Origin: Trichosphaerium sp. ATCC 40318
Taxonomy: Eukaryota; Protista; Tubulinea
NCBI GenBank assembly: GCA_038496445.1
Contig: JALMLS010000450.1
Span: forward strand, 124,001 to 188,000
Reading direction: 5' to 3'
Length of the DNA stretch: 64,000 bases
In this document: piece by piece, positions 1 through 64,000 of the stretch
Layout of the letters: each line of letters opens with the position of its first letter
Numbering within the stretch: position 1 is the stretch's first letter
Program-made: the position numbers and the translations under genes
The notes under the pieces: model-generated
The model's database searches: none
What the model was told of the DNA's origin: nothing
Seen by the model: the letters and a program-made list of their open reading frames with translations, nothing else

Positions 1-438
1 GTATCAAAGCAATACTCCATTTCGTGCCAGTTTTAATATAAACTGGTTGAATCTTACTTTCGAGCATACCTGTGGCTTGGTTGAGTAAACGTGTTCAATT
101 TTGTACAAGGGAAGTCAAGTCAAAAACCAATCACTTTGCCACTTCTGTCGGTTTATGGGGTCCTTTGAATTCTCGGTTTACTTTGTTCTTGTTAGCAGGC
201 TCGATGTAACAGACAACATACAGAACAAGGGCACAGTTAACTTGCATTCTCTATAGGGAATGAAATTTGGATATTGTTCGTACACTTTCTGTGTACTTCG
301 GTTGATCAATGCGGAGCAGAAAAATGATTTGGTTCAGCTCTTCAGGACTCAAAATCAAGTGGATAATACACAGCAAACGATAACTCAAAGACAATACAGT
401 CACTATTGTTGTAAACACTGCAGAAAGAGAATTTCGAC

Positions 439-3400
439 ATTTGGCATTGTTTGGGTTTTTGTTTTAAATCACGTGACGTAATTTCGCCTTGAATTTTTTT
501 TATAATTCTTCAATACTGGGTGGTTGGATTGAAAAATTGCGTAAATTACTATGTGGGTATCATTGCCCGTTTTTGTTGGGTATTTTTTGGGTAAAGGGAA
601 AATACTGTAGAACTCAATTACTTACCCCGTTCTACCATTTCATACTTTTCCATTTCTTTAGAACGGAAAATGGGTTTTTATCCAGAGCATCTACAATGTG
701 TACTGTAGCTTGTTACCAAATTTTCGCGTTGAGTTTCATAAACGTTTCTTTAGAATGGAAAGTGGGTTTTATCCAGAGCGTCTACAATGTGTACTGTAAT
801 GCGTTGCCAAAATTTCTGTGATTTCACGTGTTTCATAAATGCTGGAACGCCAAATGTCCTCATTTATATCTTGTGTGATCCATTTGTTGGTGCCCTTTAT
901 CCGCTATCATGAAGTGTTTGATAATCCAGAAACCTCCAGAATCTGTGGTTAACGGTTTTTGTGATACTTTGGTTAAATTCACACAAAAGATACGTTTATT
1001 ACAAATTGCTCTCTTCTGCGATGCACCTCATCTACGCTTTCTTTGTTATTTGTATTGTGTCTGCAGCTACAATGAGCTTCTCTGGTCAAGTTGCTGATGT
1101 CTCTTGCGGGTGAGAATCTTTTTTCTATGGTTATCAAATTATTTCTTTAGAAACAATGCTGGTACATGCTCAACACCGCCTCAGTTGTCTCCATTCTATG
1201 GGTTTAACGAACAACACTCAGCCACCTGTGTCAAGTACGATCTCTTTCAATAACACTACAACAAGCCTTACAGAACCTTAGAGGTGATACTGAAGCGAAC
1301 TACGTTACAAAAGACCTCACTGTGTCAACTGGAGGTTTCTATTTCATTTATGGTAAGACGGTGATTTGAAAAAAAACTGTCTTAGTTTTTTCTTTTTTAC
1401 TTTCTGCTATTTAAAAAACGCCATAGTATCTTTATCAACTCGCTTTTGTTTCTTGTTTACTAGATGTTCAGCATCTCTTGGTTCACGTACACGGTTTAAC
1501 TCTTTTTTTTTTAGTTCAAAGTTCTATTCAAATTGAGGCAAATATACACGTGATAATCTACGAAAATGGAAATTGGGATTGTAATTCTCCATGTGATAAT
1601 ATTGTATGGGCTATCACAGGCAATCCCTTAGGCCGTATGAATACCATCAAAAACATGTTCCCCGACTAATATTTGTCTTCTTTAGCCAAAACTACGGTGG
1701 GTACAATATGGATACCAGCCGGAACTCACAAAGTGTTAATAACATACGATACTGATCCTGATGAACCTTATACAGACTACAACGTAAATACTGGAGATGT
1801 AGGATTTCAAGGTATTTTTGTTGTTGAGATGACTCTTTCAGCACAAATGGACGCATTGATAAGCTACAACGCAACCAGCCCAATGAGAGAGTTTGATAAG
1901 GTTTGCAATGGTACAAATGGTACTCCGACTGCTCAATTCAAATGGACTGCTCCAAAGACTTCAGAGTATTCCATTGAGTTTGCAGGTGTAGTAGGAAATT
2001 CGAGGTACATTTAACAACCGGAGAACAATACTTGTTGTAACACTTTTTAGTACTCCTTACCCTACCATAAGCTATGGTACTTTTGATTCTGGTAAGGTGT
2101 ATGTTGCGGCTAGAGCTTTCGCTGTTGAAGGAGATCTTGGTGCCGATTGTGTATGTTTTCAAACTGATGCGTGTGGCACTGCTGTCAACCAGACTTCCTC
2201 TTTTGTACACATTCACGTAATAAGTAGTTTGTGATTAAGTTTTACTTTAGGCGATATCCCGTACAAATCCCACTTTCTCTTTGGAAGAAGGAAAAGAATA
2301 TACTTTTGTAATTGGTGATATTACATCTAATTTTATTAGTGTGCAAGACGGTAAGTTGGATTCAAGGTTGTGTCTTTGAAATTTCTCATTTTGTTTTTTA
2401 GTAATTGCAGGTGTTGTCATGGTAGAAGTACCTCCACCATTTACTGACGAGCCCACTTCATCAACTACAACTGTCCCTCCGTCTGAATATATACCAACTT
2501 GTGATGCCAAAAATAGACTTGGAGACACAGTACGATAGCTGTCTCTTTCTCTTTTTTTGTTTCACGTTTTCTTCTCATTATTTGACTAGCTGTGGCCAAA
2601 ACCACAATTTGTGGGAGGCAGTCAAATAAACAAGTGTGTAGCTACAGAACCGGAATACTGGAATGCATTGGTACGCTTGAAGAAAAATAAATCAAAGTAG
2701 ATATTGGCGTACCTTTTTAACAAAAAAATTCCAATAGAATGTTAACGCAACCACATCAGGATATCGAATCTTTAGAATAGAATACATTTCCAGTTCCCCA
2801 TGTCCAATTCTTAAAACATTCAATACTGTTTTGACATTATACAAAGGAGTCGTTGGCGGAGACGCTTTCGAGTCACGAAACTTCAGGTAAAGAAAACAAC
2901 AAAAAAACACGTTTTAGATATTTCGTATTTTTGGGAACCACAACTAACTTGTTTTATTAGTACATTGCCTCCTGTTTGCAATGCTGACTTTGTTGCAGTT
3001 GCTGAGTTTTCTCAATTGTTTGCATACATTCAACAAGGAGAACCATATACTCTCGTTGTCAGTGGAGACGATACCCAGGAAAATATGGTATTTGAGATTT
3101 CTGTTGTAACAGGGGAACTTACTGGTTGTGTTTCGACTCCAGTTACCCAACCGCCTACTGATCCACCCATTGTTTCGAGTCCAGTTACCCCTACTACTGA
3201 TCCACCCATTGTTTCGAGTCCGCCTCCTACTACTGATCCACCTACACCAACTCCTACGACCGAACCGCCTACTACTGAGCCTCCTGTATCGTCTGAACCT
3301 AGTTCAAGTTCACACATTGTTGTTGTTACTCTTGCGCTTGTAATGTGCCTTGCCACTTTACTGTTGTAAGTAGGGGGTACTTAATTAACACCAAATAAAC
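439..3400. repeat. Left arm of inverted duplication (partner about 8140-10820; related block about 19940-22780)
   Basis: Upstream region, exons and introns recur as reverse complement, e.g. aaatcacgtgacgtaatttcgc at 466 vs gcgaaattacgtcacgtgattt at about 10772 and 22586. Confidence 0.95.
1021..3369 (+). CDS. Predicted GPI-anchored surface protein, copy A (multi-exon)
   Basis: Signal peptide MHLIYAFFVICIVSAATMSFSG at 1021; GT-AG introns join ORFs 1478-1669, 1673-2014 and 2965-3369; Cys-containing beta-rich modules, P/T-rich stalk, hydrophobic end SSSSHIVVVTLALVMCLATLLL with no cytoplasmic tail. Confidence 0.85.
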
Positions 3401-3916
3401 ACAAGCATTGTTTATGTATGAGCTTTGTAAAAGAGTTTTATCAGTTCAATTCTATATTAAGATCCTTCTCATACTCGGGGAGGCAAACTGGTTAATTGGA
3501 TGGTATTCCATATGGAAACGAGTCAGCATCGGCAGCAAGGCATACACGAACAGCAGTTGAATTTTTTGAGTTGTGCTACCTACTTGACAATGAGTCCAGA
3601 AGCGAGTGATCGGTGTGAATACATAGCCAAAGTAGATTTAAGATAGTTTGCACTCGTGTAGCCACGTGGATGGAAGTGCCGTAGGACATCAACAAAATAC
3701 GGTAAGAGAAAGTGTGAGCTTGTCTTCCTACTAAAAAATCTACCTTAGAGGCTTTGGAATATGCGTCTTTCACATGCTTAAACAAGTAGGATACAAACAA
3801 TAAATAGGACACAGCAAATAAACATCAACTGCTTGTTAAATATTTGGACTTTATTTTTTACACTCAGTTTGCAAGTTATCAATACGCTTGGTTGCTGTGA
3901 GTATGTGGTTTTTTGG

Positions 3917-4543
3917 CTATCCAACAACATAATAGCTTCCACGTTCTTTGACTTGACGTTCCTCTGGGATACCATTTGTGTAATTTCTCCATTCTATTAT
4001 ATTACCAACAGAATCCCACCTCTTCAGTTCACCATGAATTTCGCCATTTACATAATTACAGACAATGCAATGACGATGTTTCTTCTTCCACCATTGTTCG
4101 TATTTTCCTTCTTTAAGACCATTCTTATAAGTACACTTAGTACTTAACTGCCCTGACGAGAACCATAGCTTGTAACTTCCATGTCTTTTGCCTTCTACAA
4201 AGGAACATTCCTCCATTATTTTTCCGTTTTTATGTAACTCAATAAAACTGCCATCAAGTACGCCATTCAAGAAATAAGCCTTTTTTATAAGATTACCTTT
4301 ATACCAACAGTAGAACTTTCCAGTTTTTTGAAGTGAGTTATTATATCTTGATGTTGTCGCTGTATATCTATTTAATAGTGGCCATACTATATAGCATTGT
4401 TTGTTGAACACTGTAATCATGTAATGAAGCTCAACGGGCAAGTCAAGGATGGTTAGTTTTTCTTCATCTTTTGAGTATGTTTTCTCCTCTGAGGATGTTA
4501 TAAAGGTTAAGTTATTAATGTTGTCATTTGATTTGTTGTTCAT
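3917..4543 (-). CDS. Intronless F-box-like + MORN-variant (MORN_2/YwqK-like) repeat protein
   Basis: TILDLPVELHYMI (F-box-like) then repeats NGVLDGSFIELHKNGK / EGKRHGSYKLWFSSGQ / NGLKEGKYEQWW / NGEIHGELKRWDSVGN; likely ATG at 4543. Confidence 0.8.
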   Translation of the reverse strand: MNNKSNDNINNLTFITSSEEKTYSKDEEKLTILDLPVELHYMITVFNKQCYIVWPLLNRYTATTSRYNNSLQKTGKFYCWYKGNLIKKAYFLNGVLDGSFIELHKNGKIMEECSFVEGKRHGSYKLWFSSGQLSTKCTYKNGLKEGKYEQWWKKKHRHCIVCNYVNGEIHGELKRWDSVGNIIEWRNYTNGIPEERQVKERGSYYVVG

Positions 4544-4881
4544 ATTGACAATGAAAGATATTCTAAAGAAAAAAGTCACGGCTTAACTCAACTTGAGAAT
4601 AAAACCAGAAAATAATTATCAAGAAAAGACGAGTGGCAAATCATACGCGCTCGCGTAAAGTACATCTATCGCTAGGAAAAAATAGCGTAAGTTACATTAA
4701 CCTTACTTCCTTTTCTATTTTGTAGGTGGTTGCTTGTAAATTTACAAAGTGAAGGTGTTTGACACTCAAACGGCGAAGGGTGAAGATTTAGAGTATGTAA
4801 TGACGATCAAAATTGGATACGTATTTTACCCACATTAATTTTTTCTAGCCAATTGATATGCTTATAATTAGTAAGCTGTAG

Positions 4882-7625
4882 TCAACGTTGCTTTGGTATA
4901 ACAACAAATGGATCTGTATAGTTTTGCCAAGTAAAATAAGAAAACGGATATTTTACCATCATAAAATCATCTAAATAATTAGTGGTGATAGTCAGTTTTA
5001 ATACTGTAAGGGTACGAAAGTTGGATATGGAAACTAACCTATTTATTAAGTACAGAGCGTTACAAATACGCAAGTTAGGTTTTAACCAGAAACAGCATAG
5101 TTTTATTACTTTTCAATCTAGTTATGTGATTTAAAAATCTTCTCTATATTTATACTTTTTTTCAGGAACAAAGAATAGAGGTAGTACAACTGCAAGAAGA
5201 ACAGCTCCAAATCCAAAATACATGGGTGTGTATGAGTGAGCAGAAGCATGTACTGCACTAACAATAGGAGGCGTAGCTACACTTGAAATACCAGCACCCT
5301 AAAAGATAAAATCAAAAAAATAAATTTCTCTTTTTTTTCTTTCTTTTTTTTTTCCGTACCAAAAGGACCCACGCGAAGTATATACCAAAATTCTTGTTAC
5401 CATATATCTGTGCAATGATCAAAGGAAATATTGTAACATAAACGCCAAACCCAGCACCTATAGGAACCTGTTAATTAAAAGAATTCGAAAAAATTGTTTC
5501 GTTTTGAGTAAGCCAAACATGGTTATGTATATGCGTACCATTTAATCCAAGAAGTACACCAAATAATGCAGTAGTAAATTTGTGTCGAAGTGTATTCAAA
5601 ACACCAAGTACAATGTAATTAACGCCAAAAATAAGAAGAGTAATCATTGAAAAATATTTGAATTTCAAGTAACCTCTACGGTCAAGAAAGTCGCTCACTA
5701 TGGCTGCTGTAAATCCAGAAGCAGCATTGGAGAACGAGAAAATGTTCTAAATAGATATCATAAGATGCTAGCAAACATAACCATTTGCAGTTTTCCCCGT
5801 GAAAAGTAGAAACAAAACAAACAAACAAATCGATATGATTTTCTTCTTCAATTTAAGGTGGTTTAAAGACTCCACGTGAGCCAAAATAAAGCGGGATAAA
5901 TGCCAAAGTTGCTTTCTCCGCATGTAATGTGGAGTGAATGTATTTGATTAATTGGTTTATCTTAGATTTTGAGCACGTGGGTAGAGGTTTTTTCAGAAAA
6001 TAAGAAAAAAGCAACCAAAGACAAAAAAAAAACCAAACTACAATCGTACCAAAAGAAGACCATCACTCCATTTATCATCGTTTGTATTCCCTTTATACTC
6101 AAACCACATTTGATCCGCAGAACCAAGTACAAGAACACAAGAACCAATAGCACAAGCATATGACACAAACAAAGGATAAAAATACCAGTGCTCAAAGATA
6201 GCAAACCCAAAACGTTTGAAGTATGATTGCTTTGGTTGTTTTTCTTTTGGAATAAGCGATTGCGCTTCTTGTCTTCTGGCGTAGTAAGCATCACGAAACT
6301 GAACAAAATTCATTAGTCACGTGATAAATTTTCCGAAAAAATGTGATGAGTACTAACCTGATTCCAAGCAAGACCTGATACGCCAGCAGTGTAAAAGACT
6401 ACGCAAACCAAACTCCATAGTCTTTTGAAGAAAAACAATTAGTTTTGTAGAAGAGCCAGGTTTATATTTTGTTCAGTGCTTCTTACCTCATGTAATTCCT
6501 CCAACATGAATGCTCAGTACATCCAGAAGAGTGTTTATATATGTTTGTTAAAAATACAGTGAATGACAGTGATAAAGACATGCAAACAGACCTACGGTAG
6601 AGTGAGTATTTGTAGTATGACATACGCTTTTTTTAAAAGTAGCAAATATATGGGCACAAAACTCCAACTTTCGTAAGTCTTGCAAGGAAGCGGAATAGGT
6701 TGATTAATTTAAAGAGAAAAAAACATGAAATTAAGTGATTGGTTTCGAAACAAGCCAAGAACTGATGGTTTTGAAAAAAAAAATAAATCGTACACAAGTG
6801 CCACTCCTGGACCTCCACCGTTTGATATCTTAATAACTGTTGCAAAAGCAGATAGAAAAGTCATACCTACAAGCGATATATTAACAACATAATCCGCTAA
6901 AATTACCCGAGTAACGTGCCTTGGCCAATACCAACAAAAGTGTAAACAAATACCATTAGCCCAAATAATTCTCTTGTACAAAAAGAAGCGGCCTGAAAAC
7001 CGCCAATAGTAAACAAGGCACCGATGAATAATGCACCAAGTGATCCTAGGTTATCATATACTATTCTAGTATTGTATTAAAGTCAAAAAGAAACGAAACA
7101 AGACAGAAACAAGCGAGAAAATGAATGTAACATTTCTCATTTCGTGAAAATTTTTCCAAAATAAAACAGCTTTAAAACGCTTTTGTACCCTCCTACAAAT
7201 GTAAATTGCATTCCTACCAGTCCAAACGCAACCAATAAGCTTAATTCTGTCCCTTTAGGGTTGAATCCAAAATCGTGGGCAATGTCAGTGCTGATGACAT
7301 TTGTTCCGTATACGGCTGAGCTATAAAGACGTAATTAGAGCGTTTAACCGGTATTTCTCACTACGAATTTATCAAATGTTACCTAACAAGTGTAACCATA
7401 GCACCGCTTACTACAACAAAGATCTAACGATAATAGGCATATTATTCAGGCGAATAAGTAAATTGGATTGCCTACTTGTTGTAAAATTGACAGCGGCGGC
7501 GTCTTTGAAACGCTCTTGTCTGTCGAAATACTATCAATGTCATTGACGCTACTGTAACGTTAATAAATTTATTCTTCGCCTACAACGCACTTAATGAGCC
7601 CGTCATCCTTTTGAATGTCTTCCAT
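4882..7625 (-). CDS. Major facilitator superfamily transporter (nodulin-like/OFA type), multi-exon
   Basis: Starts MEDIQKDDGLI; many hydrophobic exons (IFVVVSGAMVTLV, AVYGTNVISTDIAHDFGF, LYDNLGSLGALFIGALFTIGG, FYPLFVSYACAIGSCVLVL); ends DPFVVIPKQR*. Confidence 0.75.
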
Positions 7626-8160
7626 ACTCCCTTGGGTATATTTACCAGACCAAAATGGGAGCAAGAAAAGTGTTTGTAGTTTGTCAACTCCAAAAACAAG
7701 GTGTTGGTTGGCTTAAAGTTGGCAAATTTAAGGCTTGAGTCGCATGCTTTTTTGGTACTTTTACTTAATTTATTTTGTGCCTACTTGGTGTATATGTGAA
7801 CTAGCGCTTGAATATGTCATCACTAATTACAGTTTTCACAAGTACGAATTCGTCACGTTTTCAGTGTAACGCCTAATTTTATGCAAATTTCTTGAAGATT
7901 CAAGAAGTTTCCAACGATTCCATTTGCTCTTTCATCCACGTGACAACATGAAGCAACTAACAAAAGGCGGCCCACATCCTCTAATTTTACTAGTTAGACG
8001 ACATGCACATGCTCTAATTTTCTGATTTTAGACGATTGGCAGCGTACTTTACAGTCACGTGTTTTGGAAAACATAAAATATTACCATTCTGTTAATAGTA
8101 ATTTAAACGTAAAACAGCAAAAGATACTAATCAACAATGTTTGTGTTTATTTGTTGATGC

Positions 8161-10359
8161 TTACAACAGTAAAGTGGCAAGACACATTACAAGCGCAAGA
8201 GTAACAACAACAATGTGTGAACTTGAACTAGGCTCGGAGGGTACAGGAGGCTCAGTAGTAGGTGGAGGAGTTGGTACAATGTCACTAGGAGGGGCTGTAG
8301 TTGGTACAAAGACACTGGGAGGATCTGAAGTTGGAGGAGGAGTAACTGGATCTGGAAAACAACCAGTAGGTTCCCCTGTTACTACAGTAAGTGCAAATAC
8401 CATATTTTCCAAACTGTTGGTTGTATTAGATCCACTGATAACAAGAGTATGTGATTCTCCTTGCGGAATGTATACGGCCAAGTCAGAATTCTGAGTATTT
8501 GCAACAAAGTCAGCGCCAGCACTGGCGCAATCAGGAGGCAATGTACTAATAATACAAGTTAGTTGTGGTTTCCCAAAAATACAAAAATGTTTTGTTTTTG
8601 TTATCTTTACCTGAAGTCTCGCGACTCAAAAGCATCTCCACCAACATCTCCTTTGTATAATGTCATCACTCGGTTTAGTAAAAGTGGACATAGTCTCGAG
8701 AAGGCAAGTAATGGTAAGCTGAAGATTCGATATCCGGATGTGGAAACATCAACTTTCTATTTGTGTTTTTTGTTAAAATGTGGCCAATATCTAAATCGAT
8801 TTATTCTTTAAGCGTACCAATGCATTCCAGTTTACCATATATCCATCTGTACACTTGTTTAATTGACTGTCTTCCACAGATTGTGGTTTTGGCCACAGCT
8901 AGTCAAAAATTAGAAGAAAACATGAAAAAAATGGGAAAGAACGCTATCGTACTGTGTCTCCAAGTCTACTTTTGGCATCACAAAGTTGTTCAACTGGTGG
9001 AGCAGATGTAGTTGGTGGAGTGGGCTCGTAAGTAACTGGTGGAGGTATTTCTACCATGACAACACCTGCAATTACTAAAACAACAAAATAAGGTTTTTCG
9101 AATACTTGCAAACTTTGTTTACAACTTACCGTCTTGCACGTCAACACGAGTAATATCACCAATTACAAAAGTATATTCTATACCTCCTTCCAAAGAGAAA
9201 ACGGGATCCGCACGGTATGGGTCCTAAAATTAGAAATCAACCTACTGTTGTATTGAGTAATCTAAGTGAAACCGTACAAAAGTTGTTTGGTTGACAGCAA
9301 TGCCACAGTCATCAGTTTCAAAACATACACAATTGTCTCCAAGATCTCCTTCAACAGCGAAAGCGCTTTCCCCAATAAACGCAAGTCTCTTCTCATTTGC
9401 ACCAAATATACCATAGCTTACAGTAGGGAATGGAGTACTAAAGTAAATATGTTACCAAACAAACCAATGGATGAAACGTGCCTCGAATTACTGTATCCTA
9501 CTACACCTACAAACTCAATGAAATACCTTGAAGTCTTTGGAGCAGTCCATTTGAATTGAGCAGTCGGAGTGGTCGTATTAGTAGAGTTACAAGATACATC
9601 AAACTCTCTCATTGGGCTGGTTGCGTTGTAGCTTATCAATGCGTCCATTTGTGCTGTAGGAACTATCTCAACAACAAAAATACCTTGAAATCCTACATCT
9701 CCAGTAGTTGTGTTGTAGTCTGTATAAGGTTCATCAGGATCAGTATCGTATGTTATTAACACTTTGTGAGTTCCGGCTGGTATCCATATTGTACCCCGCG
9801 TGTCAGCTATAGAAAAGACAATTATTATTTGGAGCTTGTTTTGATATTACGCGTACCCTTATACAAGGAAGTGCCTCTGATACCCCATACAATATTATCA
9901 CATGGAGAATTACAATCCCAATTTCCATTTTCGTAGATTATCACGTGTATATTTGGATGAATTTGACGAGAACTGAGTGCTACCAACAAAACAAATTAAA
10001 TTCACTGCGCTTTAATTAAATCCATACCAGCAATATAGTAGAAACCTGCAGTTGACACAGTGAGGTCTTTTGTAACATAGTTCGCTTCAGTATCACCTCT
10101 AAGGTTCTGTAAGGCTTGTTGTAGTGTAATTGAAAGAGATCGTACTTAGCACAAGTTGCTGAGTTTTGTAGTCCAGAATTTGTTTCCACAGACAACTGAG
10201 GCGGTGTTGAGCATGTACCAGCATTGTTTCTAAAGAAATAATTAGATAACCATAGAAAAAAGATTCTCACCCGCAAGAGACATCAGCAACTTGACCAGAG
10301 AACCTTATTGTAGCTGCAGACACAATACAAATAACAAAGAAAGCGTAGATGAGGTGCAT
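8161..10359 (-). CDS. GPI-anchored surface protein, copy B
   Basis: Near-identical signal peptide, same exon structure and GPI-type C-terminus as copy A; ORFs 9418-9762 and 8161-8541. Confidence 0.85.
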
Positions 10360-11199
10360 CGCAGAAGAGAGCAATTTGTAATAAACGTATCTTTTGTGTG
10401 CATAAACATTCACAAATACCGTTAACCGATTCTGGAGGCTTTTGAATTATCAACACTTTGTAATAACTGATAAAACAGCGTCAACAAATGGATCACACAA
10501 GATATCAATGAGGACATTTGGCGTTCCAGCATTTATGAAACTCAACGCGAAAATTTGGTAACAAGTTACAGTATCCATTGTAGACGCTCTGGATAAAACC
10601 CATTTTCCGTTCTAAAGAAACGGAAAAGTTGAAATGTGGTTAAGTAATTGTTCTTACCCCTTTACCCAAACAATACCCAACAAAACTTACAGCGGACAAT
10701 GATACCCACATAGTAATTTACGCAATTTTTCAATCCAACCCAGTATTGTAGAATTTCAAAAAAAATTCAACGCGAAATTACGTCACGTGATTTAAAACAA
10801 ACACCCAAACTATGCCAAATGGTTTACTAAATACACTACAGGCACTGTTTTATAAACAGTTGGTAGCTACTTGCTTTATAAGCCAAGGTTTCGCGTAATC
10901 ACTGTTGATGGTGAGAGAGCGTAGGTAGATTGTAACTAGTCTTTGCCTTTTAGCGACTTAGCTCTATCCGGCTTTTGACAACCTAACTTCCTCGGCGAAC
11001 TGACGTTAATAACGCATGTGGAAACATATATTTTCTATTTGTGTTTTTTGTTAAACTGTGGCCTATCTAAATCGATTTAGTCTTTGTCGGAGCATAAGCT
11101 TAATTTAGCAGATAGTTGCGTAAAAAAGGGTACTAAATACAACTCTTTTTTTGAGTGCTTTTGTTGGTTACTGACGTTCTTTGATTCAAATAGGCAAAG

Positions 11200-12665
11200 C
11201 TATGCTTGAACCTACATATGGCGTACCAATAATTAGGTACGGTGTCGCGACAAGAACGAATGTAGAGTTGTACTCGTGCTGATGTTTTTTTGTAGATCTA
11301 CTATTGGCGATGAATGTGTTTAGAATTATTTCTTCAAACATAAATACATATGTCTCACCAGAGAGTGATTTAAACTTGAGGCAGCTGTACCTGCGCTTAA
11401 TGCAATGGTATGGGGGTTTTTAAAAACCACGTGCTACGCCAGAATGGCCATCGTTTTTTGAAAGATCTTTTTCTTCTTCTTTAGTGAAGTTTAACGCTCT
11501 TACATGCTCGGTGCCTTGACGCTAATGAATGATACTGAAAGGTATAGAATATCACAAACCTACAACGAAACTCTTGGAAAAGGAAAACTCACCGAAAAAT
11601 TAGTGCGGATGGCTCAAAATACGAAGCTATACCAGAAGGCGAAGAAGAGCCTATAGATAACTACGATGACCTTGACCTTGAAAAATAACTTGAAGAGTCA
11701 ATAACGAGAAGAAAAGACAGGCTGAGACATTAAAGATAAGGCTTAACAAGCTGTCTGGTGTTAACTGGACATCAGAACTCGAAAGACAACTTCTCGCAGA
11801 ATGGAAAGAGTACATTCTTTTTTTTTTCTCTTCTGTTTCATCTCATTGGCTGTTTTAGCTCAAAGGTTGACAATGAAGAAGATACCTTGTATATGATTAT
11901 TGCTGCATCATTCTTAGAGCAACTTCCTAATATTAGTGAAGGTCATGTCTTCAGGAAACTTCAAGAATTGGGTAACATACCAAAGGTAAGCACATATTTT
12001 TTTGTTAGTACTAGAGACTTCTTCTTACGATTTTTAAGGATGCATATATTCCTGATAGTGTTAGAGACCAGCTAGAATATATTGACGCGCAAGAGAGGAA
12101 AGTTCGAAAGGCTATGGAATTCTCAAGAGGCACGATAAAAATTATTGCCTGTTTTTTCTTGTTTTTAGTTCCAGTCGTTACGTATACTGCTAGGCATCCT
12201 CATCACGACGTTCAAGAAAATATAATAGTAAGAAGCGTAGCAGAGAGTCTCCACTTGATACACGCGGAGATATTGATATGGAAGATGAGGTATGTAGTAT
12301 TTCTTTCAAGCTTGTCTTTTTGCAAAAAGTGACTTAACTTTTTTTTGTTTCAGGAATCTGAAGGAGAAGCACGAAAAGCAATCTCTGATAAACTTCGTAA
12401 AACACATCAAAATATAGAGCGTGGACCAATTATTGTTCAACCTACAGAAGTTGAATCATCAGGGTACGATACAAATGCCAAAAAACCAAACATTAAAGTA
12501 AATACTAAAACGCAACGCAAACGAAACGATGGTTCTTCTGAGCCACAGAGAAACAAACGTAGGTTGCTGCGTAAGAGCATAGATGAATCAAACGCTAAGA
12601 ATGATGACTCTGATGATGAAGACATGCTAGGTGACTTAGATGCTATGCTTGATGATCACGGTTAG
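11200..12665 (+). pseudogene. Probably disrupted, 5'-truncated gene with acidic/basic C-terminus (possibly Timeless-like)
   Basis: Exon-like frames (LAMNVFRIISSNINTY, VNWTSELERQLLAEWK, ISEGHVFRKLQELG, DDSDDEDMLGDL) are interrupted by in-frame TAA (EV*RS, EK*LEES) and frame changes. Confidence 0.45.
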
Positions 12666-12773
12666 TTTTGGTTCTTTTTCTCTTGGAGTTTTGCATTGGT
12701 TGTCTCCTACTAAAACAACACCTGTATTTTATTCGAAAATGAATCTAGTCCCAACAAGTAGTATTTATTTGCA

Positions 12774-13495
12774 TTAAAGTACACATGGAGCATGATTGGA
12801 TGTACAACTATTGCCAGCGTTTTTGATGGTACTACTACAACAGTCGCCAGAACCTCCAGGGCGCTGGCTACAGCCAGTACCTCCACATGAGCCGCATGTT
12901 GATGGACAGCATACGTCATTAGCAGGATTGATTAGGCCTTGAGAGCATGTTGAATCGGCATAAGCACTATTCAATTTGGCTGAAATGTTCCAAGCTGCTT
13001 TGCCCCACGATGTCTTTTTGTTAAATCTAGCACCAGTACAGTCACCGTTGCCATTACCATCAATCCAGAACTTAGTTCCTGTGGCGCTTGGATAACCTCT
13101 GCTACCAATTTGGCACTCATCTTCGTAATCGTAGAACAAGTCACGGTCATTACCATACCTGTACGTCATCGTTAGTCAATGGTGTTTGCTACTTTAAAAC
13201 TCAAAGAAAAGAATAATAGGTACCATCTCATCTCCTGGATTTGAACACCGTCGCCTGTACACTTCTCGTCCGTGAATCCAATATACCTGTTACCGGAATA
13301 CCCTGTAGAAACTGGAGTACAGCAATAGGACGTGTATGTGTTTGTCGGAGTGAAAGAGCAACATTTACCAGAGTAGCACATAGTTATAGAGCACGCTGTT
13401 CCTGAGTCTCTTGTTCTTATACCGAACTCTCCACTGCTGCATACGCAATAGATAGAAGGAACGAGAATAAGGAGCAATAATAGAGCTATTTTCAT
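12774..13495 (-). CDS. Small secreted Cys-rich protein, two exons
   Basis: Signal peptide MKIALLLLLILVPSIYC; intron about 13171-13221; C-terminal module DVCCPSTCGSCGGTGCSQRPGGSGDCC...APCVL. Confidence 0.85.
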
Positions 13496-14211
13496 GATGT
13501 GTTGCTGATGTTGTATTGGTAGGTTGATATTTGGTATTTTTGGTTAGTAGAAAACTTCGAGAAAACTGCGTGTTTTGCGGCAACTTCGGCCGGCTTTGGT
13601 TAATGTCGGCCCAATAACTGCAGTGACAAAACATCCATACAGAATGCGGGACGCTTGACAAAAACCTAAAAATACGAACTACCACAAGTTATTTGGTGGA
13701 GTAAACTGAACGCTGTAGTTTGGTTATCAAGCGTTTTACAAGGTTTCAAGCTTCTTGTTGAGAAAGGGGAGCCTGTGGCTGTTTTTTTTTTGAGCTAGTT
13801 CCTCACGGAGTCTGCTCATGCCGCTTCGCTCAGTTTACGTAAACGTGCACACGTGTTGTGTGACAACATATTTCGGGATTTTCACGACTTGTCACGAAGA
13901 TTTTTTATGAAGAAGCGCTTTTTAACTACCAATAACGTCAACAGTAGACAACAATCGAGAGCTCTAAAACAATTATTTACAATAAAAGGCCAGTGTTGGC
14001 GACCGGCAATTTGAATTAGCTTTTTACGCTTCCACAAACACAAACCTTGCTTCGCTTCTCTTCGCATTACAAAAAAAACACGTGGATGCCTAGGCTTTAA
14101 TGTTATCTAATTCAGCAATACCAGCAACAAAACATGAGCCTTGTAGGAGAAGAGGCAAGTATTTCCTCGGCAATCTACTACTATACTTTCGCAACGTATT
14201 TTATCTAGACT

Positions 14212-14665
14212 ATAGATATACAGCGACAACATCAAGATATAATAACTCACTTCAAAAAACTGGAAAGTTCTACTGTTGGTATAAAGGTAATCTTATAAAG
14301 AAGGCGTATTTCTTGAATGGCGTACTTGATGGCAGTTTTATTGAGTTACATAAAAACGGAAAAATAATGGAGGAATGTTCCTTTGTAGAAGGCAAAAGAC
14401 ATGGAAGTTACAAGCTATGGTTCTCTTCAGGGCAGTTAAGTACTAAGTGTACGTATAAGAATGGTCTTAAAGAAGGAAAATATGAACAATGTGGAAGAAG
14501 AAACATCGTCATTGCATTGTCTGTAATTATGTAAATGGCGAAATTCATGGTGAACTGAAGAGGTGGGATTCTGTTGGTAATATAATAGAATGGAGAAATT
14601 ACACAAATGGTATCCCAGAGGAACGTCAAGTCAAAGAACGTGGAGGCTATTATGTTGTTGGATAG
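14212..14665 (+). pseudogene. 5'-truncated, frameshifted copy of the MORN-repeat gene
   Basis: Near-identical reverse complement of 3917-4373; lacks the F-box part; 1-nt deletion near 14490 (caatgtgg vs caatggtgg). Confidence 0.85.
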
Positions 14666-15069
14666 CAAAAAAAACCACATACTCACAGCAACCAAGCGTA
14701 TTGATAACTTGCAAACTGAGTGTAAAAAATAAAGTCCAAATATTTAACAAGCAGTTGAGATGTTTATTTGCTGTGTCCTATTTATTGTTTGTATCCTATT
14801 TGTTTAAGCATGTGAAAGACGCATACTGCAAAGCCTGGAAAGGAGTCAGAATCGGCAGCAGGCAAACATCATTTGAATTTTTTGCGTGTACTTGAGTTAT
14901 TAGTTGTGTTACCTACTTGATAATGAGTCCGGAAGCGGGTGATCAGTGTGAATGCATAACCGCGTTAGATTTAAGTTAGTTAGCAGTCATGTAGCCACGC
15001 GGATGGAAGTGCCATAGAACAACAAAATAGTAAGAGAAGTGTGAGCCTGGAATATCCAATCACCATGCG

Positions 15070-15512
15070 TAGTAGGCGGTTTGGTCGTAGGAGTTGGTGC
15101 AGGTGGATCAGTAGTAGGAGGCGGACTCGAAACAATGGGTGAATCAGTAGTAGGGGTAACTGGACTCGAAACAATGGGTGGATCAGTAGGCGGTTGGGTA
15201 ACTGGAGTCGAAACACAACCAGTAACTTCCCATGTTACTACAGAAATCTCAAATACCATATTTTCCTCGGTATCGTCTCCACTGACAACGAGAGTGTGTG
15301 GTTCTCCTTGTTGAATGTATGCAGACAATTGAGAAAACTCAGCAACTGCAACAAAGTCAGCATTGCAAACAGGAGGCAATGTACTAATAAAACAAGTTAG
15401 TTGTGGTTCCCAAAATCTAATTTGATTTATTTTTCTTCAAGCGTACCAATGCATTCCAGTATTCCGGTTTTGTAGCTACACACTTGTTTGCATCTTTTCC
15501 ACAAATTGTGGT
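15070..15512 (-). pseudogene. Internal fragment (copy C) of the surface-protein gene, A-like
   Basis: Reverse complement of about 2930-3270 joined to about 2600-2700; lacks the 5' exons, one internal exon and the GPI signal. Confidence 0.85.
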
Positions 15513-16057
15513 GTTGACTCTCAAAATAATCAAGTTGAGTTGACTATTGTTTCAACGCCTTTCAGTCAACCAAATGGATTGGTGATTCTGGTTTCCCTCT
15601 CAGAACAATCATAACAATCGTTGACAATCACCAATGCTAGTAACACTACCTCTCGCGCTGATTAAACACCCATAAAAATATAGTGTATCAATTAATCAGA
15701 ACAAAAATTACATAAATGGTTAGTTCATCTGCCAGCTTTCCCATGTACCAGTGCCTCCTTCAACATGGTACCATGCAACCTACCACTACAACGCCAGTTG
15801 CACCTTCTTCAGATATCAAGCGTATGTACACTGGAAACACATATTGCTGTACTCTTGCGTTCATACATGCAGTAGTAACACGTGTTGATTAAAAAAAAGA
15901 CAATGAATTCTTTTCAGCAGTACATAGTTACGTATCGAATGCGAAGATTTTTGCCTTCAGCGCTTATAATTGAACAATAACAAAACCATGCAACGTAAAC
16001 AAATCAATTGATAATTTATTTAATCTTTTTCATTTCTATGCTAGGTCGCTATGAGAT

Positions 16058-17837
16058 CTAATTATTAGGCTTTTTACAGCACTCAGTACAAGGGTACACC
16101 TTATCCGCATAGTAGCGCTTACTACATAAAATGTAAGTCATTTTTCACTCGTGTGAAAAAAACTATGTTAGAAATTTCCATCAGTGTTCTTACTTGCTGC
16201 CTTCATAGAAAGCTTTAAAAGCTTGACCTTGTGTTAGTCCATCTATTGTTATGACATCAAATTCGTTTCCGCAATGATGTACACAGGAGTCCTAGAACAA
16301 ATATTAACAAATGGTTTTTTATGACATTTCGAATAATCACTGCTCGTTCATTTGAAACACGGGACAATTTTTTTTTTGGTTTTTTAAGTTTTGTACCAGA
16401 AACATTGCGCTCTCTTTATTCACAAATGCCTTGTCAATGATAGATTTTAGCATAGCACCGTATTCGTTAATCAAAGTAACGTTTGTTGTTTGCAATATTC
16501 CAGGTCCAATTTGGTAGTGGTCGTACTGAGACTGTAGAGCAAATATAGGAGTTTTAATGAATGGTGCGATGTTCTATGAAGATTAAATAAATAGAATATT
16601 TGAATAGTAGTTGTAGAGGAAAAAAATCCAAGAAGCAAAAATAGAACCAACAACTAGTTGCCAGAAAAAGTCATGTACCTGAGAAAACATACAATAGTAC
16701 TCTTCACCAACATGTGCTGCCAAACATTCTTTACTACTGACTGAAACAATGTTAAGTACCAAGTTGGTTTATAAATCTGCACGTGCCTCCTGCCATGTTC
16801 ATATTCTCAAAAACCCATTTTTGAAAACTAATAAACCCACGCTTTCCTTGCACTTGCAAGAAAAATCCGCTGTCAGGCATACCTGAGTGCCACTTAGTTT
16901 GGTTTGTAGTATTTGATACCGCGTACCTCTCACTTTAGTGGCACTTGTAAAACTGTCCGCCCACCAGTCCACGTGCAGATAAGCGGCAACACCACCTTTG
17001 ATGAACATGTTAATTGTGTCAATAGGATTTCAGTTAGTACCTGCTGAACAACCTGCTATGACTACGTCAGTTGCGTTCTTGAGTCCCTTCTCCATAAGCG
17101 AACTCCTTATTGCTTCCAAATTACGAATACCTCGATACCAGCTAAACACAATAAGATTAAAACGAGGTAAAAGTATCCATACATTTTGGTGTTGTTTATC
17201 AACTTCGGCTCTTCAATGTACGATCCAAACGAACCTCCATCGCAATACATAAGATATCTACAATTGAAATGAGTGTCATTCATAAGCACAAAACAACGAA
17301 AAGCTTACACTTTGTTCCAATTGTACATGAGAGGATTTTGTTCCGGGTCACTGCTATAATACCCAGTATCCCAGTTATCTGTTGGCGGGTAGTTTTTGGA
17401 CGAACCCAAGTGATCTTTTTTTAATAAGTTTGTCACGTGATTTTTAGAAAGAAAGTTCAGACGTACTTTGTGCTCTTTCATAGCAGTCAGTATCCGAACC
17501 ACACCATCCGCCTCCTTGATGGAAAATCATCCTGAAAATACGTGAGAACTTTCTAAATGGAACAAAACGTTTAAAACTACAACGCCGTACCACTTTGATG
17601 CCCCAGAACCAGATCCTGGTACAATATAGTATGCTGGTGGAGAGCCGTCAAGGCACATCGCTCCAAATTCTATAGGCGCCTACCAAACACGTGTTAAATA
17701 ATAAAAATAGGTTAATAACCTACATTTGTTAATTTCGTTAACGTCCAAACTTGAGCTTCTGGTGTAGTGCGATCACTGTCGATAGCATACGCACTAACAG
17801 CTAATACCATAGCAAAAAGAGGTAAAAACCTGAGCAT
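16058..17837 (-). CDS. Pectin acetylesterase/Notum-family secreted carboxylesterase
   Basis: Signal peptide MLRFLPLFAMVLAVSAYA; motifs AMCLDGSPPAYY, QGGGWC, LGSS, NPLMYNWN, YCDGGSF, GCSAGG, PDSGFF, DSCVHHC. Confidence 0.92.
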
Positions 17838-18028
17838 TCTATATTGCGAAACCCTGTGTTTAAAGGCTAAAGTCAACAGAATAAATATGCAACCCCTTTC
17901 AAACGTGGTCAAAGATAATTATTGTCGACTTTCTAGAAACCGAGAATTTTCACAAAAAAATGAAAGGTCATTTATTGATAGCCAGCGCTTGTGCTACTAC
18001 AGTCTATCGTGGCGTAAGTAACTGAACC

Positions 18029-19439
18029 ATGCTACATACTTTAACAAATATACCAAAGTACACGTGACCTTAAATTGTTTTTATTGCCTTTTATTCTATT
18101 GCCACATGTACTGATCGCATTTTGCAGGCCAATCGAGTTGGTTTGTTTACCTACAGAAATATTATTTTGTATTTTATCTGTCTTGGGTAAACGTGATCGT
18201 ATTTCTTCAACGTTCGTATGTAAATTCTTTTCTACAATAATTATAAATCATTTGGGATATTACGAGGTTACTGTGACATCAAAGGAAGACTTTTCAAGAC
18301 TTTCTAAAAGTCCTTTGCTGAAAAACACAAAAGTTATTGTTGACAACCATACGTATACAGTAACTACAGATGACTTCAAGAATATCTCTGGTGTACATCA
18401 CCTAGTGATAGAAGACTTAGTTGAAGTAACAGATACTATGTTAGAACATATTACAGGCATACACTGTCTGGAACTACAGATCACAAGTGCGTCAAAGCTA
18501 ACATGTGGTGGATTTAAATCATTGTCGGGTGTTCATACAATAGACTTGGCTTATGGGCATTTTAAAGATGAATGGATTCAAGGCCTTTGTGACATCCATA
18601 CAGTTGATATTGCTGGTACAACTATATCTGATAAAGGTCTTGCAGCGCTATCTGGAGTTCACAGTATTGACATATCACGTTGCTACAGTATTACAGACAA
18701 AGGCGTTATTGCAAGTTCAGGCTACATACACAAGATAGAGTTAAATGGATGTACAATTACAGATGAAAGTATCAAGGCATTAACAAAGGTACACTCTATA
18801 TCTTTGATGGATTGTACGAATACATCAGATGAGGGCATTAAGTACTTATTAACACACAATCAAAAAACACTTACTATAAACAAAATAGTACTAAACAGTT
18901 GTGTGCAAATATCGAACAACACATTGAAGCTATTGGCTGGAGTACCATGTGTAGAGCTTGTTAATTGCACTCAACTACATGATGATACTCTGTCTTGTTT
19001 AGTAGGTGTACAGCATATTGATTTGTATCTTTGTAAGGCTATAACAAGTGATGGAATACAAAAGCTATCAGGAGTAAAAGTGATTGACATTTCAAAGCTT
19101 GATTGTGTTGACGATAGTACTTTAGCACCACTTGCAGGTGTCCAAACTATTATTCTCACGGATACCAAAATAACAGATAAAGGCCTTGGTTACTTGATAG
19201 GCGTTAAAATCATAATCCTTGATAACTGTGAGTATATCACTGACAAAGGTGTAAATCGTCTTGTTGGTGTTAAGAAGTTATCCTTAGAAGGCTGTTCACA
19301 AATCACAGATAGTGGCGTTGTTAGTCTAACATCCTTAGATCGTATTAATCATCTGTGTACCCAAATTACACAGAAGATGGTTGACTATCTTGTAACAGAA
19401 GATGTGTTTGACGATGAAGGCTTTTGGCCCAAGTTTTAG
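18029..19439 (+). CDS. F-box/leucine-rich repeat protein
   Basis: ATG 18029, one intron about 18058-18128; F-box LVCLPTEILFCILSVL..VCKFF; many GVHxxDxxxxxITDxGxxxL repeats. Confidence 0.9.
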
Positions 19440-19495
19440 ATGCTTCTACAAGACGTGGCTTGATTCTTAAAGTGTTTGTGTAAAGTTTAGGCACT

Positions 19496-19760
19496 AAAGT
19501 ATCAAAAAAAACCGTTAACCATAGATTCTGGAGGTTTCTGGATAATCAAACACTTCGTAATACTGATAAAACAGCACCAACAAATGGATCACACAAGATA
19601 TCAATGAGGACATTTGGCGTTCTAGCATTTTAGAAACTCAACGCGAAAATTGGTAACTCGGTACAGTACTTAGATGCTATGTATAAACCCACTCTGCATT
19701 TTAGAACCAGGGTATGTTATTGAGTTCTTTTTCCACTAGGCAAAAAATACCCAACAAAAC
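19496..19760. repeat. Orphan copy of the surface-gene upstream region
   Basis: Direct repeat of about 22260-22550 (aaaaccgttaacca.agattctggaggtttctggataat...gaggacatttggcgttc) with no gene attached. Confidence 0.85.
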
Positions 19761-19978
19761 TTAACAAGCAAAACCATTACCTGCACCAATTTGAATTAAA
19801 ACCCTAGCTTGTATCTGAAAACTAATCATGAAAGTAAGTATTCACATCTTACAAGAAACTATCAGTTAGATTTAGTGTTTTGTATCAATCACAGAGTTGA
19901 GTATTCTTAGACCACCAATTTAATATACATAAAATCAATCGTGTTGATGTTTATTTGGTGTTAATTTAGTATCCCTAC

Positions 19979-22208
19979 TTACAACAGTGTAGTGGCAAGA
20001 CACATTACAAGCGCAAGAGTAACAACAACAATGTGTGAACTTGCACTAGGAGGAGGAGTCACTGGGCTTGGAACACAACCAGTAAGTTCGCCTGTTACTA
20101 CAGTAAGTGCAAATTCCATATTTTCCAAACTGTTGGTTGTATTAGATCCACTGATAACAAGAGTATGTGGTTCTCCTTGCGGAATGTACACTGACAATTG
20201 AAGCATATCACAATTTGCAACAAAGTCAGCGCCAGCACTGGCGCAATCAGGAGGCAATGTACTAATAATACAAGTTAGTTGTGGTTTCCCAAAAATACAA
20301 ATATGTTGTGTTTTTGTTATCTTTACCTGAAGTCTCGTGACTCAAAAGCATCTCCACCAACATCTCCTTTGTATAATGTAAACACATACGGTCCTAAAAT
20401 AGGACACATACTGTCACTTATGAAGCTTGATCTGAAGATTCGATATCCGGATGTAGAAACATCAACTTTCTATTTATGTTTTTTGTTAAAATGTGGCAAT
20501 GTCTAAATTGATTTATTCTTTAAGCGTACCAATGCATTCCAGTTTACCATATCTCCATCTGTGCACTTGTTTAATTGACTATTTCCCACAGATTTTGGTT
20601 TGGACCACAGCTAGTCAAAAATTTAGAAACACAAAACAATTAACAAAAAGAGAAACAGCCAGCTATCGTACTGTGTCTCCAAGTCTATACATGGTATCAC
20701 AAGGTGGAAGATTTGTAGGCGGTGAGGTAATAGGTTCAGAAGGCTCAAATGGCGCGTAAGTAACTGGTGGAGGTACTTCTACCATGACAACACCCGCCAT
20801 TACTAAAAAAACAAAATAAGGTTTTTCGAATACTTGCAAACTTTTGTTTACAACTTACCGTCTTGCGCGTCAACACGAGTAATATCACCAATTACAAAAG
20901 TATATTCTTTTCCTTCTTCCAAAGAGAAAGTGGGATTTGTACGAGATCGGTCCTAAATTAGAAATCAATCTGCTGTTGTATTGAGTAATCTAAGTGAAAG
21001 CGTACATTCCTTGTTTGGTTGACAACAATGCCACAGTCATCAGCTTGAAAACATACACAATTTGCTCCAAGCTCTCCTTCAACGGCAAAAGCCTTAGCTG
21101 CAATATATTCGAGTCTCTTCAGATTTTCAGAAAGGACCCAATAGCTAAATAAGCCATAGTTTACATTAGGGAATGGAGTACTACAGTAAATATGTTACCA
21201 AACAAACTCTTTTACAGCATTTGCAAAACTTGCCTCGAATTTCCGTAATTACTGTAACCTACTACACCTACAAACTCAATGAAATACTCTGAAGTCTTTG
21301 GAGCAGTCCATTTGAATTGAGCAGTCGGGGTGGTCACATTAGTAGAGTTACAAGATACATCAAACTCTTTCATAGGGCTGGTTGCGTTGTAGCTTATCAA
21401 TGCGTCCATTTGTATCGTAGGAACTACCTCAACAACAAAAATACCTTGAAATCCTACATCTCCAGTATTTACGTTGTAGTCTGTATAAGGTTCAGCAGGA
21501 TCAGTATCGTATGTTATTAACACTTTGTGAGTTCCGGCTGGTATCCATATTGTACCCTGTGTAGTTCGGGCTAAAGAAAACAAATATTAGTCGGGGAACA
21601 TGTTTTTGATGGTATTCATACTGCCAAAGAATCTTCCTCTGCCTGTGATAGCCCATAAAATATTATCACATGGAGAATTACAATCCCAATTTCCATTTTC
21701 GTAGATTATCACGTGTATATTTTCCTCAATTTGAATAGAACTGTGAACTAACAAAAAAAAGAGTTAAACCGTGCATGTGAACCAAGAGATGCTGAACATC
21801 TAGTAAACAAGAAACAAAAGCGAGTTGATAAAGCTACTAACTAAGACAGTTTTTTTTCAAATCACCGTCTTACCTTCAATGAAGTAGAAACCTCCAGTTG
21901 ATATAGTGAGGTCTTTTGTAACGTAGTTCGCTTCAGTATCACCTCTAAGGTTCTGTAAGGCTTGTTGTAGTGTTATTGAAAGAGATCGTACTTGACACAG
22001 GTGGCTGAGTGTTTTTCGTTAAACCCACCATAGAATGGAGACAATTGAGGCGGTGTTGAGCATGTACCAGCATTGTTTCTAAAGAAATAATTAGATAACC
22101 ATAGAAAAAAGATTCTCACCCGCAAGAGACATCAGCAACTTGACCAGAGAACCTTATTGTAGCTGCAGACACAATACAAATAACAAAGAAAGCGTAGATG
22201 AGGTGCAT
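19979..22208 (-). CDS. GPI-anchored surface protein, copy D (short stalk)
   Basis: Same signal peptide and exons; ORFs 21212-21583 and 19979-20257; stalk reduced to PSPVTPPPS. Confidence 0.85.
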
Positions 22209-22779
22209 CGCAGAAGAGAGCAATTTGTAATAAACGTATCTTTTGTGTGAATTTAACCAAAGTATCACAAAAACCGTTAACCACAGATTCTGGAGGTTTC
22301 TGGATAATAAACTGTTTGTAAAACGGATAAAACAGCGTCAACAAATGGATCACACAAGATATCAATGAGGACATTTGGCGTTCCAGCATTTATGAAACTC
22401 AACGCGAAAATTTGGTAACAAGCTACAGTACACATTGTAGATGCTGATAAAACCCATTTTCTGTTCTAAACAAACGGAAAAGTATGATGTGGTAGAATGT
22501 GGGTAAGTAATTGAGTTCTACAGTATTTCCCTTTACCCAAAAAATTTACAGCGGGCACAGTATTTTAGAATAAAAAAAATTCATGGCGAAATTACGTCAC
22601 GTGATTTAAAACAAAACCCAAACAATGCCAAATGGTTTTCTAAATACACTACAGGCACTGTTTTATAAACAGTTGGCAGTACTTGATTTATCAGTCAAGT
22701 TTTCGCGTAGTCACCCTGATGCTGAGAGAGCTAGTATCAGCGTAGGTAGAGCTACATTGTATCTAGTCTTTGCCTTTTA

Positions 22780-23988
22780 GCGTATGTTCACCATCCCAAA
22801 CAAAGTTATACAGACCTGATAGAAGAACAACTGTTTCCTTCAATTCGTCAGGCCTGTCCTATGTGGTTTAGTAGTATTGATTCAAGGATACATATTGTTC
22901 GCCTTTGGACCAGTTACTTACCACATCCAGTTATGCATGCATGATGTCCCTTGTTATCCAAAAGTCACCATGCGTTTCTTGTATACGATAAGAATTTATA
23001 TGGTTTATAAATGAACGGTTGGCAATTATTGAAATATTACGTTACCAAAGGCAAGGTAGTACTGCTAGGAAAGTACTTAAAACGAAACAAGGTATCCAAA
23101 ATCAGTTTGTTAACATCCATCTATCCTAGCTGTTCACGTATACTATGTAAAAAGTCAAACTCTAACATGGTAAAATAAGCTGGATCAGTTTTACTGCCGG
23201 TATTTCAAGCACGTCTGTAGATGTAACTTTTTATTGTAACAAGATAAAACACTCAAGACCATGAGAATAGCATGCGCCGGAGTATTTTTTGATGTACACC
23301 TAAAACTACACGTGCAAGTAACTTCAGTTTCAAAAGAATTATTCTGCGTCTTCCCAGAAAATTGCTTTTAACAATGAACCTGAAGCAGTCATAACAGTCC
23401 CCTAAAAAAAATTGTATCAAGTGAGAACGGATGCACGCTTAATCCTAGTATAAATCTTCCAAACTGGAAAACGTTGTACACTTGATAAACCAAGAATAAG
23501 TGTTTATATCCAACCAAATTTAAAGATGAATGGACCCAAGAACGCATACCTCAACGCGAATTTTAAGCAGTTAAATTTGAACAAAGACGAAGGAAGTACC
23601 AAGGACGTGAGTGAGCTTCCCAGTATTTTGATTGCCATCCCCGGGGTTCGTTTATCCAATAATCTGAAACCACGTAAGTGAACATTAACCATAAAAACAA
23701 AAATTGTAAAAAAATAAAAAAATAAAAAATACACGTGCCAGCGTCACTAATAACTTCTCGACTATAATTTCCAACGTGTTCTTTCCATGCCCGTTTAGCC
23801 ATTGTTAGCTCAAAATATTTTTGACGCGCGTGATCTCTCAGCAATGGATTTATTACCATCACTTCAAAACACTCCATGCCAATAAAGCAACCGAAATAAA
23901 CCACACCAACCACAATAAAAGACAAAAAAAACTGAGCTGTAAGAATCCAAACAGGTGCAGTTTCAACGATTACGTCAGCGGAATCCAT
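22780..23988 (-). CDS. Hypothetical membrane protein, multi-exon; 3' end uncertain
   Basis: ATG 23988, TM segment QFFLSFIVVGVVYFGCFIG, poly-T intron-like tracts downstream. Confidence 0.45.
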
Positions 23989-24156
23989 CACGTGCAGCTA
24001 TTATTTAATACAATAAATCCTTTCTACAACCGTTAAAATAGGAACTGAAGTACTAGAAATGGCTTGAACCTTTTCTCAGTCACACTAATTATTGTCAGTA
24101 AGAAAAAGCCACGTGAAAATTAGACGACTTCAGTGGAGTGCAAGGTGTTGCAAACA

Positions 24157-25486
24157 ATGCGCTATGAAGCGCATAAAGTGATATTCGCGCTTATTTGTTC
24201 AAGCACATCGCTTCTGTTTCTGTTTATAACGCCACAGGTGGAAACGCCGAAAAAACCAGAGCCTATACAGAAAAACAACCTGATATGGCATTCAATGGGC
24301 CATAGCTACGTACCCAAGTACGTCCCGGCATTCATACAATCTTGTTATAGCGAAAGCGTACTACAGCGGATTAAATTGAACTAATCAAGTGATTAGAGGA
24401 TTACACAAGTGTTCTGGCTTTGACGTGACTGTACAAAGCGACGATAAACATCCCCAAGGCGCTGCATATGCTGACTTGGTTGTATGGCAAGCTCCAGCTT
24501 CATGTGGTTACCTTCAAGATGCTATGCCTAAGCATAAGCCTAAAGGTCAATTCTGGGTTTTAGAAACACTTGAGCCGCCAAGATGTACAGAAAAGGACTT
24601 TGATTTTTTGAAACGATTTGATATTTTTTCTTCATACCGTGGCGATTGTGGTATACCTTCATATCAGCATACATATGCATGGACTTTTGCAGATTATGAT
24701 ATAATGTCTGAAATGAGAAAACCAATCACGTGGGATAAAAAAGATAAGAATGATCCTTTGTTTTTTGTAGCAGCAAATTGCAAGTCAAGGTCAGGAAGAG
24801 AATACTATGTTAAAGAGTTGATGGAATATATAAGTGTATCTAGTTATGGTGATTGTTTAAATAACAAAGATAGAGGCCACTATACAAGAAAATCTGAGCA
24901 GCAAGGAAATAAGAAATACTTGTACAAGACAATCAATGATGAATGGAAAAACAAACATCTATTCTACTTGGCGTTAGAAAACTCAAATTGTGAAGACTAC
25001 ATAACAGAGAAGTATTGGAAGTCATTATACGCTGGTTTATTACCAATTGTAGATGGACCTGATTCTTATGAAAAGTATTTACCTGCGCCTAACTCAGTAA
25101 TAAGACTTGATGACTTTGAGTCACCAAAACATCTTGCAGAATATATTAAATACCTTGTATCAAACAGAACAGCGTACATGGAGTATTTTCCTTGGAAGAC
25201 AGACCCGAAATTTGTATTCCCTGATACGTTCAAGTCTTTATTAAACAATTCCAAACAACTACAGAGTCATAGAGAGAGACTATGTGAGATAGCTTCTATT
25301 GCGAGAGGCGAAAAAGAGTTCTCAACTTGTCCACTTCCTGATAAGTCATGCAAACACGGGAAATGGATTCCTGTTTGGTACAAGAGGATATTAATAGATT
25401 TGACATGGTATTTACCATGGTGGTTAATACTATGTACTATTAGCGCTTGTGTATTAAGAATATATTCAAGGTGTATCAACACATAA
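24157..25486 (+). CDS. Alpha-1,3-fucosyltransferase (GT10)
   Basis: N-terminal TM anchor; one intron about 24318-24397; motifs ETLEPP, AANCKSRSGREYYVKEL, FYLALENSNCEDYITEKYW, VIRLDDFESPKHLAEYIKYL. Confidence 0.93.
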
Positions 25487-26424
25487 AATACTATCATTCC
25501 CAAAAAAAATATAAACAATTTTGCACAGAATTAATAGTCCAGTAATGTCGTACTTTGGTTTTGATTGCTTGCCACTCTTGAAAATGGGCAAAATTAGGTG
25601 TTGTTTCTTGCTAAGATTGGAGGAACAGACTAATTCTTTTGGGTATTTAGTGATGCCTGAACCATTACCAATAAAACCGTCAGCGGAAATCGGTTAGCTC
25701 TCACTATCAAAAATAGTTATTCCAATGGGTTATCTTATGCATAGAATGCTAGTAGCTAGTATCCTATTTTGAGTAAACCCGATTAAATGAAACGGAATTT
25801 AGTTATTTACTTTATTTACATGTGCTTGATAGTAGCATTTTTTACAGAAATATAGTGTTGACAAGGCTTTGGAGCATCCGCTAGAGGATCTTGCACGAAT
25901 GTCTACTCGTTTGTTTCCTTTGTAAATATAACGTAGCTGCTTCTATGTCTACGTGCGTTCTACAATTTGTGCTAACCAACCGTAGTTTACTGGCATCACT
26001 TACGTTGGAAAGAATAAGAGACCGAATCGTTGAATAAAAAACGAGGCAGTATGTCAAAGAGTGCTTATTTTGAAAAGTAGAAGAGCTGCTGTCCATTTGT
26101 AAAAGAGATGGTTATTCATGCTTAACCCTTGTTCTCGTGGATTTGGTGAATAGAAATCAGAACGCAAGAATTACTTGAATCTGTAAGAATTCAGAAAAGT
26201 CATAGTTTAGAGATCGTCACCTCCAGCTCGCAGTCATGACGTCATAGTCGGGCTACACAAGGAGGCAAGAGCCATTCAATAGCGTAGTTATTCTATTGCC
26301 TACCTAGTGGGATAAAGACTGGAAGAGGCTGAGTAATCGTCTCAACAACAGAACTTCTTTCCCAACAAAAAAAAACACTGACAAGCGATGTAATAAAAAC
26401 TACATAAAGAATTTGTATTTACAA

Positions 26425-27490
26425 TTACAATAATGTACATAGATTGAGTATTTTGGCTTTACTTTTTTTACCTGAATCTTGGAACTCTTGTCTAACTAAT
26501 CGGCATTTACGGACGCATTCAAGGAAGATTGGGTCCACATTTGTACGATCCTTTGCACTAGATTCAAAAAAAAGAGCACCTACAGCAGAAATTGTTAAGT
26601 TACTATTTCTATCATTAAGCCAAAAACGTACCTAGTTTACGTGCAAAGTCCACACCTTCCTGCTTTGCTACTTGCCTTTGATGCTTTAAATCGCATTTAT
26701 TTCCAACAACTATAATCGGTAGTATACATGTACCCTGAAAACAACAAGGTTAGAGGGCGAACAACGACAAAATAAGACGAGAATTAGATTTTAATTCTCT
26801 TATCCACGTACGTCTTTCTTTGACGCTGTTTCTACATCCCGTACGCGTAATACGAGCTCCTTGAGACCTTTGAGCTTCTCAAAAGATGAAGTAGAGGTAA
26901 TAGAATACATAAAGACGAAACCCTCCCCAGCCATCACGTAGTGCTCTCTCATACATGAGTAATCCTCCATACCAGCTAATTACACTCAGATACAAATACA
27001 ACCGAATTCCCAAAAAAGTTGAAAAAAAATGCAAAAAAAGGTTGTACCTGTATCTATGATCTCTAATCTGGCTACTACGTTATCTACATTTATAGACTTT
27101 GAATAAGAGTCCTCTATCGTCGGGTCTAATCATCATATGAGCAATTCGTATAACGTGTGGCGTTAAAAATGACGAATTTTGAACACTGAAACTTGCGTAA
27201 TTACGCTTTTGGCGCTTTGTAGTTCTGTTTGCGTGCAATTTGACGAGAGCAGAATTACAATACGTACCATAGTACTCAATAAAGTGGTCGTTGGTAAACC
27301 GTATAGTCATGGAGCTCTTACTATGATATATTAGTACACATATTGTGAGTAAACAAGTCACACAAATTAAATAAAGTTTAATTGCACGAGAGTATTTTTT
27401 ACGCTATCGTTGTTAGTACCCGACGCCTGCAGAGCCAAGAACTACTATTTTGAATATGCCTGTGTTTTCGGATCCTGCTGAAACGCTCAT
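26425..27490 (-). CDS. Ras-family small GTPase, six exons
   Basis: Spliced: FKIVVLGSAGVGKSSMTIRF...YDPTIEDSY...IIDTAGMEDY...VGNKCDL...ESSAK...CTLL*. Confidence 0.92.
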
Positions 27491-27937
27491 TGTGTTCAAT
27501 CTTTTGTGGGTTCGCGAAAACTGGTGTTATACAGAAATATGGGTTGTATGTAAATTAGTGAGTTGTGGTACAGGAGTACGTGTGCAACTGGCGAAATATT
27601 AGGTGATGTTATATTATTTACTGTTAGATAGCTTATACAAGCAGTAGCAATTGCGACAATCTTATAGTATAAAGCGCTTTTAGATAACAAGATATTCCGT
27701 ACTTGTGTTAGGTGAGACCTGCGCGTTCTCGACAACAGATACTTTTAGGGTAGCTTTGGGTGTTTTTCTGCAACTTGGCTTATTTTTGAAGTTCGCTTAA
27801 TCTTTGGCTTGCTCTGTGTCGTTTTTTTACTGCGGTGTAGTGTTCTCGAAAAGAATAAACCTCACACAGTTGTTCCACAGATTTTCCTTGATAGTCTCAC
27901 GAAATCTAACACTTTTTACTAATACATATCAATAAAC

Positions 27938-29201
27938 ATGGCTGAGTACGTGAATGCGATAATTCCGTCCTAACGCGGCCGTTTTAATTTAATTATACAC
28001 GCGCTTGTTACTAACGCGTAATAGACCTGCAAAGAAGTTAAACTGGGGCGACGTTGATGCCGAAGACAACCTACAAGGTACTATAACGCTTTTGGTAGCG
28101 ACGCATCGAAAAGACATCTCACATGACTCTAGAAGAGCCTGGTCTCAAGAAGGTAGTAACCTATGGCGTTAATGACCTTGGACAAAAGACAAAAATTACA
28201 AAAACGATCAAAATAATAAGAGAAACTGTAAGAGTAAACAAAAACGTTGAAAGGCGTAAGGTAAGAACGAGAAATGGAAAAACAGAATTTTCAAGCGCAA
28301 CCAAAAAACTGACTAGTAGTGTAGAAGCTACGCAAATTCGGTTCTTGCGCTGAAGCCGGACCTGGTTTAGAACCTGGTGTAACCACAAAGGGTAAAGACG
28401 TTGCGTTTGTACCAATGACACCTGAAGAGGTATGAGACGCTTGTAAAATACCTGAGACGGTATTATACTAACTTGTATGCGTAGCGTTTGGTTCACCAAG
28501 AGAACCTCGAATTTCTCAAAAAACAACTCATCAACCCAAATGATCTTCGTATTTTCCGCGATACTTTCAGAAGAAGTTACGCTAGAAAGAGTACGCCGTT
28601 TGTTTTTATATCTGAGATTGTAGATAATGTCAATCAAATGGGAGACTCCTGACACCTTAATAGACGCTCCAGGTGCCAAACAAGGTATTCCTGAGCCTCA
28701 AGATGACCGTGATGTCCGAAACAACACTGGTGTTTACCAGATTGTTCGCAATCGTCCAGGCGCTAGATTCGATGCTAGAGGTAATACAGAAAAGTTATTT
28801 TTTTGCTGAATGTTAACTGTTCGCGTAGATGACTCAAACCCAGCCCTACGTGTTACAAATCTTTCAGACGATGTTGATGAGACTGTCTTACGTAACTTGT
28901 TTGGTCGTTTTGGTCGTATCAGCCGTATCTATGTTGCAAAAGATCGTGACACTGGCGAGCCAAGAGGATTCGGTTTTGTCAATTTTGTATCAAAAAGAGG
29001 TATTTAAATAATTTGTCTGTTAATGTCCGTTTACCTTGTTTGTAGATGCTGAGAACGCAATGGAAAACCTACAAGGATTTGGTTTGCACCATCTTATCCT
29101 CAATATCGACTGGGCAAAGTACGTAATGCAACCACTTTTAGTTGAACAGTTTTTATCGGTTTTTTTGTTAACCTTTTTTGTCTAGGCCAAGGAAAGAGTA
29201 A
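27938..29201 (+). CDS. EIF3G: Eukaryotic translation initiation factor 3 subunit G
   Basis: Spliced MAEPAKKLNWGD, KNVERRKKLRKFG, RRM ALRVTNLSDDVDE...YVAKDRDTGEPRGFGFVNF, HLILNIDWAKP. Confidence 0.93.
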
Positions 29202-29458
29202 AGGAGTTATTACAGTCATGTGGCAACGTAATTTGTACATTAAAGCACTGGTTGTTAAATGATTGCTGCGTTTTTTTGAGGTTTCATTTTTTGTGTACAA
29301 CAATAGTTTTGGAAAGACTCGTATGTCCCAAATTGCATAATTTGGGCGTTGAAGCCTACAATGAGTTACTTAATAAAAGTCAAACTTCGTCTTCACTAAT
29401 TTTCAACAAAAGAAATTCGTAAGCAACAACTACTTATACATTGCTTTTCATACATAAA

Positions 29459-32385
29459 ATGGCGAATGCAAAGAGAGAAAATATAGAGCAGCTGTACGGC
29501 ATCTTTGGTAACAAAGATCTTTCCAAGTCTGTTATTAGCCACGTATACGACGCAAACAATGGTACCATAGTTAAACCAATGTTTTTTATGTAAAACCGAA
29601 ATTACAGCTGAAATTCACTAATTGCGGTTTACTCATACTCAATGATAGGGAAATTCGACGACGCTGTAGATGCGCTTCTTAACATGACAAACGATGCAAC
29701 TGGTCACGAGAAATCAATTGTTTTACCAAACGAGCCACCTTCACAACCGAAACCTCGTCCAGGTGCTGCTACAGGACCAATTGATCGTAACAAAAAAGCT
29801 GAAAATGTTAAACAGCTACAAAGCTGGTTTAATGATCTAACAGTATCTGGTACGCCTAAGTATAATACTAGCCAAACGTTCATTTCGCAAGTTTTTAAGT
29901 GTTCCACAAATTTGTAGTCAAGTTTTGTGTTTGTGTTCTTCCATTCTTCGTTTGCTGACACCGTTGATCAGTTATTTCGACAGTTTATGATCAAAATAAA
30001 GGAGACGTACAAGAAACCGTTGAAACGCTTCTAAATGTATGTAACGATGAAGAAGCCGTCGAACAGATCCGAACATACAACAAGGAACAAAAGAAAAAAC
30101 TAGAGGAGGATATGCAGCAAGAAGCACAAAAGCGTGCAGCCGAGCAGCAACTCCGTCTAAAACAAGAACAGGAGGAACTCGCTAGAAAATTAAAACTAGA
30201 ACAAGAAAAGGCCAGAAAAGAATACGAAGAGTACCAGCGCCTACAAAAAGAAAAACAAGAGCTATTACAGAAGGAACGAGAAAGGTATGTTGTTTTTTTT
30301 CCGAATTTTTTTATTTCGGTTAAAACCTTCAAAATTCTAAGTTCCTTACTTCTAGACAACTTGAGATGGAGAAACAAAGAGCAGAAATTAGAGAGCGCGA
30401 GGAAAAGGAAAAGAAAATGAGAATAATAATGGAGCAACGTATGGCTGCTACTCAAGAAGAACGCAAGCGTATTGGTACAACTCAGAGATTTAGTTCTTTT
30501 AATTTTTTGACCTTTACGTGTAGAGGAGGATCGTGTAAAGCGAGAGACTGAGGCTCAAGACAAACAGCGTCACCATCAACAGTTCATTAAAGACCTTGTA
30601 GCCATGAAGCAACAGGTGCGATTTTCTTTGAAAATATTTACTACGCGGTACTAATGTTTACTGGCGTTAATAGAGAGCTACTCTGGAAAAGAAACTTGAA
30701 GAACAAGAACGTGAATTATTGCTTCATAAAGAAAAACTTGAAGAGCAAAACAAGGAAGTCCGACAAAAGGAGACTATGATTGTTAATCTTAAGAAGCAAG
30801 AGGATATTTGCACTTTATCCGCAAGATACTCTACAAAAACTGTTGTTGTATCATGGAAGTTGTTGAAGCTCAAATCAACCAAAGGAGACTGGATTGGTAC
30901 GTCAATATAGAATTTCTTTAGCGCGTAGTGGTAGACTATTTTTTTGTAGACTCTTCAAAATACTCGCTTTGTGGTAGTCTTCTTGTTAGGTTATTAAGTA
31001 ACGCTCTTTTAGGATTCTTCGAGAAAGACCAACCAAATACTAAATACATCAGATACATCAAAACGCACGCTGAACCTCAAGGAAATAACGTGTTTGAGGC
31101 ACCAAAAACACCTGGATTGTATGAGTTCCGTTTCTTCCAGAATGGTAGCTACAACGATGTTGTAAGAAGTCCTGCAATACATATTGGCCCACAAGTATCT
31201 CTGAAGGCTGAATTAGCTGAAAACAACCTTGTGAACTGTACCTGGACACTTGAGAGCGGCTCATTGTCTCCAAAGGCCGGTATTGGATTCTTCCCAATAT
31301 CTAGTCCATCTTCCAAACCAATCAGTTTGAATGTGCTCAACGTTCTCTCAAACACTGCTACATTCACCGTACGTAATAAAAGACAACAATCAACGGAAAT
31401 GCTAAGTAATTTGTAGGTACCAGCTCCAAGGAAACCTGGTGAATATGAGTTTAGGTTCTTGCCTAACAGCGGTGGTTACAGAGCCACAGCACGCAGTAAT
31501 TCAATTGAAATTGTCAATAAGGACAAACTTAACATGGAGATTGTTAAGGCAGATAATGGGTAAGTCAACACTTTTTATAATTTGTTTTTTATCTTTGTTG
31601 TTGTTCGGTTAATAACCAAATACTAGTACATTCAAGCACATCAAATTGACATGGAAGGTGCACAGTGTAGATGTTTCAAAATCGGACTGGATTGCTTTGT
31701 ACAAGCCTGGAGCTACGAACAATGATTACATTACCTACCAGTGGGTTGATAAAGTCAATAACTTGGTATGTCATTGGTTTTGAGTGTACTTTAAGACTAA
31801 TGTTTTACAACAGGTTGAATTCCCTATCCCATCTCTACCTGGTCACTATCAATTGCGTTATCATTCTAGATACCAATCCAAGTTGATGGATATTGCACGT
31901 ACACCAGTATTCCAAATTGAAGGTACGCTTTTTTTTTCTGGAAGAAAGTTTTGTTTTTCAACTCGAAACTCGTTTGTACGTTTATTGACGTATTATTTAG
32001 ATCAAAATAGTGTAACTGCACGTGTTGAAGGCAATAAAATAAAGGTTACTTGGAACATCTCAACAACACCAGTTTCGTCCTCTGACTGGGTATGTTTTGC
32101 AAAACTTTTTCTTGTTTCCATTCTTGTTTTTTTCTTATTGCTTTTTTACTTTTTTGATTGTTTGGTTTTTTGTAAGTGCTTATTATTCTTTTATAGATTG
32201 CTTTATATAAAGAAGGTGTTGTTGATAACAAGTCTTATATATCGACATCTTATGTAGATATGAAGAAAAACTACGTATTGCTTTCAAAACCAAAGACAGG
32301 CGGCACTTTTATTGTACGCTACTTCTCATATGCTGTTGGTAGTTGGTATCAGCATATTACACAAGGAGAGCCACTAGTTTTGTAA
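29459..32385 (+). CDS. 2x CUE-like + coiled-coil + 4x SKICH-like domain protein
   Basis: VISHVYDANNGKFDDAVDALLNM and VISTVYDQNKGDVQETVETLLNV; E/K/Q-rich coil about 30050-30800; four modules with V.W...DWI(G/A)...PG.YEFR(F/Y) pattern. Confidence 0.8.
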
Positions 32386-32548
32386 AATGTCTTCGGATAA
32401 TCACTGTTATTAAATACAACTTCAAAAACCTTTTTCTTTCTCCTTGTTCACGTGTTTTTTTATTTTTCACTTTTTTTGCTACACGTTTTCTTGAACTGCA
32501 GAATAAGTCATGCTGTCTTCGAAACAACAACGTTTACCTGTCGCTGAG

Positions 32549-33454
32549 TTATACAAGCGATACATAAGATAAACTATCAATTTCTTGGAGCTCCATTATA
32601 TTGCCCATGTCTTCAGATTCATCGACTATGTTGTATTTGTCGTTATTGTTTACTTGATGTATCATACGCGTGGCATACTTATTCGCTATTTGTTCCTTTA
32701 TTACGCATGTAATAAATACATAGATACCTGATCAATAGTAAGGAAGCATCACCAAAATATAAGAAATGGAATTAAACAAAGCGCACCATCTAAAGCTATA
32801 CCTACAACAACAGCTTAGTAATATCAAATTTCTAAAAAATTATCTACATACCTAATCCGAGAGCATGGGTGCTATTCCATTGTTTCCTGCTAGCAACAAG
32901 CAGAAAAACCTTCACGCAAACGGCTGTATTAACTTTAGTTTAAATTTTTTCATGTTCATTACCTGCAATAGTACTAAAGGAGGCAATCCACATTACAAAC
33001 CAACACGCTCTTACTGTTGATCTTATCTTTTTAAGCTCAGATTTCAAAAAACCATCTATGTCATAGCAAACCCGCTCAAGTGCGTTTTTTCTGATTTTGT
33101 CAATATTCCAAAAATTATAAAGACCATGAACACCAATGACAGAACTAACAACAAATAAAGGCCATAGAATGTCTTTGTATAACTCAATTGTAAAGAAAGT
33201 GATAAGACCAAGAATCGATACTGCCATACACATAGCACACAGTAAACGTAAAAAAGACACGTCACGTGATTAATTACTTGAAAACCCGGGCAAACTTTTT
33301 AATCTTGGTTGTTCGTACGTATTGTAGCAAAGCATATGTTAGCCATAATTTGACGTTTCTCTATTTTGTAGTACCACTCTATCGATTGATAAAGGCTAAA
33401 GTCTTCTGTATTATCACGCAGGAGATTGTATGGCGATTTTGCATCCCTTTCCAT
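32549..33454 (-). CDS. Hypothetical multi-pass membrane protein, paralogue 1
   Basis: MERDAKSPYNLL...WYYKIEKRQIMANICF; homologous exon-by-exon to 55860-56936. Confidence 0.75.
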
Positions 33455-33888
33455 GCTAAGGTAATTGTCTTCTTAAAAAAACAAGAGCGTTTGTGGAAAG
33501 GGAAACTGTATGGGGTCAAGACTCTAAGGCATGCTATACTTTCTAAGCTCACGGGAAATCACTTGAAGACTGGCTTAATTACGTAATCAATTAAGCTAGT
33601 GCTAAATACGTTCAACGATAACTTTCTCTAAAACGCAATTTTTGAAGAGTTTAGAGCGATATCCTGTTTCTTGTAGCAGTAAAGTATTTCGCGATGTTAT
33701 TCACTATCATATTGGATACGATAGTATCATGTTGCGATCTAGTTCTTCTTGTTCTCTTATTTCTGAATTGGAAATAAAATTGTGGCTCTTTTAGTCAATC
33801 AATTCGACTTAGGTTTATACTAGTAGGCAAAAAGTAGAGAGAATGCAATGAGTATATATTACGTATGTATCGAGGTTATGTTAAGCGG

Positions 33889-35604
33889 TTATATGACGAA
33901 GGATCTCTTCTTGTGGAATGTAAGAAAGTAAATCAAACTTGCAGTTAGAACCACAATAATAACAATAGCAGCTACAGCAATACCAGTAATAGCTCCATTT
34001 CTTAGACCGCTATCAGTACATCCACCATTAACTGACCATACAACAGAAAGCTGTGTTCGTGTTTCTATTCTTGACAAGTCGGTACATTCGTCTTCAACAT
34101 CGGTAGTCACCTCAACGACTGATACATCACAATTTGGTGGAATTGTAAGGAGTGTATGAACAGATTCAGAGACTTCTGTGACAACGATATTGAGACTGTC
34201 ATTGAAAGTTGGACACTTTTGAAATGTGAGTGTTGCCACTGGAGAAACAAGCAAAGTTACAGTCTCTTTCACATTTACATTCCCTAGAGGATTTATTTTG
34301 AATTATTAAAGTGCCACTAAACTGTCAAAATGTGATTTTTACCTTGAAAAATAACTGATGTCTCAATACGAAAGTTCATTGCTGACTCAATCACAATATC
34401 CTCATTCACAACCCAGACGCCTTCAGTATTGTTACACTCGGCTCCTGGAAGCTTGTCGCCATTGCATACTATTTTATAATGTTACATTAGTGTCTTATCT
34501 ACTGTGTACCTTGCGTTGTAGGTACTTCTGGTGTTGGAGCATCTGTCGGCACTTCAGGTGGAGGCGATGGAACACATTTTCCGTTTATTCCTCAACAAAT
34601 AGTCAAGAGAAGTGTTGGTAACCCAGTCTCACCTGCATTAAATATCTCTTGCATTTGTGTTTGACTAAGTGCAACACCGTCATAAAAAGTTACCTAGCGA
34701 CATGTTGAATAGTAATAAAGCCATTCAACAATACCTCATCAATAGTACCATTCACCTCTGTTATCTGAACCAATAAAGACCGGTGTGCTGCTATTTGCAA
34801 TAATTCGACTAGCGCCAGATTGTACACTGTACCCAACGCCATCTGTACATAAGATTAAGCGTTTACCGAAACAATAAAGTTGTGAACATACCCAAGTATC
34901 CAAAGTATTCTCCTGTACTGGTGCTATTGTTCCTACAAAGTTCTATGAGTTATTTACAGTTAAATAAACGAAAGAAAATACCAATCAAATGTCACCCACG
35001 TGATTCTAGGAGTTTGTTGTTAACTTCCTAGCTATAATAACACCAACTGGAGGGTTATCATCTTATCAGAGTGTAAGTGAAGGTTTTGTCATTTGATCTT
35101 TTTTTGCTACTTACAAAAAACAACATTAAAAAACAATTCATTTTCGACACGGAGCAGTATATAGAAGCCTACTTTATCAGATTCATGATGGATAATGTAC
35201 TTTTGGGTCCCTATGGATGCTACAGATATCCACATCTCAACGGAGAAACTTTCTGTGAGGTGTGTTGGCGTTTTGAGCTGATTACAATTTCAATACCTTG
35301 ATTGGGTAAATACATCGCTATTCTCCGCTACAATTGACGCGTTACCTCCCAACTGTAGCCCCTTACCAACGTAACCCTAATTGAGTTGTTTTAGGATGAT
35401 CTTTTAGAAAACGTGTCGTACTTCTACTTGAGAAAAGTCAGCGCCAGGAATCCTGAAATGGTACCATTGCGTGAATTGACAGTGTCAAATGTATTATTTA
35501 CAATTGACTCAAATCTCCACCAACTCGAAAAACTTGGGTCTGGAGATACACACTCCGTTGATACTAGCAATACATAGCATAGCGAAAAAGAGTAAATTAG
35601 ACAT
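33889..35604 (-). pseudogene. LamG/ConA-like type I membrane protein, copy 1 (frameshifted)
   Basis: Homologous to copies 2 and 3 but with exonic deletions of 1 nt (about 35452), 2 nt (about 34994) and 11 nt (about 34752). Confidence 0.7.
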
Positions 35605-36115
35605 TTAACTCTAATCACGTGTTCGAAAGCAAGTTTTTTTGAATTTTGTTAAGCAACAAAACAAAATTGTAGTCAGTGCATCATTTGAAGTATCACAGCA
35701 GATCTCTCATCACCACGGGGTAATTATTGCTCTACGTGATAGCATGTTACGACTGCCAGTGTTATTGACATTAGAAATGTATGTTGCCTAAAAAGGGAAA
35801 ATCTAGAAGTTTGGAAATCTGGAAGAAATCTGGAAATGTGATCAGGTTTTCCACATTTCCTTAATTTGTTGTGTGCCTCGCTGTATTGCCTTATAACACA
35901 TTAGCAAGTACTACAAAAAAAGTAAAACAGGTACACAACCAAGTCTACTTTCGACTCGTTTTGTAACATTGTATATCCGTTCACACACTTAGCTAATTAA
36001 TACAGGTTCCCTTTGTGTGACAGCAAAATCAAACAATACCACATATGTTCTAGAGGAGGATTTATTACGTCATAATGTTCATCTTCACCAAGTTGAGGTG
36101 GATTTTTAAGTAGAT

Positions 36116-37922
36116 TTAAATGACGAAGGATCTCTTATTGTGGAATGTAAGAAAGTAAATCAAACTTGCAGTTAGAACCACAATAATAACAACAGCAGCT
36201 ACAGCAATACCAGCAATAGCGCCATTGCTTAGACTGCTATCATTACATCCATCATTAACTGACCATACAACAGAAAGCTGTGTTCGTGTTTCTATTCTCG
36301 AAAAGTCATTACATTCGCCATCAACATCAATTGTCAAAGTTGTTTGCTCAATGACTGATACATCACAATTTGGTGGAATTGTAAGGAGTGTATGAACAGA
36401 TTCAGAGACTTCTGTGACAACGATATTGAGACTGTCATTGAACGTTGGACACTTTTGAAATGTGAGTGTTGCCATTGAAGAAATAAGGAATGTTATTGTC
36501 TCTCCCACATTTACGTTCCCTAGATTTATTGATTAATAAATAGTCGCAACACAATCAAACATGTGATTTTTACCTTGAAAAATAACTGATGTCTCAATAC
36601 GAAAGTTCATTGCTGACTCAATCACAATATCCTCATTCACAACGCAAACGTCATCAACTTGGCTACACTCAGCTCCTGGAAGCTTGTCGCCATTACATAC
36701 TATTTTAATAACATCAAAACAGTGTCATAGTTTATCCGTGTACCTTGCGTTGTAGGAACTTCTGGTGTTGGGGCTGGCACACATTAGAACGCTTCTAGCC
36801 TTTTTAAGCCACGTACCTTGCGTTGTAGGTACTTCTGGTATTGGAGCATCTGTAGGTACTTCAGATGGAGGCGATGGAACACATTTTCCGTTTATTCCTC
36901 AACAAATAGTCAAGAGAAGTGTTGGTAACCCAGTCTCACCTGCATTAAATATCTCTTGCATTTGTGTTTGACTAAGTGCAACACCGTCATAAAAAGTGAC
37001 CTAAAGGAGCCTAATAAATAGTAATAAAGACATTCAACAATACCTCATCAATGGTACCATTAAAGCCTCGGTCACCTCTGTTACTTGAACCAACATAGAC
37101 CAGTGCGCTACTAGTAAGCCGACTTGCGCCAGATGTTACCCTGTGCCCAACGCCATCTGTACATAAGGTTCAGCGTTTACCGAAAAATAAAGTTGTGAAC
37201 ATACCCAAGTACCCAAAGCATTCTCCTGTACTGGTGCTGTTGTCCCTACAAAGTTCTATGAGTTGTTTACAGTTAAATAAACGAAGAAAATACCAATCAA
37301 ATGTCACGCCCACGTGCATCCAAGTGCTTGTATTTACTATCGTACGTAACAAAATACCAATTCCGGCTGAATTATCTTAGTAGAGTATAAGCGAAGGTTT
37401 TGTCATTTTGATCTTTTTGGATTACGCACTAAAAAAAGTAGTAAATCCTAGTTCATTTCCACTGAGGTCTATAAGGAAGCCTAAATCATCAGATTCGTGA
37501 TGAATAATATTCTGTGGTTTCCCTAAGGATGCTACAGATATCCACATCTCAACGGAGAAACTTTCTGTGAGGTGTGTTGGTATTTTGAGCTGATTACAAT
37601 TTCAATACCTTTATTTGGGGTAAATATGCCGTCGTTCTCCGTTACAATTGGCGCGTTACCTCCCAAACGTAATCCTTTACCAACACGGCCCTAAATCGAG
37701 TTGTTTTAGGTTAATCTTTAAGAAAACGTGTCGTACTTCTACTTGAGAAAAGTCAGCGCCTGGAACCCCCGTAATGTTACCAATGCGTGAATTGACAGTG
37801 TCAAATGTATTATTTACAATCGACTCAAACCTCCACCAACTCGAAATACTTGGGTCTGGCGATACACACACTGCGTTGACACTAGCAATACAAAGCGTAG
37901 CGAAAAAGAGTAATTTATGCAT
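36116..37922 (-). CDS. LamG/ConA-like type I membrane protein, copy 2
   Basis: Signal peptide; ISSWWRFE, GRVGKGLRLGG, FSVEMWI, TWMHVGVTFD, FNGTIDEVTFY; P/T linker; TM GAIAGIAVAAVVIIVVL; short tail. Confidence 0.85.
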
Positions 37923-38606
37923 TTGAACTTTAATCACGTGATTGGAATACACGTTTTAAAGAAATGTGTTAAGCTTGTTTACGAAAAAAAAAGTTCTCGC
38001 CACGCGGGGAATTGTTGCTCCGCGTGATAGCATGTCACAACTGCCAGTTGACTTAGTAATTTTTGCTTCGAAAAATCAACTATGTGTATAACTTACTAGT
38101 GCTACGCTAGCGCTTACCCCACGCTAACAAAAGCGCTCTCGCACCATACAAACACCAAGGCAGGTGTAATAAGGTTAAAACCACCCCAAAACACTACCAA
38201 TGTTGCTGCAGGCTTTGTAAATGCCGCCAGTGTTAAATAAGTAAATAAAAATTTTGGTGTGGGTTATCACGTGGTTTGAAATGGTTGGATTCTCCGACAG
38301 GGGCAGATCACTTCTAAAAGTGGGATTTACAAGGTCTGTCAGACGTGTCAAATCCGTCAGATCTAACAGAGCGGGCAGAAACAGGATTTTTTGTTAACGT
38401 CAGTCTGGCCGAAAATTTGAATGAGAGATAATATTTTGATAAATCCAAGCTATTTCGCTGTATCACGCAAGCGAGTAAAGTACCCTGGTGTTGCCAACAA
38501 AAAAAATATGTAACTTTTTGAAATTGTACAAAAGGATGCAAAGGTGTGTGAGTGAAGGGGAGACATTGATGTTGTCTCTTTTGTGACGTTTATTTACGCA
38601 TTGGAA

Positions 38607-39997
38607 TCATACTTGGTTCCAGAAAGATCCAAAGCACAAAGGATCATTACGACATTCTGGAGTATTCAAGCAAAATACAGCACATTCTCTATTGACACAG
38701 TTTGATGCGAATATGCAAGGGTTGCTCTGTGCAAGTCGGAAACATCTACGTTGACCTCTGCAAGGTACAGTCACTGGTGCTGGGAGTACATTGATTGATG
38801 ATAATGTTGGAGGATCACAGAAAGCAGAGGTGCCTTGTCTAATAAAAAAGGAGTAAGAAGAGTGCAAAGAGGTTGCTACAGTAAAGTACATACGCAGAAG
38901 ATCCTTCATTTGAAAGAATTGGAGAAGCTCCTGAAGCTGTTGTGACCGATGCAGCAATATCATTGGCTTGACCTGCACCTGTGAGGTCGATTGTGATGCT
39001 ACATGAAGCTTGTTGATTTTCAGCCAAAGTGGCATCAAACTGAAGTTCTCCATTTGATACACTTGATGATGTTGTGCCAGAACAAGACAATGACGAAGCA
39101 TCAAGAGAACCAATAGAGCTATCGAATCCAAATGAACCTGATATCATCTCAGTTGAAGCCATTGGAATCCTTTGATAGTTCTCACAAGTGATATCAACAC
39201 TGATCGAATCACCGACTCTTAAGTCGTCAGAACCAATTGGATTGATTGTATGCCTAAACACCAATTAGTTTGACTGTAAAATGACATAAAATAATGATGT
39301 GATTACCAGCAAGAGACAGGCGGTTGACAACAAGCGTATTTGACATGAGCATCAACACTTTGGACATCAGAGCCCAATACGTATTCAACACGATCAACTG
39401 AGTCCAAATCATCGATATTGCTTCCGTAAGGTAAACACACATCCACAGGTGTAGATATTCCTTGAGCGATATTGAAACTGAGTTGAGTGTTGATTGAGGT
39501 TACTGAATTGCGTAAAATGGCAGATACAGTTGTCTGACTATCAGCGCCAACCATGCGAAAGTTGTAGCAGCCTAATATCAAGAAAAAACAAGAATCAGAA
39601 CACATATTTCAAGCGATTTAAAGTGATTGTGACCACACGTACTGCATCCATTCTTCGTCAAGTCTAATGGAGGGCTGATACCGGTGAGTGCCAATCCAGA
39701 GTATACAGAAGAACAAGAACCGACAACAGAGACATCATTGGATAGCCGAAAGCCAAGACCATCAGCGATCTGACATTCTGTAATCAATGCGTTTATTGGT
39801 GCTCCTGATACTCTGTTTGCAGTTAGATCTCTACGACCACCTGCAATTGAGCCATCAAGAGTAGTATCGGTGACTACAGGTGATGAATCGGTTGCAAAAG
39901 TTGTTGCGAAGGCAGTGAAGGGATCAACTTGAGATGCATTGAGAGATACAAGAAACAGTCCAATAAAGAGAAGTACGAGTTGTTGTGTTGTGTACAT
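38607..39997 (-). CDS. Secreted beta-rich protein with Cys-rich C-terminus, copy 1 (four exons)
   Basis: Signal peptide MYTTQQLVLLFIGLFLVSLNA; ORFs 39578-39997, 39303-39605 and 38839-39264 plus last exon ending GSFWNQV*. Confidence 0.85.
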
Positions 39998-41232
39998 GGT
40001 AAACTGATTTATGTTGTTTTATAAACTTTATACCCTTTTTAAATCACATGCACAATAAGGAGGTTTTGCGTGTAAACAAGAGAAAGAGGTGACGACATAT
40101 TTTGTGAAACACAAATAAAAAAAAGGTACATACTTCATAAAAACCTGAGTATTTGCTTGGTTGACTTTGTTTATTCGTTTAATACCTCTATTTTCACAAT
40201 GGGACAACAATGACCGGTTTCAATTCAGTGAAGATGTCACGCGCCTCTTGCCATATTTTTGCTTCTCTATTGCGTATTGCTTTATGCTTTCGGCTTTTTT
40301 ACACATTTGCGCAATGTTTGTACTCAAAAATGCGTTGTACCGTAATATAGCGCTATACTCAGCCCTCAACAACTGCAAAGATATCTTCACTGAACTACTT
40401 GTTTTTATTTGTCCCAATTTTAGACTCGTGCTCCACGAACCTGACGTGGCGCTGAGATACTTACTGCAAACAAAAAACATGTCAGTAGATATCCGTGAGA
40501 GTTCGTGATAAGTTGTACTTGTAACAAATACTTCATGTGAGTTAGAGAATTGTCGTGTTTCTTTGTACTTTCATGTGAAACTTAATTTTTCCGGTATAAA
40601 TGTCCATAAAGTACGCAATAGGTTTCTGTATTGCTACCCAATGTATAGCCAGTAACATGTGCTTATAACAGATTATACTCTCATACTGATAATCTCGAGA
40701 TATCACGTGGGCATAAGAGACAGATAAAAACACAGTATAGTTCAGGAGCAATAAGATGGAAAGTTAAAGCATACATAGCTTGTACATTTACATGTAGTCT
40801 TCCATGTTATACACTCTTTTGAACGCCTTGAATAAACAAGGAACGAACGTGTAAATGTATCATCAAGGTCAGAATACATCTTTAAAGTTCTTCCTCAAAG
40901 ATTTCATACTCGTTCTTTGATAAACAAAATCTGTATTGTACGATTGTATAGTCAGCTACACTTACAGAAAATAACACTTCAACACACGCTCTTTTGTGAC
41001 AAATTGTTAATTCATTGTGACTTTTGTATACTGTTTTGTTATGTTCTGAATGCTACAACCGTAAAGTTTCTCTGTTGTTTTAGTAGGCAATGATCATGAC
41101 ATGGGTCATTGTTACACTATTTCCATCAAAAATCCATTTTTAATACTATTTTACCCTTTTGATGTAATTACTGGGTCCACAATTCACCGTTTCTGCGCCA
41201 CCTCTTATATTCTCCTTCATACTCACGTTTGA

Positions 41233-43808
41233 TGTTCTCTTGCTTACCATTGATGTCATTGCAAGCAAATCGTAGTGTATTTTGCTTCAGGCGTTCATTG
41301 TACAGGACTACATTATGGTGTTTTTTAGACAAACGGTATTGTTGCATGAATATTGCCTCTCAATTTTTTATAGGGTTGTCAAAGCATTCATAAAACCTTG
41401 AGAAACTTGCTAGACATGAGAATGTTGAAGTGTTGGCAGATGTCATCGTTAAGGCATACAGAAACCGTTAAGAAATAACTTTTTTTGTTGAGCGGCATAC
41501 CTACATTGAGTATGCAAAATGAAGCCTACAAATATTATAAATGGCGAAATTAGTATCTTATGCGCCCTATTCACAGCCTACGAGTGCGCAAACGAATAAC
41601 ATCGGCGAATTTACGTTTTTATAGGTTGTCTGTCGACTCTTAGGCTATTTAACAGCGTTGCCGAGGATTTAGGCGTTAAACACCTTGATGCTTGGTACAA
41701 AGTATCGCACGCGCCTGTGTATCGCCATGCAAAGCGCTATTTACAAGCGTAAGACTAATATAGCGTTAATTGCTTACATTACGTAGAAATGACAACTCAC
41801 TTCACTTAACGCTGACGAAAGTATTCCCCCAGCACTCTTGGGATAAAGGAAGGTTTGTAGATGAGAACGGGAGCCGAGTACATAAAGACAGGAGATTATT
41901 TGAAAAAATAGGAAAAACGTTAAATATAAAGCACCTAGATGCCTGGTGTGACGTCTTGGTAAAGGATATCGTTCCATATGGCGCTGGCCATGTGTGGCGA
42001 GCGTATGTCTTTGTTTAATGGTGATATAATACGCAATAATGCTTCTTTTCAGAAACGGCAAATCACTGGTTAAGACTTTATCCTATGTATTCCCAAAGCA
42101 TAATTGGAAGCCTTGGATGTTCAAGTACACAAGGACGTACTTTTTTGGAGTCTAAAAATAGAGTTAAGGTCAACAAAACGGTGGACAAGCATCGATAATC
42201 AGAGGTCTAAAATTGATATGGTTGGTAACATTATTGGCGTCAAGGTACTCAGTGATTGGTATGCTATAAACGGAGATGAAGTGTACGAGTTGGGTGGAGG
42301 TAAAATAATGACAATGTATGAAAGCAGGTTAGCGAAAACTCACAATTCTTATTTTTTTCTTAAAAAGGTATAATGGTTCAATTCTTCAGATGCTCACGGT
42401 ATTGTATCCATATTACGATTGGATACCATGGAACTTTTTGTATGTTATTGACGTATTTTGCTTATTGTATGTAACTACATTAGGCATGCACCAATGGGAT
42501 TCTGGGAGAGCAGTGAAAATCAAAAGCTATGGGTTGACAATAGCGCAAAAAAACTCAATGTTAAACTCTTAGACGATTGGTACCACCTCAGTAGTAAAGC
42601 CTTGCTTGATCTTGGAGGTAAAGGATTTATTAATAAGTACGTTCTAAGATGGAATGGGAAACTTAAGTTAATCATCAGGATAAACACAAAAAACGAAAAA
42701 GAACATATTAGTACAACTGCGTTTCCAGCACTTCTCATGTCTTTGTATCCAAAGCATAATTGGGATGACCAGAAATTTGCGTATGTGTTATCATTCATAC
42801 AGTTTCATGTCCTAACTAGTAGTTCAGCCGGAGACCAGCAGGTTATTGGAAAGACGATAAAAACGTCTTACATTTTCTTAATAGTGCGAAAACGAAAAAA
42901 GAGAGTTGACTTACTCCTTTGTAGCTATAAAGAAAGACTTGCTTATAACAAAACCAGAAGAATGGTATAATGTATCAGGTGATCAAATAACTATGTTGGG
43001 TGGAGCCCAACTCTTAAAAACTGATTGGGTTCATCACTTGAAGAGTATACATCCTGACTTCAAGTGGAAGTTTGATAACTTTAGACTTCGGATTAAAAAA
43101 GCAATGCACTGGTACTATCTTTGTACTCTTATCAAGATCCTTGTTTTCTAAAGGTACCATAGTTTATTATATAGAACTGTTAGAAGTATATTCCCCGAGA
43201 TGAATGTACTTCAAGACCATAATATAACATCATCTTTTGGTAAAGCTTTTGCATCTGTAATCGTTGATGTTAGTGTTCCTGAACTACAACTTGCATTTGA
43301 TTATCAAGGTACCTAATGCAGTTGTTTTAATTTACACCTAACGATGGAAATAGGTGAGCAGCACTATAATGATATACACTTCTATGGACGAAGCAAAATA
43401 CAACAAAGTAGGGATTCAGACAAGCAAGTCATTTGCAAACATATCGGTATGTTTAAGACTTTGCAACAAGTTTCAAGCCTTGATATTACCTTAACACAGC
43501 TTTTTTTTCATATCCAGGGCTCCTTTGAGCCACAAGTGAACATGTGAAACAACGTTCCTTGAAAAAAGTTTAAACGATTAATTTCGCATGCCGTAAGCGT
43601 TTTGAGTAACATGTATTCTGTAGATGTTACTTTAATACCTATACCATATTGGTGGGGAGGCGATAGAGATACGATAATAGCTACTATCAGATATTTCAGG
43701 TAAGAACTTTTTGATTTTCTGATTAACCTTACTTTTGGAAAAATTTCCAGGCCAGACGTTCATATTGACGCACCCACTTGTACAGTAAAACCTATTTTAG
43801 ACCGTTAA
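41233..43808 (+). CDS. Helical W-rich repeat protein with C-terminal PD-(D/E)xK-like (RAP/DUF559-like) domain; start uncertain
   Basis: About five repeats (LGVKHLDAWY, LNIKHLDAWC, IGVKVLSDWY, LNVKLLDDWY, LLITKPEEWY; YP.H.W..W.F); C-terminus VDVSVPELQLAFDYQGEQHY...RDSDKQ..C...LIPIPYWW. Confidence 0.75.
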
Positions 43809-44463
43809 AAATAAATAAATTTACACCGACGAACCAATTAATTTCGTGGCAATTTGGCGGTTGTTTTACTCCTACTTCCGCTAGCCGCTATAGCTTCATA
43901 CATATAAAATCGTGCGAGCGCAACTGTGGTCTTTTACTTCAGAGAAACAAAACAGTGGGTTGCACTACGTTTCGCGGCGTTTCCATTTCTTCGAACTCCG
44001 TTCTTTCTGTGTCGTGAAGTATAGCTAAGACTTCAAGACTAGTTGTAACGGTGGAAAGGTAAGGAGAAATCTGTAATTCAATAAAAAAATGAGTTTTCAT
44101 ACAAGGTCAACGTTAGAGATGGCAGAAATACCGGTCCGTAAACGGTCCAAACGGTCTGCTGTTGAAGAATAACGTCCTATTTGGTGATTTCGTGGTGGAA
44201 GATTGTCTCAAAGTTATTTGTCCAATCTTCTAGGAGGGCGACCAGTAGATCCGTTGTTTTGGATTTATGTATACTGCTAATAAATCTTTTTGATCGGTCT
44301 GAGTTAGTGATGAAACCTGCTGACATCTCGACCATGTTCTTTAGGTTCGTCTTGAATGTACTCATTCTGATCTTAAGTCCCTTGGAAGTTTTTGATTTAA
44401 TCCGTTCGATAGTTCATTTTTTCGCGTGCTGTTTTGTTTACAGTGACAACATCGCTAGGTATT

Positions 44464-46373
44464 ATGGCGCGTACAAAACAGACAACTAGAAGACGAAATG
44501 GTGGAGTGGCTCCTAGATGGAATAACAAGAAAAGAACACCAAAACTGCCACAGGCTCCAGTAAAGAAAGTACCGCTCAATGTACGCGAATATAAAACCTT
44601 TTAAAGCATCAAAACTGTATTTTAATTCATCTTCAGCCAAATTCCTTTACATTCACTTCATTCGGCGATGTACAACTTGGTGGACTACCTGTAGAGATAT
44701 GGGCTATGATTTGTAAGTTCAGATTGTAAAACGTTACATGTTTGCTAAACACATTGTTAGGTTCATATATTCAAGAACCATCAGCTTCAAGCTGTATTTT
44801 ACGCATCAACACGATCATTTACGCTATTGCACTTGAAAATGTTAACTGGAAGAGCGTTTATTTTAACACATTCATTGACGCACTGTTTGAACAAGGCGAG
44901 GCAGTGTGACAGTGCTAAGCTTGTTTTGGCTCATCTTGTTTCGCAGATTGCTTGACGTCTCCCTCGCCAGTTCCACCATTCGTATACCCTTCTTTTGTTG
45001 GAAAGAACTGCTGGTACAACCGTCTCGTTCATCGCGCAAACTTGGGTAAACCATTGGCCGAACGTGAGTGCTCAGTTTGGCAAGGCAGGAAGGTACGTTG
45101 TTGAATGATCTTTAATTCATTTTAACTCCTTTAGTTTGTACCTGATATTGCTGATGATGGTTGTGGTACATTTTCATGTTTGATAGGGCCCACAGGCATA
45201 CCTTTATTCTGTAAGATGGAATACGGGACATGTGAATATGAAGATATTGGAAGCGCTAGTGTTTATGATTTCAATGAAAAGAAATACAAGGTACAGATTG
45301 CAGTTGTTCACCATATCCGTACTAATCTAGTTACCAGAAATTTATTGTTGCATACCATAATAGGTCTGATGAAACGGGTACAGCCATTCTGGCTTTAAGC
45401 TTTACTGTGGCGAGATTAATCTTTGGTAATCAACATGTTTCTTATATTTTTCTAACTTTTTTGTCACCTACAGGTTGGGGGTACAATGAGTATATGTCTA
45501 GTTGGCCTGTTATACGTGACTATGCAGAAAAGCTACTAGACGATATTTTTGAAGATTTAAGACCCAACTGCGGAGGAGGATGTTGTATGATTGGTTCTGG
45601 GTGCAATCTTTTTCGTGGTTTTACTATTGTAGATTTATTTTGACGTTTTTCTCAGAAAGCCTGTTCGTTTCAAGATGTATGAACATGAAGACGATTATGC
45701 AACAGGTGTAAAGCCCATACCAAATACATTATTAGATAGATATGATATGTATGGGAAATACATTGCATACTATAGCATTTACTCAGTATGGAACTTATTT
45801 GATAGCCGGTCATCGTAAGATTTTTTTGTTATTGCTTTATTTTAGGGCTAACAAGCTTCCTTTAGGTTTTACAGATGCATTGATAACCCCAATATAGTTG
45901 TTAATAACCCTAGAATGTATTATAGTACTCATAAACCTCCACTACCAGTTGTACCTGAAGAATGTGACAATATGGATGATAAACTTATAATTCTCAAAGA
46001 AAATGGTACTAAACTTGTTCTGATGTTTCGATGCTTCTTGGTCTTTTTGACTTTATTTCAAGGAAAACATTCGGTTGTTATTGATGACCTAGTGGAAGTG
46101 AAGCGTATAATAACACAAGCAAGGAATCAAGAAGGAGGACAGAATAATATTTGTAGTTTTCTTGCAAAGCAATCTATGTCTGTGTTTCACCAATTTGGCT
46201 CAAGTGAATTTGATTACCGTGAATTCATTACAGAATTTCCAAATCATGCTATACCTGGTAAGATTTCTCTTCTCACAAAGTATGAAGGAGATCATATCCC
46301 ACCTCAGGACAGCGTGATAAACGAAAAAGATAAGCACTTGAAAAAATCATTTGAAAACACAATAAATTTCTAG
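44464..46373 (+). CDS. F-box protein with N-terminal histone H3 tail-like peptide
   Basis: Exon 1 MARTKQTTRRRNGGVAPRWNNKKRTPKLPQAPVKKVPLN, intron 44581-44636, then LGGLPVEIWAMICSYI (F-box); further exons join ORFs 45180, 45407 and 45915. Confidence 0.8.
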
Positions 46374-47280
46374 CACTTTTCCATCCAATCACTTTGTTAA
46401 TAGTTGGACTCTAATTTTTTTATCACCCTCACTGGTGAACAAAGCCATGGTAGTATTTATTCCTGTACAATAAACGCCTGAAGCAACATAAATGCGATTT
46501 GCGTCACAGCACGTAAATGTATGCTTTAACTTTCCTTCTTGTTGCTCCTGAACTATACTGTGTTTATCTGTATGCCACGTGATATCTCGAGATTATCTAC
46601 ATAAAAATACAAGCTGCATATATGGCACATATTACTGGCTACATTGATAGCAACACAGAAACCTATTGCATACTTTATGGACATTGGTACCGGAAAAATT
46701 ATGTTTCACATGAAAGTACAAAGAAACACGACAATTCTCTAACTCACATGTATTTGTTACAAGTACAACTTATCACGAACTCCCACGGATATCTACTAAC
46801 ATGCTTTTTGTTTCCAGTAAGTGTCTCAGCGTCACAGAGGCTTCGTGGAGCAGGAGTCTAAAATTGGGACAAATAAAAACAAGTAGTTCAGTGAAGATAT
46901 CTTTGCAGTTGTTGAAGGCTGAGTATAGCGCTATATTATGGTACAATGTATTTTTGAGTATAAACGTTGCACAAAATTAGTAGAAAACTCTAAAGCAATA
47001 CGCAATAGAGAAGTAAAAATATTGGCAAGAGGCGCGTGACATCTTCACTGAATTGAAACTTGTCATTGCCGCCCATAGTGAAAATAGAGGTATTAAACGA
47101 ATAAACAAAGTCAATCAAGCAAATACTCAGGTTTTTATGAAGTACGTACCTTTTTTTTTTATTTGTGTTTCACAAAATATGTCGTCACCTCTTTCTCTTG
47201 TTTACACGCAAAACCTCCTTATTGTGCATGTGATTTTAAAAGGGGACTAAAGTTTATAAAACAACATAAATCAGTTTACC

Positions 47281-48688
47281 ATGTACACAACACAACAACT
47301 CGTACTTCTCTTTATTGGACTGTTTCTTGTATCTCTCAATGCATCTCAAGTTGATCCCTTCACTGCCTTTGCAACAACTTTTGCAACCGATTCATCACCT
47401 GTAGTCACCGAGACTACTCTTGATGGCTCAATTGTAGGTGGTCGTAGAGATCTAACTGCAAACAGAGTATCAGGAGCACCAATAAACGCATTGATTACAG
47501 AATGTCAGATCGCTGATGGTCTTGGCTTTCGGCTATCCAATGATGTCTCTGTTGTCGGTTCTTGTTCTTCTGTATACTCTGGATTGGATCTCACCGGTAT
47601 CAGCCCTCCATTAGACTTGACTCAGAATGGATGCAGTACGTGTGGCCACAATCACTTTAAATCGCTTGAAATATGTGTTCTGATTCTTGTTTTTTCTTGA
47701 TATTAGGCTGCTACAATTTTCGCATGGTTGGCGCTGATAGTCAGACAACTGTATCTGCTATTTTACGCAATTCAGCAACCTCAATCAACACTCAACTCAG
47801 TTTCAATATCGCTCAAGGAATATCTACACCTGTGGATGTGTGTTTACCTTACGGAAGCAATATCGATGATTTGAACTCAGTTGATCGTGTTGAATACGTA
47901 TTGGGCTCTGATATCCAAAGTGTTGATGCTCATGTCAAATACGCTTGTTGTCAACCGCCTGTCTCTTGCTGGTAATCACATCATTATTTTTATTTAAGTT
48001 CATATCTTACAGTCAAACTAATTGGTGTTTAGGCATACAATCAATCCAATTGGTTCTGCTGCCATTGACGACTTGAAAGTCGGTGATTCAATCAGTGTTG
48101 ATATCACTTGTGAGAACTATCAAAGGATTCCAATGGCTTCAACCGAAATGATATCGGGTTCATTTGGATTCGATAGCTCTATTGGATCTCTTGATGCTTC
48201 GTCATTGTCTTGTTCTGGCACAACATCATCAAGTGTATCAAATGGAGAACTTCAGTTTGATGCGACTTTGGCTGAAAATCAACAAGCTTCATGTAGCATC
48301 ACAGTCGACCTCACAGGTGCAGGCCAAGCCAATGATATTGCTGCATTGATCACAACAGCTTCAGGAGCTTCTCCAATTCTTTCAAATGAAGGATCTTCTG
48401 CGTATGTACTTTACTGTAGCAACCTCTTTGCACTCTTCTTACTCCTTTTTTATTAGACAAGGCACCTCTGCTTTCTGTGATCCTCCAACATTATCATCAA
48501 TCAATGTACTCCCAGCACCAGTGACTGTACCTTGCAGAGGTCAACGTAGATGTTTCCGACTTGCACAGAGCAACCCTTGCATATTCGCATCAAACTGTGT
48601 CAACAGAGAATGTGCTGTATTTTGCTTGAATACTCCAGAATGTCGTAATGATCCTTTGTGCTTTGGATCTTTCTGGAACCAAGTATAA
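47281..48688 (+). CDS. Secreted beta-rich protein, copy 2
   Basis: Nearly identical to 38607-39997 (a few substitutions, 3-aa insertion AAI). Confidence 0.85.
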
Positions 48689-49499
48689 TTCCAATGCGTA
48701 AATAAACGTCACAAAAGAGACAACATCAATGTCTCCCCTTCACTCACACCTTTGCATCCTTTTTGTACGTTTCTAAAAGTTACATTTTTTTTGTTGGCAA
48801 CACCAGGGTACTTTACTTGCTTGAGTGATAAAGCGAAATAGCTAGGATTTATCAAAATATTTTCTGTCAGGAGCGAGGGCAGATAACATCTAAAGTGGGA
48901 TTTGCAAGGTCGGCCAGACGTGTTAAATCCGTCAGATCTAACAGAGCGGGCAGAAACTGGTTTTATTTGGAAAAGTGTGGCTGAAAATTTGAATGAAACC
49001 GTTTCAAACCACGTGGCACCAAAATTTTTATTTACATATTTAACACCAGCGGCGTTTACAAAGCCTGCAGCAACATTGGTAGTGTTTTGGAGGTTTTAAC
49101 CTTATTACACCTGTCTTGGTGTTTGGATGCTGCGAGAGCGCTTTTGTTAGCGTGGGTAGGCGCTAGCGTAGCACTAGTAAGTTATACACGTACGTTGATT
49201 TATTGAAGCAAAAATTAGAGCAAACAGTGTTTGAGGCATTCATACCATCTTTGCCGGCAATGCGATAGCCTTATAGGGCATCATACCTTTTTTAATTCGC
49301 TTTTAGCTCATTGAATACTTCCATGGTTTGCTCGTACCGAGTACAGTGTGCGTAAACACTGTGATCATCTTCTATGGTCTATTGTTCTAAATTTTGTTGT
49401 CCCTTTTGGACGAGATGGTTCACATTGTGGGAGATCTACACCTTAAACAAAGTGTTCATTTCTTTAAAACGTGTACTGCAATCACGTGATTAAAGTTCA

Positions 49500-51197
49500 A
49501 TGGCTAAATTACTCTTTTTCGCTATGCTATGTATTGCTAGTATCAACGCAGTGTGTGTATCCCCAGACCCAAGTATTTCGAGTTGGTGGAGGTTTGAGTC
49601 GATTGTAAATAATACATTTGACACTGTCAATTCACGCATTGGTAACATTACAGGGGTTCCAGGCGCTGACTTTTCTCAAGTAGAAGTACGATAACTTTTC
49701 TTAAATAAGCATAAAATTTATCGATTTAGGGCCGTGTTGGTAAAGGATTACGTTTAGGAGGTAACGCACCAATTGTAGCGGACAGTGGCGACATATTTAC
49801 GCCAAATCAAGGTATTGAAATTGTAATCAGCTCAAAACGCCAACACGCCTTACAGGAAGTTTCTCTGTTGAAATGTGGATATCTGTAGCATCTACAGCGG
49901 CCCAAGAAAAGTATATTATTCATCATGAATCTGATACAGGCTTCTATGTATGGCTCAGTTTCTCTAATCTAATAGGATTTGCTGCTGTGTCTGGTATGTA
50001 ATCAAAATAACTAAACCTTCGCTTATACTCTACTAAGATAATAGAGTAACTAGCTCTGTTTCAGCTATGACGTTAAATACAAACACTTGGAATCATGTGG
50101 GTTTGACATTTGATTGGTATTTTCTTTCGTTTATTTAACTGTAAATAACTCATAGAACTTTGTAGGAACAATAGCACCAGTACAGGAGAATACTTTGGAT
50201 ACTTGGGTATGTTCACAACTTTATTTTTAAGTTAGATGCTTAATCTTATGTACAGATGGCGTTGAGCGCAAGTTAACACCTAGTATCCCAAGTCAAATTA
50301 TTGCAAATAGCAGCACACCGGTCTTTATTGGTTCAGATAACAGAGGTGAACGAGGCTTTAATGGTACTATTGATGAGGTATTGTTGAATGTCTTTATTAC
50401 TATTCAACATGTCGCAATAGGTAACTTTTTATGATGGTGTTGCACTTAGTCAAACACAAATGCAAGAGATATTTAATGCAGGTGAGACTGGGTTACCAAC
50501 ACTTCTCTTGACTATTTATTGAGGAATAAACGGAAAATGTGTGCCATCGCCTCCAACATCTGAAGTACCTACAACGCAAGGTACACGGTAGATAAACTAT
50601 GACACTGTTTTAATTAAAATAGTATGCAATGGCGACAAGCTTCCAAGAGCCGAGTGTAACAATACTGAAGGCGTCTGGGTTGTGAATGAGGATATTGTGA
50701 TTGAGTCAGCAATGAACTTTCGTATTGAGACATCAGTTATTTTGAAAGGTAATAATCACATGTTTGATTGCGTTGCGACTATTTATTAATCAATAAATCT
50801 AGGGAACGTAAATGTGGGAGAGACAATAACATTCCTTATTTCTTCAATGGCAACACTCACATTTCAAAAATGTCCAACTTTCAATGACAGTCTCAATATC
50901 GTTGTCACAGAAGTCTCTGAATCTGTTCATACACTCCTTACAATTCCACCAAATTGTGATGTATCAGTCGTTGAGGTGACATCTGATGTTGAAGACGAAT
51001 GTACCGACTTTTCGAGAATAGAAACTGATACACAGCTTTCTGTTGTATGGTCAGTTAATGATGGATGTAATGATAGCAGTCTAAGCAATGGAGCTATTGC
51101 TGGTATTGCTGTAGCTGCTGTTGTTATTATTGTGGTTCTAATTGCAAGTTTGATTTACTTTCTTACATTCCACAAGAAGAGATCCTTCGTCATTTAA
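49500..51197 (+). CDS. LamG/ConA-like type I membrane protein, copy 3
   Basis: MAKLLFFAMLCIASINA; FSVEMWI, TWNHVGLTFD, GFNGTIDE; TM and tail FHKKRSFVI*. Confidence 0.85.
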
Positions 51198-51474
51198 ATC
51201 TACTTAAAAATCCACCTCAACTTAGTGAAGATGAACATTATGATGTAATAAAAGCCTCTGCTAGAACATATGTGGTATTGTTTGATTTTGCTGTCACACA
51301 AAGGGAACCTGTATTAATTAGCTGAGTGTGTGAACTGATATACAATGTTACAAAACGAGTCGAAAGTATGTTACTGTTGTTTTATTTCTGTTGTACAAAG
51401 CCACCTTGTTGGCAATAAATATTATGTACAAGCCATTCAAGGAAGCATTTCTGGAGTATGGTTTTTTTCGTTTC

Positions 51475-52053
51475 TTAAACTAATTTACACTTTTTAATGG
51501 AAGGCTTTCTTCGTTTCTTTTTCTTGCTCGTTTTTTGTTGTGGTTCTTCATTTTGTCTTCGAATCTCTCTAACGATTTCAAAAAAGCACTCTTCGACATT
51601 TGTTTGTGTCTTTGCTGATGTTTCATAGAAAGGAGCATTGTGGAGATCAGCGAAGTCTTGGCCTTGTTGCTTTGTAAGTTGTCTGTCATCGTCCAAGTCG
51701 CATTTGTTTCCGGTAATGACAAAAGGAGGATCATCGTCTTCACGGCATCGTTTAATCTGTTTGATGTATTTTTGTAACTCCTGAAGAGTCTCGCTGTCGG
51801 TAACAGAGTATACAAGAATAAAGCCATCAGCGCCTCTCATGTATGAGTCTCTGAGCGCGGAATATTCTTCTTGGCCTGCAGTGTCGAGAATATCGAGAAC
51901 GGCCATTTTATCGTCAATGGTAACAACCTTTCTATAACCATCTTCAATTGTTGGATCGTAATTCCATACGAAGTGGTTGTACAATAGTTGGATTGTAAGC
52001 GCTGATTTGCCTACACCACCAGCTCCGAATACGACAATTTTGTAGTCTGTCAT
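51475..52053 (-). CDS. Ras GTPase, intronless
   Basis: MTDYKIVVFGAGGVGKSALTIQ, YDPTIED, DTAGQEEYSA, NKCD, ETSAK, polybasic tail, CAAX CKLV. Confidence 0.97.
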   Translation of the reverse strand: MTDYKIVVFGAGGVGKSALTIQLLYNHFVWNYDPTIEDGYRKVVTIDDKMAVLDILDTAGQEEYSALRDSYMRGADGFILVYSVTDSETLQELQKYIKQIKRCREDDDPPFVITGNKCDLDDDRQLTKQQGQDFADLHNAPFYETSAKTQTNVEECFFEIVREIRRQNEEPQQKTSKKKKRRKPSIKKCKLV

Positions 52054-52473
52054 GATGTGTTGTGCTTTGTGTTGGTTTTAATTTTATGGCTTCTAAACTA
52101 AAAACAGGCATTCATAGAAGAAATTTTATTTTTGGGCGTATTTATCTGAACGAGATTATTTATAAAGTAGAACACAGAAACACCGCGATGTCATCAAACG
52201 CTACTTGATTTCGTGACTGTGGGTCATGTCAACTACCACAACAATTCTCAAGGGATAAAGGGCGGCTCCTGACTGTTTTGGAAGTAACCAATAGTCAACA
52301 CGTGTAACATGTTTATTTCTGCTCTGATAAGGCGTCATAGAGCGTCATTAACCACAAAGAAATGTTTTAACAACTTATGTTTATTTCTAAAAAACAGAAC
52401 TTACCAAACATACTGTGAGCGTGACAGAAGCTTGTTTACGCGAACGAAAGGGGCCACAAATACTTTGGAGACT

Positions 52474-53175
52474 CTAAACAATACAAGAAGACCAGAAGGT
52501 ACCGTCCCACGTTTTGTAATTCAAACCATCCGATTCCTTCCCTTCATACGTCCCTTGCTTTGTTTGATGGAACTTGTTCTTTCCAGATACTTGTGCTGTC
52601 CAATTAGAACCATCCCAACCCTTATAAGTCAATATTACATCAACGTGTCCTTTGGTTGCGTCTTGCTTCGTGAGCAAGAAATTACCATTAACTAGTTGCG
52701 CAGTCCAGTTATTGTCTTTCCAATCCTGAAACTGCATAATGGTATCTTCATGAAACTCATCTTTATCTCTTCTATTATGTCTAAATTTCGTGCCATGAAG
52801 CGTCGCTGTCCATATTGTATCATCCCACGTGATATAAACAATAATAGAATCATTATGCCCTGTTTTTGTTTATTTTAATTAGTTATTGCGTAACACGTGG
52901 TGAAATGACTAAGCGACAGTACACGTACCTTTTTTGGCTCCTTGTTTTACATGGAGAAAATTATTTTTGATAAGTCTACAACTCCAATTTGCTCCATCTG
53001 ATGTCTTGTACCTTAGTTCGCCATCGTGGATAAAATCTGTTGTCCCTTGTTTATTGTAAAGCCATTTACCTTGATTCACCCTTGCTGTGTAATTGGATCC
53101 GTCCCATGTCTTATAATTTAATATAGTGTCATTGTGACCACTTTTGGCTCCTTGTTTTACGTGATTAAAGAACAT
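52474..53175 (-). CDS. Six-repeat (about 35 aa) W-rich protein, two exons
   Basis: Intron about 52861-52928 joins ORFs 52909-53175 and 52474-52737 in frame; repeat F.H.KQG...GH.D..L.YKTWDG.NWTA. Confidence 0.85.
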
Positions 53176-54099
53176 TTGGAAACTTTATCCTTATACGACC
53201 AAAGACTTAAACCTCGCAAGGTGCTAATACCCTTTTACAAGTAATGTCCGCAGCGAGAGTGTTAATACACTTTTTCGCGTAGTAGCGGACATACCAATCT
53301 AAACGTTTATCAAGTTTATTTTCAACAAGTATCATAATGTCTCTTCTGTCTGATTGGTCGTCCAACCTCAAATACCAGGCGAAATGCGTGTCCCTTTACT
53401 CGGTAAGATGTTTCAAACCGCCCCTGAACTGCTACACAAGAATTCAGACAAACTGGACGAGATGTTGCGCAACCCTCCTGAAAACGAAGTTGGCTTTCGT
53501 CTTTTATTAGATCTACGCCAAGTACAACATATTTTGCAGTCAATTAGCTACTTGCAGCTGCTACATCTTACAAACAACGCCGTACTGAAGTCCTGTTATA
53601 CATGGAGACTATTAAAGCAGCTTTAACTGTAACATCGTTGTCGCCATTGCGCCAAGTTTCACATTAAAGGTTGCCCAGTTGACAAAAAATAACGTTCAAA
53701 CGTACTAAGCAAGCCGATAACTATTTCTTAGTATTCCTAATTTCAGTTACATGCCTGATAACCATTGAAGAAAGTATGTAACTGGTACCGAAATTATGAT
53801 AGCTCTATAGGGACATTACATCATATAACAGGGGTTTGTAATCGACAATTTGCGAAAGTAAACGCTGTGATATGGCCAAAGCTCCAGGTAGAGTAGATGG
53901 CTCTACTCAAAGAAAAATAACCTTAAGATCGCATTAACGTGCTATCTCCAGGGCATAGCATAAAGGCTTTACAAATGCACGAGTTGACCCGGATCGATAA
54001 AAAAGATTAATGACAATATTTCGGGGAAACAAAATTGTGTTTTTTACAGAAAATTGCTGACATTTCCTTCTAAATAAAGAAACCCAACAATACACAATA

Positions 54100-55635
54100 A
54101 TGGAAACCACAAAGAAGAAATACTGTCTTATGTGCGCCTCAACACCTCGCGTTTTAAAGAACGTTTAATTGCAAAATCAGCAAAACCAGTTGTCAGCGAA
54201 AGCTACACTCCTTCTACGCTACAAATGGGCTTAATCGCACATTTAGCGTAAGATGGAGACGTATACTGCTATTTTTTCTTATTTTTACTCCTTTCTGATC
54301 TAAACCAGTATTAACGCTATTAAGATACGCTCCAAACGCGTATTCAAGCATCTTATAGTGAAACGGATGGTTTTTCTTGAGATTTTAGTTGAAACGTTCT
54401 TATCATACTCTTAGGACTTCATCTGAAGGTAGCATGCTACCTGAGATACCAGTTGATATTTGGCTAAGGGTAGAGTTCTGTTGCATAACAGACGTTCTAA
54501 CGTAGCTTCTTTGTTAGATTTGGAGCAAGCACGACTCTCCGCACTCTATCCCAATAGTATGCAAGACATGGTCAAAGATGTGTGAAGGAAACTGGGGTTC
54601 AATGTTCAGAGGACATTTTTATACTTCAGTGAGTTGACTATCACGATTTTACGCTTGGTTTGACACAAGAAATTTGTAGGATAACTGGAGTCCTAAAGAA
54701 GGATCCCAGTGGCGTAACATGTACTTTGAAAGGTTATCTCTTCAAAGGAATGTATCACAGCACTTGGAAAAATGCAAAGAACACGATGAGAGCGAGTTTG
54801 AAGCTGAAGGTAACCAATCGTTCTTGGGGTTCTTTTTCTTGCAGTTTTTTGGTTTCTTTGCCAACAGTTTATAGGGGCTTCTCCTGATGACATACGAAGA
54901 GTTGAGAAGGAATTGGATGTAATTCTTCCTGCTGATCTTGTTGAATCCTTGTTATGTGCCAATGGATTCACAAGTAATGGTGTTTATAATTTTTCATGTG
55001 ATCAAATTGTTGAGCGTACAAAAGAAATTCGTAATTCTTTAACAATGTCAGATGAAGAATACAAATTGCATAAAGATTCGTTGTCTTTTCCGTGGAACAT
55101 CAAGCCATCGGATCTCAAGAAGACTGACTTTTCGGATAAACATGTGTTTGTAATGGAGTACAACGGTAAGTGCTATAATTTGTTTTTGCTCTCTTGAAAC
55201 TCACTCGTTGCCTTTACTGACGTTTGACTAATATCACAACACGTGTCTTTGCTTGAATTTATCGTCGAAAGTCTTGGCTCCTTAGACAAATGTACTAATC
55301 TAAATGCGTTTTGCTTAGAAGCAGAAGAACTAATGTATTCTATTACTACCAATGATGACCCTGAAGCAAAGGTAAGTTGGTAAAGACACGCATAGAAAGC
55401 AGACTGCTTAACCACTTAATAGGTTCTAAGCCTTTGGAACAGCTATGAAGGGTGGGGAAATGAAGTGATGTAAGCCACCTTTTTGTTTAACGATAGTCTG
55501 CCATTCTTACTTGGTTCTAGATGTACCGGTCCTGATTTTGAGTCTTGGGTTGCTTATTTATCAGAAACTTGTATTGAGCAAGAAGAGAGTGATTGGATAA
55601 TGGAGAGAGAAGATATGAAGCCTGCTGAAGTCTGA
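54100..55635 (+). CDS. F-box + SMI1/KNR4 (SUKH) domain protein; start uncertain
   Basis: MLPEIPVDIWLRIW...IVCKTW (F-box); GASPDDIRRVEKELDVILPADLVESLLCANG (SMI1/KNR4); ends MKPAEV*. Confidence 0.72.
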
Positions 55636-55859
55636 TAATAAACAAACTCCTTTCAACATGCTTGAATTTTGTATTGCTGCAACTACCCGTTACCATGTGA
55701 GCCCTCTGCAAAGCAGAGGAGTCCACTAAAAATATCAAGGTTGTGACGAATCAAGTACAAACTTGAGTTTTGATGACGAACCGAGTCAACAACTATTTTT
55801 AACAGATTTGACTTCTGTCACACTTTTGCCTTTATTTTTAAACGCAGCCTTTGATCACT

Positions 55860-56936
55860 ATGGAAAGCGAGTCAAAATCTCGATACACTCACCTAAGTGA
55901 TAATACGCAGGGTATTAGCCTAGATACCGCAATAAAATGGTACTATAAAATGGAAAAACGCCAAAGTATGGCCAACATGTGCTTTACAGTACTGCGTACG
56001 ATATTTTTTTCAAAACCCTTTTAGTTTTTTTCTGAAAGAGCGATCACGTGATCGCTACCTACTTCCTTTAATACGATGAGCGGAATGCTGTATTTTAGCA
56101 CACGTACAAAATTATTTTGGAAGGTTAAAATAACACCATCACGTGCCTCCATACAGTATTTTTTTTCGTTTTTTTTATTTTAATGCACGTTGCTTTGTAA
56201 CCTGTGGTGAGTAGTGTCTCTTCTTGGTCTGATCGCTTTCTTCACTATTGAAGTATACAAAGCTCTTCTATGGCCTTTTTTCATCTTTGGTGCTGTTATA
56301 GGCGTTCATGGCCTTTACAAATATTGGCAAGTCGATAAAATAAGGAAAAAAGCTTTGGACAAGCTTTACGGTGACATTGATGGGTTTATGAAATCTGAAC
56401 TAAAAAAGTTAAAACTGACACTAAAAGTATGCTGGATACTCGTTGGCATTGCTGCTTTTTGCACTGCTGCAGGTAATCGACTTCAAGAAAAAAAAGAAAT
56501 AGTTTACAATATTTTAGGTGTTTTGATGGCTGTACTTCTCGTTGTTAATCCAAACAATCAGGCATGGCGTAATGTACACGCTGTTGGTATAGGTAAGTTA
56601 ATAAAATATACAGTGTTAGTGGGATTAACGTTATTTCTCTAGGTGTTGCTTTAGACGGTGAGTGAGGACTAGTTTTCTGTGTTTTTTCTTCTTTTCCCAA
56701 CATTTACTCGGGCGTTAAAGTCCAGATCCCAATACAATACTTTGGCTAAAAGGTTTCTTTTAGGTATTTATGTTGTTATCACCTACGTTATGAGAGAACA
56801 AAGGACCAATAGATACGCAACTTATCTTGTTACACAAACACATAGTAATATTTTTGAATATCCTGAAGATAGAAGCAATGGCGTAGATGATAACGAGCTT
56901 CACAGCTTATCTTCTGTATCAGTTGTATCAATATAA
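55860..56936 (+). CDS. Hypothetical multi-pass membrane protein, paralogue 2
   Basis: MESESKSRYTHL...WYYKMEKRQSMANMCF; VIGVHGLY and DIDGF.KSELKK shared with 32549-33454. Confidence 0.75.
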
Positions 56937-57129
56937 AATAAACATGAATTTCATGTAAATGCTTTATTGGACAAAATAGCATACAACTCATCATCCTATG
57001 TTCACTGCGTTTTATTTGCTAATCATTCAAGCTTTAAATAAAATAGACCTACTTCCACGTGCTAGTTGGTTTCAAAGTATAATTACAGGTTTATTGTTTT
57101 GTGTTTGCTAATACAAGGGAGTTTACAAC

Positions 57130-59417
57130 CTACATCACGGAACACTTGGTTCCTGTAGCCTTGCTTGAAGATTTAGATGATGAAGAAGAAGATTTTCTGC
57201 TGAACGAAAGACGTCTTTTTTTAGGTGACTTCGCTGCTGTAGAAGAAGAAGGTGTTGAAATAGCAGTTGTAGTGTGACTTCTTGTTCGTGGTGATGCTTT
57301 AGATTTTGTTGGGTTTGACTTGTATTGAATCCATTTACCATCTTTTAGTTCGTATTGAGGTGTTGTTGCTGTGTCCTGTGTTAATAAATTGTTAGTATTG
57401 GAAATATGTACAAAATATGGAGTTTGTTTAAGGAGGTTTACCTTTGAAATATCGAACCAAGGTGCATTTGACCGGAGTGATTCTGTTGTAGTTTCTTTCT
57501 TCTTTTTTTCTGGATTTGGTTGTGCCAGTGTTTCGAAGATTACACCAAGCTCTTTGTTCATTTTACCTTCTTTTTCAATTTCAGCTTGGAAGGTTGCCTA
57601 ATCAAGTCAGTTAAAACCAAGAAAGGACATCAAACGGCGTAAAAAACCACTAAACAAAAACCGTTTTCAAAAAAAAATGGAACAAAAAGGTGTTTTCGTT
57701 GCTTACAAGTTGTTTTGGATCAGACTCGCGATAGCATATTGCCAAGAACATCTCAGTGATAAGCCCAAAGTTCTGAAAGTTTATTGAAACAGTTCCTGAA
57801 CGTGCTGAAAGCTCTTCATAGAAAGGAGCTGCCTGAAGAAAAAAATATTAATTTCAAGAAAATTCTCCATTGAACTATAACTAGGACATACTTGAGCTTG
57901 ATTGAGAGCTCTTACACCGTATACTTTAACACCCAAGTCGATCAAATCATCCTATTAAAAAAGTAAGTAAAAAGATGAAGAAACAAGTTGTTTTGCTTTT
58001 GTCTTACCAACTCATCATGCCAATTTATCTTCTCTGTTGTGTAGGATGGAGGGTGTGGATAACAATCTCCAATAACGACAAAGGCCTTTGATGAGTCTTC
58101 TGTCCAATCAAACGTCTTTGCTACTCTATAAACGAAGACATAAACATCAAGAGCTACAAGAAACATAGGAAAAAAATTTACGTACTGAAGAGCAAGCTCG
58201 TATGCTTCAGGTGCATCTCCACCTCCAGTTCTGTTTACACCATTTACAAATTTGACAATTTTATCAGCGTCAGTGCAGAGATCACATGTTTCAATAACGT
58301 ATGTGCTCTGAGCATCACAGAAATCGCCATGAGCGATGATACCGATGCGGATGTTATCAATATCTATAATTTCTGTTAGATATCGTTTCGAAAGTGGGTA
58401 CTTTTACCTTTTATCAAACGCTTGACAGTCTCGCTTACTTGTTTTCTTACTTCTGCAAGACAAGCATACATTGATCCAGTTGTATCAAAACTAAAAACAA
58501 TCTCAACGTTCGATGACTCAGCGTCCTATTCAAAAAAGTTAAGTTGTTGTTTGTTTGGTGTTCAAAGGAGAATTATCTAAGAAACTTACCACAACGAAGC
58601 TTGTCAATAAGTCTTCTTTAGTGGCATCATCTAGTGGTGCTCCTGGAGTTACGGCCGCTGTCTTTTTAGGGGCAGGAGGTGCAACACCAGCCTCAGCTGT
58701 GAGTTTGTCTTCGTTCTTAAAAGAAATGAGTGTTGGGATTTTTTTGACAATAGAAAAAGTGTACATTAATTTTAGCAGCTTTAATAGATTGATTGTCATT
58801 TAATACTGTCCCACAGCTCTTTTTAAGTATTGGGGGATATTTTTGCATTGCTGCATCGCCAGGATAAGCCTTTTGAACAAGTCTACACATCGTTACAAAC
58901 GTAAAACAAAAAAAGTAAATGTACTTTTTTACAGATGCAATATTTGTGCCACGAGTTGATGGAATTTCAATCTCTTTAGCGTTACCATTGTACACAACAT
59001 AAACAGTTATAGGTGGTACAGGTTGAAGCTTAATAGTAGATTCCTAAACGAGATAAGCAACGATTTGAAAAGAAAACAAAAAAAAAAAGATTTTCAGCGA
59101 AAAACGAAGAAAAAAACGTACTGTTTGAATACCCATTTCGCTCAATTTGCCCTTTCGTATTTGATCACCTCTATGTACCAATATATAATCGCCTAACGAA
59201 CGATCTGTCTTGTTTATTTTTCTTTTAAGAGATGCAACGGTCTCTTCAGGCTAAAAAACACAGTCAACGACAACTATGGAACGACACAAAGGATGAGAGA
59301 GCACTTATATCATCAACCGATGGTTTAATGGCAAAAGAAAAAAGTTGAGAAACGCACACTGATGGAAACAGGGAAGCTCTTTCCAAAGTGCGTTTTAATA
59401 AAGATAGATGTTTCCAT
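57130..59417 (-). CDS. Ubiquitin-like + von Willebrand factor A domain protein with CAAX box
   Basis: METSIFIKTHFGKSFPVSI (UBL); EIVFSFDTTGSM, GGGDAPEAYE, VVIGDCYPH (vWA/MIDAS); S/K-rich tail ending CSVM*. Confidence 0.85.
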
Positions 59418-59965
59418 TCTTTGTGTATTAGGTTGCTGTTACGGTTGTTGTGGTTATGACAGTTTATGGTTTCTGAAAACTATTTTGGTACCGTTATTTT
59501 TAGTATTTCTCTGAACGGCATTAATCTTTCGCCGTAGCTTAGTTGTTTGTTAGTTTAACAACAGTTAAATTGCCTAATACGCATATAATTTACCTAATTG
59601 ATGTAGTGGCATCGTTATTAGCCAAACTGCGCTAAGAGTGAAAAAAAACTTCATGCAACGTCAGTCCGCGTTCATATATTCTTAGTTGTACGTTAATCGC
59701 CTCTATAATACAAAAACCGGCGCGAAAAACCACAAAGGAGAAAATAGCGTTCAGTTTACGCCATGCGACTGCATACATCATTATTGGTTGACAGTGGCGA
59801 CTCCTAGGTGTTAATCATGCCCAAACTAAGTCTTTTGCCAACAGAAATCAAAAGTAAGTACAGGAAGATGTTAGAGCATCTTCAAAGCGCAACTTGCGCT
59901 ATTTAACAAGTTCCCAACCAGTTAAAACGAAAAATGAGTGCACATTGTTTTGTTAAATTGCGAGA

Positions 59966-60970
59966 ATGTCATTAACCGTTACAACGCTACTTCTCTGTTT
60001 CTTTTGTATTGCTTTCGCTCAGACATTGTTTGGCGTTGATGTGTCACAGGTAATAAGAGCAATCTAATAAGACAAAATAAAAAACCCATTAACTCTTTTG
60101 TTTTTCATTTAGCCTGTCAGTCACGCTGATTTCTCATGCTTGAAGACTAAAGGCAATGATTTTGCCATCGTTAGGGTACGAGACTAAACAAAAGAACTTT
60201 CCAATCACCTTTACTTCAGGCTTATCGTTCCACTGGAGCTCCTGACCCAGCAGCATCACGTACTAGAACATTTTATTATTTTGGATACCTTTAAAAAAAT
60301 GACACTAAAAATCACGTGATAGCTACCATCGCAGCCGCTAGAGCAGCTGGAATCAATTATGTAGATGTTTACTTATTTCCTTGCCCAAAATGTGGTGATG
60401 GCGCTAGTCAAGTATCTAGTATGGTAAGTGCTCTTGGCGCTTCCAAATACGGCGTGATTTGGCTTGATATTGAAGGACCTCAAGTACGTTTTTGAAGTGA
60501 TTGTAATTTCAACTTGGTTTTATTACTGGCAGTGTCTCAAAATGCTTTTTATTATTAGTACTGGCTTTCCTCTGCGTCTGAGAACCAACAATTTATGAGC
60601 GAGCTTGTATCTGGATGTTCTAGTTCTGGCCACAAATGCGGTATTTACAGTTCAAAATCGCAGTGGACAGAAATATTTGGATCATCATACACAGCATATG
60701 GTGACCTCCCTTTGTGGTACGTATATTACTTTTTACAATAAAGTGACACTGTACAGGTATGCCCACTATGACGATAACCCATCGTTCTCAGACTTTGAAC
60801 CTTTTGGAGGTTTTACCAAACCAAGCATGAAGCAGTACAAAGGTAACTGATTTCTTCCTTTTTTTCTTCTTTTTTGGTTTCTAATAGCACGTGCATGTCT
60901 AACTCTCAAACAAGGTGATGCAACTGTTTGTGGGGTTGGTGTAGATTTAAATTGGTACTCAGATGCTTAA
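59966..60970 (+). CDS. GH25 lysozyme, secreted
   Basis: Signal peptide; FGVDVSQ, FAIVRAY, YVDVYLFPC, IWLDIEG, LPLWYAHYD, FGGFTKPSMKQY, GVDLNWY. Confidence 0.93.
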
Positions 60971-61087
60971 TTTATAGCCAATAAAGGTCGTTGTCAGATA
61001 TTCACTGAACAACTCGAAGAAACTTGCTTCTCCTTCCGTTTTCTCTTTGACCCCGGTGATAAACTGCCTGCTCTAATACACATACAA

Positions 61088-61162
61088 GCTTCTGTAGCTC
61101 AGTTGGTTTAGAGCGCACGACTGTTAATCGTGAGGTCGTAGGTTCGATCCCTACCAGAAGCG
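61088..61162 (+). tRNA. trnN-GTT: tRNA-Asn (GTT)
   Basis: Acceptor gcttctg/cagaagc, D-arm gctc..gagc, anticodon arm cacga-ctGTTaa-tcgtg, T-loop ggttcgatcc, downstream T-run terminator. Confidence 0.97.
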
Positions 61163-61387
61163 TCCTGTTTTTATTTAGATTAAGTAAAGTATGCAAAGGT
61201 ATTCTCGCATAACCTTAATAAAACTACAACGCTGTAGCATTGGGAACAATACCCCCATAGCAAACAACGACAGTACACATCTACTAAATTCTACAAAGGC
61301 GGTATATTTTATTTACAGTGGCAAACTAAGTTACGCCTTTTTACACGTGCACAGATGATGTTTACAAACAACAGTTTACTGACGGAT

Positions 61388-62132
61388 CTACCACTCCACA
61401 ATTGATAATTTTTTGATAATGAATGAGTCTGTTTTAGGGTTATTAGGAAATGCTAAAGTGATTTTATAATCATTTGATTTTTGTCCACATGCAGCTTTTA
61501 GCTCGGGCGTCATTGCAATTTTAATCTCATTACGCGCTTTGGCTGGACCAAAAAACCACGGACATGTGATTACAGGTGTATGTCCAAGTCGTACAAGGTG
61601 TTGCGCAACAAGCAGTGTGAATTCTGTTCCTGGAGATAGAGGAAATCAATAACTTTCCTTTAAAAAAAAACAAAGTGAAAGAATTGCCATTTTGACAAAA
61701 AACGTACCTGGCTCTACTGCTTTACTCTCAATCACGTTGATAAGCTTATATGTAGTAGAAGATAGACTATCACAGCAAATACGCCTTGATACGTTAGGAT
61801 CATGGGGCGGTGGTTTTGTGCATTCTATATTCTTTGTTAAAACAATTTTGCAATGCACAAAACAACGGAGTGTAGAATACCTAGTTCGACCTTATACTGC
61901 GTTCCCCATTGCCAATCAAACCCTTGAATGTTGTTAAACTCAATCCATTCGCCATCTGGTAATTGACGTCCTGATAACGCAAATTGCGTTGTCATACGCG
62001 TAGCTAATACCTATTGAACATGTAAATACGCCTGTTGGACTTGAAGTGTTAATTTAATTGTTAAATGACCTTATACGGCCTGAATTCGTATATGGCTGTA
62101 GTTACTAAACCGTTGGGCGCGTCTGTGCTCAT
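61388..62132 (-). CDS. DUF4377-like protein, multi-exon
   Basis: GEWIEFNNIQGFDWQWGTQYKVEL...SSTTYKLINVIESKAVEPGTEFTL resembles the bacterial DUF4377 pattern (W..F...IEGF.YE.G..Y.L.V...SS..Y.L). Confidence 0.6.
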
Positions 62133-62739
62133 GGTTGTATTAGTTTTGCAAATATAGCTTTGTCATTTAAGTGAACAGCACAGTTTAGTCTTAAGCTTGC
62201 ACAGATTTGTAATTAATGTCAGCGAACTTACCAAACGATAAAGTGTATGGCTCTAATATGGCCTTAAATCGTTATTTAATTACAAACACTCACGTGTTGT
62301 GACTTATCTGGAGTGCTTCGACAGAACATTAAACTGAGAACCTGTAATGTATATAGCATCTGTTTACGATTCTATGTGTATCAACAAAGCACGTGCATTA
62401 TGATTGTTGTTGCTTCTTTTCACTGTTTTTTGACAACAAACAACTCCGACTTGCAAGAAAACAAACTTCTTTTCGGAGTCCAAAAAATTACTATTTCTGT
62501 CATCGAATTACATCATCTACTCAAAAAGGGATCTGGGTATGTTCAATTACATTTTGCAAGCTGTTTGCAGTCAACAAATATGGCAAAAAAACTGTTTCAA
62601 AAAAAAAGCGTTTAAATATAGTACGCAACCTTAAAAGGAGCTCTAGACGATAAACCATTGCAAACGAAACAATTGGGTGGTATTTGTTTTGGTTTCTAAA
62701 TCGGACCCATCTAAACGTTCTGCATTACCCTACTTTGGA

Positions 62740-64000
62740 ATGATAAACGGGTGTCAGGACAGTTTTAGCGTGTTTTATGTAATATTACTCTTATCCGTTC
62801 TCTGCACTCACGTTACATGCCAAAACGCTTGTCAGGCGTATATACACAACTACGGGGGAAGGCCTAGATTATGTGACAGCATAATTGCAAATGGTACATT
62901 GATTGCTCTACAAAACAATACAATGGACGCTCTTTACACGTAAGTACTACTCAAAGGACAGCGAGTGCTCATACGCCATTTTTTTTTTTTTAATGAGTAA
63001 TGACTTTGTTTAATTTTTTCAAGAGATCCTTCGCGAATAGAACCCTTTATATCACTTGCATCAGCAGAATGTGTTGAAAATGGAGTGCCTTTCGTATGTG
63101 TATCTTCATTCAATCTATGTGGAACGGCGTCAGGTGCGTCAGACAAGTGCTTTTTTTCCGAGAATGGAAACTGTCTTTGATTTCTTGTTCGTTGCATTCA
63201 AATCGAGCTGATGGAACGTTAGAACCTATAAAACCGTGTGCAGATGATTGCAATATATTTATATCTAGTTGTGAATACGAGCTAAATCTGATAAACCTAC
63301 ATCCAGATTGTAATAGTACAGATTTAGTAAGCCAAATTTGTGATTCAAACACAACAACACCATTCAGTACGTACAAATCCTAGAACTTTTCTATTGTTCT
63401 TACTGTAACCAATAGATGGGTCAATATCTACACAATGTCCAGAACCTCTTTTTTTTGACTCTAGCGCATCAGGTGATGATCTTCAATGTTACACGTGTCC
63501 GCCACCATTTTTGAATAAAAAAAAATGGAAATCATTGAATAATCTTGCAATGTCCATATGTGGTATTGGTGCTGCTTTTCAGCTGTTCTCTCTTATAGTA
63601 GTTTGTACTAATAAATCGTACGTTATACAAAACGCCAACTTCTAGAACTTGCTTATTGTTCTTGAAGCTACTTTACTTTCACCTCACATTTTTGGCTTAT
63701 TTATATTGGTGATTCATTATTTGGCTCTATTCTTGGCATAGTCGCAGGTGGGTTGCAAGACAAGATTATATGTGAAAGTCCAGCTCGCTTGGCAGAGGCT
63801 TTATCTCATTGGCCATGCCTACTACAAGGTAAAGCTTCACTAAAATCAAAGCTCTTGCTCATATTGCTGTAAAGGGTTTTGTATGACATATATGACGACT
63901 CAGATATTTCTATGTTTTACAATGCACTCTGTAACGTTCGTTTATAGCTTACATACTAACAAACAAGCACTTAAAACGATAGATTTACCCATATACTACC
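62740..64000 (+). CDS. Frizzled/Smoothened-like GPCR (CRD + TM helices), runs off the window
   Basis: Signal peptide; Cys-rich domain (ACQAY..LCD..ECVE..FVCVSSFNLC..PCADDC..SC..PDC), CPEPL..CYTCPPP linker, then TM helices. Confidence 0.8.

Follow-up and report, generated by a model that had tools for sequence, protein, structure and literature searches.

Gene conversion among clustered paralogues of a putative surface-protein family with variable loops in a marine amoeba

In the window (the whole stretch of 64 kb of DNA analyzed here) lie genes A, B and D, each intact and of 11 exons, plus a shortened relic, C, of a family that probably codes for secreted, putatively GPI-anchored surface proteins, the surface location being suggested by sequence features. 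The copies combine related frameworks with short and strongly divergent segments, and this framework/loop contrast stems largely from gene conversion between the paralogues. The explanation that we consider best, and that we favor with moderate confidence, is a small surface-protein family homogenized by conversion in which weakly constrained loops have diverged.

Gene copies and gene models

Gene A is found on the forward strand at 1021-3369 (567 codons), with exons 1-6 at 1021-1109, 1151-1234, 1282-1352, 1515-1634, 1686-2004 and 2051-2204 and exons 7-11 at 2251-2350, 2402-2529, 2590-2670, 2738-2886 and 2961-3369. Gene B is on the reverse strand at 8161-10359 (559 codons), with exons 1-6 at 10271-10359, 10146-10229, 10028-10098, 9857-9979, 9482-9806 and 9278-9437 and exons 7-11 at 9130-9223, 8953-9074, 8818-8898, 8611-8756 and 8161-8545. 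Gene D, also of 11 exons and on the reverse strand, spans 19979-22208 (538 codons). A fourth close copy, E (524 codons), is located on the same contig 95 kb upstream, outside the window. Together with four distant paralogues on other contigs, the family amounts to 8 genes and one relic. The positions that the earlier note had given for A, B and D are correct and the four peptide contrasts that it quoted are present in the sequence, the last residue of the second loop of A being intronic in the new gene model.

The models of A, B, D and E were obtained by a dynamic-programming search over GT/GC-AG sites in which no in-frame stops were permitted. All four have a single open frame of 11 exons with conserved splice sites, and a GC-AG intron 5 is required in B, D and E. 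For intron 2 we rejected a length of 38 nt (in-frame stop in E) and one of 44 nt (GC donor needed in B); 47 nt fits the four close copies, and the junction of the distant paralogue P0001 agrees. P0001 and a second distant paralogue, P0002, are identical in every letter to MMETSP transcripts, which confirm an exon structure homologous to the 11-exon models of the A group. They are the two of the eight paralogues present as MMETSP transcripts; a search of the same transcripts found none for A, B, D or E.

Relic C (15069-15516, reverse strand) is a truncated copy. In it, the counterpart of A 2597-2707, which is 87% identical and covers exon 9 with the first part of intron 9, is fused directly to the counterpart of A 2929-3275 (the end of intron 10 and exon 11 up to the stalk; 97% identical), and the relic has neither exons 1-8 and 10 nor a C-terminal tail. 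The relic belongs to an inverted duplication that includes the adjacent MORN-repeat gene (3749-4371 corresponds to 14212-14836). Beyond the eight genes and the relic, no donor cassettes or further coding-exon fragments came up in genome-wide searches at the DNA and protein level. When the DNA of A, B and D was used as donor-cassette query, nothing matched apart from family members and two small repeats in introns, and the large silent donor archive expected of an antigenic-variation system was not found genome-wide.

Predicted protein architecture

The predicted product of each gene starts with a signal peptide, followed by a cysteine-rich ectodomain of all-beta type, a Pro/Thr stalk that differs in length between copies, and a hydrophobic tail at the C-terminus. 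By inspection, the N-terminus is hydrophobic in all six proteins considered (A, B, D, E, P0001 and P0002) and coincides with a helix at residues 2-15 in the AlphaFold models of the paralogues. The putative signal peptide of A is encoded at 1021-1071 (forward strand), and the exon 1 DNA is 95-100% identical in B and D. Sixteen cysteines are conserved. Exon 8 codes for a Pro-rich linker between domains, the length of which varies (A 2443-2496, forward strand; B 8986-9033; D 20705-20761); its pLDDT was <50 in both AlphaFold models. The Pro/Thr/Ser-rich stalk occupies 3148-3297 in A (forward strand) and a shorter stretch, 8233-8340, in B, while D has hardly any. The lengths are about 50, 36 and 2 residues respectively, which bears out the claim that stalk length varies, and a 39-nt repeat array of 2.9 copies at 3129-3242 overlaps the stalk of A. 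In A, the C-terminal tail (3298-3366, forward strand) begins with a run of small residues and closes the protein with about 18 hydrophobic ones; it is nearly identical in A, B and D. The tail looks like a GPI-attachment signal. By inspection, the six proteins fit this pattern (small residues, short spacer, terminal hydrophobic stretch, no cytoplasmic tail). A putative signal peptide and a GPI-type tail in these six proteins support the surface-protein family proposed in the earlier note.

Variable segments

The amino-acid differences are concentrated in about 14 short segments, located between predicted strands. The clustering is beyond chance (dispersion index 1.6-2.4, permutation p about 2e-4), in agreement with the sharp variation in short loops described before. 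Per pair, 8-9 ten-residue windows had at least 6 differences and 11-14 had none. Segment 1 (A 1191-1214, forward strand, residues 44-51; B 10166-10189; D 22012-22038) is a loop between two conserved cysteines. There, A resembles D and B is unrelated, even though the introns on both sides are identical; the version of B, about 50% identical, is set between two introns that are 100% identical. Segment 2 (A 1619-1693, forward strand, residues 117-124; B 9802-9875; D 21563-21643) runs from the end of exon 4 across intron 4 into exon 5. Its length varies by whole codons and the splice phase is preserved in the four copies. At the start of exon 6, segment 6 (A 2073-2108, forward strand, residues 236-247; B 9371-9415; D 21099-21158) has 12 residues in A, 15 in B and 20 in D. 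Segment 11, in exon 10 (A 2777-2830, forward strand, residues 396-413; B 8667-8717; D 20383-20430), has about 17-18 residues and encloses a cysteine that A, B, D, E, P0001 and P0002 all share. Segment 13 is found in exon 11 (A 3001-3018, forward strand; B 8479-8496; D 20195-20212).

A mosaic produced by gene conversion

The near-identity of frameworks and introns that had been described for A, B and D holds in particular tracts, such as introns 1-2 with 0-1 mismatches, but not overall: frameworks are 69-75% identical, and introns 3-6 of A and B have 35-50% mismatches. Tracts of 97-100% identity span exons and introns alike. Gene D is a mosaic that resembles A on the 5' side of about position 1800 and B on the 3' side. 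The main recombination or conversion breakpoint was placed at 1788-1831 (forward strand), within exon 5, with a maximum chi-square of 111.7 (permutation p<0.0005). To the left of it, the sites shared by A-D and by B-D were 84 vs 12, and to the right 60 vs 184. In addition, exon 8 of D ends in a patch that resembles E. The old pair P0001/P0002 provides a reference: in it, the columns of the variable segments had 37% vs 51% identity (p=0.019). Since conservation of these columns is only a little lower in P0001/P0002, the sharp contrast between framework and loops comes from recent homogenization. A tract converting both flanks should convert the loop too, so that the divergent islands need either tracts that halt at heterology or selection against loop homogenization.

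Substitution rates

In the variable segments dN/dS was 0.9-1.65, that is, about 1. Among A, B and D, the dS values of these segments were 0.48-1.0 vs 0.11-0.18 in the framework, 3-5-fold higher. Framework dN/dS was 0.32-0.36 against E and 0.5-0.75 among A, B and D, reaching 0.94 at the highest. When strands and loops were defined independently from the AlphaFold model, loop dN/dS was 0.43-1.0. A neutral simulation in which loops were chosen by the same column selection gave values of 0.74-1.37. With a segment dN/dS of about 1, raised dS and such a neutral range, the diversifying selection proposed in the earlier note is not demonstrated. Actually, the comparison of A, B, D and E gave no dN/dS >1 at loop sites beyond the effect of column selection. 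In a few ungapped short loops, chosen post hoc, replacement changes exceeded silent ones 2-3 fold. The earlier note had named a loop dN/dS at or below 1, with divergence matching that of the introns, as evidence against its proposal; the ratio is indeed about 1, but loop divergence is far above that of the homogenized introns.

Structure models and homology searches

The AlphaFold models are of paralogues and have pLDDT 52-55 and pTM 0.35, the fold and loop assignment being tentative. For folding, only well-placed alignment rows were used as input and exon 11 was re-cut; the alignment of P0001 and P0002 with single-exon translations scattered exons 2 and 6-11. Both models are all-beta and the variable segments map to non-strand, low-confidence stretches. 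Residues 37-171 of P0001 align with CBM35/36/6/4 and collagenase PPC jelly rolls (VIA-align, Z 6.4-7.7, rmsd 3.1-4.0 over 91-124 residues), for a model of pLDDT 55 and with Z 7-8 being typical even without a true relative. ESM Atlas leads pointed in the same direction, toward jelly-roll/PPC folds, all with scores <0.8, and the family profile gave weak matches to bacterial proteins, at least one of them with a PPC domain. The Pfam scan of P0001, P0002 and the exons found no family at or above the gathering score, PF04151 included. Foldseek with the whole model gave a TM of at most 0.27, and neither the PDB profile search nor the word search among proteins returned a usable match. Homology between the three internal modules was not significant (hhalign, E 0.05-0.12 over 9-22 columns). 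Sequence searches found no homologue outside the source organism, and by this evidence the family is previously undescribed and restricted to it.

Origin of the framework/loop contrast

According to the explanation that we favor, this would be a small lineage-specific family, with four close genes on one contig and four distant ones elsewhere, whose products may be cell-surface glycoproteins. The protein would have a signal peptide, two or three cysteine-stabilized beta-sandwich modules, a mucin-like Pro/Thr stalk and a GPI-type anchor signal, and the first module, as modelled, may resemble the jelly rolls of CBM and pre-peptidase C-terminal (PPC) domains. Exchange between copies, by gene conversion or unequal recombination, would make whole tracts, introns included, nearly identical. 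Purifying selection would hold the strands and cysteines, while the inter-strand loops would be under little constraint (dN/dS about 1), accept in-frame indels and survive, between converted tracts, as islands of greater age and strong divergence. The outcome would be paralogues with a common scaffold and differing loop surfaces. The family possibly acts in adhesion or recognition, perhaps by lectin-like binding of prey or substrate glycans, and different loops may confer different binding properties.

Rather unlikely, in our view, is a true diversifying recognition repertoire, in which positive or balancing selection would keep the loops of a putative ligand-binding face distinct (against prey, pathogen or self) and conversion would shuffle the variants. 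The sharpness of the islands within tracts of 97-100% identity, introns included, argues for it, and so does the 3' half of B and D, where the homogenized introns differ at 9 of 233 positions and the loops, with pN and pS about 0.32-0.34, are some ten times more divergent. Measured against E, the variable segments have a dN of 0.92-1.08, roughly double the intron K of 0.44-0.49, and segments 3, 10 and 13 have replacement changes with few or no silent ones (6-10 and 0 in segment 13). Besides, loops are reassorted among copies, and the transcript collection holds only a quarter of the paralogues. Still, the pooled segment dN/dS is within, or at the edge of, what neutrality predicts given the column selection, and the loop class does not exceed 1. 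Divergence at silent sites is raised to the same degree in the segments, and this indicates age or replacement rather than faster amino-acid change. One divergent island is intronic (intron 8, 16 of 54 positions between B and D), and the family is very small, with no donor archive. A stronger version, that the cluster is a working repertoire with a distinct lectin-like loop surface per paralogue, selection blocking loop erasure and a subset of copies expressed per time or life stage, we regard as clearly less probable. If true, it would be an innate prey/self discrimination system on an orphan beta-sandwich scaffold.

It is improbable that the pattern reflects artefact or decay, the variable pieces being mis-called intron or A, B, D and E being silent copies that drift to pseudogenes. 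In its favor are the lack of any transcript or protein of the A group among 15 billion proteins, the high framework dN/dS among A, B and D, the several variable segments that adjoin splice sites, the GC-AG intron 5 needed in B, D and E, and relic C, which shows that copies do decay. However, each of the four genes has an open frame, of 524-567 codons, and retains all its splice sites, and all 22 gap blocks in coding DNA are in frame as against 30% of those in introns (23 of 33 are not multiples of three). The cysteines are conserved, the framework dN/dS against E is low, and in the paralogues verified by transcripts the homologous segments belong to exons.

Comparison with known systems

With this locus, an undescribed family of probable surface proteins, restricted to one organism, is added to what is known of the genome of a little-studied marine amoeba. 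The locus also provides a worked example, and a caution, of how gene conversion between paralogues can yield a constant framework with hypervariable loops without demonstrable positive selection. If the loops prove to be selected or differentially expressed, the family would be a compact system for studies of recognition in amoebae.

With CBM6/35/36/4 and the bacterial PPC/collagen-binding domain (PF04151) the likeness is that the modelled N-terminal module can be aligned, at Z values below 8 that are common and with a low-confidence model; there is no Pfam match at threshold and the family is otherwise an orphan by sequence. Among amoebozoans, the Gal/GalNAc lectin gene families of Entamoeba have undergone gene conversion that produced mosaic genes and unusual dS (PMC3125142). 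They are likewise surface-protein paralogues with conversion mosaics, but the proteins are unrelated and belong to a parasite under immune pressure, whereas the family described here is from a free-living marine amoeba. The tgrB/tgrC allorecognition family of Dictyostelium shows recombination among duplicates and mosaicism, and strains differ in its alleles, a polymorphism for which there is evidence of selection (PMC13648343). It is again an amoebozoan surface gene family with recombining, mosaic duplicates. In our case, however, paralogues of one genome were compared and dN/dS was about 1, there is no IPT/TIG Ig-like Pfam match, and a GPI-like tail takes the place of the transmembrane segment and cytoplasmic tail of Tgr.

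The fungal GPI-anchored adhesins Epa, Flo and Als have a signal peptide, an N-terminal beta-sandwich with variable loops that determine specificity, a Ser/Thr/Pro stalk varied by repeats and a GPI signal, and their genes are clustered paralogues reshaped through recombination and gene conversion. The amoeba family has no sequence or Pfam relation to them and no PA14 match. Unlike them, it has two or three modules before the stalk and comprises 8 genes, in an amoeba. In architecture and in the genomics of clustered paralogues, both are alike.

Surface-protein genes and their relatives

The window has a GC content of about 37% and short GT-AG introns, and is eukaryotic DNA. Repeat finding and alignment within it revealed one gene in three full copies, A (1021-3369, + strand), B (8161-10359, - strand) and D (19979-22208, - strand), plus a partial copy, C (15069-15516, - strand), a relic without exons 1-8, exon 10 and the tail. 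We searched the genome assembly (70.3 Mb, 642 contigs) and found another close copy, E, on the window's own contig (C71, of which the window is 124001-188000) some 95 kb upstream, together with four distant paralogues on contigs C112 (locus L022), C333 (L023), C181 (L024) and C84 (L025), with 32-39% identity to A in exon 5. A reservoir of donor fragments was not found in the 642 contigs.

Gene models were built by searching for GT/GC-AG sites near the boundaries mapped by alignment, disallowing in-frame stops. An 11-exon structure with an open frame is common to all four close copies (567 codons in A, 559 in B, 538 in D and 524 in E). A profile of exon 5, built from all eight paralogues and run against 1.84 billion representative proteins, had real matches only to P0001 and P0002, both MMETSP transcript proteins, and the C112 and C333 loci match these two letter for letter over 10 exons. 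This exact mapping confirmed the homologous splice pattern and fixed a doubtful exon 2/3 junction. The extra intron of the close copies is intron 6; in A, B and D it contains in-frame stops. Intron 5 (2005-2050 in A, 9438-9481 in B, 21181-21233 in D) has a GT donor in A and, provided that the models are correct, GC at the homologous position in B, D and E, making it a GC-AG intron there. Transcripts of A, B, D and E were not found in the collections searched. Since the MMETSP transcripts correspond to the C112 and C333 paralogues only, with none for C181, C84 or the close copies, the data suggest that expression in culture is limited to part of the family.

Each copy starts with an N-terminal signal peptide, after which two cysteines enclose a short loop. 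The ectodomain is all-beta, with 16 conserved cysteines and a Pro-rich internal linker; internal homology between its modules was not significant. The Pro/Thr/Ser stalk that follows the last module varies in length, with about 50 residues in A, 36 in B and 2 in D, and in A it carries 2.9 copies of a 39-nt repeat. The protein ends in small residues and then some 18 hydrophobic ones, a tail that, judged by its sequence, looks like a usual GPI-attachment signal. Nothing significant was obtained for the family from Pfam, a profile search of the PDB or the ESM Atlas. P0001 and P0002 were modeled with AlphaFold from shallow alignments of paralogue exons; the models were poor (pLDDT 55 and 52, pTM 0.35), and their all-beta strand patterns agree. 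Residues 37-171 of the P0001 model aligned to CBM35/36/6/4 and collagenase PPC jelly rolls with Z values of 6.4-7.7, within the stated background range of the tool; weak family-profile matches to bacterial proteins, at least one with a PPC domain, point in the same direction. These genes form a real family that is new at the sequence level.

Mosaic structure of the close copies

Sliding-window identity showed that A, B and D are mosaics. From exon 1 to exon 3 the three are 97-100% identical, except for segment 1 of B, the loop between the two cysteines (1191-1214 in A). Between the end of exon 3 and position ~1800, identity is 93-100% for A and D and only 50-70% for B; starting at ~1870 and continuing through the 3' end, B and D are alike (85-100%) and A is the one that differs. 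The switch was placed at 1788-1831 by a maximum chi-square test (p<0.0005): to its left the sites shared by A and D number 84 vs. 12 for B and D, and to its right 60 vs. 184. Besides, the end of exon 8 in D matches E, and the exon 9 loop is common to B, D and E. Intron divergence is bimodal, in step with this mosaic. The near-identity of frameworks and introns described in the earlier note holds inside the mosaic tracts, as in introns 1-2 (0-1 mismatches), and fails elsewhere, introns 3-6 of A and B having 35-50% mismatches. Between B and D, introns 6, 7, 9 and 10 together have 9 mismatched positions in 233, and intron 8 has 16 in 54.

Variable segments and selection

The positions at which the A, B and D proteins differ are strongly clustered (permutation p ~2e-4): they lie in some 14 short segments, in the linker and in the stalk. 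The four peptide contrasts that had been quoted from these genes are all present in the sequence, and every segment corresponds to a non-strand and/or low-confidence stretch of the P0001 model. None of the 22 coding gap blocks shifts the frame, while 23 of the 33 intron gap blocks are not a multiple of three, indicating that the segments are coding and that the genes have been kept open by selection.

The same loops had been read as CDR-like and under diversifying selection, which the tests run do not support. Framework dN/dS was 0.32-0.36 in comparisons with E and 0.5-0.75 between A, B and D themselves. The variable segments gave dN/dS values of 0.93-1.65 and pN/pS of 0.95-1.38, and a neutral simulation in which segments were picked by the same rule reached pN/pS of 0.74-1.37 at comparable divergence. 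When the classes were set independently from the strands of the poor AlphaFold models, strands had a dN/dS of 0.31-0.80 and loops one of 0.43-1.0. A few ungapped loops have replacement changes only, in small counts and in loops chosen after the fact. dS was 0.48-1.0 in the segments vs. 0.11-0.18 for the framework of A, B and D. In P0001/P0002, an old pair, conservation is only mildly lower in the segment columns (37% vs. 51% identity, p=0.019), so that the sharp contrast results from recent homogenization of the framework. The loops behave as older islands, nearly unconstrained. Positive selection on them is possible, and the best argument for it is how sharply some of the islands stand out within identical tracts.

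Repeats and neighboring genes

Positions 2597-4371 and 14212-15516 form an inverted duplication (~1.8 kb) that takes in the 3' end of gene A along with the adjoining MORN-repeat gene (first copy 3917-4579, - strand; second copy, ORF 14100-14534, + strand); its surface-gene copy is the truncated relic C. In B (8737-8808) and D (20432-20497), intron 9 is largely made up of an element of about 70 nt that extends over the first bases of exon 10. The element is also found in an intergenic position at 11013-11085 and on another contig of the assembly (C176, 35262-35333), with 88-93% identity, and could be a small repeat that is mobile or associated with introns. Intron 3 measures 162 nt in A, 126 in D, 48 in B and 59 in E. 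As the extra sequence (1362-1484 in A, present also in D) matches another place on C71 (42463-42587, 84-92% identity), a repeat seems to have been inserted into intron 3 of A and D.

A solitary 5' flank of the surface genes lies at 19507-19684, between the 3' end of D and an F-box gene with many LRR_6 repeats by Pfam (18075-19439, + strand, an intronless ORF of 454 codons). Compared with 830-960 (opposite strand) this flank has 89% identity, and with 10465-10588 about 75%; it is probably the remnant of a lost surface-gene copy. Two adjacent ORFs at 12774-13495 (- strand) code for a small cysteine-rich protein with a signal peptide and no match in Pfam, which may be another secreted orphan.

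Comparison with known systems

Evolution of this kind, in which the scaffold is converted, the loops are free and the stalk varies, is familiar. The closest systems in architecture and mode of evolution are the fungal GPI adhesins, the Entamoeba lectins and the Dictyostelium tgr genes, none of them related in sequence. The fungal adhesins are comparable in both respects. Gene conversion is found in the Entamoeba lectin families (PMC3125142), and recombination among duplicates in the Dictyostelium tgr family (PMC13648343).

What the first reader, a model, noticed from the sequence alone, without database searches (positions are those of the whole stretch)
44464..46373. F-box protein that begins with a histone H3 tail mimic
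Seen: exon 1 encodes MARTKQTTRRRNGGVAPR...APVKKVP versus H3 MARTKQTARKSTGGKAPR...GGVKKPH, 13 of the first 18 residues identical. It splices in frame to an F-box (LPVEIWAMI) and there is no histone fold. R2/T3/K4 and a VKK (K36-like) motif are kept, while K9, S10 and K14 are replaced. The ORF track misses it. Established: PHD and other readers and SET1/LSD1 recognise the free ARTKQ N-terminus; histone mimicry is known from influenza NS1 and G9a; F-boxes recruit SCF ligases. Inference: an SCF adaptor that uses an H3K4 decoy to capture chromatin readers/writers for ubiquitylation or to reach chromatin. A co-opted nuclear localisation signal is the simpler alternative.
Basis: partly seen in the sequence, partly recalled or inferred. 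Interest (0 to 1): 0.85.

Follow-up and report, generated by a model that had tools for sequence, protein, structure and literature searches.

The report
Histone H3 tail on F-box-like protein
A predicted ten-exon gene of an unnamed microbial eukaryote opens with a worn but unmistakable copy of the histone H3 tail and has no histone fold; the tail likely heads a divergent ubiquitin-ligase adaptor (F-box protein) and would carry it into the nucleus and dock it on chromatin-reading proteins, but no relative or transcript was found to test this.

Summary
The ATG at 44464 opens a peptide matching 13 of the first 18 H3 residues; the next best of 2,160 ATGs in the window reaches 6. A ten-exon, 484-residue model is supported by coding statistics and has no histone fold. 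With an equally good splice donor (44569), exon 1 aligns to the whole H3 tail through the K36 motif. ARTKQT is intact; K9, K14 and K18 are lost; a classical bipartite import pattern is present. The F-box is likely, not proven: its first helix is significant, its second half is not, and Pfam could not be run on the spliced form. No homologue was found. An upstream exon that would bury the tip cannot be excluded. Best reading: a nuclear SCF-type adaptor tethered by an H3K4-type mimic; docking is more likely than substrate capture. Unchecked scan notes report H3-tail/F-box fusions on other DNA (Podospora, a foraminifer-type protist). No paper searched describes the fusion.

The parts
44464..44517 (+). 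H3-tail copy, residues 1-18 with Met: ARTKQT tip, R8 and GG-APR kept; A7, K9, S10, T11, K14, K18 changed
   Evidence: 13/18 identity, controls; PDB H3 hits
44488..44541 (+). Classical bipartite import pattern (basic pair, 10-12 residue spacer, 3 of 5 basic) overlapping the tail copy
   Evidence: present here, in 1 of 23 H3 tails, and in 29% of shuffles of exon 1; consensus from PMC3121794 passages
44464..44580 (+). Exon 1 (39 codons; ends at 44568 with the alternative donor, giving the K36-like VKK followed by P)
44581..44636 (+). Intron 1, GT-AG, 56 nt (alternative 44569-44636, 68 nt)
   Evidence: donor scores 7.5 vs 8.2 on an independent matrix, 6.7 vs 2.5 on the gene's own introns
44637..44712 (+). 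Exon 2, first half of the F-box-like motif (LPVEIW at 44685)
44761..44895 (+). Exon 3, second half of the F-box-like motif; followed by a predicted GC-AG intron 44896-44946
   Evidence: the weakest exon by coding score and the weakest splice pair
44947..46373 (+). Exons 4-10 (44947-45092, 45135-45290, 45338-45425, 45474-45600, 45656-45814, 45866-46005, 46063-46373): orphan body of about 390 residues, stop TAG at 46371
   Evidence: open model; coding score; no family or homologue
44358..44443 (+). Possible upstream intron: 44358-44443 would be untranslated; 44358-44412 would join an ATG at 44310 or 44334 in frame and add 25-33 residues before the tip

Best explanation
The gene begins with a copy of the histone H3 tail that is predicted to be spliced onto a likely F-box adaptor, and the leader would both import the protein into the nucleus and, through its intact ARTKQT tip, tether it to H3K4-reading chromatin complexes. 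Shown in the sequence: H3 likeness of residues 1-18, absence of a histone fold, intact tip with a small residue after the Met, loss of K9/K14/K18, a bipartite basic pattern. Predicted: the ten-exon structure and the start at 44464. Inferred: capture of the 5' end of an H3 gene (possibly the whole tail to the K36 motif); Met removal leaving a free Ala1; importin-alpha import; binding of the tip by PHD-type readers or K4 methyltransferases; Skp1 binding by the F-box; substrate choice by the orphan C-terminal body rather than by the tail.
For: 13/18 identity far above chance. The six changes spare the first six residues (p 0.05 if random) and include all three lysines K9, K14, K18 (p 0.025), both post hoc. 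Tip fits iM-Z-R-X-K, a class enriched in chromatin-binding proteins whose 7 tested peptides bound K4me3 readers in vitro (PMC8166343). PAF15 shows that an H3-like N-terminus binds a PHD finger as tightly as H3 does (PMC7060239 passages). F-box: whole-profile score 20.6, 0 of 1000 shuffles, z 6.0, against 7.5 unspliced; 13 of 36 gapless identities with L123, which passes Pfam F-box-like; position at residues 53-97. Model frame +35.7 bits against -331 and -171. The window holds another F-box gene (Pfam E 5e-5).
Against: No homologue, so selection on the tip is untested. The intact tip is partly how the gene was noticed, and MARTKQT alone begins 26 of 57 fetched frames with no histone fold. F-box HMM score only 1.6 bits with 19 of 2000 shuffles as high when W-pattern seeds are left out; second half not significant (91 and 63 of 1000; 413 of 2000); its score lies inside the range of 34 pattern-matching Pfam-negative peptides (11-26). 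A spliced upstream extension scores within the range of the gene's own introns and is matched by only 2 of 1000, 75 of 2000 and 132 of 2000 controls. The H3TM paper found no direct in vivo K4me3 on its proteins.
Confidence: 0.4

Rival explanations
1. The H3 piece was captured as a ready-made basic leader and now works only as a nuclear import signal; the ARTKQT tip is a passenger that has not yet decayed.
For: The changes at K9, S10 and residues 19-23 build a classical bipartite pattern absent from 22 of 23 H3 tails. Exon 1 has net charge +12 against -12 for the rest. The sparing of the tip is only p 0.05 and biased by how the gene was found.
Against: 29% of shuffles of exon 1 also show the pattern. 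K14, the lysine held by the first Kap123 pocket, is valine, so the H3-type import signal itself is damaged (PMC5677370 passages). A classical signal does not need ARTKQT or GG-APR (own knowledge), yet both are intact beside six changed positions.
Confidence: 0.3
2. Translation starts upstream (ATG 44310 or 44334, intron 44358-44412), so the H3 copy is internal and cannot act as a free H3 N-terminus.
For: 13 one-intron extensions stay open into the motif; one has a GTA donor and scores 12.6 on the gene's own matrix (2 of 1000 controls) and 7.5 on an independent one (75 of 2000 and 132 of 2000 controls).
Against: The better acceptor for that donor is 44443 (12.2), which gives a stop or an untranslated intron. 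The added segments score negative as coding (-3.9, -5.3) and would be Phe-rich. The similarity starts exactly at a Met with A at -3 and G at +4. An antisense 62-codon frame overlaps the proposed exon.
Confidence: 0.12
3. The fusion is a recent accident in a duplication-rich region and is decaying or neutral; the F-box-like segment may no longer bind Skp1.
For: The gene lies between 2.7-kb inverted duplicates, and much of the window is duplicated. No homologue. F-box second half weak.
Against: A 484-codon frame stays open across nine short introns with coding-like statistics, best of three frames in 9 of 10 exons. At least nine amino-acid-changing base changes in H3 residues 7-18 with no stop or frameshift (codons, counted by eye).
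Confidence: 0.1
4. One reading: the tail is the substrate bait, capturing H3K4 readers or writers for SCF ubiquitylation.
For: About 35 flexible residues separate the tail copy from the F-box, enough to bring a bound protein near the ligase (inference). Unchecked scan notes report the same pairing in other lineages.
Against: F-box proteins usually bind substrates through the region after the F-box (own knowledge), and about 390 residues are present there. No test of binding or turnover was possible.
Confidence: 0.08

Closest known systems
H3 N-terminal mimicry proteins (H3TMs; VRK1, BCL11B, TSHZ1, PCLAF and others; Chen et al. 2021, PMC8166343)
   Same: Non-histone protein starting iM-small-R-X-K; predicted Met removal and free N-terminus.
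   Different: The H3TM definition covers four residues; here the likeness runs 18 residues and perhaps the whole tail, pointing to capture of an H3 gene piece. No 'F-box' or 'FBX' occurs in the paper's main text or its two held supplementary files.
PAF15/PCLAF (Nishiyama et al. 2020, PMC7060239)
   Same: H3-like extreme N-terminus on a non-histone protein, bound by a PHD finger, linked to ubiquitylation.
   Different: PAF15 is the substrate of the ligase UHRF1; here the mimic sits on a likely ligase adaptor.
Histone H3 import signal bound by Kap123 (An et al. 2017, PMC5677370)
   Same: Same region of H3, basic, plausible import role.
   Different: K14 is valine and K23 aligns to arginine; the pattern present is the classical bipartite type instead.
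F-box proteins (Pfam PF00646, PF12937)
   Same: LPxE-type first helix near the N-terminus, profile spacing to the closing Trp kept, gapless match to one Pfam-positive F-box.
   Different: Scores below most Pfam-positive examples; C-terminal body matches no family.

Membership tests
H3TM (PMC8166343) | Sequence iM-Z-R-X-K with Z one of seven small residues | tested here: met
   M-A-R-T-K at 44464 (definition)
H3TM (PMC8166343) | Motif at the true N-terminus | tested here: inconclusive
   No unspliced in-frame upstream ATG reaches it, but a spliced extension is not excluded
H3TM (PMC8166343) | Not a histone H3 variant | tested here: met
   No H3 body in three frames of 44569-46400, best -0.5 bits; no Pfam histone hit
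H3TM (PMC8166343) | Binds H3K4 readers; K4 can be methylated | not testable with these tools
   needs peptide binding and mass spectrometry
F-box protein | Reaches Pfam PF00646/PF12937 cut-off | tested here: inconclusive
   No hit on single exons or on the intron-containing frame; the motif is split by intron 2 and the spliced form could not be scanned against Pfam
F-box protein | Full-length match to an F-box profile | tested here: inconclusive
   Whole profile z 6.0-7.8, 0 of 1000 shuffles; second half alone p 0.06-0.2; HMM 1.6 and 7.5 bits
F-box protein | Three-helix fold and Skp1 binding | tested here: inconclusive
   Single-sequence model of the intron-containing frame had pLDDT 32.6; Skp1 complex not run
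Classical bipartite NLS | (K/R)2-X10-(K/R) three of five | tested here: met
   weak, 29% of exon-1 shuffles also match
Kap123-type H3 NLS | small-K-small, six or more residues, then K (H3 K14 and K23) | tested here: not met
   G-V-A at the K14 position

The most novel reading that the evidence does not exclude
This is an independent instance of a recurring, undescribed class of SCF adaptors in microbial eukaryotes that carry a captured H3 tail stripped of K9, K14, K18 and K27 but keeping K4 and the K36 motif, and use it as bait or tether so that H3K4 readers and writers are brought to the ubiquitin system, with K4 methylation of the adaptor acting as the switch.
Probability: 0.18. Interest if true: 0.85.

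Novelty: new variant of a known kind. Interest (0 to 1): 0.5.

Why it matters
Cellular histone mimics in print are mostly four-residue motifs. A gene-derived, 18-38 residue H3 tail on a likely ubiquitin-ligase adaptor would link the histone code directly to protein turnover and give a simple test: a short peptide, with and without K4 methylation, in pull-downs.

Tried and rejected
No whole genome is held. No RNA holder was listed. Protein homologue searches gave none: last exons, longer proteins; exons 6-7, longer; exons 2-10 frame, 317-1012 residues, 3,489 candidates. The search of 1.84 billion representatives with exon 1 gave 2 hits, both repetitive proteins not matching the H3 tip, rejected as chance; it did not even reach H3, so it is insensitive for this query. 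Related-locus scans found none (viral; metagenome). ESM Atlas gave only weak leads, histone clusters at 0.83 and 0.78 for exon 1 and nothing for exons 6-7. PDB and NCBIfam gave nothing for the body. Both structure models were unusable (pLDDT 32.6 and 38.6), so no fold search was run. A pattern for an H3 tip 110-170 nt before an F-box start found 1 metagenome match, out of frame, and 0 viral; this pattern cannot see most intron-containing or differently spaced cases, including this gene. The bacterial promoter scan is irrelevant to a eukaryote. A broken H3 gene was rejected. Complex prediction was not used: the F-box is split by an intron and no Skp1 or reader of this organism was at hand. Literature searches with F-box terms, with 'histone mimicry, ubiquitin ligase, ARTK' and with protist terms listed 0, 3, 4, 1 and 1 papers, none on such a fusion by title and abstract start; the library lacks most subscription papers and bioRxiv supplements were closed.

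Full report
Setting. The window is AT-rich (33-41% GC per 2 kb), eukaryotic, with short introns; no whole genome is held. It carries a Ras gene, a fucosyltransferase, an F-box/LRR gene and a MORN-repeat gene and many internal duplications; the gene in question lies between inverted copies at 38057-40776 and 46517-49217, 91% alike, and has no second copy in the window. The lineage was not determined.

The H3 likeness. The ATG at 44464 opens a peptide that equals the majority of 23 distinct H3 tails at 13 of 18 positions; those 23 came from 28 fold-bearing matches among 120 loci. The next best of 2,160 ATGs in the window reaches 6, and the best of 86,329 ATGs in 40 simulated windows reaches 8. 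In PDB, 59 of the 60 best matches shown are H3 or H3-tailed chains. The seven-residue start is not itself the evidence: 26 of 57 fetched frames starting MARTKQT have neither further likeness nor a histone fold, many of them redundant phage-like proteins. The GG-APR block in register is what makes the match real. No H3 body follows in any of three frames. Of 29 fetched frames with 12 or more identities, 26 have a histone fold, 1 is cut by its contig end and 2 (L075, L121) have none, so H3 tails on non-histone frames occur elsewhere.

Gene model. Nine introns of 42-57 nt, eight GT-AG and one GC-AG, give an open frame of 484 codons ending at 46373. A three-periodic model trained on four other frames of the window scores the modelled frame +35.7 bits against -331 and -171; it is the best of three frames in 9 of 10 exons, exon 3 being the exception, and five exons score slightly negative. 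Introns 3 and 7 are the least certain. All 4 in-frame choices for intron 1 keep the tip. With 44569 the tail profile aligns through position 39 and the distal part scores p 0.0065; with 44581 it aligns to about 20-26 and the distal part is at chance, p 0.92. So exon 1 may be the entire H3 tail with a three-residue deletion; this is one donor of four, chosen afterwards.

The start. No unspliced in-frame upstream ATG reaches the motif and the context has A at -3 and G at +4. Against this, 13 one-intron extensions stay open into it. One, 44358-44412, scores 12.6 on the gene's own matrix, reached by 2 of 1000 resampled upstream regions, and 7.5 on the independent matrix, reached by 75 of 2000 resamples and 132 of 2000 real window segments; upstream of four other starts the best values were 3.7 or less. 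The same donor pairs better with acceptor 44443 (12.2), which would be an untranslated intron. The added exon pieces score negative as coding. I put a buried tip at about 12%.

The F-box. Pfam finds nothing on single exons or on the frame read across intron 2; the motif is split by that intron. I therefore collected 95 stop-free pattern matches from viral and bacterial contigs, of which 61 reach a Pfam F-box cut-off; the 34 others were left out of the profiles and used as a negative set. A profile of 54 of the 61, leaving out 7 picked by a pattern sharing the query's Trp, gives the spliced model only 1.6 bits (19 of 2000 shuffles as high); with all 61 it gives 7.5 bits (0 of 2000). Scored over the full profile length the model gets 20.6 (0 of 1000 shuffles, z 6.0) at residues 53-97, against 7.5 unspliced; held-out F-boxes get 17-40 and the Pfam-negative set 11-26. 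Shuffling only the second half gives p 0.09 and 0.06 and 0.21 pairwise. One Pfam-positive F-box, L123 (26.2 bits), matches without gaps at 13 of 36 positions, picked by eye from 64. Verdict: likely a divergent F-box, about 75%. The remaining 390 residues match no family, structure or protein searched.

What the changes say. Six of H3 residues 1-18 differ. None lies in residues 1-6 (p 0.05) and they include K9, K14 and K18 (p 0.025); both are post hoc and the first is biased by discovery. K14 is the lysine held by the first Kap123 pocket, and K14A or K14Q weakens binding (PMC5677370, passages), so the H3-type import signal is damaged. A classical bipartite pattern (consensus from PMC3121794, passages) is present instead; only 1 of 23 H3 tails has it, but 29% of shuffles of this basic exon do. 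The tip fits the H3TM definition; all seven H3TM peptides tested bound K4me3 readers in vitro, three were methylated in vitro, and no in vivo K4me3 was found (PMC8166343: abstract, introduction, part of methods, section 12, passages and a term search of two supplementary files). PAF15's H3-like N-terminus binds the UHRF1 PHD finger at 2.2 uM against 1.5 uM for H3 (PMC7060239, passages).

Mechanism. Most likely the 5' end of an H3 gene was captured as first exon of an F-box-type gene; the leader now would import the protein and its free tip would dock on H3K4-reading complexes, while the orphan body would pick substrates (0.40). Import only (0.30), a buried tip (0.12), a neutral relic (0.10) and the tail as substrate bait (0.08) are the rivals. 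Every functional step is inferred.

Novelty. Histone mimicry and H3TMs are known. Five searches (listings only) showed no paper on an H3 tail fused to an F-box; the library is incomplete. Unchecked scan notes describe the same pairing in Podospora and a foraminifer-type protist and H3 tails on other scaffolds; I could not confirm them, my one pattern scan for such fusions found none in frame, and no look-alike of this gene is in the notes. I file it as a new variant of a known kind, interest 0.5: real and striking, but an orphan without transcript, with a divergent F-box and an ordinary rival.

Noticed in passing
window 18045-19439 +: Single-exon F-box-like plus leucine-rich-repeat gene (Pfam F-box-like E 5.2e-5, just under the cut-off).
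   Followed up: partly
window 3917-4582 - and 14094-14836 +: MORN-repeat gene with an LPVE-type F-box-like head not recognised by Pfam, and a 98% identical partial inverted copy.
   Followed up: partly
window 44365-43942 -: Divergent antisense frames just upstream of the gene: a 62-codon ORF and two further protein-like pieces, one joined by a possible 32-nt intron; no family hit, negative coding scores; may be a small or broken gene.
   Followed up: partly
window 38057-40776 and 46517-49217: 2.7-kb inverted duplication, 91% identical, of a secreted-type gene, flanking the gene studied and its neighbour.
   Followed up: no
window 44581-46062: 6 of the 9 modelled introns have lengths divisible by three (p 0.04); two of them hold no in-frame stop.
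   Followed up: partly
L075 2001-2435 +: 145-residue frame on a giant-virus-bin contig with an 18/18 H3 tail, no histone fold, no Pfam family, basic C-terminus; cluster of 8 members keeps the tail.
   Followed up: partly
L121 1467-1916 -: 149-residue frame with a 17/18 H3 tail and no histone fold or Pfam family.
   Followed up: partly
L079 1283-2020 -: SWIB/MDM2-domain protein on a viral contig that starts MARTKQT, with no further H3 likeness.
   Followed up: partly
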